This document shows positions 1-64,000 of a DNA stretch of 64,000 nucleotides, piece after piece. Position 1 is the first letter of the stretch, and each line of letters opens with the position of its first letter. Source of the stretch: Escherichia phage LH2; the sequence record OQ378934.1; one strand, 5' to 3'. Position numbers and translations under genes: made by a program. The notes under the pieces were generated by a model, which was given only the letters and a program-made list of their open reading frames with translations, was not told the DNA's origin and did not search any database.

Positions 1-648
1 TTCGCTACTATTAACTCTGGTATTATGCTTAAATCTGGTCAATTTATTATGACTCGCGCGGTTAATGGTACAACTTATGCAGAAGCAAATATTTCTGACA
101 CTATTGATTTTGATGTAGCAATTTACGATTTGAACGGTTTTCTCGGTATTCTGTCTCTAGTTAATGATGATGCAGAAATTTCCCAGTCAGAAGATGGAAA
201 TATTAAAATTGCTGATGCTCGTTCAACAATTTTTTGGCCAGCAGCCGATCCGAGTACAGTAGTTGCTCCTAATAAACCAATTCCATTCCCGGTAGCATCT
301 GTTGTTACTGAAATTAAAGCGGAAGACCTTCAACAGCTGTTGCGTGTATCTCGCGGTCTGCAGATTGATACAATTGCTATCACAGTAAAAGAAGGTAAAA
401 TCGTAATTAACGGTTTTAATAAAGTGGAAGATTCTGCTTTGACCCGTGTTAAATATTCTTTGACTCTTGGTGATTATGATGGTGAAAATACATTTAATTT
501 CATTATCAATATGGCAAATATGAAAATGCAACCAGGAAATTATAAACTTCTGCTCTGGGCAAAAGGTAAACAAGGCGCTGCTAAATTTGAAGGTGAACAC
601 GCGAATTATGTAGTAGCTCTTGAAGCTGATTCTACCCACGATTTTTAA
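1..648 (+). CDS. 45: sliding clamp gp45, 5' end outside window
   Basis: In frame from base 1 to TAA 646-648; translation recognised as T4 gp45 C-terminal ~216 aa; no start codon in window. Confidence 0.93.
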   Translation, partial: FATINSGIMLKSGQFIMTRAVNGTTYAEANISDTIDFDVAIYDLNGFLGILSLVNDDAEISQSEDGNIKIADARSTIFWPAADPSTVVAPNKPIPFPVASVVTEIKAEDLQQLLRVSRGLQIDTIAITVKEGKIVINGFNKVEDSALTRVKYSLTLGDYDGENTFNFIINMANMKMQPGNYKLLLWAKGKQGAAKFEGEHANYVVALEADSTHDF

Positions 649-651
649 TAG

Positions 652-668
652 AGGGCTTCGGCCCTTTA
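652..668 (+). terminator. hairpin plus T-tract after gene 45
   Basis: agggc-ttcg-gccct stem-loop followed by tttata. Confidence 0.5.
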
Positions 669-699
669 TAATTTACATTAAAACTTGAATGAGGAAATT

Positions 700-1659
700 A
701 TGATTACTGTAAATGAAAAAGAACACATTCTTGAACAGAAATATCGTCCATCTACTATCGATGAATGTATTCTTCCCGCCTTTGATAAAGAAACCTTTAA
801 ATCTATTACAAGTAAAGGTAAGATTCCACATATTATTCTTCATTCTCCTTCTCCAGGAACAGGTAAAACAACTGTAGCAAAAGCGTTGTGTCATGATGTA
901 AATGCTGATATGATGTTTGTGAATGGGTCAGATTGTAAAATTGATTTCGTTCGCGGTCCTTTGACTAATTTTGCTAGTGCAGCTTCATTTGATGGTCGTC
1001 AAAAAGTAATCGTTATTGATGAATTTGACCGTTCAGGGTTAGCAGAGTCTCAGCGACATCTTCGTTCCTTTATGGAAGCTTATAGTTCAAACTGTAGTAT
1101 TATTATTACTGCTAACAATATTGATGGTATTATTAAACCGCTTCAGTCACGCTGCCGAGTTATTACGTTCGGTCAACCGACCGATGAAGATAAAATTGAA
1201 ATGATGAAGCAGATGATTCGTCGATTGACTGAAATCTGTAAGCATGAAGGAATTGCTATAGCTGATATGAAAGTTGTAGCAGCTTTGGTTAAAAAGAATT
1301 TTCCTGATTTTCGTAAAACTATTGGCGAGCTCGATAGTTATTCGTCTAAAGGTGTTTTGGATGCTGGTATTTTATCACTGGTTACTAACGATCGTGGTGC
1401 TATTGATGATGTTCTTGAGTCTCTCAAAAATAAAGATGTTAAACAACTCAGAGCTTTAGCACCAAAATATGCGGCTGATTATTCGTGGTTCGTTGGTAAA
1501 CTTGCCGAAGAAATCTATACACGCGTAACTCCACAAAGTATTATTCGTATGTATGAAATTGTTGGTGAAAATAACCAGTATCACGGAATTGCGGCTAATA
1601 CGGAATTACATTTAGCATATCTTTTCATTCAATTGGCATGCGAAATGCAGTGGAAGTGA
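700..1659 (+). CDS. 44: clamp loader large subunit gp44
   Basis: ATG at 700 with gaggaa RBS; 319 aa; Walker A GTGKTT; recognised as T4 gp44. Confidence 0.95.
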
Positions 1660-1660
1660 T

Positions 1661-2224
1661 ATGAGCTTATTTGAAGATGATATTCAATTAAACGAGCATC
1701 AAGTTGCTTGGTATTCAAAAGATTGGACAGCTGTCCAATCTGTTGCTGATTCTTTTAAAGAAAAAGCTGAAAATGAGTTTTTTGAAATAATTGGAGCTAT
1801 TAATAATAAAACTAAATGCTCTATTGCTCAAAAAGATTATTCAAAATACATGGTTGAGAATGCATTATCACAATTTCCTGAGTGCATGCCAGCTGTATAT
1901 GCTATGAATTTAATTGGATCAGGTTTAAGCGATGAAGCCCATTTTAATTATCTAATGGCTGCTGTTCCTCGGGGTAAAAGATACGGTAAATGGGCAAAAC
2001 TGGTTGAAGATTCTACCGAAGTATTGATTATTAAGTTACTTGCTAAGCGGTATCAAGTTAATACAAATGATGCAATTAACTATAAATCAATTCTTACTAA
2101 AAATGGAAAACTTCCTTTAGTATTAAAAGAACTAAAAGGTTTAGTCACGGATGATTTTTTGAAAGAAGTGACTAAGAACGTAAAAGAACAGAAACAACTC
2201 AAAAAACTAGCATTGGAATGGTAA
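1661..2224 (+). CDS. 62: clamp loader small subunit gp62
   Basis: 187 aa ORF 2 nt after gene 44 stop; matches T4 gp62 length and position. Confidence 0.92.
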
Positions 2225-2225
2225 A

Positions 2226-2594
2226 ATGATTGAAATTACTCTTAAAAAACCTGAAGATTTTCTGAAAGTAAAAGAAACTTTGACTCGTATGGGAATTGCT
2301 AATAATAAAGATAAAGTTCTGTATCAGTCCTGTCATATTCTTCAGAAAAAAGGACTATACTATATCGTTCATTTTAAAGAAATGCTTCGTATGGATGGTC
2401 GTCAAGTTGAAATGACAGAAGAAGATGAAGTTCGTCGTGATTCAATCGCATGGCTGTTAGAAGATTGGGGACTGATTGAAATCGCTCCCGGTCAAAGAAC
2501 TTTTATGAAAGATTTAACTAATAACTTCCGAGTTATTTCTTTTAAACAAAAACATGAATGGAAACTCGTTCCTAAATATACGATTGGAAATTAA
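2226..2594 (+). CDS. regA: translational repressor RegA
   Basis: 122 aa, position after 62 and before 43 as in T4. Confidence 0.92.
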   Translation: MIEITLKKPEDFLKVKETLTRMGIANNKDKVLYQSCHILQKKGLYYIVHFKEMLRMDGRQVEMTEEDEVRRDSIAWLLEDWGLIEIAPGQRTFMKDLTNNFRVISFKQKHEWKLVPKYTIGN

Positions 2595-2596
2595 GC

Positions 2597-2618
2597 AAGG
2601 GGCTTCGGCCCCTTATTT
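2597..2618 (+). terminator. hairpin terminator after regA
   Basis: aaggggc-ttcg-gcccctt 7-bp stem with UUCG loop then T-rich tract. Confidence 0.55.
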
Positions 2619-2636
2619 GGAGTATAATATATCAAG

Positions 2637-2654
2637 AGCCTAATAACTCGGGCT
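2637..2654 (+). promoter_or_regulatory. gp43 autogenous translational operator hairpin
   Basis: 5-bp stem (agccu/gggcu) with 8-nt loop aauaacuc just 5' of the gene 43 RBS aagga; matches the classic T4 gp43 operator. Confidence 0.7.
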
Positions 2655-2672
2655 ATAAACTAAGGAATATCT

Positions 2673-5369
2673 ATGAAAGAATTTTATATCTCTATTGAAA
2701 CAGTCGGAAATAGCATTGTTGAACGTTATATTGATGAAAATGGAAAGGAACGTACTCGCGAAGTAGAATATCTTCCGACTATGTTTAGACACTGTAAGGA
2801 AGAATCAAAATACAAAGACATTTACGGTAAAAATTGCGCTCCTCAAAAATTTCCATCAATGAAAGATGCCCGAGATTGGATGAAACGAATGGAAGACATC
2901 GGTCTCGAAGCTCTTGGTATGAACGATTTTAAACTCGCTTATATCAGTGATACATATGGTTCAGAAATTGTTTATGATCGAAAATTTGTTCGTGTAGCTA
3001 ACTGCGACATTGAGGTTACTGGTGATAAATTTCCTGACCCAATGAAAGCAGAATATGAAATTGATGCTATCACTCATTATGATTCAATTGACGACCGTTT
3101 TTACGTCTTTGATTTGTTGAATTCAATGTACGGTTCAGTATCAAAATGGGATGCAAAGTTAGCTGCTAAGCTTGACTGTGAAGGTGGTGATGAAGTTCCT
3201 CAAGAAATTCTTGACCGAGTAATTTATATGCCATTCGATAATGAGCGTGATATGCTCATGGAATATATTAATCTCTGGGAACAGAAACGACCTGCTATTT
3301 TTACTGGTTGGAATATTGAGGGATTTGACGTTCCGTATATCATGAATCGTGTTAAAATGGTTCTCGGTGAACGTAGTATGAAACGTTTCTCTCCAATCGG
3401 TCGAGTAAAATCTAAACTAATTCAAAATATGTACGGTAGCAAAGAAATTTATTCTATTGATGGCGTATCTATTCTTGATTATTTAGATTTGTACAAGAAA
3501 TTCGCATTTACTAATTTGCCATCATTCTCTTTGGAATCAGTTGCTCAACATGAAACCAAAAAAGGTAAATTACCATATGATGGTCCTATTAATAAACTTC
3601 GTGAGACTAATCATCAACGATACATTAGTTATAACATCATTGACGTAGAATCAGTTCAAGCAATTGATAAAATTCGCGGGTTTATTGATCTAGTTTTAAG
3701 TATGTCTTATTACGCTAAAATGCCTTTTTCTGGTGTAATGAGTCCTATTAAAACTTGGGATGCTATTATTTTTAACTCATTGAAAGGTGAACATAAGGTT
3801 ATTCCTCAACAAGGTTCGCACGTTAAACAAAGTTTTCCAGGTGCATTTGTGTTTGAACCTAAACCGATTGCTCGTCGATACATTATGAGTTTTGACTTGA
3901 CGTCTCTGTATCCTAGCATTATTCGTCAGGTTAACATTAGTCCTGAAACTATTCGTGGACAGTTTAAAGTTCATCCAATTCATGAATATATCGCAGGAAC
4001 AGCTCCTAAGCCAAGTGATGAATATTCTTGTTCTCCGAATGGATGGATGTATGATAAGCATCAAGAAGGTATCATTCCAAAGGAAATCGCTAAAGTATTT
4101 TTCCAGCGTAAAGATTGGAAAAAGAAAATGTTCGCTGAAGAAATGAATGCCGAAGCTATTAAAAAGATTATTATGAAAGGTGCAGGGTCTTGTTCAACTA
4201 AACCAGAAGTTGAACGATATGTTAAGTTCAATGATGATTTCTTAAACGAATTATCGAATTACACTGAATCTGTTCTTAATAGTCTGATCGAAGAATGTGA
4301 AAAAGCAGCTACACTTGCTAACACAAATCAGCTGAACCGTAAAATTCTTATTAACAGTCTTTATGGTGCTCTTGGTAATATTCATTTCCGTTACTATGAT
4401 TTGCGAAATGCTACTGCTATCACAATTTTCGGTCAAGTTGGTATTCAGTGGATTGCTCGTAAAATTAATGAATATCTGAATAAAGTATGTGGAACTGATG
4501 GTGAAGATTTCATCGCGGCGGGTGATACTGATTCGGTATATGTTTGTGTAGATAAAGTTATTGAAAAAGTAGGTCTTGACCGCTTTAAAGAACAAAATGA
4601 TTTAGTTGAATTCATGAATCAGTTCGGTAAGAAAAAGATGGAACCTATGATTGATGTTGCATATCGTGAGTTATGTGATTATATGAATAACCGCGAGCAT
4701 CTGATGCATATGGACCGTGAAGCTATTTCTTGCCCTCCACTTGGTTCAAAGGGTGTTGGTGGATTTTGGAAAGCGAAAAAACGTTATGCTCTGAACGTTT
4801 ATGATATGGAAGATAAGCGATTTGCTGAACCACATCTAAAAATCATGGGTATGGAAACTCAGCAGAGTTCAACACCAAAAGCAGTACAAGAAGCTCTCGA
4901 AGAAAGTATTCGTCGTATTCTTCAGGAAGGCGAAGAGTCTGTCCAAGAATACTATAAGAACTTTGAGAAAGAATACCGTCAACTTGACTATAAAGTTATT
5001 GCTGAAGTAAAAACCGCGAACGATATAGCGAAATATGACGATAAAGGTTGGCCAGGGTTTAAATGCCCGTTCCATATTCGTGGTGTACTAACTTATCGTC
5101 GAGCTGTTAGTGGTTTAGGTGTAGCTCCAATTTTGGATGGAAATAAGGTAATGGTTCTTCCATTACGTGAGGGAAATCCATTTGGTGACAAGTGTATTGC
5201 TTGGCCGTCGGGTACGGAACTTCCAAAAGAAATTCGTTCTGATGTACTGTCTTGGATTGACTACTCAACTTTGTTCCAAAAATCGTTTGTTAAACCGCTT
5301 GCGGGCATGTGTGAATCGGCAGGTATGGACTATGAGGAAAAAGCTTCGTTAGACTTCCTGTTTGGCTGA
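2673..5369 (+). CDS. 43: DNA polymerase gp43 (family B)
   Basis: 898 aa; exonuclease and polymerase motifs (YGG, DTDS); recognised as T4 gp43. Confidence 0.97.
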   Translation: MKEFYISIETVGNSIVERYIDENGKERTREVEYLPTMFRHCKEESKYKDIYGKNCAPQKFPSMKDARDWMKRMEDIGLEALGMNDFKLAYISDTYGSEIVYDRKFVRVANCDIEVTGDKFPDPMKAEYEIDAITHYDSIDDRFYVFDLLNSMYGSVSKWDAKLAAKLDCEGGDEVPQEILDRVIYMPFDNERDMLMEYINLWEQKRPAIFTGWNIEGFDVPYIMNRVKMVLGERSMKRFSPIGRVKSKLIQNMYGSKEIYSIDGVSILDYLDLYKKFAFTNLPSFSLESVAQHETKKGKLPYDGPINKLRETNHQRYISYNIIDVESVQAIDKIRGFIDLVLSMSYYAKMPFSGVMSPIKTWDAIIFNSLKGEHKVIPQQGSHVKQSFPGAFVFEPKPIARRYIMSFDLTSLYPSIIRQVNISPETIRGQFKVHPIHEYIAGTAPKPSDEYSCSPNGWMYDKHQEGIIPKEIAKVFFQRKDWKKKMFAEEMNAEAIKKIIMKGAGSCSTKPEVERYVKFNDDFLNELSNYTESVLNSLIEECEKAATLANTNQLNRKILINSLYGALGNIHFRYYDLRNATAITIFGQVGIQWIARKINEYLNKVCGTDGEDFIAAGDTDSVYVCVDKVIEKVGLDRFKEQNDLVEFMNQFGKKKMEPMIDVAYRELCDYMNNREHLMHMDREAISCPPLGSKGVGGFWKAKKRYALNVYDMEDKRFAEPHLKIMGMETQQSSTPKAVQEALEESIRRILQEGEESVQEYYKNFEKEYRQLDYKVIAEVKTANDIAKYDDKGWPGFKCPFHIRGVLTYRRAVSGLGVAPILDGNKVMVLPLREGNPFGDKCIAWPSGTELPKEIRSDVLSWIDYSTLFQKSFVKPLAGMCESAGMDYEEKASLDFLFG

Positions 5370-5382
5370 TAGAATAAATCTA

Positions 5383-5404
5383 GGGACCTCCGGGTCCCCT
5401 TTTC
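5383..5404 (+). terminator. hairpin terminator after gene 43
   Basis: gggacc-tccg-ggtccc followed by cttttc. Confidence 0.6.
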
Positions 5405-5486
5405 ATACAAGTAATATAAATCTATACTTAAGAAAAATAGATGATTCTAGGACCTTTGAATTCATTAAAAAATTTTTCACAAAGCT

Positions 5487-5516
5487 GTTTACAAGACTGT
5501 TCCTCTGTGGTACTAT
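5487..5516 (+). promoter_or_regulatory. early sigma70-type promoter (repeated cassette copy)
   Basis: gtttac -35 at 5487-5492 and tggtactat extended -10 at 5508-5516; same cassette recurs at 33348, 36971, 54364. Confidence 0.5.
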
Positions 5517-5550
5517 ACAACTATCAACCAATACAAATTTGGAGAATGAA

Positions 5551-5931
5551 ATGAAAATCGCTATTTTGGTTATTGCATTGGGTCTTACTGGTTGTGTAGC
5601 TCAAGGACCGGTAGTAAATCAGTCTGATGTAGGAAAAATTGTAAACTGTTCAAGCAAATTTTATAATCCTAACGTCAAGTGTTATAAAGAAGTTCCAAAA
5701 CAGACAGTAGAACAAATGCAGGCGAATTTTGACGAAGCTATTCGTCCAGATGAATCTGCACAAGCATATCGTAATTCAGATGTGATTACGCGTGAAGAAA
5801 AAATTGAAAACTACTGTGCTGAACTTTGGGCAAATTGGGCTAATAATTACCAATGGCGTACTGGTAAAAATGCTCCGATGGAGTATGTAGTAAATTCTTA
5901 TAATTCATGTGTAAAAAATTTGACTAAGTGA
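5551..5931 (+). CDS. putative lipoprotein
   Basis: ATG 5551 preceded by ggagaa; N-terminus MKIAILVIALGLTGC has signal peptide and lipobox; the listed 5362 start is probably an upstream run-in. Confidence 0.6.
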   Translation: MKIAILVIALGLTGCVAQGPVVNQSDVGKIVNCSSKFYNPNVKCYKEVPKQTVEQMQANFDEAIRPDESAQAYRNSDVITREEKIENYCAELWANWANNYQWRTGKNAPMEYVVNSYNSCVKNLTK

Positions 5932-5938
5932 GGAAAAC

Positions 5939-6190
5939 ATGGAAACTTTAGTAGCAGGTTCAATTTTTATGGTTTTAGTTTCAGGCGTGTTGGCTATTAT
6001 TATATACATGCTTCCATGGTTTATCGCCTTGATGCGCGGGTCAAAATCGACAGTAGGAATCTTTTTCACATCTTTACTGTTTAACTGGTCAATTATTGGT
6101 TGGTTTATTACATTTATTTGGTCAATTGCGGGTGAAACTAAAAAATCCGCACAACCAAATCAAGTAATTATCATCAGAGAGAAGGAATGA
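5939..6190 (+). CDS. imm: superinfection immunity membrane protein Imm
   Basis: 83 aa, two hydrophobic segments, located between 43 and 42 as in T4. Confidence 0.85.
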   Translation: METLVAGSIFMVLVSGVLAIIIYMLPWFIALMRGSKSTVGIFFTSLLFNWSIIGWFITFIWSIAGETKKSAQPNQVIIIREKE

Positions 6191-6336
6191 AAAGCAAAAT
6201 TTTAGCAGTATTGCTTTTAATCTTGATGATTATAATAAGTATATACTATAGCGTAGCAGTTCCTTGTATGATTCCAACGCTTATTATAGGGTGGAGTTTA
6301 TTACTGTTACAAGTTAAATATGAATGTATCAATTGA
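6187..6336 (+). CDS. small hydrophobic peptide (49 aa)
   Basis: ATG overlaps imm stop (ATGA); translation MKSKILAVLLLILMIIISIYY...; below the ORF-track size cutoff. Confidence 0.4.
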   Translation: MKSKILAVLLLILMIIISIYYSVAVPCMIPTLIIGWSLLLLQVKYECIN

Positions 6337-6343
6337 GGTTTAA

Positions 6344-7084
6344 ATGATTAATGACTCTATGACAGTTGAAGAAATCCGTCTTCATTTGGGAATTGCATTA
6401 AAGGAAAAAGATTTCGTAGTTGATAAAACTGGTGTTAAAACTATTGAAATTATTGGTGCATCATTTGTAGCAGATGAACCTTTTATTTTTGGCGCTCTTA
6501 ATGACGAATACATTCAGCGTGAACTTGAATGGTATAAATCTAAAAGTTTGTTTGTTAAAGATATTCCGGGTGAAACACCGAAGATTTGGCAGCAGGTAGC
6601 ATCTTCTAAAGGCGAAATTAACTCGAATTATGGTTGGGCCATCTGGTCGGAAGATAACTATGCTCAGTATGACATGTGTTTAGCTGAACTTGGTCAAAAT
6701 CCTGATTCTCGACGTGGTATCATGATTTATACTCGTCCATCCATGCAGTTTGACTACAATAAAGATGGCATGTCAGATTTCATGTGTACGAATACAGTGC
6801 AGTACCTGATTCGTGATAAGAAAGTCAATGCAGTGGTTAACATGAGAAGCAATGATTGCTGGGCAGGCTATCGTAATGATTATGCATGGCAAAAATACGT
6901 ATTAGATAAATTAGTATCTGATTTGAATGCAGGCGATTCAACTCGTCAGTATAAAGCAGGTTCTATTATATGGAATGTTGGAAGTCTTCATGTATATTCT
7001 CGTCATTTTTACTTGGTTGATCATTGGTGGAATACTGGCGAAACTCATATTATGAAAAAAGATTATAACGGTGAGTGGAAATGA
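6344..7084 (+). CDS. 42: dCMP hydroxymethylase gp42
   Basis: 246 aa; thymidylate-synthase-like fold protein recognised as T4 gp42. Confidence 0.95.
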   Translation: MINDSMTVEEIRLHLGIALKEKDFVVDKTGVKTIEIIGASFVADEPFIFGALNDEYIQRELEWYKSKSLFVKDIPGETPKIWQQVASSKGEINSNYGWAIWSEDNYAQYDMCLAELGQNPDSRRGIMIYTRPSMQFDYNKDGMSDFMCTNTVQYLIRDKKVNAVVNMRSNDCWAGYRNDYAWQKYVLDKLVSDLNAGDSTRQYKAGSIIWNVGSLHVYSRHFYLVDHWWNTGETHIMKKDYNGEWK

Positions 7085-7923
7085 TTCAATTTGTAATTCC
7101 AAGTTATCAACGTGTAGGGGCAGTTTCTGCCCTTGATATGTTTCCGACTGATTATGAACCTCATATTGTAGTACGTGAACACGAAGAAAAAGCTTATTAT
7201 GATGCTTATGGGTCTAGAGCTAAAATTATAACTATTCCTGATGATGTTAATGGAATTGCTGGTACTCGTAAAGCAATTACTAATATGTATGCAGGTCAAC
7301 GAATCTGGATGATTGATGATGATACTACTATTCGTATGAGTTCAATGCGAAAGAAAGATGATCGTCGCTGCGTAGATAAAATTAATCAATTAACTCGTGA
7401 ACAGTTCTATGAATTGATTCAATACGTTGAAGATGCCATGGATTGTGGGTATTATCACGGTCATGCTCGTCTACCTATTTTTAAAATTACTTCATCTTGG
7501 GGTAATTATCGTGAAAATTCATATGGATTCACGAATACCTGGTATGACCTCGGAAAACTTACAACAGAACAAATTGGGTATGGAAAAATTGATTTATGCG
7601 AAGATATGTATGCATTTCTCAATTTAATTAATCAAGGTTATCCGCATTTGGCCTTGTTCAAATATCTGGTTGTATCTGGAAAAGCACAAGCTCCAGGCGG
7701 ATGTAGTTCAATTCGTAGTAATTCAAAACATAATAGAGCTCTTGAGCAAATCAATAGAGAGTTTCCGGAGCAAGCTCGTTGGAAAACTTCTAATATTGAA
7801 AAACGAAAATCATTAGGTGAAGAAGACGAGCCATTAAAGGTTCTTCGCATGTGTGTTTCACGCAAAGAAAAATCAGAAGCGTTTCATAAGTTTAATGCTA
7901 TTCATCCAATAGCGGTTGATTAA
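7081..7923 (+). CDS. putative DNA glycosyltransferase (DxD motif), non-T4 beta-gt
   Basis: ATG overlaps gene 42 stop (ATGA); 280 aa; hydrophobic run then DDD (IWMIDDDTT) typical of GT-A DxD; sits where T4 has beta-gt but is not T4 beta-gt by sequence. Confidence 0.5.
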   Translation: MIQFVIPSYQRVGAVSALDMFPTDYEPHIVVREHEEKAYYDAYGSRAKIITIPDDVNGIAGTRKAITNMYAGQRIWMIDDDTTIRMSSMRKKDDRRCVDKINQLTREQFYELIQYVEDAMDCGYYHGHARLPIFKITSSWGNYRENSYGFTNTWYDLGKLTTEQIGYGKIDLCEDMYAFLNLINQGYPHLALFKYLVVSGKAQAPGGCSSIRSNSKHNRALEQINREFPEQARWKTSNIEKRKSLGEEDEPLKVLRMCVSRKEKSEAFHKFNAIHPIAVD

Positions 7924-7927
7924 TGAC

Positions 7928-8593
7928 ATGAAAAGACATAAAGAAAAGAAATATAATTATACTTATGTTATAACTAATTTAGTTAATAATAAAATTTACT
8001 ATGGAACTCATTCAACCGATGATTTAAATGATGGTTATATGGGATCAGGAACTTTATTAGCACAAGCCAAGAAAAAGTATGGTAAGAAAAATTTTAATTT
8101 AAGCATTCTTGGGTTTTATAAAGATTTTAAATCAGCCCGTGATGCTGAAAGAGAATTAGTAACAATAGATGTGGTAAATGATCCTATGACTTATAATTTA
8201 AAAATTGGTGGAGAGGGTGGTAGAAGAATTGGTTATAGAGTTTCATCAGAAACCAAAGAAAAAATTTCAAAAGCTCAAAAAGGAAAACCAAAACATCTTG
8301 GATTTAGTGATGTTTGCCGGAAAGCCCAGCTAGGCAAAAAGCAGTCAGAAGAAACTAAAGCAAAACGAAAAGAAGCTTTGCTTAATAATCCATATGGTTA
8401 TAATAGAAATAAACCATCACATAAACGTGACCCAATAATGTGGGATAACATTGAAAAGATTAAAGAAATATGGGAAAACTCTGGAAAACCCGGTGCTATT
8501 AAGCTTAAAAAATTAGCAATTGAAGCTGGATTTCCAAATAAATCTTATGCAAGAATGCTCGAAGTATTTCGTGGAACAAGAACACTACTATAA
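7928..8593 (+). CDS. GIY-YIG homing endonuclease (seg-like)
   Basis: N-terminal YVITNLVNNKIYYG GIY-YIG motif; NUMOD3-like repeats (SSETKEKISKAQKGK, SEETKAKRKEA) in C-terminal half. Confidence 0.75.
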   Translation: MKRHKEKKYNYTYVITNLVNNKIYYGTHSTDDLNDGYMGSGTLLAQAKKKYGKKNFNLSILGFYKDFKSARDAERELVTIDVVNDPMTYNLKIGGEGGRRIGYRVSSETKEKISKAQKGKPKHLGFSDVCRKAQLGKKQSEETKAKRKEALLNNPYGYNRNKPSHKRDPIMWDNIEKIKEIWENSGKPGAIKLKKLAIEAGFPNKSYARMLEVFRGTRTLL

Positions 8594-8601
8594 GGTATTA
8601 T

Positions 8602-9777
8602 ATGTCTGATTTAAAATCTCGTTTGATTAAAGCTTCTACTTCTAAATTGACTGCAGAATTAACAGCATCTAAATTCTTTAATGAAAAAGATGTAGTTCGA
8701 ACAAAAATTCCTATGATGAATATTGCACTTTCTGGTGAAATTACTGGTGGTATGCAATCTGGTCTGTTAATTTTGGCAGGTCCATCAAAATCATTTAAAT
8801 CAAACTTTGGATTAACAATGGTGTCATCTTACATGCGTCAATATCCTGATGCAGTATGTTTGTTTTATGATAGTGAATTTGGTATTACTCCTGCTTATTT
8901 GCGGTCTATGGGAGTCGATCCAGAACGAGTAATTCATACTCCGGTTCAATCACTTGAGCAATTACGTATTGACATGGTTAATCAATTGGATGCAATTGAA
9001 CGCGGCGAAAAGGTAGTCGTTTTTATCGATTCACTTGGTAACTTAGCTTCTAAGAAAGAAACTGAAGATGCTTTAAATGAAAAAGTTGTTAGTGATATGA
9101 CTAGAGCTAAAACAATGAAAAGCTTATTTCGTATCGTAACTCCCTATTTTAGTACTAAAAATATTCCATGTATTGCTATTAACCATACATACGAAACACA
9201 AGAAATGTTTAGTAAAACAGTTATGGGAGGTGGTACTGGACCGATGTATTCGGCTGATACTGTATTCATTATCGGTAAGCGCCAGATTAAAGATGGTTCT
9301 GATCTTCAGGGGTATCAATTTGTTCTAAATGTAGAAAAATCTCGTACCGTCAAAGAAAAAAGTAAATTCTTTATTGATGTTAAATTTGACGGTGGTATCG
9401 ATCCTTATTCTGGATTGTTAGATATGGCTCTTGAATTAGGATTTGTAGTAAAACCTAAAAATGGCTGGTATGCTCGTGAATTTCTTGATGAAGAAACCGG
9501 CGAGATGATTCGCGAAGAAAAATCTTGGCGTGCAAAAGATACCAACTGTACTACATTCTGGGGTCCTTTATTTAAGCATCAACCATTCCGAGATGCTATT
9601 AAACGCGCTTATCAGTTAGGTGCTATTGATAGTAATGAAATTGTTGAAGCTGAAGTTGATGAATTGATTAACTCAAAGGTTGAAAAATTTAAATCTCCAG
9701 AAAGTAAAAGTAAATCAGCAGCTGATTTAGAAACTGACCTAGATCAGTTAAGTGATATGGAAGAATTTAATGAATAA
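8602..9777 (+). CDS. uvsX: recombinase UvsX (RecA-like)
   Basis: 391 aa; Walker A GPSKSFKS; recognised as T4 UvsX. Confidence 0.96.
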   Translation: MSDLKSRLIKASTSKLTAELTASKFFNEKDVVRTKIPMMNIALSGEITGGMQSGLLILAGPSKSFKSNFGLTMVSSYMRQYPDAVCLFYDSEFGITPAYLRSMGVDPERVIHTPVQSLEQLRIDMVNQLDAIERGEKVVVFIDSLGNLASKKETEDALNEKVVSDMTRAKTMKSLFRIVTPYFSTKNIPCIAINHTYETQEMFSKTVMGGGTGPMYSADTVFIIGKRQIKDGSDLQGYQFVLNVEKSRTVKEKSKFFIDVKFDGGIDPYSGLLDMALELGFVVKPKNGWYAREFLDEETGEMIREEKSWRAKDTNCTTFWGPLFKHQPFRDAIKRAYQLGAIDSNEIVEAEVDELINSKVEKFKSPESKSKSAADLETDLDQLSDMEEFNE

Positions 9778-10114
9778 AGATGATTTAGATTTAGATCTAG
9801 AAATTATCGATGAATCCCCCTCTTCGGAGGGGGAAGAAGAAAGAAAAGAACGTCTTTTTAATGAATCTCTTAAGATAATTAAATCTGCTATGGAAAATGT
9901 TATCCAGGAGATTGTCATTAAACTAGAAGACGGTTCTACACACATTGTGTATGTGACAAAATTAGATTGGGTTGATGGAAAAGTCGTAATGGACTTTGCT
10001 GTTCTTGACCAAGAAAGAAAAGCTGAGTTAGCTCCTCATGTAGAAAAATGTATTACAATGCAACTACAAGATGCATTTAATAAAAGGTCAAAGAAAAAAT
10101 TTAAATTCTTTTAA
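9770..10114 (+). CDS. 40: gp40 head vertex assembly chaperone
   Basis: ATG 9770 overlaps uvsX 3' end; ~114 aa; position between uvsX and 41. Confidence 0.75.
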   Translation: MNKDDLDLDLEIIDESPSSEGEEERKERLFNESLKIIKSAMENVIQEIVIKLEDGSTHIVYVTKLDWVDGKVVMDFAVLDQERKAELAPHVEKCITMQLQDAFNKRSKKKFKFF

Positions 10115-10123
10115 GGAGTAAGT

Positions 10124-11551
10124 GTGGTAGAAATTATTCTTTCTCATCTCATATTTGATCAAGCTTATTTTTCAAAAGTTTGGCCATATATGGATTCAGA
10201 ATATTTTGAAAGTGGTCCAGCTAAAAATACATTCAAATTAATTAAATCTCATGTCAATGAGTACCATAGCGTTCCATCTATTAATGCGTTAAATGTTGCG
10301 TTAGAAAATAGTTCATTTACTGAAACAGAATATTCTGGTGTAAAAACACTTATTTCGAAACTAACCGATTCTCCAGAAGACCACAGCTGGTTAGTAAAAG
10401 AAACAGAAAAATATGTTCAGCAAAGGGCGATGTTTAATGCTACGTCTAAAATAATTGAAATTCAAACTAATGCTGAGCTTCCTCCGGAAAAACGAAATAA
10501 GAAAATGCCAGATGTAGGTGCTATTCCTGACATCATGCGCCAAGCATTATCAATTTCATTTGATAGTTACGTTGGTCATGATTGGATGGATGACTACGAA
10601 GCACGTTGGCTATCTTATATGAATAAAGCTCGTAAGGTTCCATTTAAACTCAAAATTCTAAATAAAATTACTAAAGGCGGAGCTGAAACTGGAACACTGA
10701 ACGTTTTAATGGCTGGTGTTAACGTCGGTAAGTCATTAGGTCTGTGTTCATTGGCAGCAGATTATTTGCAGCTCGGACATAATGTTCTTTACATTTCCAT
10801 GGAAATGGCTGAAGAAGTTTGTGCTAAACGTATTGACGCTAATATGCTTGATGTTTCTCTTGATGACATTGATGATGGGCATATTTCTTACGCTGAATAT
10901 AAAGGAAAAATGGAAAAATGGCGTGAGAAATCTACTCTTGGTCGTTTAATCGTTAAACAGTATCCTACTGGTGGAGCAGATGCTAACACATTCAGGTCTC
11001 TCTTGAATGAATTGAAGCTCAAGAAGAATTTTGTTCCAACAATCATTATTGTCGACTATCTAGGTATTTGTAAATCTTGCCGCATTAGAGTTTATTCAGA
11101 AAATAGTTACACAACTGTTAAAGCTATTGCAGAAGAATTGCGTGCTCTGGCTGTTGAAACCGAAACTGTTCTTTGGACTGCAGCACAGGTTGGTAAACAA
11201 GCTTGGGATTCTTCTGATGTTAACATGAGTGATATCGCAGAATCTGCCGGTCTTCCAGCAACAGCTGATTTTATGCTTGCGGTCATTGAAACCGAGGAGC
11301 TAGCAGCTGCTGAACAACAACTCATTAAGCAAATCAAATCACGATATGGTGATAAGAATAAATGGAATAAGTTTTTGATGGGTGTTCAAAAAGGAAATCA
11401 GAAATGGGTAGAAATTGAACAAGATTCTACTCCAACTGAAGTGAACGAAGTAGCAGGTTCACAACAGATTCAGGCTGAACAGAATCGCTATCAAAGAAAT
11501 GAATCTACTCGAGCCCAGTTAGATGCTTTGGCAAATGAATTAAAATTTTAG
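10124..11551 (+). CDS. 41: replicative DNA helicase gp41 (DnaB-like)
   Basis: GTG start as in T4; 475 aa; Walker A GVNVGKS; recognised as T4 gp41. Confidence 0.95.
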   Translation: MVEIILSHLIFDQAYFSKVWPYMDSEYFESGPAKNTFKLIKSHVNEYHSVPSINALNVALENSSFTETEYSGVKTLISKLTDSPEDHSWLVKETEKYVQQRAMFNATSKIIEIQTNAELPPEKRNKKMPDVGAIPDIMRQALSISFDSYVGHDWMDDYEARWLSYMNKARKVPFKLKILNKITKGGAETGTLNVLMAGVNVGKSLGLCSLAADYLQLGHNVLYISMEMAEEVCAKRIDANMLDVSLDDIDDGHISYAEYKGKMEKWREKSTLGRLIVKQYPTGGADANTFRSLLNELKLKKNFVPTIIIVDYLGICKSCRIRVYSENSYTTVKAIAEELRALAVETETVLWTAAQVGKQAWDSSDVNMSDIAESAGLPATADFMLAVIETEELAAAEQQLIKQIKSRYGDKNKWNKFLMGVQKGNQKWVEIEQDSTPTEVNEVAGSQQIQAEQNRYQRNESTRAQLDALANELKF

Positions 11552-11609
11552 TTTACAAGCTGACAAGACTATGGTATAGTAGTCTTGTTGGTTAAATGAG
11601 GAGATCGTT

Positions 11610-11792
11610 ATGGAATTGGTAAAGGTAGTTTTTATGGGGTGGTTTAAGAATGAAAGCATGTTTACTAAAGAAATCACAATGATGAAAGATGACGTTCAAT
11701 GGGCTACTACTCAATATGCTGAAGTTAATAAAGCATTAGTTAAAGCTTTCATTGATGACAAGAAAGTATGTGAAGTGGATTGCCGAGGATAA
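11610..11792 (+). CDS. dmd: Dmd, antitoxin against host RnlA/LsoA
   Basis: 60 aa ORF immediately after gene 41, as T4 61.5 (dmd). Confidence 0.8.
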   Translation: MELVKVVFMGWFKNESMFTKEITMMKDDVQWATTQYAEVNKALVKAFIDDKKVCEVDCRG

Positions 11793-11793
11793 T

Positions 11794-12051
11794 ATGCATA
11801 TTGTTTTATTTAAACCTACTCCGTATAACGTCAGGAAAAATACTCAATTCAAAGCACTTATTGCAGATACGTGGGAATTGGTGCTAGATATTCCAGCAGA
11901 AGAAAGTCCTCCATTTGGTCGAGTGGAATTTATTAAGTTTGCTGTGCGCCCTACGAAGCGACAGATTCGTCAATGCAAAAGATACTTTCGTAAAATCGTC
12001 AAGTTAGAGAAACAGTTTGTAACATGTGATTATGCAGAAGTTTTAAAATAA
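11794..12051 (+). CDS. hypothetical protein (T4 61.4 position)
   Basis: ATG 11794 right after dmd stop; 85 aa. Confidence 0.5.
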   Translation: MHIVLFKPTPYNVRKNTQFKALIADTWELVLDIPAEESPPFGRVEFIKFAVRPTKRQIRQCKRYFRKIVKLEKQFVTCDYAEVLK

Positions 12052-12109
12052 GTGTTTACTTTTGTTGAAAATTGAGATACTATAAACATAAACTACTGAG
12101 GAGATTATC

Positions 12110-12403
12110 ATGAAAAAATTTGTTTTTGCTGCAATTTTTGCTTTGACTTCTTGTGCTGCTCAGCCTGCTATGGCAGGTTATGATAAAGATTTGTGTGAAT
12201 GGTCTATGACAGCAGATCAGACTGAGGTTGAAACTCAGATTGAAGCAGATATTATGAATATCGTTGAGCGTGATCGCCCTGAAATGAAAGCTGAAGTACA
12301 AAAACAGCTTAAGTCTGGTGGTGTAATGCAGTATAATTACGTTCTGTATTGTGATAAAAACTTCAATAATAAAAATATCATCGCTGAAGTGGTAGGTGAA
12401 TAA
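12110..12403 (+). CDS. sp: spackle periplasmic protein Sp
   Basis: 97 aa with signal peptide MKKFVFAAIFALTSCAAQPAMA; matches T4 sp length and position. Confidence 0.8.
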   Translation: MKKFVFAAIFALTSCAAQPAMAGYDKDLCEWSMTADQTEVETQIEADIMNIVERDRPEMKAEVQKQLKSGGVMQYNYVLYCDKNFNNKNIIAEVVGE

Positions 12404-12415
12404 TTAGAGGTTAAT

Positions 12416-12772
12416 ATGTATAGTTCTGAATTTCCATATTTAAAAATGGAAAAAATTTCATACGATTTTATAGATGAAAAGGTTTATTACAGTTTTCATG
12501 AGCCGCGTTTTAACAGTGAAGTCGGTTTTATTGTAGTAAAAGACAATTTCATTTTAAAGATATATTCGGCATTAAAGGATTTTCACTACGAAAATATTAA
12601 CCTAAAATTTGATAAAGAAAACGTTCGTAATTGCGCAGTAACAATTACAGGAAATAAAGGTACATGCGTTATGCTATCTGATGAAATTAATGATTTGCTA
12701 AATGATGCCGAAAAGGTTGTTATTCCATCGATTGATGACCAAATTTTTAATGCTTTTATGAATAGAGGTTAA
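12416..12772 (+). CDS. hypothetical protein (T4 61.2 position)
   Basis: 118 aa ORF. Confidence 0.55.
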   Translation: MYSSEFPYLKMEKISYDFIDEKVYYSFHEPRFNSEVGFIVVKDNFILKIYSALKDFHYENINLKFDKENVRNCAVTITGNKGTCVMLSDEINDLLNDAEKVVIPSIDDQIFNAFMNRG

Positions 12773-12773
12773 T

Positions 12774-12938
12774 ATGAAAACATATAAAGAATTTATCAAA
12801 GAAGATATGGTCGCTGGAGATTCAGGTGGTAGTCCTGAAAATATCTCTACTGGAACAACATCAGGCGCTGTAGTAAATAAAGGCCCTGAACAGATTCCTA
12901 AAAAGAAAAAAGAGGAATCTAAAGAAAAAGAAGAGTAA
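12774..12938 (+). CDS. hypothetical small protein (T4 61.1 position)
   Basis: 54 aa; ATG 2 nt after previous stop; lysine/glutamate-rich C-terminus; ends just before gene 61 ATG. Confidence 0.45.
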   Translation: MKTYKEFIKEDMVAGDSGGSPENISTGTTSGAVVNKGPEQIPKKKKEESKEKEE

Positions 12939-12940
12939 AA

Positions 12941-13969
12941 ATGTCATCAATACCTTGGATTGATAATGAGTTTGCATACCGTGCATTAGCTCATTTACCT
13001 AAATTCACACAAGTAAATAATAGTTCAACTTTTAAATTGCGGTTTAGATGTCCTGTTTGTGGAGATTCAAAAACCGACCAAAATAAAGCCCGTGGATGGT
13101 ATTATGGTGATAATAATGAAGGAAATATTCATTGTTATAACTGTAACTATCATGCACCAATCGGAATATATCTAAAGGAGTTTGAACCTGATTTATATCG
13201 TGAGTATATCTTTGAAATAAGAAAAGAAAAAGGTAAAAGTCGTCCAGTAGAAAAACCTAAAGAACTTCCTAAACAACCTGAGAAGAAAATAATTAAATCT
13301 CTTCCGTCATGTGTTAGATTAGATAAACTGGCGGAAGGCCATCCAATTATAAAATATGTAAAAGCTCGCTGTATTCCAAAGGATAAATGGAAATATCTTT
13401 GGTTTACAACCGAATGGCCTAAATTAGTTAATAGCATAGCACCAGGAACATATAAAAAGGAAATACCTGAGCCTCGTCTTGTTATTCCAATTTATAATGC
13501 TAATGGAAAAGCTGAGTCTTTTCAAGGACGCGCATTAAAGAAAGATGCTCCTCAAAAATATATTACCATCAAAGCTTATCCTGAGGCAACAAAAATCTAT
13601 GGTGTTGAACGGGTTAAAGATGGTGATGTATATGTTCTAGAAGGACCTATAGATTCACTTTTTATTGAAAATGGTATAGCTATTACAGGTGGTCAATTAG
13701 ACCTAGAAATTGTTCCATTTAAAGATAGACGTGTATGGGTTTTAGATAATGAACCTCGTCATCCTGACACTATTAAACGAATGACTAAATTAGTTGATGC
13801 AGGAGAAAGGGTTATGTTTTGGGACAAATCTCCCTGGAAATCAAAAGATGTTAATGATATGATTAGAAAGGAAGGTGCAACCCCTGAGCAAATTATGGAA
13901 TATATGAAAAATAATATTGCGCAGGGGTTGATGGCTAAAATGCGGCTATCTAAATATGCTAAGATTTAA
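12941..13969 (+). CDS. 61: DNA primase gp61
   Basis: 342 aa; zinc ribbon CPVCGDS...CYNC at N-terminus; recognised as T4 gp61. Confidence 0.93.
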   Translation: MSSIPWIDNEFAYRALAHLPKFTQVNNSSTFKLRFRCPVCGDSKTDQNKARGWYYGDNNEGNIHCYNCNYHAPIGIYLKEFEPDLYREYIFEIRKEKGKSRPVEKPKELPKQPEKKIIKSLPSCVRLDKLAEGHPIIKYVKARCIPKDKWKYLWFTTEWPKLVNSIAPGTYKKEIPEPRLVIPIYNANGKAESFQGRALKKDAPQKYITIKAYPEATKIYGVERVKDGDVYVLEGPIDSLFIENGIAITGGQLDLEIVPFKDRRVWVLDNEPRHPDTIKRMTKLVDAGERVMFWDKSPWKSKDVNDMIRKEGATPEQIMEYMKNNIAQGLMAKMRLSKYAKI

Positions 13970-14166
13970 ATTAACCCAACTAAAGCAAATGCTAAATCTA
14001 CGAATGTATCAAGAGTAATTACTGGAATACTAACGCCATGAGCAATAGCAACTGGCGATAAAACAAAATTCCAAAGTAAAATTCCTATCATAGCAGAAAT
14101 AGTAAAAGCTATACGTTTTTTATTACCTTTGATGGCATTAACAAGTGCCATTAATTTTTGTACCAT
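13966..14166 (-). CDS. small membrane protein (66 aa), antisense to early genes
   Basis: Strong SD aggagg 4 nt upstream of ATG on minus strand; two hydrophobic segments; 3' end overlaps gene 61 stop convergently. Confidence 0.5.
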   Translation of the reverse strand: MVQKLMALVNAIKGNKKRIAFTISAMIGILLWNFVLSPVAIAHGVSIPVITLDTFVDLAFALVGLI

Positions 14167-14236
14167 ATGTCCTCCTTATTGCTTTATATATTTATTGTAT
14201 AATTAATCTACTAACCAATGAATTGAAAGGATATAT

Positions 14237-14887
14237 GTGAATTACCAAAAAATTTACTCGGCTTTAATTACAAAAGCTAAATGCCGGCATCTTGGCGGAT
14301 ATAAAGAACGCCATCATATAATTCCTAGATGTATAGGAGGAGCAGATGACAAAAACAATCTTGTTGAGTTAACTGCGCGTGAGCATTTTATAGCTCATAG
14401 ATTATTAACTAAAATATATCCAGATGTGAGAGGATTGCATTATGCTGTAAATTTAATGCGATATAATAAAGGTGTTAAATTAACAAGTAGATTAATAGAA
14501 ACTCTTAAAATCCAAAACTCTGTTCTTTTCTCGGGTGAAAATAATCCTAGATATGGCAAGCCGTCATGGATTAAAGGCAAAAAGACCCCAGAAGAAACTA
14601 AAGCCAAAATGCGTCTAGCTCATAAAGGTAAAATTATATCCGATGAAGCCAAGGCTAATATGAGTAAAGCCCGAAAAGGAAGATTTAGCGGTAAAAATTC
14701 GCCTCGATACGGTTTACCAAATCCTAGGCGAGGAGAAATATGGAATAGTTATGATGCGCTTTATGAATTATGGGTTTATAATAATAGACCTAAGCGCACA
14801 AAATTTAATAAAATAGCTGTCAAGGCAGGTTATCCTAATATCTGCTATAGACATATGATAGAAAACTTCATAAGAAAGGAAAAATAA
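14237..14887 (+). CDS. HNH homing endonuclease (mob-like)
   Basis: GTG start with aaagga RBS; HNH core ERHHIIPRCIGGADDKNNLVELTAREH; NUMOD-like repeats; paralogue of the 27738 HNH ORF. Confidence 0.75.
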   Translation: MNYQKIYSALITKAKCRHLGGYKERHHIIPRCIGGADDKNNLVELTAREHFIAHRLLTKIYPDVRGLHYAVNLMRYNKGVKLTSRLIETLKIQNSVLFSGENNPRYGKPSWIKGKKTPEETKAKMRLAHKGKIISDEAKANMSKARKGRFSGKNSPRYGLPNPRRGEIWNSYDALYELWVYNNRPKRTKFNKIAVKAGYPNICYRHMIENFIRKEK

Positions 14888-14888
14888 C

Positions 14889-15407
14889 ATGCCACATTTC
14901 AACGAATGTAGTCATCTGATCGAAGGCGCTGATAAAGCTCAAAATGAATACTGGGATATTCTCGGTGATGAAAAAGACCCGCTGCAGGTTATGCTTGATA
15001 TGCAGAAATCTTTGCAGGTTCGTTTAGCTAAAGATAAACCTGAATATAACCGTCATCCTGATGATTTGGCTACTGCAGGTGAAGTTGTTGATTGGCTGCG
15101 TAATCAGAAAGATTATATTGACGATGAATTCCGTGAACTTCTAACTTCTCTTGGCGGTATGAGCAATGGCGAAAAAGATGCATCTGCTGTATGGAAGCCT
15201 TGGAAGTCACAGCATGGTGAACGCCGTGAAACTCTAATTACTGATTTGTCTCCACAAGACCAGTTGGAAATTAAATTCGAAATGATTGATATTCTTCATT
15301 TCGTTCTGAACATGTTCCAAGGTCTCGGCCTTACTGCTGAAGAAATCTTTAAACTTTATTATCTGAAGAATGCTGAAAACTTCGCTCGTCAAGACCGAGG
15401 TTATTAA
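14889..15407 (+). CDS. 56: dCTPase/dUTPase gp56 (MazG-like)
   Basis: 172 aa; recognised as T4 gp56. Confidence 0.88.
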   Translation: MPHFNECSHLIEGADKAQNEYWDILGDEKDPLQVMLDMQKSLQVRLAKDKPEYNRHPDDLATAGEVVDWLRNQKDYIDDEFRELLTSLGGMSNGEKDASAVWKPWKSQHGERRETLITDLSPQDQLEIKFEMIDILHFVLNMFQGLGLTAEEIFKLYYLKNAENFARQDRGY

Positions 15408-15451
15408 TAGCTCGTTTATTTAAACGACGACTTAAAAGCCGCGAGAATTAT

Positions 15452-15459
15452 TATAAATA
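15452..15459 (+). promoter_or_regulatory. T4-type late promoter TATAAATA upstream of soc
   Basis: Exact TATAAATA about 30 nt upstream of soc ATG. Confidence 0.55.
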
Positions 15460-15489
15460 ATCATGTAATTTAAATAAAAGGAGAATTAC

Positions 15490-15735
15490 ATGGCTAGTAC
15501 TCGCGGTTATGTTAACATCAAAACATTTGAGCAGAAATTAGATGGAAATAAGAAAATTGAAGGAAAGGAAATTTCTGTAGCTTTCCCTCTTTATTCTGAC
15601 GTTCACAAAATTTCTGGCGCTCATTACCAGACATTCCCTTCAGAAAAAGCAGCATATACTACTGTATATGAAGAAAATCAACGTGATGCATGGATTGCTG
15701 CAAACGAAGATTTGTGGAAAGTAACTGGTGAATAA
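15490..15735 (+). CDS. soc: small outer capsid protein Soc
   Basis: 81 aa; MASTRGYVNIKTFEQ... recognised as T4 Soc. Confidence 0.9.
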   Translation: MASTRGYVNIKTFEQKLDGNKKIEGKEISVAFPLYSDVHKISGAHYQTFPSEKAAYTTVYEENQRDAWIAANEDLWKVTGE

Positions 15736-15740
15736 ATTCA

Positions 15741-15766
15741 AGGACTCCTTCGGGAGTCCTTTTTTC
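15741..15766 (+). terminator. rho-independent terminator after soc
   Basis: aggactcc-ttcg-ggagtcct then tttttc. Confidence 0.7.
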
Positions 15767-15775
15767 ATTTTACCG

Positions 15776-15805
15776 GTTTACTTTCCAAAATGAGTATGGT
15801 ATAAT
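15776..15805 (+). promoter_or_regulatory. early sigma70-type promoter
   Basis: gtttac at 15776-15781, tggtataat at 15797-15805. Confidence 0.55.
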
Positions 15806-15831
15806 AGAATTATCTTATAGAGGAGAACACT

Positions 15832-16044
15832 ATGTTAAATCGTTGGATTAAACCAAATGAAGACCTCCAGAAGGTTCTTGATAAAGCTATCTCTGATAAA
15901 TGGGGTATGAAAAGCTGGGATTGTGATATCGTCACGCATTCATTCATGATGCATGCAGATGGTTCAGTCGAGTTCAATGCTGAAATGCGATATACTGACT
16001 GGGGTGGATTTCAAAGAGTCGAATTTCAAAGAGGATTTTTGTGA
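15832..16044 (+). CDS. hypothetical protein
   Basis: 70 aa ORF downstream of early promoter. Confidence 0.5.
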   Translation: MLNRWIKPNEDLQKVLDKAISDKWGMKSWDCDIVTHSFMMHADGSVEFNAEMRYTDWGGFQRVEFQRGFL

Positions 16045-16385
16045 TGTTTATCTTTAATTGGTTTAAAAATTTCTTTACGGATTTTTTCTTTACAGCTCCT
16101 GGAGAAGGTGTAGTTCCTATTTCAAATGACTACCTTCCTTTAACTGTAGTTGAATATGTTTATATGGGAGATGGAACAGTAGAAGCGGTTACTATGACTT
16201 ATGAAGAAGCCCAGGAATATTATAAAAATCCTTGGCGCTGGTCAACACCTACTGCATCATCTAATACGCAGAATACACAATCTAGTTCTGATTCATATGA
16301 CACTAATGTTCCTGTTCATGTATGGACGGGCGATTCGTGTGGAAGTTCTTGTGATTCTAGTTGTTCATCTACATCTTGTGATTGA
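16041..16385 (+). CDS. hypothetical protein with Cys/Ser-rich C-terminal tail
   Basis: 114 aa; hydrophobic N-terminus, C-terminal [19 protein letters not shown]. Confidence 0.5.
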
Positions 16386-16393
16386 GGAAAATT

Positions 16394-16879
16394 ATGGAAG
16401 CGATTTTGTTTGAAATGTATATTAATAGCGATAGCATGTCGTTTGCTAAAGATGTTCCAATTACAGTAGCAGTAATGATTGATAAGGGTTATTGTGACCC
16501 AATGTATCTCGTAGAAAATTTCGTTTCAATGCCAGTTCCAGAAGATGCTGAAATAAAACTTAAAAAGATTGGTATTATTGAAACTGTACCAAATATTCCG
16601 TTTAGAGCAATTGAAGCATTTACTAAATCCGAATACATTAATGTTAGCGCAGAACAATATAATGATAAGCCTTTATCTTTCTATTCATATGATTCAATAT
16701 ATGACTGGAAAGTAGATAAGGGAAATAAATTTATAATTGTGAGTGAAGATGCTTTATCATACTTTATTTCTTCTGTATGGAATAGTTTACATCCAAATTT
16801 GCTAAAAATTCATGAATTTGATGATGCTCCTACTGTTGTTTTAGGTAAAACAAATGAAAGTTCTGAAGAAAATGTTTGA
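16394..16879 (+). CDS. mrh: Mrh-like protein (modulator of host rpoH phenotype)
   Basis: ATG 16394; 161 aa; position relative to soc and modB as in T4. Confidence 0.55.
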
Positions 16880-17057
16880 ATGGTTCAATAGACCAAACTC
16901 AATGTACATTGATGATGGTTGGGTTGAACAGGCAAATAAAGAAATGCAGAACGAATCAGAAGAATGGATGAAATCAATGATTAGCATTGAGAAAGAAAAG
17001 AAATTAGAACGCTCAGCGCTTAAATTGATGAGAGACATCTATGGGGATAAATCATGA
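16854..17057 (+). CDS. hypothetical protein
   Basis: 67 aa ORF overlapping neighbours. Confidence 0.4.
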
Positions 17058-17218
17058 ACAGAGATATGACGTTAGAAGAGGCTAAAGCTAAAGCAAATGA
17101 AGCACTGGATTTGCTTCTTAAAATTGGCAGTAAAATGATGGAAGAAAATGAGAAACATATCCAGGAAAACAAAATTCCTGACGGCCCATTAGTAGGCAAG
17201 AGGAAATCGCATGATTGA
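17054..17218 (+). CDS. hypothetical small protein
   Basis: 54 aa; ATG overlaps upstream stop; below ORF-track cutoff. Confidence 0.3.
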
Positions 17219-17681
17219 AGTAGCAAAACTATATTCAATAGAATTTATGTCTAAAGAAGGTAAATCAGTAAATACACTTGATAAAGAGTGCTCATTAATT
17301 ATTCCTTTAGCAGAAAATCCGGATATTTTAATTAAAGATATAAAAGAAAGAAAATATCCAGAAAATGTTATTCTAATTATAAAGCATACTGAAGATATTT
17401 TGCAGAATACTGATTCACCATTTTCTTCTTCTGAAGCTTTAACTATTAAAGGCTATAAAAGAGCTCATGAATATGGTCTTTTTGACCTGTTTGAAGACGA
17501 TAAAGTTAAATTAGCGAGTCAACCTTCTAAAAGTAAAACATTCATTATTGAAGATATTAAAGATATAAATGCATTTGTTAAGATGGTCTGGGCTCATTTT
17601 GATGTTGGACTGCGCTGGAGAATGTCCGAAGAAGAAAGAAAAATTATTGAAGCTAATCGTTATTTTGGTTTTTATCGCTAG
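17211..17681 (+). CDS. hypothetical protein
   Basis: 156 aa ORF. Confidence 0.5.
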
Positions 17682-17689
17682 GAATTAAT

Positions 17690-17872
17690 ATGGATTTATT
17701 TGAGATGTTAGAAGATAATCATTCTACGAATATCCAGAATGATTCTAGTGATTATAAGAAAGAGTACCGTATAGTATTACAGAATTATGGAATTGAAGCC
17801 CCAGATGCTCTTCTAGAAGAACTAGCTTCATACCATCTTGACCCTCCGCCCTGGGCTCCCTGGGCAAAATAA
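17690..17872 (+). CDS. hypothetical small protein
   Basis: 60 aa ORF. Confidence 0.35.
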   Translation: MDLFEMLEDNHSTNIQNDSSDYKKEYRIVLQNYGIEAPDALLEELASYHLDPPPWAPWAK

Positions 17873-17939
17873 TTCAAAAAGTTGTTTACTTTCCTTTCTA
17901 ACGATGATATGATAGCTTCTGAAGTATATGGAGGCTATC

Positions 17940-18563
17940 ATGATTATTAATCCTGCAGATGTTGAACAGTTATCTATAAAAGCTGAAAGTGTCGATTTTC
18001 AATATGATATGTATAAAAAGGTCTGTGAAAAATTTACTGACTTTGAACAGTCAGTTCTTTGGCAATGTATGGAAGCCAAAAAGAATGAAGCTCTTCATCA
18101 GCAGTTGAATAAAATCGTTAAAAAGCATTTAACTGAATCACCTTATCAGTTATATCGTGGTATATCAAAATCGACAAAAGAACTCATTAAAGATTTACAA
18201 GTCGGAGAAGTGTTTTCAACGAACAGAGTAGATTCATTTACTACTAGTTTGCACACAGCATGTGGTTTTTCTTATGTTGAATATTCCACTGAAATAGTAC
18301 TTCGCTTAAAAACTGATAAAGCTTTTAATTACTCTGACCATATCAGCGATATTATACTTTCTTCTCCTAATACTGAATTTAAGTATACATATGAAGATAC
18401 TGATGGATTAGATTCAGAACGTACTGATAACTTAATGATGATTGTACGTGAACAAGAATGGATGATTCCAATTGGAAAGTATAAAATAACTTCTATTTCA
18501 AAAGAAAAATTACACGATTCATTTGGAACATTTAAAGTGTATGATATTGAGGTAGTTGAATGA
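17940..18563 (+). CDS. modB: ADP-ribosyltransferase ModB
   Basis: ATG 17940 after ggagg; 207 aa; R (YRG), S-x-S (FST) and E-x-E (EQEWMIP) ART motifs. Confidence 0.8.
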   Translation: MIINPADVEQLSIKAESVDFQYDMYKKVCEKFTDFEQSVLWQCMEAKKNEALHQQLNKIVKKHLTESPYQLYRGISKSTKELIKDLQVGEVFSTNRVDSFTTSLHTACGFSYVEYSTEIVLRLKTDKAFNYSDHISDIILSSPNTEFKYTYEDTDGLDSERTDNLMMIVREQEWMIPIGKYKITSISKEKLHDSFGTFKVYDIEVVE

Positions 18564-19162
18564 AATATTCAGCAATGCAATTAAAAGATTTTAAAATCAA
18601 ATCAATGGATGCATCGGTGCGTGCTTCTATTCGTGAAGAATTACTTTCTGAAGGATTTAATTTATCCGAAATTGAACTTTTAATTCATTGTATTACTAAT
18701 AAGCCAGACGATCATTCTTGGTTAAATGAAATAATCAAATCTCGTTTGGTTCCAAACGATAAACCTCTTTGGAGAGGTGTTCCAGTTGAGACTAAGCAGG
18801 TGTTAAATCAAGGAATTGATATTATTACATTTGATAAAGTAGTATCAGCTTCATATGATAAAAATATAGCTCTACATTTTGCTTCTGGTTTAGAGTATAA
18901 CACACAAGTTATTTTTGAATTCAAAGCTCCTATGGTATTTAATTTTCAGGAGTATGCTATAAAAGCTCTACGTTGTAAAGAATATAGTCCAAGTTTTAAA
19001 TTTCCAGATAGCCATCGCTATCGTAATATGGAATTAGTTTCAGATGAACAGGAAGTAATGATACCAGCTGGAAGTGTATTTAGAATTGCGGATAGATATG
19101 AATATAAAAAGTATTCAACATACACTATCTATACTCTTGATTTTGAAGGATTTAATCTATAA
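18560..19162 (+). CDS. modA: ADP-ribosyltransferase ModA
   Basis: 200 aa; R (LWRGV), SAS and EQEVMIP motifs; tandem paralogue of ModB. Confidence 0.8.
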   Translation: MKYSAMQLKDFKIKSMDASVRASIREELLSEGFNLSEIELLIHCITNKPDDHSWLNEIIKSRLVPNDKPLWRGVPVETKQVLNQGIDIITFDKVVSASYDKNIALHFASGLEYNTQVIFEFKAPMVFNFQEYAIKALRCKEYSPSFKFPDSHRYRNMELVSDEQEVMIPAGSVFRIADRYEYKKYSTYTIYTLDFEGFNL

Positions 19163-19278
19163 TGGAAGGACTTAGATTCATTATACCATGAAAGTTTTAA
19201 AGCATTTTTCATAAAGTTGTTTACAAGCTGAAGTAAAAATGTTATAGTATAAGTAGTTAACCCGTCCGTGAGAAAAAT

Positions 19279-20028
19279 ATGAAACTGTCTAAAAATCAAA
19301 TTCGTAAAATTACACGTCGCTTAGAGCATACTCAGGCATCTGCCAAAAGACGTTCTAAGGATTTTAACTTAGACTTTAATTACATTAAGAACATTTTAGA
19401 TCAGAAAGTTTGCGCTTACTCGGGAGAACCTTTTGATAATCGTATTGAAGGAGAGAAATTATCATTAGAACGTTTTAATAACGATATAGGCTACATTAAA
19501 GGTAATGTTATCCCAGTTAAGAAAAAATATAACACAGCTCGTTCTGATTTAACATTAGAAGAACTTATTGAAAAACGTGATGCCATTGCAAGACGTATCG
19601 CTAATCCTTCTGCCCGTAAAGTAGAGAAACTTAATCTCGACGAGAAGAAATGGGCCCAAATTAAAAAGGTTTATGGCACTATTTTAAAAATCCGAGCAAA
19701 ACGTGAAAATCGTGTTAAGCATATGGCGAACATGATGAAAAATCAGCCTTTATCTAACGAATCTAAACTTAAAATTGCTGCTTTGAAAGCACGCATTAAT
19801 GGCTCACATCAAGCAGAAGGCCATGAACTTACTAAACTCAACGTTCTTCTTAAAGGCTCTGACTGGAAAACTAAAACTAAATTAACTGACGCTGAATCGC
19901 TTTTCGATACATATGATAAAGTTATCCAAGGTCTGCAACGTTTTGAAAAGATTGGTTTCATTGGTAAATTAAAATTGAAACGTGGCTTACCACTTAGCGC
20001 ATCATTATTCCAACTGATTAAAGGTTAA
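19279..20028 (+). CDS. srd: Srd-like protein
   Basis: 249 aa; position between modA and dda as in T4. Confidence 0.55.
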   Translation: MKLSKNQIRKITRRLEHTQASAKRRSKDFNLDFNYIKNILDQKVCAYSGEPFDNRIEGEKLSLERFNNDIGYIKGNVIPVKKKYNTARSDLTLEELIEKRDAIARRIANPSARKVEKLNLDEKKWAQIKKVYGTILKIRAKRENRVKHMANMMKNQPLSNESKLKIAALKARINGSHQAEGHELTKLNVLLKGSDWKTKTKLTDAESLFDTYDKVIQGLQRFEKIGFIGKLKLKRGLPLSASLFQLIKG

Positions 20029-20030
20029 TT

Positions 20031-20342
20031 ATGGTTTATGTATATGCAATAGTTTATCGAGATATGGAAGGATTTACTGTCCCGGTTCCACTTGATGAGC
20101 ATCGTCCTGCAGTATTTTTTAGAAAGGATATTGCAGATAAAGTTTTCGATACTTTGAAAACACAGTATAAAACAGATTTAAAAATGGGAGTTCTAAGAAT
20201 GGTCGAAACTCCGCGTAAGTTCTGGTTTAATAAGCTTGAAATGAAACACGTTAAACTAGATGCGGAGACGCAAAGATTATATCGGCGAATTTTAGATACT
20301 GGGCGTATTGTTAGTATACCAATTGCAGGGAATTTACGATGA
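20031..20342 (+). CDS. hypothetical protein (T4 dda.1 position)
   Basis: 103 aa ORF immediately upstream of dda. Confidence 0.5.
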   Translation: MVYVYAIVYRDMEGFTVPVPLDEHRPAVFFRKDIADKVFDTLKTQYKTDLKMGVLRMVETPRKFWFNKLEMKHVKLDAETQRLYRRILDTGRIVSIPIAGNLR

Positions 20343-21658
20343 CATTTGATGATTTGACCGAAGGTCAGAAAAATGCCTTTAACATCGTTATGAGGGCTAT
20401 TAAAGAAAAGAAACATCATGTAACTATTAATGGACCTGCCGGTACTGGTAAGACTACTCTTACTAAGTTCATCATTGAAGCCTTAATATCTACGGGCGAA
20501 ACTGGCATTATTTTAGCAGCTCCTACTCATGCAGCTAAAAAGATTCTTTCAAAACTATCAGGGAAAGAAGCGAGTACTATTCACAGTATTCTCAAAATTA
20601 ACCCAGTAACATACGAAGAAAACGTTCTTTTTGAACAAAAAGAAGTACCGGATTTAGCCAAATGTAGAGTATTAATCTGCGACGAAGTATCAATGTATGA
20701 TAGAAAGCTATTTAAAATTTTGCTTTCAACTATTCCACCTTGGTGTACTATAATTGGAATAGGTGATAATAAGCAAATTAGACCCGTTGACCCAGGAGAA
20801 AACACTGCTTATATCAGTCCATTCTTTACACATAAAGATTTTTATCAGTGTGAACTCACTGAAGTTAAACGCAGTAATGCTCCTATTATTGATGTAGCTA
20901 CTGATGTTCGCAACGGTAAGTGGATTTATGATAAAGTTGTTGACGGGCATGGAGTACGTGGATTTACTGGTGATACCGCTTTACGCGATTTTATGGTAAA
21001 TTATTTTTCAATCGTCAAATCACTAGATGATTTGTTTGAAAATCGCGTAATGGCATTTACGAATAAATCTGTTGATAAGTTAAATAGCATTATTCGTAAA
21101 AAGATTTTTGAAACTGATAAAGATTTTATTGTCGGTGAAATTATTGTAATGCAGGAACCATTAATTAAAACATATAAAATTGATGGAAAGCCTGTGTCAG
21201 AAATTATTTTTAATAACGGACAATTAGTTCGTATTATAGAAGCAGAGTATACATCAACATTTGTTAAAGCTCGTGGTGTTCCTGGAGAATATCTAATTCG
21301 TCATTGGGATTTAACAGTAGAAACTTACGGCGATGATGAATATTATCGTGAAAAGATTAAAATAATTTCATCTGATGAAGAGCTGTATAAGTTTAACTTA
21401 TTTTTAGGTAAAACGGCAGAAACTTATAAAAATTGGAATAAAGGTGGAAAAGCTCCGTGGAGTGATTTTTGGGATGCTAAATCACAGTTTAGTAAAGTGA
21501 AAGCACTTCCTGCGTCAACATTCCATAAAGCTCAGGGCATGTCTGTAGATCGTGCTTTCATCTATACACCTTGTATTCATTATGCAGATGCTGAACTAGC
21601 ACAGCAGCTTCTTTATGTTGGTGTCACTCGTGGTCGTTATGATGTGTTTTACGTATGA
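20339..21658 (+). CDS. dda: Dda DNA helicase (SF1B)
   Basis: 439 aa; Walker A GPAGTGKTT; recognised as T4 Dda. Confidence 0.95.
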   Translation: MTFDDLTEGQKNAFNIVMRAIKEKKHHVTINGPAGTGKTTLTKFIIEALISTGETGIILAAPTHAAKKILSKLSGKEASTIHSILKINPVTYEENVLFEQKEVPDLAKCRVLICDEVSMYDRKLFKILLSTIPPWCTIIGIGDNKQIRPVDPGENTAYISPFFTHKDFYQCELTEVKRSNAPIIDVATDVRNGKWIYDKVVDGHGVRGFTGDTALRDFMVNYFSIVKSLDDLFENRVMAFTNKSVDKLNSIIRKKIFETDKDFIVGEIIVMQEPLIKTYKIDGKPVSEIIFNNGQLVRIIEAEYTSTFVKARGVPGEYLIRHWDLTVETYGDDEYYREKIKIISSDEELYKFNLFLGKTAETYKNWNKGGKAPWSDFWDAKSQFSKVKALPASTFHKAQGMSVDRAFIYTPCIHYADAELAQQLLYVGVTRGRYDVFYV

Positions 21659-21664
21659 TTAAAT

Positions 21665-21925
21665 TTGAGGAAGCTATTCGTGGAAATAACTAAAGACCAG
21701 TTTTATCTACTTCAAGATAAAGTGAGCGAAATTTATGAAATAGCTTATAGTAAAAATCGCAAAAACGTGAAAATTGAATCAGGCAAGTTAATGCTTCAAT
21801 TGGAAGAAATTGAACGAGATTTGATTGCATTAGAATTCTTTTGCGGTGAAGTGAAAACTGTTACAATCAGTGATTATGTTTTAGGTGAAATTAGCCATCT
21901 TTATAAGGCGGTTATTAATGATTGA
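21665..21925 (+). CDS. hypothetical protein (T4 dexA.2 position)
   Basis: ORF track; true start uncertain, possibly GTG 21680. Confidence 0.4.
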   Translation: MRKLFVEITKDQFYLLQDKVSEIYEIAYSKNRKNVKIESGKLMLQLEEIERDLIALEFFCGEVKTVTISDYVLGEISHLYKAVIND

Positions 21926-22160
21926 ATTAAGTTTGCATCAGTTTAAATCTCTTGTGGCAAATGTTAAAGCTGTCATTCAAGAAAATTCAGGACCTGATAA
22001 TGTTACTATTCGCGAAAAAGCTTTAAAGATAGTATACAGTCTTGAAGAGATACAAAAAGATATTGAATCTATGGCAAAATTTATTGATGAGCCCATTAAT
22101 AAAGTTTATATCCAAGATTATACTGTAGGTCAAATTCGCGATTTAGCGAGGAAAATTTAA
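21918..22160 (+). CDS. hypothetical protein (T4 dexA.1 position)
   Basis: ATG 21918 within listed ORF; ~80 aa; sequence-similar to preceding ORF (paralogous pair). Confidence 0.4.
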   Translation: MIELSLHQFKSLVANVKAVIQENSGPDNVTIREKALKIVYSLEEIQKDIESMAKFIDEPINKVYIQDYTVGQIRDLARKI

Positions 22161-22843
22161 TGTTTGATTTTATTATAGATTTTGAAACAATGGGAAGCGG
22201 TGAAAAGGCAGCTGTTATTGATTTGGCTGTTATTGCCTTTGACCCTAATCCAGAAGTAGTTGAAACATTTGATGAATTAGTTTCACGTGGCATTAAAATC
22301 AAATTTGATTTAAAAAGTCAAAAAGGACATCGTCTTTTTACTAAAAGCACTATCGAATGGTGGAAAAATCAGTCTCCTGAAGCTCGAAAAAATATTGCAC
22401 CATCAGATGAAGATGTAAGCACTATCGATGGTATTGTAAAATTTAATGATTACATCAATGCACATAATATCGATCCTTGGAAATCTCAAGGCTGGTGCCG
22501 TGGAATGTCGTTTGATTTTCCAATTTTAGTCGATCTCATTCGCGATATTCAACGTCTTAATGGCGTTTCTGAGAATGAACTTGACACATTTAAGTTAGAA
22601 CCATGTAAATTCTGGAATCAGCGTGATATTCGTACCAGAATTGAAGCACTTCTGCTTGTTCGTGATATGACCACATGTCCTCTTCCAAAGGGAACTTTAG
22701 ATGGATTCGTTGCACATGATTCTATTCATGACTGTGCGAAAGACATCCTGATGATGAAGTATGCTTTGCGATATGCTATGGGTCTTGAAGATGCTCCATC
22801 AGAGGAAGAGTGCGATCCTCTTTCTCTTCCAACAAAACGATAA
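22160..22843 (+). CDS. dexA: exonuclease A DexA (DnaQ-like 3'-5' exonuclease)
   Basis: 227 aa; DFETMG exo motif near N-terminus. Confidence 0.85.
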   Translation: MFDFIIDFETMGSGEKAAVIDLAVIAFDPNPEVVETFDELVSRGIKIKFDLKSQKGHRLFTKSTIEWWKNQSPEARKNIAPSDEDVSTIDGIVKFNDYINAHNIDPWKSQGWCRGMSFDFPILVDLIRDIQRLNGVSENELDTFKLEPCKFWNQRDIRTRIEALLLVRDMTTCPLPKGTLDGFVAHDSIHDCAKDILMMKYALRYAMGLEDAPSEEECDPLSLPTKR

Positions 22844-22906
22844 AAAGTTGTTTACTTCCTCGGTTAGTTGTGGTATTATAACACCATAGCTACTGAGGAT
22901 AATAAA

Positions 22907-23407
22907 ATGAAAATTTATCGTGTTGAATCATCTTTTAGTATTCTTAATTATGAAGATGCTATAACAATACGTCGAAATCTTTGTGTTCAAATAACGCCGT
23001 ACAGGAGTATAATAGATTCATGGAGCGAAGAGTGGCTATTACACGTAGGTTATGACAGACCTAATTTTATGCATCATAGTGATAATAATAAAAGAATTCC
23101 TTTACCACACGAAGATAAACTATTAGTTAAAAACGCTAATATAGTAATTAATACTAAGTTCAAGAAAGATTATGTTGGAGTAGAATATCATATTCCAGGA
23201 TGGTTTATAGCTCTTTATCATTTTGCTTTCGCTAGTGAATATGATATGATGAGATGGTTCACACGAGAAGAGCGGGAAGAATTATCTTCTAAAGGATTTT
23301 ATCTCGCTGTATACGAAGTTCCTGAAGATGAAGTTATCATTGGCGGGCACCAAGTAATGTTCCGCAAATCGCATGCTGAACTCGTAGATTTTATTGAAAT
23401 GAGATAA
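22907..23407 (+). CDS. hypothetical protein (motB region)
   Basis: ATG 22907 with gagga RBS downstream of early promoter; ~166 aa. Confidence 0.5.
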   Translation: MKIYRVESSFSILNYEDAITIRRNLCVQITPYRSIIDSWSEEWLLHVGYDRPNFMHHSDNNKRIPLPHEDKLLVKNANIVINTKFKKDYVGVEYHIPGWFIALYHFAFASEYDMMRWFTREEREELSSKGFYLAVYEVPEDEVIIGGHQVMFRKSHAELVDFIEMR

Positions 23408-23409
23408 TT

Positions 23410-23952
23410 ATGAAATTTAATTATAATCCTGAATACATACCAAATCCGGTAGCTAAACTGATTGATTTTGATGTTGTAAGCACTTATGTATGCCCTGTTA
23501 AACCACTGGAAATTAAGGAACCTACTATGACTACCGCTATTGAAATCGGCAAAACCTACAAACTAGTTGAACCTGAAATTAAAACTAATGCCTTGATTTC
23601 CGGCCATAAAACTTTGACTGATGTTTTTGGCGAAGGCGAATTTACCGTTGAAGACTTTGAAAAAAGTAAATGGTTTACTAAATCTTATATTGTCCACGGT
23701 CGTCGTTTAGACAACAACAAAATAGAGAAAATCCTAGTTTATGAAGCAGAGTTCATCCTGTTCCAAGAAGTTGAAGAACAAGACCCTACCGACCTTCTAA
23801 CTCGTGCAGTAGCTATTAAGACCCCATTTATTTCGGTCTGTGGTTGGGTAACAGACCAGTGGATTGAAGATGGTGTTGAACTTCTGAACGTTGTTCATGC
23901 AGGTGATTTTAGCGTAGTACCTCGTAGTGCAGTGGTAGCTATTTTGAATTAA
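23410..23952 (+). CDS. hypothetical protein, paralogue of next ORF
   Basis: 180 aa; shares C-terminal CGWVTDQWIEDGVELLNVV block with the 24029 ORF. Confidence 0.55.
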   Translation: MKFNYNPEYIPNPVAKLIDFDVVSTYVCPVKPLEIKEPTMTTAIEIGKTYKLVEPEIKTNALISGHKTLTDVFGEGEFTVEDFEKSKWFTKSYIVHGRRLDNNKIEKILVYEAEFILFQEVEEQDPTDLLTRAVAIKTPFISVCGWVTDQWIEDGVELLNVVHAGDFSVVPRSAVVAILN

Positions 23953-24028
23953 TAGTTTACAAACTCTTGGGACCAGAGTATAATGGTCCCGTGGAGTATA
24001 AAATCTTTTTAACAAGTGAGAGATAACT

Positions 24029-24517
24029 ATGATTATTAATATTGGTGAAATTGCTCGTGTATCTGATAAATCCCGTTCTAAAGCAGCAGGAAAATTGGTC
24101 GAAATTGTAAGCATTCAGCTTAAACACGGTGTTAAAGATGAAGATTCTGAAGTAAAAGTTCGTATCATTCCTAAAGATGGAAAGTCTAAACCTCAGTTTG
24201 GTTATGTTCGCGCGAAATTTCTTGAATCTGCGTTTTTGAAAGCTGTTCCTGCTAAAGGAATTGAAACGATTGATACTTCGCATGTAGGTGTAGACTTTAA
24301 GTGGAAACTCGGTCAAGCTATTAAGTTCGTTGCTCCTTATGAATTTAACTTTATCAAAGACGATGGAAGGGTTGTTTATACTCGTGCTATGTGTGGATAC
24401 ATTACCGATCAATGGGTAGAAGATGGTGTTAAGCTGTACAATGTGGTATTTTTAGGAACATACAAAGTCATTCCTGAAAGTTGGATTAAACACTATAGCA
24501 ATGCTCTCTATGCATAA
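24029..24517 (+). CDS. hypothetical protein, paralogue of previous ORF
   Basis: 162 aa; C-terminal MCGYITDQWVEDGVKLYNVV block. Confidence 0.55.
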   Translation: MIINIGEIARVSDKSRSKAAGKLVEIVSIQLKHGVKDEDSEVKVRIIPKDGKSKPQFGYVRAKFLESAFLKAVPAKGIETIDTSHVGVDFKWKLGQAIKFVAPYEFNFIKDDGRVVYTRAMCGYITDQWVEDGVKLYNVVFLGTYKVIPESWIKHYSNALYA

Positions 24518-24687
24518 AGTTTAAATTTTTTCATAAAACTATATACATCAGTAGTTGATTATGGTACTATATCAATATCAACTACTGATACAGAAAACAA
24601 CTTGGAGAATAAAATGGAAATTCGCTAAAGGTGCTGATACTCTTCTGAAACGCATCGCTCCAATGTTCAATTAATGAGGAAATTGTA

Positions 24688-24903
24688 ATGAAACGTAAAA
24701 TTGTTCAGAATTGCACTAATGATGAATTTGAAGATGTATTATTCGATCCAGATTTGGTAGTAGTTCAAAAGGAACATACTAGCAAGTTTACTCACTTGAC
24801 TTCGGTTTATGTGTATGAGAAAGTCGGTGATAAACAGCCAATTTATGGTGTATTTCGTGAAATTACTGAAGATGGCACAACTTACTGGAAGGAAATTTAT
24901 TAA
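24688..24903 (+). CDS. cef: Cef-like small protein
   Basis: 71 aa; matches T4 cef length and position. Confidence 0.45.
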
Positions 24904-25322
24904 TGGCTATTAAATTTGAAGTTAATAAATGGTATCAATTTAAAAATAAACAAGCTCAAGAAAATTTTATTAAAGACCATACTGATAACGGAATCTATGC
25001 ACGACGTTTAGGTATGGAGCCTTTTAAAATTTTAGATGCTGATTATCTTGGGCGTCCTACTAAAATTATGACATCCATAGGTGTGCTCAAACGTTGTGCC
25101 GGCGGTGATATCCTTGATGAAAACTTTATCTGGCTCTCTACTAACGAAGCTGGGTTCTTTGATGAAGTTGAAAATCCATATCAGGCTGCTGAAGAACAAG
25201 AGCAGGAAGAGCAAGAACAAATAGAAGATTTCACAGAATTCCCGGTAATGAAAGTTACTATTGAAAATAATGAACAAGCATGGTCTTTGTATCAGATGTT
25301 GAAAGCTCACTTTAAGGAATAA
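24903..25322 (+). CDS. hypothetical acidic protein (T4 goF position)
   Basis: 139 aa with [10 protein letters not shown] acidic tract. Confidence 0.45.
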
Positions 25323-25324
25323 TT

Positions 25325-25501
25325 ATGCCTCTTTATGATTATAAATGTCAATCCAAAGACTGCGCAAAAGAATACGAAAAAATCAAGAAAATTTCTGAAA
25401 GGGATACTGATGTATGTCCTGATTGTCATCGGATTGCTATTCGGTTAGTTTCCGCTCCTAAGCATGTGAATGGTGGATTTTACGACTTACTTAAAGGGTG
25501 A
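25325..25501 (+). CDS. zinc-ribbon small protein (FmdB-like)
   Basis: 58 aa; CxxC...CxxC (YKCQSKDC ... CPDCH); below ORF-track cutoff. Confidence 0.45.
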   Translation: MPLYDYKCQSKDCAKEYEKIKKISERDTDVCPDCHRIAIRLVSAPKHVNGGFYDLLKG

Positions 25502-25503
25502 TT

Positions 25504-25875
25504 ATGTTTAAAATCGGTAAGAAATATCGTGTTCGCGAAGGTGAAGAAAAGAAATATCTACTTTCTTCTATTTATAGGAATGGTTCTATTAATGCCGTAA
25601 TATCTACAAGTGAATTTATCGTTGAAGATATGAAAGGTAATAATGTTACAATGATTAGTACATCATCTGGAAATGATGGAAAAATTCTTCACAGTTTTCA
25701 GAGTAATGTTCTAATTTATGATGAAGAATTTGACTTCTTCGAAGAAGTTCCTGAAGATTTTGATTTTGGATGCACCATCACTATGAAATCTGGCGACCCT
25801 CTTTCTTTTACAGTTAAAGATGAAAGAAGTCGCTTGAGAATTATTAGTCTCCTTCAAGCCATTAAATTTGAGTGA
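25504..25875 (+). CDS. hypothetical protein
   Basis: ATG 25504; 123 aa. Confidence 0.5.
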   Translation: MFKIGKKYRVREGEEKKYLLSSIYRNGSINAVISTSEFIVEDMKGNNVTMISTSSGNDGKILHSFQSNVLIYDEEFDFFEEVPEDFDFGCTITMKSGDPLSFTVKDERSRLRIISLLQAIKFE

Positions 25876-25879
25876 AATT

Positions 25880-26140
25880 ATGAAATATGTTAATCGTTCT
25901 ATCGCGGCATTAGTATTAGCAGTATCTTTAGTAGGATGTACTGATGCTGATAACGCAACCAAAGTTTTGTCTTCAAGCGGTTTTACTAATATTGAAATCA
26001 CTGGATACAATTGGTTCGGTTGCTCTGAAAATGATTTCCAGCATACTGGATTTCGTGCTATTGGACCTACTGGGCAGAAAGTAGAAGGAACAGTATGTTC
26101 TGGGCTGTTCTTTAAGGATTCGACTATCCGTTTTAAATAA
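25880..26140 (+). CDS. putative lipoprotein
   Basis: ATG 25880; signal peptide and lipobox LVGC. Confidence 0.5.
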   Translation: MKYVNRSIAALVLAVSLVGCTDADNATKVLSSSGFTNIEITGYNWFGCSENDFQHTGFRAIGPTGQKVEGTVCSGLFFKDSTIRFK

Positions 26141-26164
26141 AAGGCCTTCGGGCCTTTAGCTTTA
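26141..26164 (+). terminator. hairpin after lipoprotein gene
   Basis: aaggcc-ttcg-ggcctt; weak T-tract. Confidence 0.4.
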
Positions 26165-26209
26165 TGATTACCGGAGTATAATATTCCCGAAACCAAACGA
26201 GGATAAGTG

Positions 26210-27760
26210 ATGATTAAGAATGAAATTAAAATTCTGAGCGATATTGAACATATCAAAAAGCGTAGCGGCATGTACATTGGTTCTTCTGCTAATGAAATGC
26301 ATGAGCGCTTTCTGTTTGGTAAATGGGAAAGTGTTCAGTATGTACCTGGTCTTGTTAAGCTTATTGATGAAATTATCGATAACTCAGTAGATGAAGGTAT
26401 TCGTACTAAGTTTAAATTCGCAAATAAAATTAATGTTACCATTAAAAATAATCAGGTAACAGTTGAAGATAACGGTCGTGGTATTCCACAAGCGATGGTT
26501 AAAACACCTACCGGTGAAGAAATTCCTGGTCCAGTTGCTGCATGGACTATTCCAAAAGCAGGTGGTAACTTTGGTGATGATAAAGAACGCGTCACTGGCG
26601 GTATGAACGGTGTTGGTTCTAGTTTAACTAACATTTTTTCTGTGATGTTTGTCGGCGAAACTGGCGATGGTCAAAATAATATTGTAGTTCGTTGTTCAAA
26701 TGGCATGGAAAATAAATCGTGGGAAACTATTCCTGGAAAATGGAAAGGAACTCGTGTTACTTTCATTCCTGATTTTATGTCATTTGAAACTAATGAGCTA
26801 TCTCAGGTTTATCTTGACATTACATTAGATCGTCTCCAGACACTTGCAGTAGTTTATCCTGATATTCAATTTACCTTTAATGGTAAAAAGGTTCAGGGTA
26901 ATTTTAAGAAATACGCACGCCAATATGATGAGCATGCTATCGTTCAAGAACAAGAAAATTGTTCTATTGCGGTTGGTCGTTCACCGGATGGTTTTCGTCA
27001 ATTAACATACGTCAATAACATTCATACTAAGAATGGTGGCCATCACATTGACTGTGTTATGGATGATATTTGTGAAGACCTTATTCCACAAATCAAACGT
27101 AAATTTAAAATTGACGTAACTAAAGCACGTGTTAAAGAATGTTTGACTATCGTTATGTTTGTTCGTGATATGAAAAACATGCGATTTGATTCTCAAACTA
27201 AAGAGCGTTTGACTTCTCCATTTGGTGAAATTCGTAGTCATATTCAGCTTGATGCTAAAAAGATTTCACGTGCTATTTTAAATAATGAAGCAATTTTAAT
27301 GCCAATTATTGAAGCTGCCTTAGCTCGTAAATTGGCGGCAGAAAAAGCAGCAGAAACTAAAGCAGCTAAAAAGGCCTCTAAAGCTAAGGTTCATAAACAT
27401 ATCAAAGCGAATCTTTGTGGTAAAGATGCTGACACGACTCTTTTCTTGACTGAGGGTGATTCTGCTATCGGATATCTTATTGATGTTCGTGATAAAGAAC
27501 TTCATGGTGGTTATCCATTGCGTGGTAAAGTTCTTAACAGTTGGGGTATGTCATATGCTGATATGCTTAAAAACAAAGAACTGTTTGATATTTGCGCAAT
27601 CACTGGATTAGTTCTTGGTGAAAAGGCATTTGAAGAAAAAGAAGATGGCGAGTGGTTTACTTTCGAACTAAATGGCGATACAATTATCGTAAATGAAAAT
27701 GATGAAGTACAGATTAATGGTAAATGGATAACAGTAGGTGAATTACGAAAAAATCTATAA
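26210..27760 (+). CDS. 39: topoisomerase II large subunit gp39 (GyrB-like ATPase)
   Basis: 516 aa; recognised as T4 gp39; ends where mobA insertion begins. Confidence 0.95.
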   Translation: MIKNEIKILSDIEHIKKRSGMYIGSSANEMHERFLFGKWESVQYVPGLVKLIDEIIDNSVDEGIRTKFKFANKINVTIKNNQVTVEDNGRGIPQAMVKTPTGEEIPGPVAAWTIPKAGGNFGDDKERVTGGMNGVGSSLTNIFSVMFVGETGDGQNNIVVRCSNGMENKSWETIPGKWKGTRVTFIPDFMSFETNELSQVYLDITLDRLQTLAVVYPDIQFTFNGKKVQGNFKKYARQYDEHAIVQEQENCSIAVGRSPDGFRQLTYVNNIHTKNGGHHIDCVMDDICEDLIPQIKRKFKIDVTKARVKECLTIVMFVRDMKNMRFDSQTKERLTSPFGEIRSHIQLDAKKISRAILNNEAILMPIIEAALARKLAAEKAAETKAAKKASKAKVHKHIKANLCGKDADTTLFLTEGDSAIGYLIDVRDKELHGGYPLRGKVLNSWGMSYADMLKNKELFDICAITGLVLGEKAFEEKEDGEWFTFELNGDTIIVNENDEVQINGKWITVGELRKNL

Positions 27761-28556
27761 TGACTTAATAGTGCGGGGTAAAACCCGCGTTTCTAAATTT
27801 AAGGGTGAAATTCATCATATCCTTCCAAGATCAATGGGAGGTTCTGATGATAAAGAAAATTTGGTGAAACTGACTTTTCGTGAACACTTTTTAGCACATT
27901 TTCTACTATATAAAATTCATCGTAATCGTGAAATGGCATATGCGATGAATAGAATGTTAAACACTGAAAAATATTTACGTTCTAGTAAATTATATGAAAT
28001 TGCTAGAATTTACCATCAAAGAGCAGTATCTGAATGGTCAAAAAACTTTATGAAAGATAAAGTTTTAATGAGAAGTATTAAATCGGGTAAATGCGCCTTA
28101 TTAATTAAAGGATCATTTAACCCAAAGGAATGGTGCGGTGTTAATAAAGGTGTTAAGCTTCCTGGAATTAAAGGCATGACATGCTTTAAAAATGAAAAGG
28201 GCGAAGTTTTTCGTCTTCATGTTAATGATCCACGCATTAAAGCTGAAAAATTAGTTGGTATTGGAAATACTGTTGCTGCTACTGCAAAAGCAGCTGAACT
28301 TGAAAAAGCGAAACCATGGTATAATAAATCAGCGACAAATCCAGAGGCTGTAAAATTAATACCAAATTTATATGAATGGTACGTCACGAAATATGACCCC
28401 GATCATTATAAACGAACAGGAGTTGCTAAATGGAAATCAGTTAATAATATAACTGTGAATTCAAAATTATTCGGCCGAGCATTTAATGAATTTAAACGCG
28501 GTTGGATTCCTGATGAAAAGTTCTATGAGGTGTATAATGAAATTTGTAAAAATTGA
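27738..28556 (+). CDS. mobA: HNH homing endonuclease MobA
   Basis: GTG start overlapping last 23 nt of gene 39; HNH core EIHHILPRSMGGSDDKENLVKLTFREH; sits between 39 and 60 as T4 mobA. Confidence 0.85.
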   Translation: MNYEKIYNDLIVRGKTRVSKFKGEIHHILPRSMGGSDDKENLVKLTFREHFLAHFLLYKIHRNREMAYAMNRMLNTEKYLRSSKLYEIARIYHQRAVSEWSKNFMKDKVLMRSIKSGKCALLIKGSFNPKEWCGVNKGVKLPGIKGMTCFKNEKGEVFRLHVNDPRIKAEKLVGIGNTVAATAKAAELEKAKPWYNKSATNPEAVKLIPNLYEWYVTKYDPDHYKRTGVAKWKSVNNITVNSKLFGRAFNEFKRGWIPDEKFYEVYNEICKN

Positions 28557-28674
28557 TTCTTCTAGCGTTGATATGAAAAAATATAAATTGCAGAACAATG
28601 TTCGTCGTTCTATTAAATCCTCTTCAATGAACTATGCGAATGTCGCTATTATGACAGACGCAGATCACGATGGA
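28537..28674 (+). CDS. 60: topoisomerase II subunit gp60, codons 1-46 up to take-off GGA
   Basis: MKFVKIDSSS...DADHDG then UAG; matches T4 gene 60 before the bypass. Confidence 0.9.
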
Positions 28675-28724
28675 TAGCCTTCGGGCTATCCATAGAAATA
28701 CCTCATAATTAAGAGATTATTGGA
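28675..28724 (+). other. gene 60 translational bypass (50-nt coding gap)
   Basis: take-off GGA 28672-28674, UAG stop, tagcc-ttcg-ggcta hairpin, landing GGA 28722-28724; segment lengths sum to 160 aa. Confidence 0.9.
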
Positions 28725-29069
28725 TTAGGTTCTATTTATCCTTCTTTGCTCGGATTTTTTAGTAATTGGCCAGAACTGTTTGAACAAGGAAGAATTCGCT
28801 TTGTCAAAACTCCTGTAATCATCGCTCAGGTCGGTAAAAAACAAGAATGGTTTTATACAGTCGCTGAATACGAGAGTGCTAAAGATGCTCTACCTAAACA
28901 TAGCATCCGTTATATTAAGGGACTTGGCTCTTTGGAAAAATCTGAATATCGTGAGATGATTCAAAACCCAGTATATGATGTTGTTAAACTTCCTGAGAAC
29001 TGGAAAGAGCTTTTTGAAATGCTCATGGGAGATAATGCTGACCTTCGTAAAGAATGGATGAGCCAATAG
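28725..29069 (+). CDS. 60: topoisomerase II subunit gp60, codons 47-160 after landing
   Basis: Resumes LGSIYPSLLGFFSNW...; listed ORF 28746 is the in-frame tail. Confidence 0.9.
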   Translation, partial: LGSIYPSLLGFFSNWPELFEQGRIRFVKTPVIIAQVGKKQEWFYTVAEYESAKDALPKHSIRYIKGLGSLEKSEYREMIQNPVYDVVKLPENWKELFEMLMGDNADLRKEWMSQ

Positions 29070-29123
29070 TTTACTTTACCACAAGGATGTGGTATAATTA
29101 ATTGGGCAAATGAGGATATTGAA

Positions 29124-29327
29124 ATGAAATCATATAAAGTAAATTTAGAACTATTTGATAAAGCAGTTCATCGAGAATATAGAATCATTCAACGCTTTTT
29201 CGATATGGGAGAAGCCGAAGAGTTTAAAAACCGCTTTAAGGATATTAGAGATAAAATTCAATCCGACACTGCAACTAAAGATGAACTACTAGAAGTTGCT
29301 GAAGTTATTAAACGCAATATGAATTAA
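29124..29327 (+). CDS. hypothetical protein (T4 rIIA.1 position)
   Basis: 67 aa ORF after early promoter. Confidence 0.5.
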
Positions 29328-29337
29328 TGAGGAAATT

Positions 29338-31515
29338 ATGATTATCACCACTGAAAAAGAAACAATTCTTGGTAATGGTTCTAAATCAAAAGCATTTAGC
29401 ATCACAGCGTCTCCTAAAGTATTTAAAATTCTGTCATCTGATTTGTATACAAACAAGATTCGCGCAGTGGTTCGTGAATTGATTACCAACATGATTGATG
29501 CCCATGCTCTTAATGGAAATCCTGAAAAATTTATCATTCAAGTTCCAGGACGATTAGATCCGCGATTTGTTTGCCGAGATTTTGGTCCGGGTATGAGCGA
29601 TTTTGATATTCAGGGTGATGATAATTCTCCTGGGTTGTATAATTCATACTTTAGTTCATCTAAGGCTGAATCTAATGATTTCATTGGTGGATTTGGTTTA
29701 GGTTCTAAATCTCCGTTTAGTTATACTGATACATTTAGTATTACTTCGTACCATAAAGGCGAAATTCGTGGTTATGTAGCTTACATGGATGGTGATGGTC
29801 CGCAGATTAAACCTACATTCGTAAAAGAAATGGGTCCAAATGATAAAACTGGTATTGAAATCGTAGTTCCAGTTGAAGAAAAAGATTTTAGAAACTTTGC
29901 TTATGAAGTTTCTTATATCATGCGACCGTTCAAAGATTTGGCTATCATTAATGGTCTTGACCGCGAAATTGATTATTTTCCGGATTTTGATGACTATTAC
30001 GGTGTAAATCCAGAAAGATATTGGCCAGATCGTGGTGGATTGTATGCTATCTATGGTGGTATTGTTTATCCTATCGATGGTGTTATTAGAGACCGTAACT
30101 GGTTAAGCATCCGCAATGAAGTGAATTACATTAAGTTTCCAATGGGTTCACTTGATATTGCTCCATCGCGTGAGGCTCTTTCATTAGATGATCGTACTCG
30201 TAAAAATATTATTGAGCGTGTTAAAGAGCTCAGTGAGCAGGCATTTAATGAAGATGTAAAACGATTTAAAGAATCTACATCTCCTCGTCATACATACCGT
30301 GAATTGATGAAGATGGGATATTCTGCTCGAGATTATATGATTAGCAATTCAGTCAAATTTACGACTAAAAATCTGTCATATAAAAAGATGCAGAGCATGT
30401 TTGAACCTGACAGTAAGTTATGCAATGCAGGGGTTGTGTATGAAGTAAATCTTGACCCTCGACTGAAACGCATTAAGCAAAGCCATGAAACTTCAGCCGT
30501 TGCGTCAAGCTATCGTCTGTTTGGTATTAATACGACAAAAATTAATATTGTTATTGATAATATTAAAAATCGTGTTAATATTGTCCGTGGATTAGCACGT
30601 GCATTAGATGATAGTGAATTTAATAACACTTTAAATATTCATCACAATGAGCGTCTTCTGTTTATTAATCCGGAAGTAGAATCGCAGATTGATTTGCTTC
30701 CTGATATTATGGCAATGTTTGAAAGTGATGAAGTTAACATTCATTATTTGTCAGAAATTGAAGCTTTAGTTAAAAGTTATATTCCAAAGGCAGTAAAAAG
30801 TACAGCTCCTCGTCCTAAAACTGCCACTGCGTTTAAGTTTGAAATTAAAGACGGGCGCTGGGAAAAAGAGGAACTGTTTACGCTCACATCAGAAGCAGAT
30901 GAAATTACTGGTTATGTAGCATATATGCATCGTTCTGATATTTTCTCTATGGATGGTACTACATCGCTTTGTAATCCATCTACGAGTATTTTGACCCGTA
31001 TGGCTAATCTTATTGGCATTAATGAATTTTATGTTATTCGTCCACTTTTGCAGAAAAAGGTAAAAGAACTTGGTCAGTGCCAATGTATTTTTGAAACTCT
31101 GCGTGATTTATATGTAGATGCTTTTGATGCTGTAGATTATGATAAGTATGTAGGTTATTCGAGTTCAGCTAAACGATATATTGATAAAATTATCAAGTAT
31201 CCTGAACTAGATTTTATGATGAAGTACTTCAGTGTAGATGAAGTTTCCGAAGAATATACTCGCCTTGGTAATATGGTTAGTTCATTGCAGGGTATATATT
31301 TCAACGGTGGAAAAGATACCATCGGTCATGACATCTGGACAGTAACTAATCTTTTTGAAACACTATCATATAATGCTTCAAAAAACAGTGATAAAATGGT
31401 TGCTGAGTTTACCAAGAAATTCCGTATTGTTTCCGATTTCATCGGTTATCGCAACTCTTTAAGTGATGATGAAGTTTCCCAAATCGCTAAAACTATGAAG
31501 GCCCTTGCGGCCTAA
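29338..31515 (+). CDS. rIIA: rIIA membrane-associated protein
   Basis: 725 aa; recognised as T4 rIIA. Confidence 0.95.
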
Positions 31516-31526
31516 TAAGGAAAATT

Positions 31527-32465
31527 ATGTACAATATTAAATGCCTGACCAAAAACGAACAAGCTGAAATTGTCAAACTGTATTCAAGTGGTAATTACAC
31601 CCAACAGGAATTGGCTGATTGGCAAGGTGTATCGGTTGACACAATCCGTCGTGTTTTGAAAAATGCTGAAGAAGCTGAACGCTCTAAAGTTACCATTAGC
31701 GGTGACATTACAGTTACAGTTAATAGCGATGCAGTTATTGCTCCAGTTGCTAAATCTGACATTATTTGGAATGCATCTAAAAAATTCATTTCAATTACTG
31801 TTGACGGCGTAACTTATAACGCAACTCCTAATACTCATTCAAACTTCCAGGAAATTCTTAATCTGCTTGTAGCGGATAAGTTGGAAGAAGCGGCACAAAA
31901 AATTAACGTTCGTCGCGCTGTTGAAAAATATATTTCCGGTGATGTTCGAATTGAAGGTGGAAGCTTGTTCTATCAAAATATTGAATTACGGTCTGGTTTA
32001 GTTGATCGTATTCTCGATTCGATGGAAAAAGGCGAAAACTTTGAATTTTATTTTCCGTTCCTGGAAAATCTGTTGGAAAACCCGAGCCAAAAAGCGGTAT
32101 CTCGACTCTTTGATTTCTTGGTAGCAAACGATATTGAAATTACAGAAGACGGCTACTTCTATGCTTGGAAAGTAGTTCGCAGTAATTACTTTGACTGTCA
32201 TTCAAATACTTTTGATAACAGTCCTGGTAAAGTAGTTAAAATGCCACGTACTCGTGTGAATGACGATGATACACAAACTTGTTCTCGTGGTCTGCATGTG
32301 TGTTCTAAATCTTATATTCGTCACTTTGGCAGTTCAACCAGTCGAGTTGTAAAAGTTAAAGTGCATCCGCGTGATGTAGTATCAATTCCGATTGATTACA
32401 ACGACGCTAAAATGCGTACCTGCCAATACGAAGTAGTTGAAGACGTTACTGAACAATTTAAATAA
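31527..32465 (+). CDS. rIIB: rIIB protein
   Basis: 312 aa; matches T4 rIIB length and position. Confidence 0.92.
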   Translation: MYNIKCLTKNEQAEIVKLYSSGNYTQQELADWQGVSVDTIRRVLKNAEEAERSKVTISGDITVTVNSDAVIAPVAKSDIIWNASKKFISITVDGVTYNATPNTHSNFQEILNLLVADKLEEAAQKINVRRAVEKYISGDVRIEGGSLFYQNIELRSGLVDRILDSMEKGENFEFYFPFLENLLENPSQKAVSRLFDFLVANDIEITEDGYFYAWKVVRSNYFDCHSNTFDNSPGKVVKMPRTRVNDDDTQTCSRGLHVCSKSYIRHFGSSTSRVVKVKVHPRDVVSIPIDYNDAKMRTCQYEVVEDVTEQFK

Positions 32466-32492
32466 GGGCTTGGCCCTTAAATAAGGAAAATT

Positions 32493-32687
32493 ATGTTAGG
32501 TTATCAAGCACGAGTAAAAGAAGAATACGAACAATTAATGCTCAAAATTAATGCATTGAGCAAATTTTTAGAAAGTGAAAAGTTTTCAACGGTTAATGCA
32601 GTTGAGCAAGAATTACTGCTTTCGCAGTTTATCTCAATGAAATCTTATGCAGATTGTTTAGAGAAAAGAATTGCACAATTCAAATAA
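32493..32687 (+). CDS. hypothetical small protein
   Basis: 64 aa ORF flanked by hairpins. Confidence 0.45.
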   Translation: MLGYQARVKEEYEQLMLKINALSKFLESEKFSTVNAVEQELLLSQFISMKSYADCLEKRIAQFK

Positions 32688-32691
32688 AATA

Positions 32692-32714
32692 AAGGGCTTC
32701 GGCCCTTTTGTTTT
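32692..32714 (+). terminator. hairpin terminator
   Basis: agggc-ttcg-gccct then tttgtttt. Confidence 0.6.
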
Positions 32715-32773
32715 AAGGGAAACTATGATTTATTATACGAACATCAGTGATTCCGACGTAAAAGGAAAGTTTA

Positions 32774-33331
32774 ATGCAGAAAACGAATCCGGGTTTACAG
32801 AGACTATTTCAGATTCCGACATTTACCCTATCGAACAGTGACTTGACTAGTGAAATGAAGGCTAAAATTGCTGATACAGCAAGATACTCTTTAAAACAAA
32901 ATCCAAATCAGGATAAAGCAGAAGTTATTGAAAGATGCCGTATCGCTGTGTATGCAGAGTTTTTTGTAGCAGATTGGCTGAGCGGGTATGTTAATAAAGG
33001 TCAAGAGGATGTTAATGACCCGTATACATATGCGTGGGATGTACTGGCGCATCCAAAATACTGCGGGCTTCGTGTAGAAGTCAAAACACATCAAACTGAC
33101 TCACGTTGGATTTCGGTAACAACCGGATGCAGCGGAGAATATCCATACGGTTCTGGAATAAATCTAGGGCCCATTCTGAATCATCAGGTCGCTGACTGTA
33201 TAATTATATTCAACACTAAAGAAATTCATCCAGGTGTCATCCAGTACACTCCGAAGTTCATCGGTGATAGAGAAGACCTTCGTAAGGTTGTAAGAAAAAG
33301 CAACTACAACGGATGGTATCTTTCCATTTAA
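32774..33331 (+). CDS. denB: endonuclease IV DenB
   Basis: 185 aa; position after rIIB as in T4. Confidence 0.8.
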   Translation: MQKTNPGLQRLFQIPTFTLSNSDLTSEMKAKIADTARYSLKQNPNQDKAEVIERCRIAVYAEFFVADWLSGYVNKGQEDVNDPYTYAWDVLAHPKYCGLRVEVKTHQTDSRWISVTTGCSGEYPYGSGINLGPILNHQVADCIIIFNTKEIHPGVIQYTPKFIGDREDLRKVVRKSNYNGWYLSI

Positions 33332-33347
33332 AAATTTTCACAAAACA

Positions 33348-33377
33348 GTTTACATACCACAAGGACTGTGGTACTAT
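33348..33377 (+). promoter_or_regulatory. early promoter (repeated cassette copy)
   Basis: gtttac 33348-33353, tggtactat; conserved leader actatacaactatcaact. Confidence 0.5.
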
Positions 33378-33411
33378 ACAACTATCAACTGATACGGATT
33401 TGGAGAATAAA

Positions 33412-33618
33412 ATGTTTACTACAGCTGAACTAAAACGAGCAAAAGCTAAGAAAGGGCAAGGAAAATATAAAGCTGAATTAGTTAAAGAACTTCAGTTTGC
33501 TGAGGCTGAATTGAATTCAATGATTATTCAAAATGCTCCAGAAACTGAAATTGCTCTTAAACGTATTGCGAATAAGTGTCTTCGTGATGCAATCGTCGAT
33601 CTTTTAGCGGATTATTGA
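33412..33618 (+). CDS. hypothetical protein
   Basis: ATG 33412 after ttggagaataaa leader; 68 aa. Confidence 0.45.
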   Translation: MFTTAELKRAKAKKGQGKYKAELVKELQFAEAELNSMIIQNAPETEIALKRIANKCLRDAIVDLLADY

Positions 33619-33835
33619 GTAAAATGAAAATCGTTGAGATTGAACTATGAGTTCATTATGGTGGTGTTTCGTTTGGTTAATTAGTATTCCATTAATTTGT
33701 TTAACATTTACTTTTGTGATGAGGTTATTATGAAAATTTTTAATTCTGTACTTATTGCTTGTGCGTGGTGGGTTGCGCAAGTTTCGGCAGTAGTGATTGG
33801 TATTCACATTTATTACGAATATTTTTAAAAAAGTT

Positions 33836-33865
33836 GTTTACAAGACTGTTCCTCTGTGGTATTAT
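33836..33865 (+). promoter_or_regulatory. early promoter (repeated cassette copy)
   Basis: gtttacaagactgttcctctgtggta identical over ~25 nt to the copy at 5487. Confidence 0.5.
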
Positions 33866-33893
33866 TACCCTATCAACTACGGAGGAACAGAAA

Positions 33894-34007
33894 ATGAAAA
33901 AGATTGTTAAAGCTATATGGAATGTAGTTATAATACTAATAGTTTTGAGTATATTCCCAATCGTTTTAATGATTGATGTATTAAACGCTTACTTTGGATT
34001 TATGTGA
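33894..34007 (+). CDS. small membrane peptide (37 aa)
   Basis: MKKIVKAIWNVVIILIVLSIFPIVLMIDVLNAYFGFM after ggagg RBS. Confidence 0.4.
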   Translation: MKKIVKAIWNVVIILIVLSIFPIVLMIDVLNAYFGFM

Positions 34008-34014
34008 GGAAAAT

Positions 34015-34212
34015 ATGAAGCGTAAACGCAGTGCTTTTACATTTATGGAATGGTTTTTCGATAATATTTTTCCGGCTTTATTCATTTTCATGCTGATTTT
34101 CGCCTTGGGGTCAGTTGTGGTTGGAATCTATTTGATGGCGGTTGTCGGAATGGATATTCACCAAAATGGTTTAAAATCTGTGGTTGAAACAATTTGGAAT
34201 GGTGTAAAATGA
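34015..34212 (+). CDS. small membrane protein (65 aa)
   Basis: Hydrophobic segments; ATG 34015 with gagga RBS. Confidence 0.45.
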   Translation: MKRKRSAFTFMEWFFDNIFPALFIFMLIFALGSVVVGIYLMAVVGMDIHQNGLKSVVETIWNGVK

Positions 34213-34327
34213 TGAATTTGCTGAGTGGTTGGTTTTATATTCTCATGTTTTACATTGGTGCAAATTTCCCATATTGGATGGGATGGTCAACAACTGCATT
34301 TGGATTTTATACTCCCTGAGGTGAATT

Positions 34328-34543
34328 ATGAAAATTTTTAAAGATGTAAAGGTCGGTGAAATTTTTTGCTTAGATAATGGTGATCAGTTAATTCGTATTT
34401 CACCTCTTAAGAGCACTAGCGAGAAAATGACAGTTAACGCTACTTTAGCAAATAACAGTAATGAACGTTTCTGTATTGAAAATGATACTGAAACTTATAC
34501 TGTAGAAGAATTCTGGGAATTAAGTGTCGACTGCGACGATTAA
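34328..34543 (+). CDS. hypothetical protein
   Basis: 71 aa ORF with gaggtga RBS. Confidence 0.5.
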   Translation: MKIFKDVKVGEIFCLDNGDQLIRISPLKSTSEKMTVNATLANNSNERFCIENDTETYTVEEFWELSVDCDD

Positions 34544-34602
34544 TTTATCGGCCGTATGTATTCATGCGGCCTTGGAGTAGAAAATAATTAGAGGAAATTA
34601 AC

Positions 34603-35058
34603 ATGAAATATATGACTGTTACTGATTTGAATAATGCAGGTGCAACTGTTATTGGTACAATCAAGGGCGGTGAATGGGTTTTTGGAACTCCGCATAAAGA
34701 CATTTTGTCTAACCCTGGATTTTACTTTTTAGTGAGTAAATTTGGTGGTCCATTTGATAGTCCGTGTGTATCTGCACGATTTTATGTAGGTAATCAGCGT
34801 TCTAAGCAAGGATTCAGTGCAGTTCTAAGTCATATTCGTCAACGTCGATCTCAGCTTGCGCGTACTATTGCAAATAACAATGTTCCATACACGGTATTTT
34901 ATCTACCTGCTTCTAAGATGAAACCTCTGACGACGGGATTTGGAAAGGGTCAGTTAGCTTTAGCATTTACTCGTAATCATCATTCTGAGTATCAAACACT
35001 TGAAGAAATGAACCGTATGTTGGCTGATAATTTTAAATTTGTTTTGCAGGCATATTAA
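34603..35058 (+). CDS. ndd: nucleoid disruption protein Ndd
   Basis: 151 aa; matches T4 Ndd length and position. Confidence 0.8.
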
Positions 35059-35138
35059 TGAGCAATTTCCATAACGAACACGTGATGCAGTTCTATCGTA
35101 ACAATCTTAAAACTAAAGGCGTCTTCGGACGCCAGTGA
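35058..35138 (+). CDS. stp: Stp peptide (26 aa), activator of host PrrC anticodon nuclease
   Basis: ATG overlaps ndd stop (TAATG); translation [26 protein letters not shown] recognised as T4 Stp. Confidence 0.75.
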
Positions 35139-35145
35139 GGAAAAT

Positions 35146-35295
35146 ATGAATATCGCAAAATTATTAGGAGTTATTTCATTTATTTGTTGGATAGTAGCAT
35201 GTGTTTTAACTATCTGTATTGATGTCAGCAGCGTGTTTTCGCAAGCTTTAGCTCAAGGGTATGTGTGCATGTTTAACATTTGCGTTGTTATCTAA
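35146..35295 (+). CDS. small hydrophobic peptide (49 aa)
   Basis: MNIAKLLGVISFICWIVACVL...; gagg RBS. Confidence 0.4.
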   Translation: MNIAKLLGVISFICWIVACVLTICIDVSSVFSQALAQGYVCMFNICVVI

Positions 35296-35435
35296 TGATT
35301 AAGAAAATCTTGGGCTACTCAGTAGCCCTTGCTGCTTTACTGGTAGCACTATATTATGGAGTAATGTTCGGATTAATTCAAGTCGTGCTTTTCATTTCTG
35401 ATGTTATTATGGCACTACATTCACTAGTATGGTAA
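35295..35435 (+). CDS. small hydrophobic peptide (46 aa)
   Basis: ATG overlaps previous stop (TAATG); MIKKILGYSVALAALLVALYYGV... Confidence 0.4.
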   Translation: MIKKILGYSVALAALLVALYYGVMFGLIQVVLFISDVIMALHSLVW

Positions 35436-35439
35436 ATTT

Positions 35440-36768
35440 ATGCAACTGAATAATCGCGATTTAAAAAGTATCATTGATAATGAAGCATTGGCTTATGCTA
35501 TGTACACGGTTGAAAATCGTGCTATTCCAAATATGATTGATGGATTTAAGCCAGTTCAACGATTTGTTATCGCTCGAGCTCTTGATTTGGCACGAGGAAA
35601 TAAAGATAAGTTTCACAAACTCGCTTCTATTGCAGGTGGTGTAGCTGACCTTGGATATCATCATGGTGAAAACTCTGCGCAAGACGCGGGGGCTTTGATG
35701 GCTAATACTTGGAATAATAACTTTCCTTTGTTAGATGGTCAAGGAAACTTTGGTTCTCGTACCGTTCAAAAAGCAGCAGCAAGTCGTTATATTTTTGCTC
35801 GTGTAAGTAAAAATTTCTATAGTGTATATAAAGATACTGAATATGCTCCGGTACATCAAGATAAAGAACACATTCCGCCTGCTTTCTATTTGCCTATTAT
35901 TCCTACTGTTCTTCTTAATGGTGTTTCCGGTATTGCAACTGGTTATGCAACTTATATTCTTCCTCATAGTGTTTCTTCTGTCAAGAAAGCTGTACTACAA
36001 GCTCTTCAAGGAAAGAAAGTAACTAAACCGAAGGTAGAATTCCCAGAATTTCGTGGTGAAGTCGTTGAGATTGACGGGCAATATGAAATTCGTGGAACAT
36101 ATAAGTTTACTTCACGAACTCAAATGAATATCACTGAAATTCCGTATAAGTATGATCGTGAAACTTATGTGAGTAAAATCTTAGACCCGCTTGAAGATAA
36201 GGGCTTCATTACATGGGATGATGCTTGTGGTGAGCATGGTTTTGGCTTTAAAGTTAAATTCCGTAAAGAATATTCTTTGAGTGATAACGAAGAAGAACGC
36301 CATGCAAAAATCATGAAAGACTTCGGGTTGATTGAGCGTCGTTCCCAAAATATTACCGTTATTAATGAGAAAGGCAAGCTGCAAGTTTACGATAACGTAG
36401 TTGATTTAATCAAAGACTTCGTTGAAGTTCGTAAAACTTATGTCCAAAAACGAATTGATAACAAAATTAAAGAAACTGAATCAGCATTTCGTTTAGCCTT
36501 TGCCAAGGCGCATTTCATTAAGAAAGTAATTTCAGGTGAAATTGTTGTGCAGGGTAAAACTCGTAAAGAACTGACCGAAGAACTTTCTAAAATTGAGATG
36601 TATTCTTCTTATGTTGATAAACTAGTCGGAATGAATATTTTTCATATGACTTCTGATGAAGCAAAGAAACTTGCTGAAGAAGCTAAAGCTAAAAAAGAAG
36701 AAAACGAATATTGGAAAACTACTGATGTAGTTACAGAATACACCAAAGATTTAGAGGAAATCAAATGA
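35440..36768 (+). CDS. 52: topoisomerase II medium subunit gp52 (GyrA-like)
   Basis: 442 aa; recognised as T4 gp52. Confidence 0.93.
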   Translation: MQLNNRDLKSIIDNEALAYAMYTVENRAIPNMIDGFKPVQRFVIARALDLARGNKDKFHKLASIAGGVADLGYHHGENSAQDAGALMANTWNNNFPLLDGQGNFGSRTVQKAAASRYIFARVSKNFYSVYKDTEYAPVHQDKEHIPPAFYLPIIPTVLLNGVSGIATGYATYILPHSVSSVKKAVLQALQGKKVTKPKVEFPEFRGEVVEIDGQYEIRGTYKFTSRTQMNITEIPYKYDRETYVSKILDPLEDKGFITWDDACGEHGFGFKVKFRKEYSLSDNEEERHAKIMKDFGLIERRSQNITVINEKGKLQVYDNVVDLIKDFVEVRKTYVQKRIDNKIKETESAFRLAFAKAHFIKKVISGEIVVQGKTRKELTEELSKIEMYSSYVDKLVGMNIFHMTSDEAKKLAEEAKAKKEENEYWKTTDVVTEYTKDLEEIK

Positions 36769-36914
36769 GTCCATTCATAGGTATTACAAGCGCGGCATTA
36801 GTATCTGGCGGCATTTTACTAGCGGGGGTAGGTGTTGTTCCAGCCGTAGCAGGAGGTCTTCTTGCATTCGGAATTCAACGTGTTATCATGACAGTTATCA
36901 CAGTCATGCAGTAA
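36765..36914 (+). CDS. small glycine-rich membrane peptide (49 aa), possibly ac
   Basis: ATG overlaps gene 52 stop; MSPFIGITSAALVSGGILLAGVGVV... Confidence 0.4.
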   Translation: MSPFIGITSAALVSGGILLAGVGVVPAVAGGLLAFGIQRVIMTVITVMQ

Positions 36915-36919
36915 TTTTA

Positions 36920-36947
36920 GGGAGAGCCGAGGCTCTCCCTTTTTTAT
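36920..36947 (+). terminator. rho-independent terminator
   Basis: gggagagcc-ga-ggctctccc then ttttttat. Confidence 0.7.
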
Positions 36948-36970
36948 TTCAAAAATTTTTTCACAAAACG

Positions 36971-37000
36971 GTTTACAACCAAAGCATACTGTGGTACTAT
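36971..37000 (+). promoter_or_regulatory. early promoter (repeated cassette copy) for motA
   Basis: gtttac 36971-36976, tggtactat 36992-37000. Confidence 0.5.
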
Positions 37001-37041
37001 ACAACTATCAACTACTGATACAGAATTACGGAGATTAGAAA

Positions 37042-37677
37042 ATGTCTAAAGTAACTTACATCATCAAAGCTTCTAACGATGTTCTGAATGAAAAAACTGC
37101 TGCGATTTTAATTACCATTGCTAAGAAAGATTTCATTACAGCCGCAGAAGTTCGTGAGGTGCATCCAGATTTAGGTAACGCAGTAGTTAATAGTAATATT
37201 GGGGTATTGATTAAAAAAGGCCTGGTGGAGAAATCTGGTGATGGATTAATCATTACGGGTGAAGCTCAGGATATTATTTCAAATGCGGCAACTTTATACG
37301 CACAGGAAAACGCTCCTGAACTGCTGAAAAAACGAGCAACTCGTAAAGCTCGCGAGATTACTTCTGATATGGAAGAAGATAAAGACCTCATGCTAAAACT
37401 TTTAGATGAAAATGGATTTGTTCTTAAAAAAGTTGAAACTTATCGTAGTAACTATCTCGCTATTTTAGAAAAACGCACTCACGGAATTCGTAATTTTGAA
37501 ATTAACAACAATGGAAATATGCGAATTTTTGGATACAAAATGATGGAACATCATATTCAGAAATTTACTGACATCGGTATGTCATGCAAAATCGCTAAAA
37601 ATGGTAATGTGTATCTTGACATTAAACGCTCAGCAGAAAACATTGAAGCTGTAATCACCGTAGCATCTGAACTGTGA
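37042..37677 (+). CDS. motA: middle transcription activator MotA
   Basis: 211 aa; recognised as T4 MotA. Confidence 0.9.
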   Translation: MSKVTYIIKASNDVLNEKTAAILITIAKKDFITAAEVREVHPDLGNAVVNSNIGVLIKKGLVEKSGDGLIITGEAQDIISNAATLYAQENAPELLKKRATRKAREITSDMEEDKDLMLKLLDENGFVLKKVETYRSNYLAILEKRTHGIRNFEINNNGNMRIFGYKMMEHHIQKFTDIGMSCKIAKNGNVYLDIKRSAENIEAVITVASEL

Positions 37678-37687
37678 GGAATAAATA

Positions 37688-38017
37688 ATGAACAAGTTAG
37701 AAATTATCAATGAACTTCGTCGTTGTGCAGAACCCACTCAAGAGGGGTGGGATATCTGGTACCATGGAGCTTATCTTGGAACCATCGTAAAGATTAAGAC
37801 TGGCAAATACATGATTATTCGTGAAAGTAAAGATGCTCCAGTAGGTATTCGCAATAATTTCATGGCAGCGATAAGTTCCTTTACGGATTCAGCTTACGAA
37901 ATTTACCTTGCTGATTATAAAGAATTCCAGGAATCTCAACCAGTTATTCGCTCAATTGGTGTTAACAAAGCTCAACAGAAAACTTTGTGGCAACGTATTA
38001 AAGGATGGTTTAAATGA
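37688..38017 (+). CDS. hypothetical protein
   Basis: 109 aa ORF. Confidence 0.5.
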
Positions 38018-38475
38018 ATCCATTTATTAATCGTTTAAAAATGCTGAATGTTCCTTTATCTCGTGAGACTCCAGAAAGTCTTGCTGAAAAATTTAAAGCA
38101 CACGGTTATAAATGCACAGAAGAAGATATTCTAAAAGAAGTTCCTGAAATCTGTTGGCAGTCTGCATACTGGGATGAAAACCAAAAGTATCAACGACGAA
38201 TTGTCTGCGCAGCCAACCGTTTTAAATTAAAAGATGGACGAACTCTTATTATTCCAGGTGCTCGTCATTATTCTAAAGATATGGCAGAAGTTTTAGATGT
38301 AGTTAAACCTCAATTAGTTACTCAACAAGTTTGTGATGATGACCAAGGGTTTATTGACCAATATAGTAATTATTGGACACGTGAAGAAGCAATGATTATT
38401 GCAACTTACGCTGGACAAGTACGTATTGAACGCGGTGGTAGTGAAAAAGAACTTTACTCTGAGGACCTTTACTAA
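38014..38475 (+). CDS. hypothetical protein
   Basis: 153 aa ORF. Confidence 0.5.
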
Positions 38476-38771
38476 TGAATATTAAAAAGTTTCAAATTGA
38501 TGGAATTATGAATCAAATCCAGGCACTGGAATATGCCAATAAAATGATGTCAACTAATTGGGGAATTTATACCAATGAACCGGGATTTAAATTCTGTGAT
38601 ATGGAATTCACTAAAAAGCTCGTAGGAAAAGATTATGTATGTCCATTTAGTTCTCCAGTAAATGGAATGCTAAAACCTGCTTTGCGTGATCTTTATATTG
38701 CGATGAACGAAGAAATGATAAAAGAATTAAAACGTCAACTGAAGGTGATTCAATTTGGCCAGGGAAATTAA
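38475..38771 (+). CDS. hypothetical protein
   Basis: 98 aa ORF. Confidence 0.5.
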   Translation: MNIKKFQIDGIMNQIQALEYANKMMSTNWGIYTNEPGFKFCDMEFTKKLVGKDYVCPFSSPVNGMLKPALRDLYIAMNEEMIKELKRQLKVIQFGQGN

Positions 38772-38973
38772 TTCAAAATCTGATTATTTTAATTCTCTCA
38801 ATGATAAAGATAAAAATCTAATACGGCATTTTATCGTTGAGATGGGATATACTGATACACGTGATTTAAGAGAACATATATTTGAATGTGGTGTAGCTAA
38901 AAAGTTTTCATTCACATGCAAATGTTTAAGAGAGGTAATTCAGCACTATGAACAATTTAGTCGCAAAACATAA
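38755..38973 (+). CDS. hypothetical protein
   Basis: 72 aa ORF; start uncertain. Confidence 0.4.
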   Translation: MAREINSKSDYFNSLNDKDKNLIRHFIVEMGYTDTRDLREHIFECGVAKKFSFTCKCLREVIQHYEQFSRKT

Positions 38974-39056
38974 TTTTAATAAAGCTTCTGTTCATAAAGA
39001 TAAGAAGAAAGCGTTTAAAGAATCTAATCGCAAACAGAAACATAAGGGGAAGGTCT

Positions 39057-39335
39057 ATGATTATTGATTCTCAATCTGTGGTTCAATATACAATCAAAAT
39101 TGACATTCTAGAAAAGCTATATAAGTTTCTACCAAATTTATACCACTCAATTGTCGATGAATTAGTTGAAGAACTACATCTTGAGAATAATGATTTCTTG
39201 GTTGGAACTTATAAAGATAACTCAAAGGCGGGATATTTTTACGTAATTCCAGCTCCAGGAAAAAGTATTGATGATGTATTAAAAACTATAATGATTTATG
39301 TCCATGATTACGAAATTGAAGATTATTTCGAATGA
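39057..39335 (+). CDS. acidic 92-aa protein, possibly Arn (anti-restriction)
   Basis: 92 aa, net acidic, adjacent to asiA where T4 arn lies; identity not verified. Confidence 0.4.
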   Translation: MIIDSQSVVQYTIKIDILEKLYKFLPNLYHSIVDELVEELHLENNDFLVGTYKDNSKAGYFYVIPAPGKSIDDVLKTIMIYVHDYEIEDYFE

Positions 39336-39484
39336 GTCATAATCTTGAAAAGGTAATCGAGCATAATGTAGCTCAGGAACGCGAGTCGTTCAAGGAATTC
39401 GTAGAAAAAATTTTTGAAGAAAATAACACAGACCAGTTTACAAATCAAGTGTCTGATGATATTATAATAAAGTCAACTAATTGA
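39332..39484 (+). CDS. hypothetical small protein (50 aa)
   Basis: ATG overlaps previous stop; below ORF-track cutoff. Confidence 0.3.
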   Translation: MSHNLEKVIEHNVAQERESFKEFVEKIFEENNTDQFTNQVSDDIIIKSTN

Positions 39485-39496
39485 GTGGTATAGTTA

Positions 39497-39769
39497 ATGA
39501 ATAAAAACATTGATACAGTTCGTGAAATTATTACTGTTGCGTCTATTTTGATTAAATTTTCCAGAGAAGATATTGTTGAGAATCGTGCTAATTTTATCGC
39601 ATTTCTGAATGAGATTGGAGTAACGCATGAAGGTAGAAAGTTGAATCAGAATTCATTCCGTAAAATTGTTTCTGAATTAACTCAAGAAGATAAGAAAACC
39701 CTCATCGACGAATTCAACGAGGGTTTTGAGGGTGTATATCGATATCTAGAGATGTATACAAACAAATAA
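39497..39769 (+). CDS. asiA: anti-sigma70 factor AsiA
   Basis: 90 aa; MNKNIDTVREIITVASILIKFSRED... recognised as T4 AsiA. Confidence 0.9.
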   Translation: MNKNIDTVREIITVASILIKFSREDIVENRANFIAFLNEIGVTHEGRKLNQNSFRKIVSELTQEDKKTLIDEFNEGFEGVYRYLEMYTNK

Positions 39770-40426
39770 TTATTTAGCCCGTCCTAATATTCTGGCCGCC
39801 TGAGAACATATTGATTCAAGGCGGTCATTACTTATATGATCATTTCTATACCAGTACATGGTTATTGTTCCAGCATAGATGTTATCCAAATTAAAATATG
39901 GACAACTGTACATGTAATTTATTTCGGGAGTAGGCTTTTTAGTTGGTAAAAAAGCAAATTTTGAATTGGAATAATAATGACGTCCATTTAAATGGACTGT
40001 ATATTCATCCATAGTTTTATCAACAGGATATCCTCCAAGTGATTTTTCACTTATTGTTGAAGGTAATTTTCCTTCATATGCTATAATATCAACAAAATAG
40101 TTTAAGTTTTTAGGGCGGAAAGAATACACCGCACTAAAGTCTGCCTCAGATGATATATGAACTATCTGGAGTTGTTCCAGGGCGACAGATTCAAAGCGTG
40201 CATTTCTTTCCTTTTCAATAATTTCACTGTATGTTTCATACTTTGATTGCTTATAGTACTCAAAGAAACTATCTCCCCTATACCAAACAATCGCCATTAT
40301 AAACAAAAGAATTACGACAGCTACCCGGGAAGCAAGAACTTTCCCGGTAGCGTTATCTTTGAACAAGCGATCTAGAACACCCAACAGAATATCAGAGGGC
40401 GAAAATGATATTCTAGGTGCTGCCAT
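39770..40426 (-). CDS. t: holin T
   Basis: 218 aa; N-terminal TM segment plus large periplasmic domain; recognised as T4 holin. Confidence 0.9.
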   Translation of the reverse strand: MAAPRISFSPSDILLGVLDRLFKDNATGKVLASRVAVVILLFIMAIVWYRGDSFFEYYKQSKYETYSEIIEKERNARFESVALEQLQIVHISSEADFSAVYSFRPKNLNYFVDIIAYEGKLPSTISEKSLGGYPVDKTMDEYTVHLNGRHYYSNSKFAFLPTKKPTPEINYMYSCPYFNLDNIYAGTITMYWYRNDHISNDRLESICSQAARILGRAK

Positions 40427-40456
40427 AGACCCTCCTTTTAAGGATATTTATTCAAA

Positions 40457-41248
40457 TTATACTCTTGCACCATATATTGTACCAACTTTAGTCCAAGTTG
40501 GAGCATTACCAGTAACAGCTTTACCCGCAGCACCACCCGAGTGAACAGTTCCTCCAGTACCGCCTTGAATATACGAAGACTTGCCAGCAGCTCCCAAATC
40601 TCCACCATTTCCTCCATAGTGAACCCCAGAAACAGTGCCTTTACCAGGAGCAGAAATTGTACCAGCAGATGCTGCCGACGCGCCGCCACCTGCTGCACCC
40701 GCTGCACCAAATGGACGACCTCCGCCGCCACCAAATATCATATCCATTTGAGGGAAAGGATGGTATCTAGCACCAGCGCCACCACCACCACCACCACCGA
40801 TAATACCATTATTGTTTATTCTTAAACGAGTTCCAATTCCGTTATTTATTGCAGTTCCTCCTGCTCCACCAGCAGAGTTACTTCCGCCATTTCCTCCTCG
40901 ACCTAATACATGAACCCCGCTATTAATATTTAAGGTAACGTATGCATTAGTTAATGAGCTAGGAAAATCTAAGCATGGAACACCAGTAGATTGAGAAACA
41001 ATATTTCCTGTAATAGTAACAACAACAGGAGTACTACCTTGAGATTTGAGATAATTTATTAGCGTGTCTTTATTATAAGAATTGCTAGCACCAATACTGT
41101 AATATACTTCTTTAGATTGTCCAGCCATTGAGCTCATCCAACCGGGAACTGAAACACGAACTGCTTTCATTGCAGCGTCCATCCAACGTTGTCCAGTTTC
41201 ATTCACGGCAGATTCACCAATCCAGCCAGGAACACCTACAATTGCCAT
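40457..41248 (-). CDS. 38: gp38 tail-fibre adhesin, T2/T6 type with glycine-rich motifs
   Basis: 263 aa; conserved N-terminus MAIVGVPGWIG...; C-terminal poly-Gly blocks (GGGGGGGAGA, GGGGG) flanking variable segments; unlike the 183-aa T4 chaperone-type gp38. Confidence 0.85.
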   Translation of the reverse strand: MAIVGVPGWIGESAVNETGQRWMDAAMKAVRVSVPGWMSSMAGQSKEVYYSIGASNSYNKDTLINYLKSQGSTPVVVTITGNIVSQSTGVPCLDFPSSLTNAYVTLNINSGVHVLGRGGNGGSNSAGGAGGTAINNGIGTRLRINNNGIIGGGGGGGAGARYHPFPQMDMIFGGGGGRPFGAAGAAGGGASAASAGTISAPGKGTVSGVHYGGNGGDLGAAGKSSYIQGGTGGTVHSGGAAGKAVTGNAPTWTKVGTIYGARV

Positions 41249-41278
41249 TAAAAATCCTTAGAGGGCCGAAGCCCTCTT

Positions 41279-44200
41279 TTACATAAGTTTAGATTCAAGT
41301 TCTTTTACACGAGCAGAAAGTGTTTTCACAGCTTCAACCAGAAGAGCAATCTGGGCTTGAGAAGAAACAGTGAGTATTTTATTACCCTTGCTATCTTCTG
41401 TTTCACGGACAGCTTCTGGTAAAACGTCTTGTAACGTTTGAGCCACAATACCCGCTTCAGTTTCAATTGCCTCTCCACCGATGTATTCAGCTTTATCGTA
41501 AATGACACCGTTAAGTTTTTCAACTTTATCAAGTGCATTTTCGATAGGTTTAAAGTTGGATTTTAAACGAATATCAGAACGAATATAAACGTTTGGAGCA
41601 TTTATATTTTTATATGAGTACAAATCGCCGTTTTGGAAACGGAATACTTGTGCGCTGTTCGCATATATGTCTAATAATCCATCGCCATTTTGCTTAATAC
41701 CAGTATCGTTATCACCAAATGTTATACTATTTCCACCAAGTGCGTTTGATGTATTGACACCGAATGCTCTCGCAGATCCGCATGATAGTATAGGAGCATA
41801 AAATGTTCCATCCATATCAAAAGTCCAACGAGCCTGTTGCCCTGATGTACTGTCACCACGCATGCGAATAATGCCTTGACGCCAAGTACCAGAAACACCC
41901 AACCATCCAAATTCAAACGATTGTCGATAACCCGTGTCAGTTAAAAAACTGTATCCAGAAAATAGCGGGTAATAAGATTGACTTGTCTTGGAAATGCCGC
42001 CTGTATTCACTAAAAATGCAGAACGGTCACGAGTCACATCTGAAATATCAGAAAAGCCAACATTCCACTGTCCAGCAACTTTAACTCGTGAATTAATGTT
42101 TCCATTAATAGTAACATCTTTACCAAAAGAAGTATTTTCGTCAAGACGAACAGTACCAGCAGTCATATCAATTGAAAATGGTCGTTTTCCATTCCAACCA
42201 CCTTCTGTTGCTGTGTTATCGCCGTCTGAAGCGTTTTTGTCGGTCAGTAAAATATAGAAGGTTCCACCATCATTTCGAAATAAAGCAGAATTAGAACCTG
42301 ACCTATCAGAATTACTCGTAATACGAATACCGGTTTGGTTATTAATAGCAATTTCAGATTCTGCTACATAACGCTTAGGCCCGTTAGGCGTTTTTTGCAA
42401 GTTATTCAATATACTTGCAACTTGACCTTGAATTGCCGTCTCAGGAAGTTCAACTGCAGTTTCTGTGGCGCCGGATGAATCTGAAGCAAATATTTGATTA
42501 ACATTAGCGTTCGGTGTGGCATAATATGAAACAGCCAACGCCTGAGCGTATGTACCTACATTCACATAGATATCATAAACATCGCCTGATGTATTAACAG
42601 TGGCAACGTTTTTAATACCTTGAGCAACATCCAACGACCAAACAACAGCATTAATGCCTTTAGGATTGTTGTTAGAAGTTCTTAAAACAATTTGCGAAAT
42701 AACACACTGGTGAGGAGTGGAAACATTATACCCATTCCCGCCTGAAATTTCAAATTTAATAGTTGAGGTTGATTGCGGCATTGTCACCGTTGCTAATTTA
42801 TACCAGCCGCCAGTACCTGAATAAGAAACCATTCGGGTATTGACTTTACGGTCTAATGTCAAGTTCAAGTTAGCAAAGTTGGGTAATGAACCACCGGTGA
42901 TATTACCATCAGTGCCAAGAGTAGCAGCACCGGCAATAATTTTACCTGCCGCGCGGAAATCGCCTGTGCGACGGAATTCCCAACTCAAATCAGTGCCACC
43001 CGTACCGGTGCCTTGGCGGTAATGAACACGGAAATCTCCTTGAGAAATTAAGGTACCAATAGAATAAGTACTATCACCTTGTACGTAACGTTGTTTAACA
43101 ATAGGAATATATTCAGAAGGAGCAGTACGCTCTATATTCATATAAATCGGAGCTCTTACGTTTGCGTCATTCTGGGATGCAAATGAACCACACCCTGCTG
43201 GACGAATGCCGTCAGAAGCTTCAATATCTATATAAGCGTTTTGTCCTAATTGCATTCTAAAATTGGCATTAATGCGAGAGTTACTGTTTATTGTAGTTAA
43301 AGCATTATTTTGATCTACTATAAAAGAATCTCTTCCTAACCCAACCATGCCATCGTTTAATCCTATTCTCACAGGTCTCAAAGAGCTGTGAATGTCTCCG
43401 CTTTCGCCTTCATTTTGATTGGTTGGAATAATATAAAAGTTACCTTCCGAACGACGGAAAATAGCACCATATTCAGCGTTCCAAATTCTTAGTGCGTTTG
43501 CTGTTCCGCCAAATTTAGCTTGTCCATTTACAGACAATCCATTATTTGCAACTAAGCTTGATTCGGTTGTAATAGAACCAGAAGTAACAATATTACCTGA
43601 AGTTAATAAACCACCATTAACTCGGAGTTGAATAGGCCCGACAGTCGAACCAGGTGCAGGAGCTACGCGTTGAGAATAAAAATGGTAACCTTGCCCATCA
43701 GCTACTTCAAAAACGGTTTCACGATTACGATCACCAGATGCGTTAAATGAATTACCCCATGCTTTAACAGTTACATAACTCTTATTCTGGCCTGGTCGAG
43801 TACCGCCTTCCCACATGATTTGCTTAGTGCCGTCAATACCTGAAGCTGCTTTAAAAACTAGAGAAGCATTAGTTCCATCACCATTAAAATATAATCCATT
43901 ATTAAGTTTTAATGTTTGAACAGAAGCGATGGTACCATCAGCACGCAAACTTAATGTATTTGCTCCAGTTTTAATATCTAAAATTCCTGGTTCAACAATA
44001 AGTCCTTCGGCCATACTAACTGACATACGGCCCCGGCCACGGAAATAGTGATACATTTTAGAATTACTGTTATAACCGATATGAGTTTGCCCATCACCGT
44101 TATTATTGCCATCAGCATCGGTGCGTGCGGTAAACATTGCTTGGTTGTTATTTGGGAAATCCCAAGTAGAACCGGAATCTCGACTATAACCAACTGTCAA

Positions 44201-45289
44201 TTTCTTAGTGCTGTTAATACCGTTATTCAAAATGGTAGCAGTTGAAATACCGTTAGCCATCAGGTCATAAACGCCATCGCGAACCCATTTAATACCGGTA
44301 TCGTTATCGCCAATCGCAATACCAATAGAAATTGCAGAATCTAAAGGATAACGCCCATTTACACCATTATCAGGAAGACCTACTGAAATAGATTTACCTG
44401 CAGTAATACGACCAGAGGTATCAAAGGCCCACTGGAAAGACGAAGGTCCTACGCCGGTCCACCAAGAAATTTCTTGTGGCTTTCCCGAACGACAGTCAAC
44501 TATTTCATGGAAAATGCTAGAAGTATTTGAAGCTCGCATTTTACGCATATAGTTCAATCCGTTTGTATCACGGTCAGAACCATCTGCTGGTGGATTATAA
44601 ATCCAAGTAGGTAAAGAAACAATGTCATAACCCGCGTCATTATTCGGGATAAAGGTTTTAGAACTCAAGTTAATATTTTTAGTAACAACCTTTGGACCTG
44701 AAATATAACCGTTACGAGATTCTAAATTGCCGTAGGCCCATAGATTACCGGAACCAACAGCAAGGTCACCGGAATCAACCTGGAAATTACCATTACGATT
44801 AAAAGTCCAATATTTAGATTCACCTGCTTCACCAATGAAGTGAATTTTAAAACTGCCTTCGTTTACTAGTGTACCTGCTGAAAAAGTGCCGTCTTTATAA
44901 CGTTGCTTAATCAAAGGGTGGTATTCAGACACTGAGGTAGTTGAACTCAAATCTGTAAAGATAGGGGCCTTATTAAGATGTTGGTTAGCCCAGGCACCGT
45001 TACCGGCGGTCTTAGGTAAAAATTCAATATATTTACCGGCATAAACAAATTGGTTACCATTAAGATTAAATGTCCCGTTTTGTAAATAACTACCATTTTG
45101 AGTTACATTACCATTAATGTCCCCACCTTTAGCAAAACCAAGATCAATGATATTTCCTAAATCATCTTTAGTAAAAATTGTTCTATCTTTTAAGTTTATA
45201 GCCAATTCACCTTCGGCTAATACCGAAGCAGCAGGACGTGCACCTGCGGTTTTGCTTCTTTTAAATTGTATTTGTTTTAAAGTAGCCAT
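41279..45289 (-). CDS. 37: long tail fibre distal subunit gp37 (T2-like, 1336 aa)
   Basis: N-terminus MATLKQIQFKRSK... as T4 gp37; much longer than T4 (1026 aa) with a divergent C-terminal region. Confidence 0.9.
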   Translation of the reverse strand: MATLKQIQFKRSKTAGARPAASVLAEGELAINLKDRTIFTKDDLGNIIDLGFAKGGDINGNVTQNGSYLQNGTFNLNGNQFVYAGKYIEFLPKTAGNGAWANQHLNKAPIFTDLSSTTSVSEYHPLIKQRYKDGTFSAGTLVNEGSFKIHFIGEAGESKYWTFNRNGNFQVDSGDLAVGSGNLWAYGNLESRNGYISGPKVVTKNINLSSKTFIPNNDAGYDIVSLPTWIYNPPADGSDRDTNGLNYMRKMRASNTSSIFHEIVDCRSGKPQEISWWTGVGPSSFQWAFDTSGRITAGKSISVGLPDNGVNGRYPLDSAISIGIAIGDNDTGIKWVRDGVYDLMANGISTATILNNGINSTKKLTVGYSRDSGSTWDFPNNNQAMFTARTDADGNNNGDGQTHIGYNSNSKMYHYFRGRGRMSVSMAEGLIVEPGILDIKTGANTLSLRADGTIASVQTLKLNNGLYFNGDGTNASLVFKAASGIDGTKQIMWEGGTRPGQNKSYVTVKAWGNSFNASGDRNRETVFEVADGQGYHFYSQRVAPAPGSTVGPIQLRVNGGLLTSGNIVTSGSITTESSLVANNGLSVNGQAKFGGTANALRIWNAEYGAIFRRSEGNFYIIPTNQNEGESGDIHSSLRPVRIGLNDGMVGLGRDSFIVDQNNALTTINSNSRINANFRMQLGQNAYIDIEASDGIRPAGCGSFASQNDANVRAPIYMNIERTAPSEYIPIVKQRYVQGDSTYSIGTLISQGDFRVHYRQGTGTGGTDLSWEFRRTGDFRAAGKIIAGAATLGTDGNITGGSLPNFANLNLTLDRKVNTRMVSYSGTGGWYKLATVTMPQSTSTIKFEISGGNGYNVSTPHQCVISQIVLRTSNNNPKGINAVVWSLDVAQGIKNVATVNTSGDVYDIYVNVGTYAQALAVSYYATPNANVNQIFASDSSGATETAVELPETAIQGQVASILNNLQKTPNGPKRYVAESEIAINNQTGIRITSNSDRSGSNSALFRNDGGTFYILLTDKNASDGDNTATEGGWNGKRPFSIDMTAGTVRLDENTSFGKDVTINGNINSRVKVAGQWNVGFSDISDVTRDRSAFLVNTGGISKTSQSYYPLFSGYSFLTDTGYRQSFEFGWLGVSGTWRQGIIRMRGDSTSGQQARWTFDMDGTFYAPILSCGSARAFGVNTSNALGGNSITFGDNDTGIKQNGDGLLDIYANSAQVFRFQNGDLYSYKNINAPNVYIRSDIRLKSNFKPIENALDKVEKLNGVIYDKAEYIGGEAIETEAGIVAQTLQDVLPEAVRETEDSKGNKILTVSSQAQIALLVEAVKTLSARVKELESKLM

Positions 45290-45297
45290 AAGTCCTC

Positions 45298-45963
45298 TTA
45301 ATAATAGCCGAAATCTTGAACAGAATCCTTAATTACGATTTGGTCAAATCGTGGAACGTGTGAAGGTTGAGATGCGGGATTCTGCGAGAAAAAGTTTGGC
45401 GCGGTTAAATTACCTGTCATAGTGTCGCCAGAACGCAACACTCTAGAGTTCGCATTTGCTGTAACAGTATTTATTGCTCCATCAACATAGTCCTTTCTAG
45501 TAAGGTCATTTGCTGATACAGGAGAAACTGCATTACTTCTTATTTGACCTACTGCTGTCACAACGCCTTTTGTACTAATATCACCATTACGTGCATTAAT
45601 TACAACATTTCGTTCCGCTGAACCTTGTGATGATTTAAAACCAATACCATTCCACGAAACAATATCAATATTTGCTACAGCAAAAGTAGCATTATCACCG
45701 TTACCTGGATAAATACCACATTGGTTTGTGTTGTTTATAGCATACGGAACTTGTACGCCACCGTTAAATGTTACCTTTGATGCATAAGTACCACCATTAG
45801 CTTTAGAAACGAAATCGTTATCAGTTGCCTGTGGTTTATTATATTCTGAATATATTTTAAATGATTTATAGAGTACATCGTCACCGGCTGGATTCAATGG
45901 AAAATTTCCTTGATGCCAAATGACAGAGCCTCCGGATGTTGAACCTACTTTTAAATCAGCCAT
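45298..45963 (-). CDS. 36: long tail fibre distal connector gp36
   Basis: 221 aa; position and length as T4 gp36. Confidence 0.85.
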   Translation of the reverse strand: MADLKVGSTSGGSVIWHQGNFPLNPAGDDVLYKSFKIYSEYNKPQATDNDFVSKANGGTYASKVTFNGGVQVPYAINNTNQCGIYPGNGDNATFAVANIDIVSWNGIGFKSSQGSAERNVVINARNGDISTKGVVTAVGQIRSNAVSPVSANDLTRKDYVDGAINTVTANANSRVLRSGDTMTGNLTAPNFFSQNPASQPSHVPRFDQIVIKDSVQDFGYY

Positions 45964-45986
45964 TGTATGCCCCTTTATTTTAATAG

Positions 45987-45994
45987 TATTTATA
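45987..45994 (-). promoter_or_regulatory. late promoter TATAAATA for gene 36
   Basis: Reverse complement of tatttata at 45987-45994, ~24 nt upstream of gene 36 start. Confidence 0.55.
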
Positions 45995-46002
45995 AAGAAA
46001 AA

Positions 46003-46020
46003 GGGAGCCCGAAGGCTCCC
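46003..46020 (-). terminator. hairpin between genes 35 and 36
   Basis: gggagcc-cgaa-ggctccc; T-tract on minus strand. Confidence 0.5.
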
Positions 46021-46025
46021 TCAAT

Positions 46026-47141
46026 TTATACTTCTCTAAATTCTTGTCCAAACACTTTACCAGTTTTAGACGATGCTTGTGTAGGAAGTACCATTATATC
46101 CGGAGGTGAAGCGGATTCACAGATATAATTAACACGAATACCATTGACGCCAAATTCAGCAGGTTTCGAAATGCCGCCATTTCTTGATACTTCAGAAAAG
46201 CTTAAATTTCGCATACCGCCTTGTCCCGCTTGAGCAGTTCTCTGTGCGTATATCGTAAATCCTACTGCGTTTTCTGGAACAACTACATAATCTTCCTTTA
46301 ATTCCCATGACCCAGCTTGTCCAGTAAATTCAGCCTGCGTTGAAGAAATATATCTGTTAGATGCATCATAAAATCGAATGGATATATTCGTAGTTCCAAG
46401 AGCAAGTAAATCAGCATCGGCGTATAGCTGTGTTTTAAGATAAAGAACATCACCAGGAATTAAATTATAATCAGAGAGTTTACTTATTGCAGCCGAAGTT
46501 GGTAAACGCGCGATTTCGTTATTAGTTCCACCAACCGCTGACATAAATTGCTCAACGCTTTCATACGTTCTTCTTGGAAACCCGGTAGCTCCAACATCTT
46601 CTAAACTGTCAAATACAACATCTAAAATAGTTTGATAATCATCTGTGCTTTTTCTATTACTCAGTTTAACATGCTCTAATGCAATAGCTCTTTTAGAAGA
46701 AGTATAAAAAGCAGCATATGATACGTCAAATCTTGACAATATAGAGTCAGATGGAAAAGCAGACGTTCCTGCGGTTCTTAACCAAGATACTACTTCAGGA
46801 GGAAAATTAACCTTTCCGTTAGTTAATATAGCAACAAGTCTATTGCTTGAAATAGAATTCATGAAGCTAACAAAAGCGGCAGATGTAGTATCATTTGAAG
46901 TCGAAAAAGCATATGACTTACTATCAACTAATGCTCCGGTGGAAGGGTCAAAAACTCTTAAATGAAGGCCTGCGCTAAATGTTTGATTTCCGATAGGATT
47001 ATCCTGAAATTTAACGTATGGTCCTGCTGTAGAAAGCGGGCAAGAACCCGCTATGCTTATTTTGTATCTTACTGAATTGCTTTCCGATAAAAATGGCGTT
47101 TGGACATATCCTTGTCCAAACTCTGCCATAAATTTTTCCAT
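46026..47141 (-). CDS. 35: long tail fibre hinge gp35
   Basis: 371 aa; position and length as T4 gp35. Confidence 0.85.
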   Translation of the reverse strand: MEKFMAEFGQGYVQTPFLSESNSVRYKISIAGSCPLSTAGPYVKFQDNPIGNQTFSAGLHLRVFDPSTGALVDSKSYAFSTSNDTTSAAFVSFMNSISSNRLVAILTNGKVNFPPEVVSWLRTAGTSAFPSDSILSRFDVSYAAFYTSSKRAIALEHVKLSNRKSTDDYQTILDVVFDSLEDVGATGFPRRTYESVEQFMSAVGGTNNEIARLPTSAAISKLSDYNLIPGDVLYLKTQLYADADLLALGTTNISIRFYDASNRYISSTQAEFTGQAGSWELKEDYVVVPENAVGFTIYAQRTAQAGQGGMRNLSFSEVSRNGGISKPAEFGVNGIRVNYICESASPPDIMVLPTQASSKTGKVFGQEFREV

Positions 47142-47149
47142 AATACCTC

Positions 47150-50100
47150 TTATTCAACCCATTCAAATTTAACAGATTTATTCACTGGGTCAGGAACAAT
47201 GCGAACATTACCAATTCGTAAGAAATCACGAATAGTAAGATTCCCCATTGTAGCATTATCAGATGGTAAAGCACCGATATCAGATGGTTGAGGAGGGTTA
47301 CCTCCATCAAATACCTGAACAAAACTCGACCAAGAGTTTTTGGTTTTCTGCCATGTACGTGTCCAACGGGTTGTACGTGCTTCTGGAGTTGTTGGATAAG
47401 TAATCCAATCTTGGTAAAGCGAATCAAGTGTGTTACCAAACTGAGTCAGTGTACCAGGAGATTTAACTTCTTCGCCACGTTCTAAGTATGGAAGCCCAGT
47501 CACTTCATTAGTTTTTTCAACCATTTTAAAATAACCCGGGAATTGGTTATAAGTAGCTGAATCATTAATATCGATTGACCAGAATCCTACTGTATCAGAT
47601 GTTGGCGCACGGGTATATAAATCAGATGTTTTATTACCCTGAGAACGAATTCTCGAGTTAACAGTTAAGCCACCTGAGTTTATAGTAACACCTTTGGCAA
47701 CGATTAAGCCTTCACCAATCGTTACTTGACCAGATGCATTGTTAATAGCTAAAGGACGTAATCCATTAAATCCGCCAGTCTGATCACCAGATGCAGTGAG
47801 CATAAAATATGTGCTAACGCCATCATTCCTGATAAAGAATCCATAATTACCATTTATTGCTCTAAAGGCATTTGCTGATTTACTGGTGAATTCGCCATTA
47901 GCAGTAACTGAACGACCGAATGTTGCAACGCCATTCACATTCATCAAACCGGAAGCATTAATATTTATTGGCATTACAGTACCATTAATGCTAAACGCTA
48001 TATTCCCGTCTTTATTACGTTGAGAATAAAAGTGATAAGATGTTTCATCACCAACTTCAAATACAGTAGAACGTGCTGTATCTGATCCGCCACCAAACTG
48101 ATTTCCCCAAACTTTGATAGCCATCGTCTGCGCTGGGTTAGTTCCAGTCTGAGGTCCTTTCTCAAAAATCAGACGAGTTGCCGTTCCAGTATTAGAAATA
48201 GTTAATGTACTATTTGCCGAAACTGATCCACCAAACGTAGCAGTACTAGATGATACAAGAGGGGCACTCAGATTCATTTGTTGGGTTAAGGTTAGTGAAC
48301 CATTAACCGTCTGTGCAATATCCCTACGAATGAACTGAGATGAATCTAGACCATCCAATAAATTTGTATCAGCAGCTTTTGCTTTTAACGGCAAATAATT
48401 TGCTAATACACGGTTTAATTCATATGGTGATACCGCATAGCTATTTTTCTCATATGATTCTAATGGCTGTGTTGAACCTACCGTATCATTACCAACGAAT
48501 GTAATTGAACCAGATGAAGTTTTAACAAAACCTCTTATCGCAGTAGTAGCTGCCCAGGTAGGTTCACTCTGCACAATCCATTTTAAATTTTTTGGAGATA
48601 CAGCAGTATTTGCTGACGTTCCAGTCACAGTTTCAGACTGAGTTGCAACTTTAATAACACCTTCTTGTGCTTCAGTAGATTTAGTACCTAAAAGCTTTTT
48701 AGGAGTTATTAAAACATTATCTAATTTTCCTGCAGCAGCTTCAACCTGTGTAGCTACACGAAGTGTACCACGCTGTGTCTCATTTGCTTCAAGAATATTA
48801 AGTGTATAATGGTCCCAGAGAGTTCCTGATTCAACTAATCCAGATAGAGCAACAACAGAAGTACGATCAGTACTATTAAATCTAGTTTTAATTTTTAATG
48901 GTGTAGAGATACGAGTATCGTCGACGCCTGCGTCGAATTCAACTTGTGTAGCAATTTCAGCTATACCACTTAAACTTTCAGTTGCTCTACGGTCATTTAA
49001 AGTTTTAGGAGTGACTGCACGAGTATAATCAGTCCCAGCATTAGTTTCTGCTTGCGTAGCAATTTCAATTAAACCAATTCTTCCATCAGTTGATGTCTTT
49101 TTATGTAACGTTTCTGGCGTTACAACAGCATTTGCCCATCCTTGCTGACTTTGTCCAGCAATTACTTCACTTTCAACTGCTAAAATTACTGCACCCTGTT
49201 GAGTAGGCGTAGCTTTATACTGATCCAAAGCTTTAGGCGAAACAACTAAATTATTAGTGTTTTTATTATAAACATTCGTACCATTTAATTCACGGCTAGA
49301 AGCTGGAGTAGCACCTGCAGTAGATACAAAGGTTACAATACCAGATAATGATTCAGAACCTTGTCGAGCTTGAAGCTTTTTAGGAGTAATGATTGTAGTA
49401 TCATCAGTACCTGCATTAGTTTCTTGCTGCGTAGCAATTTCAGCAACACCTCTACGAGTTTCTGTAGCAGTTCTTTCATTCAGCTTTTTAGGAGTAATGA
49501 TAAGATCATCAGCAAAAGAGAATGTGGTGTTCTGATTCACTTGAGCAGTAGTTGCTATTCTTGCAATACCTCTGCGAGTTTCAGTAGCAGTACGATTAGC
49601 TAACGTTTCTGGAGTAATTGCTAATTCTTTTTGTGGAGAATTTTCTAAATCGACATTAGCTTGAGCTTGTGTAGCTAAAGCAATTACGCCTAATCTTGCT
49701 CTAGTAGAATCATTTAAAGAGTCTACTCTTTCTACAGTTGGAACGTTTTGCTGTACTACCCAGTATTTTCCATCAGAATCTTCTATATAAGCAAGTTGTA
49801 AAACTGGAACATAATTAGTTTCACCGTTAAAAACTAATTCTTGAACAGTCACCCATTTAGTTTCAGGCGGATACTCTGAACGTTTTGGGAATTGCAGCAA
49901 TTGAACTGAAGAAGCAATTTTATCTTCACCGGCAGCTTTGATTTTAACTGTTTGTCCTTTTCTCATGTAATTCATGGAAATTTTAACAGTATCACCAACA
50001 GAAATATCAGTCGGAAGCTGAAGTTCAATTGTCTGAGCTGTTCCGTTATTCGCACCAAATACCATAACTTCTTCATTTGGACGAATATTAGAATTAGTCG

Positions 50101-51019
50101 TTATAATGCGTAAACGCGCTTTATTATCCCCGTCAAACAATCTCCACAATTTCTCATTATCATCAAACATCAAGAAACCGTCAATCGTTGTACGGCCTTC
50201 AATGGAATGAGTTCCAACTTCTTGTATTGAAGTCGTTTCATCGTATGTAGTAACAATTGTATGATAAAGCGGATTTAGTTTATCTAAATCGACGAAATTA
50301 ATAATATCGCCATGATTAGCAAATCTTGGAAGTTTAACATTAATTGGTGCAGCAGAAGTAAATCTACGTACGATAAAATCGTTGGATTGCGCTTGATAAG
50401 TATTCGCTGGTGTTACAACTATAGCTTCTCTACTATAATCAGCAACATACATTTGCCACAGACGATTACTAAAAATTAAAACTAGCTGTGACTTTGGATG
50501 AGTCATTAGTACTGAACGTACTTGTTCACCTCTAAAGTTTACAATACTTTGCACTGGAGCTACAATTAAAACTTGGTTAACTCCAGGTTTTCCTCCAATA
50601 TCTTGGAGAATGATAGTATCACCATCAATTGGAGAAGACGGTAAAGTAAACGTAATGTCATTTCCAGCTGCAGTGTTAACCGAAATTGCTTCACCAGATT
50701 TTAATTGATATGAACCAGATGAAACCGTAATCCAGTTTGCATCGGTACGTAATGCTCTCCAGCGTCCGCTATTAAAAGCTCCTGCTGGTTTTGGAATATC
50801 ATTTATAGCAGCCCAAAAGCGGTTATCATAAATGATTACAAAATCTTTTAAATATCCACGAGTTGGATCATATTGTTGAACTGTATTTTCTTGAATTAAG
50901 TAATCAACGTTAACACCGTCAGTTCCTACGGTACGATCAGCTAAAGCTACGTTGATTATTTTATCACCACCTGCGTCCAGACCATCTTCTGCTCTGAACT
51001 TTCTTTTAATCTCGGCCAT
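47150..51019 (-). CDS. 34: long tail fibre proximal subunit gp34
   Basis: 1289 aa; recognised as T4 gp34. Confidence 0.93.
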   Translation of the reverse strand: MAEIKRKFRAEDGLDAGGDKIINVALADRTVGTDGVNVDYLIQENTVQQYDPTRGYLKDFVIIYDNRFWAAINDIPKPAGAFNSGRWRALRTDANWITVSSGSYQLKSGEAISVNTAAGNDITFTLPSSPIDGDTIILQDIGGKPGVNQVLIVAPVQSIVNFRGEQVRSVLMTHPKSQLVLIFSNRLWQMYVADYSREAIVVTPANTYQAQSNDFIVRRFTSAAPINVKLPRFANHGDIINFVDLDKLNPLYHTIVTTYDETTSIQEVGTHSIEGRTTIDGFLMFDDNEKLWRLFDGDNKARLRIITTNSNIRPNEEVMVFGANNGTAQTIELQLPTDISVGDTVKISMNYMRKGQTVKIKAAGEDKIASSVQLLQFPKRSEYPPETKWVTVQELVFNGETNYVPVLQLAYIEDSDGKYWVVQQNVPTVERVDSLNDSTRARLGVIALATQAQANVDLENSPQKELAITPETLANRTATETRRGIARIATTAQVNQNTTFSFADDLIITPKKLNERTATETRRGVAEIATQQETNAGTDDTTIITPKKLQARQGSESLSGIVTFVSTAGATPASSRELNGTNVYNKNTNNLVVSPKALDQYKATPTQQGAVILAVESEVIAGQSQQGWANAVVTPETLHKKTSTDGRIGLIEIATQAETNAGTDYTRAVTPKTLNDRRATESLSGIAEIATQVEFDAGVDDTRISTPLKIKTRFNSTDRTSVVALSGLVESGTLWDHYTLNILEANETQRGTLRVATQVEAAAGKLDNVLITPKKLLGTKSTEAQEGVIKVATQSETVTGTSANTAVSPKNLKWIVQSEPTWAATTAIRGFVKTSSGSITFVGNDTVGSTQPLESYEKNSYAVSPYELNRVLANYLPLKAKAADTNLLDGLDSSQFIRRDIAQTVNGSLTLTQQMNLSAPLVSSSTATFGGSVSANSTLTISNTGTATRLIFEKGPQTGTNPAQTMAIKVWGNQFGGGSDTARSTVFEVGDETSYHFYSQRNKDGNIAFSINGTVMPININASGLMNVNGVATFGRSVTANGEFTSKSANAFRAINGNYGFFIRNDGVSTYFMLTASGDQTGGFNGLRPLAINNASGQVTIGEGLIVAKGVTINSGGLTVNSRIRSQGNKTSDLYTRAPTSDTVGFWSIDINDSATYNQFPGYFKMVEKTNEVTGLPYLERGEEVKSPGTLTQFGNTLDSLYQDWITYPTTPEARTTRWTRTWQKTKNSWSSFVQVFDGGNPPQPSDIGALPSDNATMGNLTIRDFLRIGNVRIVPDPVNKSVKFEWVE

Positions 51020-51053
51020 TCTCCCGGGCTCCTATTGTGTTTTCAATAATAAG

Positions 51054-51061
51054 TATTTATA
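51054..51061 (-). promoter_or_regulatory. late promoter TATAAATA for gene 34
   Basis: Reverse complement of tatttata at 51054-51061, ~35 nt upstream of gene 34 start. Confidence 0.55.
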
Positions 51062-51064
51062 CTT

Positions 51065-51094
51065 GTTTACTTTAAGATTTGGATGGTATATAAT
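51065..51094 (+). promoter_or_regulatory. early promoter for rnh, divergent from the gene 34 late promoter
   Basis: gtttac 51065-51070, tggtatataat 51084-51094. Confidence 0.5.
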
Positions 51095-51123
51095 AGAAAT
51101 CTCACTAATTGAACGAGGTTCAT

Positions 51124-52041
51124 ATGGATTTAGAAATGATGTTGGATGAAGATTACAAAGAAGGAATCTGCTTAATTGACTTTAGTCAAATTGCGCTTTC
51201 AACTGCTCTGGTAAACTTCCCAGATAAAGAAAAAATTAATTTATCAATGGTTCGTCATTTGATATTGAACTCAATTAAGTTTAATGTCAAAAAAGCAAAA
51301 ACTCTTGGATACACTAAAATTGTATTGTGTATTGATAACGCGAAATCTGGATACTGGCGTCGTGATTTCGCTTATTACTATAAGAAAAACCGCGGAAAAG
51401 CACGAGAAGAATCTACTTGGGACTGGGAAGGTTATTTTGAATCCAGCCATAAAGTTATAGATGAATTGAAAGCTTATATGCCATACATTGTTATGGATAT
51501 TGATAAGTATGAAGCAGATGACCACATTGCTGTTCTTGTTAAAAAGTTCTCTTTAGAAGGACATAAAATTTTAATCATTTCGTCGGATGGTGACTTTACT
51601 CAACTTCACAAATACCCAAATGTTAAGCAATGGTCACCGATGCACAAGAAATGGGTTAAAATTAAAAGCGGTTCTGCTGAAATTGACTGTATGACTAAAA
51701 TCCTTAAAGGCGACAAAAAGGATAACGTTGCTTCAGTTAAAGTACGATCTGACTTTTGGTTTACCAAAGTTGAAGGTGAACGAACTCCTTCAATGAAAAC
51801 TTCAATCGTTGAAGCTATTGCTAATGATCGTGAGCAAGCTAAGGTGCTTCTCACAGAATCTGAATATAATCGTTATAAAGAAAATTTAGTTCTAATTGAT
51901 TTTGATTATATTCCTGATAATATTGCTTCAAACATTGTGAATTACTATAATTCATATAAATTACCACCGCGTGGCAAAATTTATTCATATTTTGTAAAAG
52001 CGGGTCTTTCTAAATTAACTAATAGCATTAATGAATTTTGA
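51124..52041 (+). CDS. rnh: RNase H (5'-3' exonuclease, FEN-like)
   Basis: ATG 51124; 305 aa; MDLEMMLDEDYKEGICLIDF... recognised as T4 RNase H. Confidence 0.93.
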   Translation: MDLEMMLDEDYKEGICLIDFSQIALSTALVNFPDKEKINLSMVRHLILNSIKFNVKKAKTLGYTKIVLCIDNAKSGYWRRDFAYYYKKNRGKAREESTWDWEGYFESSHKVIDELKAYMPYIVMDIDKYEADDHIAVLVKKFSLEGHKILIISSDGDFTQLHKYPNVKQWSPMHKKWVKIKSGSAEIDCMTKILKGDKKDNVASVKVRSDFWFTKVEGERTPSMKTSIVEAIANDREQAKVLLTESEYNRYKENLVLIDFDYIPDNIASNIVNYYNSYKLPPRGKIYSYFVKAGLSKLTNSINEF

Positions 52042-52049
52042 GGTGAATA

Positions 52050-52319
52050 ATGGCTAAAAAAGAAATGGTTGAATTTGATGAAGCTATCCATGGCGAAGAC
52101 TTAGCTAAATTTATTAAAGAAGCATCTGATCATAAACTGAAAATTTCCGGTTATAATGAACTGATTAAAGATATTCGAATTCGTGCTAAAGATGAACTTG
52201 GTGTTGATGGTAAGATGTTTAATCGTCTATTAGCTTTGTATCATAAAGATAACCGTGATGTGTTTGAAGCTGAAACTGAAGAGGTAGTTGAACTTTATGA
52301 CACAGTTTTCTCTAAATGA
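52050..52319 (+). CDS. dsbA: dsDNA-binding protein DsbA
   Basis: 89 aa; position between rnh and 33 as in T4. Confidence 0.8.
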   Translation: MAKKEMVEFDEAIHGEDLAKFIKEASDHKLKISGYNELIKDIRIRAKDELGVDGKMFNRLLALYHKDNRDVFEAETEEVVELYDTVFSK

Positions 52320-52635
52320 TATTCGTCCGGTCGATGAGACCGGTCTTTCAGAAAAAGAACTTTCAATTAAGAAAGAAAAGGATGAAATAGCAAAGCTTCT
52401 TGATCGTCAAGAAAATGGATTTATTATTGAAAAAATGGTAGAAGAGTTTGGAATGAGTTATCTTGAAGCTACGACAGCATTCTTGGAAGAAAACTCTATT
52501 CCTGAAACTCAATTTGCTAAATTTATTCCTTCGGGTATAATTGAAAAAATTCAGTCAGAAGCTATCGACGAAAATCTTTTACGTCCTTCTGTTGTTCGTT
52601 GTGAAAAAACTAATACATTAGATTTTCTACTATGA
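52297..52635 (+). CDS. 33: late transcription co-activator gp33
   Basis: ATG 52297; 112 aa; MTQFSLNDIRP... Confidence 0.85.
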   Translation: MTQFSLNDIRPVDETGLSEKELSIKKEKDEIAKLLDRQENGFIIEKMVEEFGMSYLEATTAFLEENSIPETQFAKFIPSGIIEKIQSEAIDENLLRPSVVRCEKTNTLDFLL

Positions 52636-53285
52636 TTAAACTCCGCATGCCTGCTGGTGGTGAAAGATATATTGATGGTAAATCAGTTTATAAATTATAC
52701 TTAATGATAAAACAACATATGAATGGAAAGTATGATGTAATTAAGTATAATTGGTGCATGCGGGTGTCTGATGCCGCTTATCAAAAGCGAAGGGATAAGT
52801 ATTTTTTCCAGAAGTTATCAGAAAAATATAAATTAAAGGAACTTGCTTTAATCTTTATAAGTAATTTGGTTGCTAACCAAGATGCTTGGATTGGTGACAT
52901 CTCTGACGCTGATGCACTTGTGTTTTATCGTGAATATATCGGACGCTTAAAGCAAATTAAATTTAAGTTTGAAGAAGATATTCGCAATATTTACTATTTT
53001 AGTAAAAAAGTTGAAGTTTCTGCTTTTAAAGAAATCTTTGAATATAATCCAAAGGTTCAGTCAAGTTATATTTTTAAACTACTTCAATCGAATATAATTT
53101 CGTTTGAGACGTTTATCTTGCTTGATTCGTTTTTAAATATAATTGATAAACATGATGAACAGACTGATAATTTAGTCTGGAATAATTATTCTATAAAGTT
53201 AAAGGCTTATAGAAAAATTTTAAATATTGATTCACAGAAAGCTAAAAATGTTTTCATTGAAACTGTGAAATCTTGTAAGTATTAA
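52632..53285 (+). CDS. 59: helicase loader gp59
   Basis: 217 aa; recognised as T4 gp59. Confidence 0.9.
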   Translation: MIKLRMPAGGERYIDGKSVYKLYLMIKQHMNGKYDVIKYNWCMRVSDAAYQKRRDKYFFQKLSEKYKLKELALIFISNLVANQDAWIGDISDADALVFYREYIGRLKQIKFKFEEDIRNIYYFSKKVEVSAFKEIFEYNPKVQSSYIFKLLQSNIISFETFILLDSFLNIIDKHDEQTDNLVWNNYSIKLKAYRKILNIDSQKAKNVFIETVKSCKY

Positions 53286-53384
53286 TTGCTTATTATAAAT
53301 AGATTATAATTATCTCACTGACCAGCTATGAGGTCATACATCGTCATAGCACCAACTGTTAATTAAATTAAAAAGGAAATAAAA

Positions 53385-54290
53385 ATGTTTAAACGTAAAT
53401 CTACTGCTGAACTCGCTGCGCAAATGGCTAAACTGAATGGCAATAAAGGTTTTTCTTCTGAAGATAAAGGCGAGTGGAAACTGAAACTCGATAATGCGGG
53501 TAACGGTCAAGCAGTAATTCGTTTTCTTCCGTCTAAAAATGATGAACAAGCACCATTCGCAATTCTTGTAAATCACGGTTTCAAGAAAAATGGTAAATGG
53601 TATATTGAAACATGTTCATCTACCCACGGTGATTACGATTCTTGCCCAGTATGTCAGTACATCAGTAAAAATGATTTGTACAACACTGACAATAAAGAGT
53701 ACGGTCTTGTTAAACGTAAAACTTCTTACTGGGCTAACATTCTTGTAGTAAAAGACCCAGCTGCTCCAGAAAATGAAGGTAAAGTATTTAAATACCGTTT
53801 CGGTAAGAAAATCTGGGATAAAATCAACGCGATGATTGCGGTTGATGTTGAAATGGGTGAAACTCCGGTTGATGTAACTTGTCCGTGGGAAGGTGCTAAC
53901 TTTGTACTGAAAGTTAAACAGGTTTCTGGATTTAGTAACTACGATGAATCTAAATTCCTGAATCAATCTGCGATTCCAAACATTGACGATAAATCTTTCC
54001 AGAAAGAACTGTTCGAACAAATGGTTGACCTTTCTGAAATGACTTCTAAAGATAAATTCAAATCATTTGAAGAACTGAGCACTAAATTCGGTCAAGTCAT
54101 GGGAACTGCTGTGATGGGCGGTGCCGCTGCAACTGCTGCTAAGAAAGCTGATAAAGTTGCTGATGATTTGGATGCATTCAATGTTGATGACTTCAAAACA
54201 AAAACTGAAGATGATTTTATGAGCTCAAGCTCTGGCAGTTCATCTAGTGCTGATGACACGGACCTGGATGACCTTTTGAATGACCTTTAA
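53385..54290 (+). CDS. 32: ssDNA-binding protein gp32
   Basis: 301 aa; zinc site and acidic Ser/Asp-rich C-terminus; recognised as T4 gp32. Confidence 0.96.
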
Positions 54291-54312
54291 TAGATTATAT
54301 TACTAATTAATC

Positions 54313-54339
54313 GGGGACCTCTAGGGTCCCCTTTTTTTA
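54313..54339 (+). terminator. rho-independent terminator after gene 32
   Basis: ggggacc-tctag-ggtcccc then ttttttt. Confidence 0.7.
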
Positions 54340-54363
54340 TTTCAAAAATTTTTTCACAAAACT

Positions 54364-54393
54364 GTTTACATCCTTGTCCTTCCGTGGTACTAT
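54364..54393 (+). promoter_or_regulatory. early promoter (repeated cassette copy)
   Basis: gtttac 54364-54369, tggtactat; same upstream atttcaaaaattttttcacaaaac block as at 36950. Confidence 0.5.
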
Positions 54394-54436
54394 ACAACTA
54401 TCGGCAATACTGCTGATAGTTAAAGAGGAAAATAAT

Positions 54437-54664
54437 ATGGCTAAAGTTGATATTGACATCGTTGATTTTGAATATATTGAAGAAATTATTCGTAATCGTT
54501 ATCCTGAACTTAGTATCACAAGCGTGCAAGATTCTAAGTTTTGGAGTATTCAAATCGTTATTGAAGGTCCTCTTGAAGACCTCACCCGTTTTATGGCTAA
54601 TGAATATTGTGATGGCATGGATTCTGAAGACGCAGAATTTTACATGGGACTGATTGAACAATAA
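54437..54664 (+). CDS. hypothetical protein
   Basis: ATG 54437 with agagga RBS; 75 aa. Confidence 0.5.
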
Positions 54665-54709
54665 TTATCAAGGGGCTATTACAGTCCCGTTAAAATGAGG
54701 AAAATCAAA

Positions 54710-55096
54710 ATGGAAATCGGCAAAAAATATGAGTTAAATCCACACCGTATTAAATCTTTCATTGATATTAGTTCATCAAATGCTAATATGGTCAGCATCA
54801 TTCAAGAAAATGGCGGTTGGTTTGAAGTTAAATCAATATCAAGTTTAGATGGCTTTGATTATGTAACTGAAATCATTTGTGCTAATGGCGAAATCTATTA
54901 TAATGATGGCATAGGTGATGATTATTTTGAACTTAGTGAAGAAGAGTTTTATTGTTTCCGCGAGTATAAAGAACCGACTTCTGAAGAAGATGAAGTCGAA
55001 GACAAGATTTCTGGCGTAACAAAAATTCACTGCATTGTAGACGAAAACAATGTAGATGAAATCATTGAACTTTTGCGAAAAACTTTCAAAAAGTAG
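54710..55096 (+). CDS. hypothetical protein
   Basis: ATG 54710 with gagga RBS; 128 aa. Confidence 0.5.
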   Translation: MEIGKKYELNPHRIKSFIDISSSNANMVSIIQENGGWFEVKSISSLDGFDYVTEIICANGEIYYNDGIGDDYFELSEEEFYCFREYKEPTSEEDEVEDKISGVTKIHCIVDENNVDEIIELLRKTFKK

Positions 55097-55150
55097 TTTA
55101 CAGCAGGGTAGTAGTGTGATACTATTACCCTATCAACTAAGGAGAATAAA

Positions 55151-55393
55151 ATGAGATTACAACGTCAGAGCATTAAAGATTCAGAAGTTAGAGGTAAATG
55201 GTATTTTAATATCATCGGTAAAGATTCTGAACTTGTTGAAAAAGCTGAACGTCTTTTGCGTGATATGGGATGGGAAGATGAATGCGATGGATGCCCTCTT
55301 TATGAGGATGGAGAAAGCGCAGGATTCTGGATTTACCATTCTGACGTTGAACAGTTTAAAGCTGATTGGAAAATTGTGAAAAAGTCTGTTTGA
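55151..55393 (+). CDS. hypothetical protein
   Basis: 80 aa ORF after early promoter. Confidence 0.5.
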   Translation: MRLQRQSIKDSEVRGKWYFNIIGKDSELVEKAERLLRDMGWEDECDGCPLYEDGESAGFWIYHSDVEQFKADWKIVKKSV

Positions 55394-56186
<793 letters not shown>

Positions 56187-56187
<1 letters not shown>

Positions 56188-56735
56188 TGAAACAATACCA
56201 ATTTTTAATTAAAGATATCCTGGAAAACGGTTATGAAACCGATGACCGAACAGGCACAGGAACAATTGCTTTGTTCGGTACTAAATTACGCTGGGATTTA
56301 ACTAAAGGTTTTCCTGCAGTAACGACTAAGAAGCTTGCCTGGAAAGCTTGCATTGCTGAGCTCCTTTGGTTTTTATCAGGAAGCACAAATGTTAATGATT
56401 TACGATTAATTCAACACGATTCATTAATTCAAGGCAAAACAGTCTGGGATGAAAATTACGAAAATCAAGCAAAAGATTTAGGATATCATAGCGGTGAACT
56501 TGGTCCAATTTATGGAAAACAGTGGCGTGATTTTGGCGGTGTAGACCAAATTGTAGAAGTTGTTGATCGTATTAAAAAACTGCCAAATGATAGACGTCAA
56601 ATTGTTTCAGCATGGAATCCGGCAGAACTCAAGCAGATGGCATTGCCACCTTGTCATATGTTCTATCAGTTTAATGTGCGTAATGGCTATTTGGATTTGC
56701 AGTGGTATCAACGATCAGTAGATGTTTTCTTGGGT
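56187..56735 (+). CDS. td: thymidylate synthase Td, exon 1
   Basis: MKQYQ... to ...SVDVFLG; exon ends at U 56735 before intron. Confidence 0.93.
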
Positions 56736-57751
56736 TAATTTAGGCCTGAGTATAAGGTGACTTATACTTGTAATCTATCTAAACGGGGAACCTCTCTAGT
56801 AGACAATCCCGTGCTAAATTGTAGGACTACCCTTTAATAAATACTTCTATATTTAAAGAGGTATTTATGAAAAGTGGAATTTATCAGATTAAAAATACTT
56901 TAAACAATAAAGTATATGTAGGAAGTGCTAAAGATTTTGAAAAGAGATGGAAGAGGCATTTTAAAGACTTAGAAAAAGGATGCCATTCTTCTATAAAACT
57001 TCAAAGGTCTTTTAACAAACACGGTAATGTGTTTGAATGCTCTATTTTGGAAGAAATTCCATATGAGAAAGATTTGATTATTGAACGAGAAAATTTTTGG
57101 ATTAAAGAGCTTAATTCTAAAATTAATGGATACAATATTGCTGATGCAACGTTTGGTGATACATATTCTGTACATCCATTAAAAGAAGAAATTATTAAGA
57201 AACGCTCTGAAACTGTTAAAGTTAAGATGCTTAAGCTTGGCTCTGATGGTCGGAAAGCTCTTTACGGTAAACCCGGAAGCAAAAATGGGCGTTGGAATCC
57301 AGAAACCCATAAGTTTTGTGAATGTGGGGTTCGTATACAAACTTCTGCTTATACTTGTAGTAAATGCAGAAATCGTTCAGGTGAAAATAATTCATTCTTT
57401 AATCATAAGCATTCAGACAAAACTAAATCTAAAATATCAGAAAAAATGAAAGGTAAAAAGCCTAATAATATTAAAAAGATTTCATGTGATGGGATTATTT
57501 TTGAATGTGCAGCTGATGCAGCTAGATATTTTGAAATTTCATCCGGATTAGTTACTTACCGTGTAAAATCTGATAAGTGGAATTGGTTCTACATAAATGC
57601 CTAACGACTATCCCTTTAGGGAGTAGGGTCAAGTGACTCGAAACGATAGACAACTTGCTTTAGCAAGTTGGAGATATAGTCTGCTCTGCATGGTGACATG
57701 CAGCTGGATATAATTCCGGGATAAGATTAACGACCTTATCTGAACATAATG
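56736..57751 (+). mobile_element. td group I self-splicing intron (1016 nt)
   Basis: Interrupts td between ...DVFLG and LPFNIASYA...; exactly 1016 nt as the T4 td intron; contains I-TevI ORF. Confidence 0.9.
56867..57604 (+). CDS. I-TevI: intron-encoded GIY-YIG homing endonuclease I-TevI
   Basis: 245 aa; MKSGIYQIKNTLNNKVYVGSA... GIY-YIG domain, zinc finger and C-terminal HTH. Confidence 0.93.
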   Translation: MKSGIYQIKNTLNNKVYVGSAKDFEKRWKRHFKDLEKGCHSSIKLQRSFNKHGNVFECSILEEIPYEKDLIIERENFWIKELNSKINGYNIADATFGDTYSVHPLKEEIIKKRSETVKVKMLKLGSDGRKALYGKPGSKNGRWNPETHKFCECGVRIQTSAYTCSKCRNRSGENNSFFNHKHSDKTKSKISEKMKGKKPNNIKKISCDGIIFECAADAARYFEISSGLVTYRVKSDKWNWFYINA

Positions 57752-58063
57752 CTTCCATTCAACATTGCCTCGTACGCTGCCTTGACGCATATTGTAGCTA
57801 AGATGTGTAATCTTATTCCAGGAGATTTGATATTTTCTGGTGGTAATACTCATATCTATATGAATCACGTAGAACAATGTAAAGAAATTTTACGTCGTGA
57901 ACCTATGGATTTATGTGAATTACAATTAAAATTTCCAGATGAATTTGATGAATGGGGCACAGAATCTCAGGTATTTTGGTTGAGTCAATTCGCAAAGCCA
58001 CATAATTTTGTTCTTAACAACTATGTATCTCATCCGCCAATTAAAGGAAAGATGGCGGTGTAA
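57752..58063 (+). CDS. td: thymidylate synthase Td, exon 2
   Basis: Resumes LPFNIASYAALTHIVAKMC...; exon 1 plus exon 2 = 286 aa. Confidence 0.93.
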   Translation, partial: LPFNIASYAALTHIVAKMCNLIPGDLIFSGGNTHIYMNHVEQCKEILRREPMDLCELQLKFPDEFDEWGTESQVFWLSQFAKPHNFVLNNYVSHPPIKGKMAV

Positions 58064-58086
58064 TTTTAATTTAATTGAGAGGATAT

Positions 58087-58332
58087 ATGATTTTACGATT
58101 TAAGGATACTTCTGGTGTCGTTCTTTTTACACTTCCTAATCCAAGTGAACTGGAAGTTCCAGGGCCAGAACAGCCTATTATCATTTATGGCAAAAAATAT
58201 TATACTCATAAAATGACTCGTGAGTATTTTGATAATAAAATTTCTACAGTTAAAACTTCTTCTGATTGTTATTATGATATTACTGTTTTAACGGAAAAAC
58301 AATATGACGAATGCAGAACTTTAGCAGTATAA
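58087..58332 (+). CDS. hypothetical protein
   Basis: ATG 58087 with gagagga RBS; 81 aa. Confidence 0.45.
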
Positions 58333-59052
58333 ATATGATTCCCAGCAATCTAGAGCGCATCTTTTAGATATAAGTTTTCTGCTTATTCCGGTTTGACGCA
58401 CAGCTTCTGCTATTGTTGGATATTCTACCCCATCTATACTTACTCTTAGATGGGGTTTCTTTTTACCTCTTTGCGAGTCAGAAATTCGTTTTCTAACTTC
58501 ATTGGTATGTGTCTGTCCATAATATGGGTTATTGATGCCTTTCATATTAAGTGCAGCGTTTCTTTCTTGGAACTTTTTGCTTATTTCTATAGCACGATCT
58601 AACCCATAGTGTTCTTCTATAGTTTTACCTTTGATATCTCTAGGTCTACCATGTTTTTGCTTAAGTTCTTCTGGTGATAATTTTGAATTATTATTTTTAA
58701 TTGCATTTGAAATTTTATTAAGGATTTCTTTCTTTCTTGGGTGATGAGATAAGGTATCCCCAAACGATGCGTCTGCTATATTATACCCATTTTCCTTTGA
58801 GTCATATTCATGCATCCAATAATTTTCACGTTCAATAATGATAGATTTTTCGTATGGAAGTTCTTCTATGATTTTACATACGAAAGCATCTTTCCCATGC
58901 TTATTATAAGAACGCTGCAGCTTTATTGAATGATGATTTCCATTATCTAAATCTTTAAAGTGTCGTTTCCATCGTTCTTCAAAATTAATTGCACTTCCTA
59001 TATAGTGCTTATTGGTTTTAGTGTTTATAATAGCATATATTCCAGATTTCAT
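58321..59052 (-). CDS. free-standing GIY-YIG endonuclease, I-TevI paralogue (antisense)
   Basis: 243 aa; N-terminal ~115 aa closely parallel to I-TevI ([21 protein letters not shown]...RWKRHFKDL...NGYNIADA); SD aggaga; late promoter upstream. Confidence 0.75.
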
Positions 59053-59074
59053 TATATTCTCCTATATAAAATTA

Positions 59075-59082
59075 TATTTATA
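59075..59082 (-). promoter_or_regulatory. late promoter TATAAATA for antisense GIY-YIG gene
   Basis: Reverse complement of tatttata at 59075-59082, ~23 nt upstream of the minus-strand ATG. Confidence 0.5.
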
Positions 59083-59107
59083 TGGGGTAACTTACTATAG
59101 AGGACTT

Positions 59108-61372
59108 ATGCAATTAATTAATGTTATCAAAAGTAGTGGTGTTTCTCAGAGCTTTGATCCACAAAAAATTATTAAAGTTTTATCTTGGGCAGCTGAAGGA
59201 ACATCTGTAGATCCTTATGAATTATATGAAAATATTAAATCATATCTCCGTGATGGAATGACCACTGATGACATTCAAACCATTGTAATTAAGGCTGCTG
59301 CGAATTCTATTTCAGTTGAAGAGCCTGATTATCAATACGTAGCTGCACGCTGTTTAATGTTTGCTCTTCGTAAGCATGTTTACGGGCAATATGAACCACG
59401 TTCATTTATTGACCATATTTCTTACTGCGTAAATGAAGGTAAATACGACCCTGAATTGTTGTCAAAATATTCTGCAGAAGAAATTACATTTTTAGAATCA
59501 AAAATTAAGCACGAGCGGGATATGGAATTTACTTATTCCGGGGCGATGCAATTAAAAGAAAAATATCTCGTTAAAGATAAAACCACTGGTCAAATTTATG
59601 AAACTCCACAGTTTGCATTTATGACTATTGGAATGGCATTGCATCAAGATGAACCTGTTGATAGACTAAAACACGTTATTCGTTTTTATGAAGCAGTATC
59701 TACTCGACAGATTTCATTACCAACTCCTATTATGGCTGGTTGCCGTACTCCAACTCGGCAGTTTAGTTCATGCGTTGTTATCGAGGCGGGTGATTCGCTG
59801 AAGTCTATCAACAAGGCTTCCGCTTCAATTGTTGAATATATCTCCAAACGCGCTGGAATTGGTATTAACGTTGGTATGATTCGTGCTGAAGGTTCTAAGA
59901 TTGGCACAGGTGAAGTACGTCATACTGGTGTTATTCCTTTTTGGAAACATTTTCAGACTGCTGTTAAATCATGCTCACAGGGTGGAATTCGTGGCGGCGC
60001 TGCTACTGCTTATTATCCTATTTGGCATTTGGAAGTTGAAAATCTTCTCGTTTTGAAAAATAACAAAGGTGTAGAAGAAAACCGTATCCGTCATATGGAT
60101 TATGGTGTTCAGCTGAATGACCTAATGATGGAACGATTCGGAAAGAACGATTACATTACTTTGTTTAGTCCGCATGAAATGGGTGGCGAGCTTTATTATT
60201 CTTATTTTAAAGACCAAGACCGTTTCCGCGAATTATACGAAGCAGCAGAAAAAGACCCTAATATTCGCAAAAAGCGTATTAAAGCCCGTGAACTATTTGA
60301 ATTACTCATGACTGAACGATCAGGAACAGCAAGGATTTATGTACAGTTCATTGATAATACGAATAACTATACTCCATTTATTCGTGAAAAGGCACCTATT
60401 CGTCAGAGTAACTTGTGTTGTGAAATTGCTATTCCAACAAATGATGTGAATAGTCCTGATGCTGAAATCGGATTGTGTACCCTTAGCGCATTTGTGTTGG
60501 ATAACTTCGATTGGCAAGACCAAGATAAAATTAATGAATTGGCAGAAGTCCAAGTTCGCGCTCTTGATAATCTTTTGGATTACCAAGGATATCCAGTTCC
60601 TGAAGCAGAAAAAGCTAAAAAGCGTCGAAATCTTGGTGTAGGTGTTACTAACTATGCAGCTTGGCTGGCAAGCAACTTTGCTTCTTATGAAGATGCTAAC
60701 GATTTAACACATGAACTATTTGAGAGACTACAGTATGGACTCATTAAAGCATCCATTAAGCTCGCCAAAGAAAAAGGACCTTGCGAATATTATTCAGACA
60801 CTCGTTGGTCTCGAGGCGAATTACCTATCGACTGGTACAATAAAAAGATTGACCAAATCGCAGCTCCAAAATACGTTTGTGACTGGTCGGCGCTGCGGGA
60901 AGACCTTAAGCTCTTTGGCATCCGTAATAGCACATTATCAGCACTTATGCCATGTGAGTCATCTTCCCAAGTTTCTAACAGTACAAACGGTATCGAGCCT
61001 CCACGTGGACCAGTCTCTGTTAAAGAGTCAAAAGAGGGTTCCTTTAATCAAGTCGTGCCCAATATTGAACATAACATAGACCTCTATGATTATACGTGGA
61101 AATTAGCTAAGAAAGGTAATAAACCTTATCTTACGCAGGTAGCTATTATGCTGAAATGGGTATGTCAATCAGCTTCAGCGAATACATATTATGACCCGCA
61201 GATTTTTCCAAAAGGAAAGGTTCCAATGTCTGTAATGATTGATGACATGCTATACGGATGGTATTATGGCATTAAAAACTTCTATTATCATAATACCCGC
61301 GATGGTTCTGGTACTGATGATTATGAAATAGAAACTCCAAAAGCTGAAGATTGTTCATCCTGTAAATTATGA
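59108..61372 (+). CDS. nrdA: ribonucleotide reductase large subunit NrdA
   Basis: ATG 59108; 754 aa; ATP-cone N-terminus; recognised as T4 NrdA. Confidence 0.95.
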   Translation: MQLINVIKSSGVSQSFDPQKIIKVLSWAAEGTSVDPYELYENIKSYLRDGMTTDDIQTIVIKAAANSISVEEPDYQYVAARCLMFALRKHVYGQYEPRSFIDHISYCVNEGKYDPELLSKYSAEEITFLESKIKHERDMEFTYSGAMQLKEKYLVKDKTTGQIYETPQFAFMTIGMALHQDEPVDRLKHVIRFYEAVSTRQISLPTPIMAGCRTPTRQFSSCVVIEAGDSLKSINKASASIVEYISKRAGIGINVGMIRAEGSKIGTGEVRHTGVIPFWKHFQTAVKSCSQGGIRGGAATAYYPIWHLEVENLLVLKNNKGVEENRIRHMDYGVQLNDLMMERFGKNDYITLFSPHEMGGELYYSYFKDQDRFRELYEAAEKDPNIRKKRIKARELFELLMTERSGTARIYVQFIDNTNNYTPFIREKAPIRQSNLCCEIAIPTNDVNSPDAEIGLCTLSAFVLDNFDWQDQDKINELAEVQVRALDNLLDYQGYPVPEAEKAKKRRNLGVGVTNYAAWLASNFASYEDANDLTHELFERLQYGLIKASIKLAKEKGPCEYYSDTRWSRGELPIDWYNKKIDQIAAPKYVCDWSALREDLKLFGIRNSTLSALMPCESSSQVSNSTNGIEPPRGPVSVKESKEGSFNQVVPNIEHNIDLYDYTWKLAKKGNKPYLTQVAIMLKWVCQSASANTYYDPQIFPKGKVPMSVMIDDMLYGWYYGIKNFYYHNTRDGSGTDDYEIETPKAEDCSSCKL

Positions 61373-61388
61373 TATAATTACCACAAGG

Positions 61389-62981
61389 ATGTGGTTAACT
61401 AAGAATAACGCTATGTTTGATAATATATACAAAAACGGAAAGTTTCTTCCATTTGGAGAAGAAAAACTTAAATCTAGACTAACAGAAGAAGATAAAGCTC
61501 TTCTAACTGATGGAATAGATTTTAAGCTCAATGTGTTCCAAATTATGGAAGGCATTGACATTAACGATCTAAAATGTGCAGTTTGTGGAAATTTCATTTC
61601 TCTGAAAACAGCAAAGAAACGTGTATTTCCAGCAACATGTAGTAAATCCTGCGCAGGGATATTTTTCGCGGATAAGAGAATTCAAAGCCGTGATACAAAT
61701 TTTGGCGGAAAAGAAAAATATAAAAAATATTTGTCTGAACTTCAACACAAAAATTCTTTAGAAAAATATGGAACAACTCATCAAAAAATTTCAAGAAATA
61801 AAAATAGAAAAACTTTAATTGAACGATATGGGGTAACGCATAATTCACAATTAGAAAGTGTGAAAGAAGCGAGAAAAGTTATAGAAAACGGTAAATCAGT
61901 TGATATTCTGCATTCTAGAAAATCTCGCGAAAAATCTAAGAAGACTAAATTAAATTGGACTAAAGAATATAAGGCATCGTTATATTCATCTATAGGAAAA
62001 TCTATTAAAAATAACGGTCATATTAATCATGATATACTAGATAAAATCAATTACAAAATTTCTATAGAAGAACTACAACAATTAGCAAATTGTTCTCGGA
62101 TGACGGCTTATAGAGCTCTTTCATCCAAAGGACTAATTGACGTTCATTATACTCAAAGTTCTATAGAGCAGTTCATTTTAGATCTAGGATTTGATTGCGT
62201 AGAAACTAGAAAAATTATTCCTCCGTATGAATTAGATATTTACATTCCTGAGAAAAAATTGGCTATAGAATACGATGGAATTTATTGGCATTCTAGCGGG
62301 TCAAAGGAAACAGATAAAATTAAAGAAACTTATCATTTGATGAAGACAGAGATGTGTGAAGCACAAGGAATTCAATTACTTCACATCTTCGAAAATGAAT
62401 GGATTGATGATACAAAAAGAGAGATCTGGAAATCCATTATAAAGCATAAATTAGGATTATCAGAAAGAATACCAGCCCGAAAATGCAAAGCACGGTTTGT
62501 TAATAAGGATGAGGCAAAAGAATTTATTAATAAGAATCATCTTCAAGGATTTTGCTCAGGAGCTCATACGTATAAAGGACTTTATTACAATAATGAGTTA
62601 GTTCAAATTATTTCTATCGGTAAATCTAGATATAGCTCAGGTGATGAACTTTTAAGGATGTGTTCAAAATTAGGGGTTTGTGTTGTAGGAGGAGCCTCAA
62701 AATTATTAAAAGGAATTAATTGTCTATCTTATGGCAATCGAAGATGGTGCAGTACATTATCAAATGTTTATGACTCTGTCATGGAATTTAGTCATATCTC
62801 TGAGCCATGTTATTGGTACGTCGATAAAGGAGAGGTATTTCACCGCTCAAGCTATATGAAACATAAGCTTAAAAACAAGCTTAAAAATTATGATGATACA
62901 ATAACTGAAGTAGAAAATTGTTATGCAAATGGTCTTAGAAGAATCTGGGACTGTGGAAATTTAGTTTACAGGACAAAATAA
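61389..62981 (+). CDS. multidomain nuclease-like protein (putative free-standing homing endonuclease)
   Basis: 530 aa; zinc ribbon CAVCGN...CSKSC, KYGTTHQ/RYGVTHN repeats, HTH-like stretch, Vsr/DUF559-like PYELDIYIPEKKLAIEYDGIYWHS; start may be ATG 61413. Confidence 0.55.
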   Translation: MWLTKNNAMFDNIYKNGKFLPFGEEKLKSRLTEEDKALLTDGIDFKLNVFQIMEGIDINDLKCAVCGNFISLKTAKKRVFPATCSKSCAGIFFADKRIQSRDTNFGGKEKYKKYLSELQHKNSLEKYGTTHQKISRNKNRKTLIERYGVTHNSQLESVKEARKVIENGKSVDILHSRKSREKSKKTKLNWTKEYKASLYSSIGKSIKNNGHINHDILDKINYKISIEELQQLANCSRMTAYRALSSKGLIDVHYTQSSIEQFILDLGFDCVETRKIIPPYELDIYIPEKKLAIEYDGIYWHSSGSKETDKIKETYHLMKTEMCEAQGIQLLHIFENEWIDDTKREIWKSIIKHKLGLSERIPARKCKARFVNKDEAKEFINKNHLQGFCSGAHTYKGLYYNNELVQIISIGKSRYSSGDELLRMCSKLGVCVVGGASKLLKGINCLSYGNRRWCSTLSNVYDSVMEFSHISEPCYWYVDKGEVFHRSSYMKHKLKNKLKNYDDTITEVENCYANGLRRIWDCGNLVYRTK

Positions 62982-63656
62982 TGAGTACAGTTTTTAATAC
63001 TAAACAGGTCGATGTTTTAAAAGAACCTATGTTTTTTGGTTCAGGTCTTGGTATTGCGCGTTATGATATTCAACGGCATCGAGTATTTGAAGAACTTATT
63101 GAACGTTCGCTCTCGTTTTTCTGGCGTCCGGAAGAAGTAAACTTGATGATGGATGCTGCACAGTTTAATAAGCTTCCTCAGTATCAACAAAATATTTTTA
63201 CTAATAATCTGAAGTATCAATCATTACTTGATAGTATTCAAGGTCGTGCGCCGTCTGCTGTACTTATGCCATTGCTTTCAGACCCAAGCCTTGATACATG
63301 GGTTGCTACATGGACTTTTAGTGAAACTATTCACAGTCGTTCATATACTCATATCATGCGAAATCTTTATACTGATCCGTCAAAGGTATTTGATGAGATT
63401 GTATTAGATGAAGCTATTATGAAACGCGCTGAATCCATTGGGCGTTATTATGATGATGTTCTGATTAAAACCCGTGAATGGGAAAATGCTAAAGAATTTG
63501 TAGAACTAGCTAAAGAATCTCCTGATGCCGACTTTCGTTTAAACCGAGCTATTAAACAAGAAGCCGAAGCTAAACGTGCTTTAATGAAATCTCTTTATCT
63601 CTGTTTGCACGTTATTAATGCCTTAGAAGCTATTCGTTTTTATGTATCTTTTGCGT
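62981..63656 (+). CDS. nrdB: ribonucleotide reductase small subunit NrdB, exon 1
   Basis: MSTVFNTKQVDVLKEP... to ...FYVSFA then in-frame stop where the intron begins; exact 3' boundary not verified. Confidence 0.8.
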
Positions 63657-64000
63657 AAAATGCGCCTTTAAACGGTAACGTTTATCGAAAACTCCTTTAA
63701 TTGCTGGAAAGTCCTTTATAGGAAAACTAGCAGCCAAGGTTTTGCTTGCACCTTTAATTAGTATAATATGATTATACTTTTAAGAGGATGCACAATTGAA
63801 CTATAGAAAAATTTGGATAGATGCTAACGGACCTACCTAAAGATTCTGATGGAAGACCATAAGAAAAGAACATCAGCAAAAACATTAGAAATGGTTAAGA
63901 ATGGGACCCATCCTGCACAAAAAGAAATCACATGTGATTTCTGCGGTCACATTGGTAAAGGTCCTGGATTTTATCTAAAACATAATGACAGATGTAAATT
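63657..64000 (+). mobile_element. nrdB group I intron, 5' part (runs off window)
   Basis: nrdB frame terminates mid-domain after FYVSFA; downstream holds HNH-like endonuclease coding remnants typical of the T4 nrdB intron. Confidence 0.55.
63796..64000 (+). pseudogene. I-TevIII-like HNH endonuclease ORF with frameshifts, partial
   Basis: LNYRKIWIDANGPT* in frame 1, PKDSDGRP* in frame 2, MEDHKKRTSAKT...CDFCGH in frame 3; N-terminus resembles the mob HNH genes in this window. Confidence 0.45.

Follow-up and report, generated by a model that had tools for sequence, protein, structure and literature searches.

In the 64-kb window of Escherichia phage LH2 (the whole stretch of 64,000 nucleotides analysed here, record OQ378934.1), a single open reading frame at 61389..62981 on the + strand takes up the whole gap between nrdA and nrdB. 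It begins with an ATG and encodes 530 amino acids, and its TAA stop (62979-62981) shares bases with the nrdB ATG at 62981 (TAATG), confirming the uninterrupted, overlapping frame described in the initial annotation. The features of the locus are as follows.

59108..61372, + strand: nrdA, the left flank (ORF, Pfam).
61380..62980, + strand: hef cassette of 1,601 bp, in place of the 44-nt nrdA-nrdB spacer of empty-site phages (junction comparison).
61380..61395, + strand: 6-bp hairpin ACCACA-AGGA-TGTGGT, over AAGGA and the first ATG (sequence, folding).
61389..62981, + strand: hef coding sequence, 530 aa counted from the first ATG (ORF, U5 hef match, phrog_3339).
61575..61652, + strand: putative zinc finger, residues 63-88, FCS/YacG-like (conservation, weak profile matches).
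61671..61868, + strand: helical 'KYG' repeats, residues ~95-160, DUF7487-type, presumed DNA-binding (relatives' Pfam matches, model).
62052..62126, + strand: helix-turn-helix (HTH)-like segment, residues 222-246 (weak HTH_11 match, model).
62145..62438, + strand: EDxHD/Vsr-like nuclease domain, residues ~253-350 (Pfam, profile, conservation, literature); D296 is listed within it alongside D283, H301 and D309.
62442..62978, + strand: domain resembling the Mom-family GNAT fold, residues 352-530 (structure comparison, profiles, conservation).
62981..~63655, + strand: nrdB exon 1, the right flank and the reported Hef target gene (ORF, Pfam; target from a review).

Sequence comparison identifies this frame, with a probability that we put at about 90%, as hef, a free-standing homing endonuclease gene whose first description came from phage U5. 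Its DNA is 99.4% identical over 1,593 bp to the U5 gene (AY262133, 'hef: Hef homing endonuclease'), and the LH2 and U5 proteins differ at 4 of 530 residues (A89S, R177K, K192E and S417T), leaving conserved positions unaffected. The profile phrog_3339, 'homing endonuclease', matches the full length of the protein (residues 7-529, E=3e-151). A different architecture of mobile nuclease had been suggested for this ORF; the gene is instead already known, as a named and characterised homing endonuclease, and its architecture is not new. For the LH2 window, the main outcome is a corrected annotation.

According to a review, U5 Hef is a unique homing endonuclease, not of the HNH type, whose cut lies close to its own locus, in nrdB. 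Taylor et al. 2011 (PMC3239194) assigned enzymes of the Hef type to the EDxHD family, which is Vsr-like. The initial annotation saw no HNH motif here, and a Pfam scan of the protein at E<=1 indeed returned no HNH family; its accompanying premise, that hef is of HNH type, does not agree with the published description of Hef as non-HNH and Vsr-like. No HNH domain in the LH2 protein supports the phrog_559 label 'HNH endonuclease'. Many GenBank records label the identical gene 'hypothetical protein'.

We delimited the insertion by aligning the nrdA-nrdB junction, as had been proposed, against the empty site BYEP01 and T4. The resulting boundaries (61380..62980) show directly that the gene arrived as a cassette. 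Between carriers, the cassette is 99.4-99.9% identical and the flanks 87-97%; conservation so far above that of the flanks marks the hef cassette as a mobile element. Of 596 related phage records with this nrdA end, only 16 have the cassette, and both empty sites and sites occupied by mobE occur at the nrdA-nrdB junction of relatives. With the invariance of the nuclease residues D283 and H301, these observations refute the view that the ORF is ordinary conserved T4-type content of the interval without a nuclease; we found nothing in favour of that view and leave it virtually no probability. They support instead a free-standing mobile nuclease in a known landing site. Across 376 phage records, the wider family has 915 copies, with as many as 11 in one genome and at varied positions (adjoining uvsX in PM2, for example); its nuclease and Mom-like core is constant and its N-termini vary. 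In mixed infection, as reported for U5 Hef, the hef-encoded protein would cut a hef-less genome near the hef locus, in nrdB, and repair of the break from the hef-carrying genome would then copy the cassette across.

The start codon of hef is likely the second ATG, at 61413 (Met9), giving a protein of 522 aa, because close orthologues begin MFDNI and the equivalent start Met in phage TG1 sits behind a strong AGGAGG. Residues 1-7 have a pLDDT below 50 in the structure model. The start annotated further upstream in U5 is missing in LH2, where position 61347 reads AAG rather than ATG. This loss might suggest that hef in LH2 has decayed into an inactive remnant. Decayed homing genes are indeed found at this locus, since the nrdB intron next to hef aligns with the T4 intron (96.6%), and the I-TevIII of the latter is annotated as defective. 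We nevertheless consider a remnant very improbable: the ORF is intact, its four differences from U5 Hef are conservative, the conserved Met9 start is kept and hef is at least 99.2% identical among the 16 carriers.

At the left end of the cassette, the 15-mer CCACAAGGATGTGGT straddles the first ATG and contributes to the 6-bp hairpin rather than lying simply upstream. It had been read as a decayed copy of an early-promoter spacer. An exact copy does exist: the 18-mer at 61378-61395 recurs once, at 29076-29093, within a genuine GTTTAC-17-TATAAT early promoter ahead of rIIA.1. However, the hef copy spans the first ATG and lacks -35 and -10 elements, and promoter decay is unsupported. With 44 distinct 18-mers recurring within the window, the 18-nt identity is weak evidence, and the promoter-relic argument is unnecessary because the cassette boundaries are shown directly; we leave the identity unexplained and do not count it as evidence. 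TG1 and the empty site have hairpins of other sequence at the equivalent position. The 66-nt start region has a folding energy no better than shuffled sequences (z=-0.65), and we make no claim of translational control. Between 60900 and 63300, a promoter scan was uninformative (14 promoter-like sites, with 10.6 expected) and a terminator scan found none; a search of 55500-64000 with Rfam gathering thresholds gave no group I intron, though td and nrdB are clearly interrupted.

The N-terminal part of the protein contains the CxxC...CxxxC zinc ribbon noted at the outset, with C63, C66, C84 and C88 invariant in 40 of 40 relatives and weak profile matches to an FCS finger (2l8e, E=0.017) and YacG (E=0.15). 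The two tandem basic repeats were also recovered; this 'KYG' region matches Pfam DUF7487 in the relatives P0009, P0011 and P0061, and its helices are modelled at pLDDT 76-91. For the proposed HTH-like stretch, two helices are predicted (226-233 and 237-246), whereas the HTH_11 match is weak (E=0.13). This variable N-terminal part (zinc finger, KYG repeats and HTH) would read the target sequence.

The Vsr/DUF559-type signature recognised in the central domain is real, though the LH2 protein alone stays below Pfam thresholds (MTES_1575, E=1.7e-4; DUF559, E=0.011); a family profile finds 3r3p, the catalytic domain of I-Bth0305I, at E=4.8e-4. The metal-binding Asp (I-Bth D196, Vsr D51) corresponds to D283 and the general-base His (I-Bth H213, Vsr H69) to H301, both kept in 40 of 40 relatives; H301 aligns with A213 of 3r3p, the crystal construct being D196A/H213A. 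A candidate for the second Asp (I-Bth D222, Vsr D97) is D309, which is Asp in 30 of 40 relatives; it sits in a gapped loop, offset by one residue in the alignment. The first Glu (I-Bth E170, Vsr E25) is Q256 in the LH2 protein and its closest relatives and Glu in 32 of 40. That Glu was called only possibly catalytic in I-Bth0305I by its authors (Taylor et al. 2011, PMC3239194), and U5 Hef, reported active, also has Q256. Further invariant residues of the domain are E294, H316, K319 and H332. The EDxHD domain would cut DNA with D283 binding metal and H301 as general base, probably as a dimer by analogy with I-Bth0305I, which needs dimerisation to cut both strands (PMC3239194).

The C-terminal ~180 aa resemble a Mom-family GNAT domain in the structure model, with profile support at the family level. 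Foldseek gave Mu Mom (8bv8) as the best PDB match of residues 352-530 (E=1.9e-6), and in a BFVD structure search the first match outside the family was a stand-alone Mom. Family against family, hhalign aligned the Hef domain with Mom at 88% probability (E=3e-6), ending at Mom residue 190, within Mom's HTH-like insertion (175-209). The model places a basic helical insertion between strands at residues ~486-516. Pfam Mom (PF25680) is matched by the domains of 16 of 25 relatives and is not reached by the LH2 protein alone; when the C-terminal profile was searched against PDB sequences, Mom was missed, and only fold comparison detected it. Aligned with the single Mu Mom sequence, the Hef domain profile scored weakly (3% probability) and misplaced S124 (at V433); the profile-profile run supersedes this result, and the pairing of S124 with S437 is taken from the profile alignment only. 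In that alignment, the essential Mom residues R111, S124 and R151 correspond to R423 (40/40), S437 (39/40) and R452 (40/40), and the equivalents of H58, E108 and Y159 (H384, E420 and Y461) are kept in 39-40 of the 40 relatives. In place of Mom D149 stands N450 (Asn in 36 and Asp in 4 of the 40), and Y59 corresponds to L385. The initial suggestion of a nuclease fused to cargo stands in that an extra, Mom-like domain is carried; 'cargo' describes it loosely.

Mu Mom is a Gly-tRNA-dependent GNAT that modifies DNA adenine N6, is a dimer whose dimerisation is required for activity, and needs its HTH-like insertion for activity (Nat Commun 2026, PMC13219725). The Mom-like domain of Hef may likewise be an active transferase, with DNA adenines in or close to the target as its substrate, and not a passive scaffold; this is our best guess, to which we give just short of an even chance. 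The fuller proposal, that Hef-type homing endonucleases carry a working Mom-type transferase that marks adenine with an acyl or aminoacyl group at or near the target site, we consider fairly unlikely as a whole.

Alternatively, the Mom-like domain may be catalytically silent, a dimerisation or DNA-clamping scaffold, perhaps with base-flipping, that would bring two single-site Vsr-type domains together to make a double-strand break; the gene would still be a homing endonuclease. This is a credible competitor, at somewhat under even odds. Both Mom and I-Bth0305I depend on dimerisation, as described above, and the replacements at D149 and Y59 and the sub-threshold Pfam Mom score of the LH2 protein are consistent with lost catalysis. 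However, the six retained Mom residues persist in relatives that are only 35-60% identical overall, and no other part of the protein is as conserved as the Mom-like domain (mean column identity 56%, against 35% over the full length); a domain that only served as a scaffold would have no need of precisely those residues.

The same catalytic set would also suit a one-chain weapon resembling restriction-modification, in which adenines of the phage itself would be marked by the Mom domain and the nuclease would turn on host or competitor DNA that lacks the mark, with spread of the gene as a by-product. Iyer, Anantharaman, Krishnan, Burroughs and Aravind 2021 (PMC7824862) read Mom domains fused to REase-fold nucleases in this restriction-modification-like way; phage PA5oct, in their account, has five such enzymes. 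Among the structural relatives of the Mom-like domain of Hef is a 'putative homing endonuclease' from PA5oct (BFVD rank 9). We find this reading distinctly unlikely for hef, since the family follows the pattern of homing genes rather than that of a defence locus: it is multicopy within genomes, lies beside conserved DNA-metabolism genes, has variable DNA-binding heads and shows cassette mosaicism. T-even phage DNA is, moreover, already hypermodified at cytosine. Hef reportedly also cuts the DNA of its own phage, which counts against a weapon and is at odds with a simple version of self-protection by modification. Also against a weapon, U5 Hef reportedly cleaves in nrdB, close to hef, and not DNA at large.

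We found no literature linking Hef with Mom. If the transferase proposal is true, Hef would combine homing with a built-in chemical immunity or with marking of its target, and work on Hef homing and on 'momylating' Mom-nuclease fusions would become one body of work, concerning more than 900 phage copies. The constant core of this family pairs a Vsr-like nuclease with a Mom-family domain in which catalytic residues are kept, and as Mom chemistry was solved only recently, DNA modification by a homing endonuclease is now practical to test. A positive outcome would change the view of self-cleavage avoidance and of phage competition for this large Hef-type family.

Among known systems, LH2 hef shares with U5 hef its location between nrdA and nrdB and the stop/start overlap with nrdB. 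The two differ in the U5-annotated ATG, which is AAG in LH2, and in their surroundings: the nrdA 3' end is 92.2% and nrdB exon 1 87.2% identical, and ~475 nt of the U5 nrdB intron are missing from that of LH2. MobE of T4, also free-standing, fills the same nrdA-nrdB slot and targets nrdB, but it is an unrelated HNH protein of 232 aa whose left junction with nrdA differs from that of hef. Hef follows the same two-domain logic as the Mom-REase fusions of jumbo phages, whereas the available text of PMC7824862 does not tie those to Hef or homing and lacks the terms 'Hef', 'Vsr' and 'homing endonuclease'. Mu Mom (8bv8) is the closest solved structure to residues 352-530 and is related by profile homology, with H58, E108, R111, S124, R151 and Y159 having kept equivalents; identity is ~19%, with N for D149 and L for Y59 in Hef. 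Mom stands alone and modifies DNA, whereas the Mom-like domain of Hef, which has no known modification activity, shares its chain with a nuclease and a DNA-binding head. I-Bth0305I, the EDxHD prototype, is homologous to Hef in its catalytic domain, including the metal-binding Asp and the general-base His; it is intron-encoded, with NUMOD/HTH DNA-binding repeats and a C-terminal nuclease. Hef, in contrast, is free-standing, has a zinc finger and DUF7487 repeats and Gln for the first Glu, and carries the additional 180-aa Mom-like domain C-terminal to its nuclease.

A single uninterrupted ORF fills the gap between nrdA and nrdB, as the initial annotation had read from the sequence; the ORF listing and raw sequence bear this out, the final base of its TAA being the first base of the nrdB ATG at 62981 (TAATG).

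61389..62981, + strand: hef ORF, ATG start, 530 aa
61380-62980: hef cassette, 1,601 bp, in place of a 44-nt spacer (empty-site junction comparison)
One flank: nrdA, with Pfam ATP-cone, all-alpha and barrel domains
Other flank: nrdB, with a Pfam small-chain match

We identify the ORF as hef itself because it is 99.4% identical by megablast to AY262133.2 ('Bacteriophage U5 ... Hef (hef)'), because the LH2 and U5 proteins differ at only 4 residues (A89S, R177K, K192E and S417T, leaving conserved positions unaffected), and because phrog_3339 'homing endonuclease' in PHROGs matches its full length (E=3e-151). The U5 record is annotated 'hef: Hef, homing endonuclease' and places the gene between nrdA and nrdB. 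Among 50,697 phage records, megablast returned 16 matches, every one with at least 99.2% identity; about half of these records label the identical gene 'hypothetical protein'. The initial annotation had set the ORF apart from hef, which it took to be HNH-type; the observation was correct, and the gene was already known. Every sequence motif it listed is present, and the four cysteines (C63, C66, C84 and C88) are invariant across 40 aligned relatives. U5 hef has been described as 'a unique endonuclease' that cleaves nrdB, as the HNH enzyme MobE does (Edgell 2010 review). A Pfam scan detected no HNH domain in the LH2 protein, despite the label 'HNH endonuclease' on the related phrog_559.

Alignment of nrdA-nrdB junctions, a check suggested at the outset, defined the insertion. 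The last 400 bp of nrdA matched 596 phage records, with query coverage in three classes (1-400, 1-391 and 1-380). The junction is empty in phage BYEP01 and holds mobE in T4. The window and the empty site are homologous up to ...TGATATAATT (61379) and again from the nrdB ATG onwards, and the cassette therefore replaces the spacer.

Identity to the window of the hef cassette, nrdA 3' end and nrdB exon 1
U5 (carrier): 99.4%, 92.2%, 87.2%
N2 (carrier): 99.9%, 92.6%, 96.6%
BYEP01 (empty site): absent, 99.3%, 87.9%

Such a mosaic of cassette and flank identities is what recent lateral spread of hef would predict. Yersinia phage TG1, from another genus, carries a 65%-identical orthologue in the same slot, and Proteus phage PM2 has a paralogue with a different N-terminus adjoining uvsX. 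Across phages, tblastn placed the family at 915 sites in 376 records, with as many as 11 copies in individual Campylobacter phage genomes.

We think that the real hef start is 61413 (Met9 of the ORF), since the start annotated in U5, 42 nt upstream, reads AAG in LH2, close orthologues begin MFDNI at Met9, AGGAGG precedes the equivalent Met in TG1, residues 1-7 are modelled with pLDDT <50, and the first ATG, with AAGGA directly beside it, is enclosed in a 6-bp hairpin. The folding stability of this hairpin is thermodynamically unexceptional. In all three junction types, TATAAT directly follows the nrdA stop and is followed by a short hairpin: ACCACA..TGTGGT with hef (window 61373..61395), GACTC..GAGTC at the empty site (BYEP01 sequence, L002 ~2885-2910) and GGACAT..ATGTCC in TG1 (L006 2970-2992). 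That the position is kept while the sequence changes is a hint that the downstream gene is served by a functional stem-loop or promoter-proximal element. Eighteen nucleotides, TTACCACAAGGATGTGGT, are repeated exactly: at 29076..29093 they form the spacer within an early promoter (GTTTAC-17-TATAAT) ahead of rIIA.1/rIIA, and at 61378..61395 they span the first hef ATG without -35 and -10 elements. The repeat may be chance or a shared element; 44 distinct 18-mers recur within the window.

The suggestion of a Vsr/EDxHD-type nuclease proved right, and had been published in 2011: 'bacteriophage Hef type homing endonucleases' were then assigned to the Vsr-like family named EDxHD (Taylor et al. 2011, PMC3239194). 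Pfam matches to MTES_1575 and DUF559 at residues 258-351 are both sub-threshold; with a profile of the 40 family members, the solved structure that scores best is the I-Bth0305I catalytic domain (3r3p; E=4.8e-4).

EDxHD positions, as defined by Taylor et al. 2011 (PMC3239194), in I-Bth0305I / Vsr and in Hef, with conservation in 40 relatives
E170 / E25: Q256; E in 32/40
D196 / D51: D283; 40/40
N208 / H64 (the 'x'): D296; N or D
H213 / H69: H301; 40/40
D222 / D97: probably D309, which sits in a loop one residue off the aligned position; D in 30/40

The C-terminal region resembles Mom, the DNA-modifying protein of phage Mu. Precomputed Pfam matches to PF25680 ('Mom protein family') cover the C-terminal ~150-170 residues of Hef relatives. 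An AlphaFold2 model of the LH2 protein, built on the 40 relatives (mean pLDDT 90), matched the Mu Mom crystal structure 8bv8 best in the PDB by Foldseek (E=1.9e-6), ordinary GNAT acetyltransferases ranking after it. A comparison with predicted structures of viral proteins gave Hef-like proteins for roughly the first 23 matches; the first outside the family were stand-alone ~200-aa proteins, one annotated Mom, with generic GNATs lower. Searched alone, 16 of 25 Hef-family C-terminal domains matched Pfam Mom; that of LH2 did not. Profile-profile comparison of the two families gave 88% probability (E=3e-6, 128 columns). The Mom active site comprises H58, Y59, R111, S124, D149, R151 and Y159 (2026, PMC13219725).

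Mom residues and Hef equivalents from the profile-profile alignment, with conservation in 40 relatives
H58: H384; 39/40
Y59: L385; changed
R111 (essential): R423; 40/40
S124 (essential): S437; 39/40
D149: N450; N 36, D 4
R151 (essential): R452; 40/40
Y159: Y461; 39/40

This domain is the best-conserved region of the protein (mean column identity 56% versus 35% overall) and, with the nuclease, forms a constant family core on which N-terminal DNA-binding heads are exchanged. Hef-type Mom-like domains also stand alone in some phages (BFVD A0A7T3KDC2, 182 aa, rank 1; A0A2R3ZY99, 133 aa, rank 21; the Campylobacter phage F336 one being 43% identical), and could be gene fragments or independent domain units.

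Hef is a homing endonuclease cutting nrdB (Edgell 2010 review), I-Bth0305I acts as a dimer leaving two-base 5' overhangs (Taylor et al. 2011, PMC3239194), and Mom moves glycine from Gly-tRNA onto adenine N6 in dsDNA (PMC13219725). Hef identity, cassette, mosaicism, conserved nuclease and Mom-type residues and modular N-termini were observed directly; beyond them, target recognition would fall to the zinc finger, KYG repeats and HTH at the N-terminus, and cleavage, as a dimer, to the EDxHD domain. We favour, at a probability of roughly 45%, a Mom-like domain that may be an active transferase, because catalytic residues are kept, beyond the fold alone. A silent scaffold is nearly as probable; some other role, or a wrong alignment, is less likely. 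Against an active transferase stand the change of Mom D149 to N and the finding, reportedly made by Sandegren et al. 2005, that Hef cuts the DNA of its own phage as well. What remains of value is a testable idea, that this very large homing endonuclease family also modifies DNA.

The Mom identity is implicit in databases, because PF25680 matches relatives and one GenBank record names a hef relative 'putative nuclease/acetyltransferase'; our literature search for a Hef-Mom connection found no paper discussing it. Iyer/Aravind 2021 (PMC7824862) read fusions of Mom to REase-fold nucleases as restriction-modification-like and mention five such enzymes in PA5oct; in the text accessible to us, none of the words Hef, Vsr and homing endonuclease occurs. 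The Hef C-terminal domain has a structural relative in PA5oct, a protein annotated 'putative homing endonuclease'.

Three homing-endonuclease genes lie within about 6 kb: I-TevI in td, hef, and the following gene between td and nrdA, which adjoins a DUF5496 ORF (58075..58332) and whose N2 counterpart is annotated 'endonuclease I-TevI'.

58321..59052, - strand: second I-TevI-like GIY-YIG gene, 243 aa, with GIY-YIG, NUMOD3 and I-TevI DNA-binding domains

Elsewhere, the ORF list holds a 272-aa HNH-motif ORF ('...HHILPRSMGGSDDKENLVKLTFREH...'; 27738..28556 and 28486..29069 region) adjoining two short ORFs that resemble a split end of the topoisomerase gene; to us, the 27738..29069 region resembles that around T4 mobA and gene 60, the site of a translational bypass. 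LH2 nrdB is interrupted after 225 codons (window 63656..64000; L001 2543-3378), and what follows aligns at 96.6% identity with the T4 nrdB intron region; the annotation of I-TevIII, the ORF of that T4 intron, describes it as truncated and defective. A search of Rfam at gathering thresholds gave no group I intron. At the interruption, U5 is longer than the window by about 475 nt. N2, the closest carrier, has hef and an uninterrupted nrdB; hef and the nrdB intron therefore assort independently among carriers. In both BYEP01 (empty nrdA-nrdB site; L002 1195-1905) and TG1 (hef carrier; L006 967-1917), nrdA is broken into two parts by an additional ORF, for which the TG1 annotation is homing endonuclease; the arrangement recalls the fragmented nrdA of phage Aeh1.
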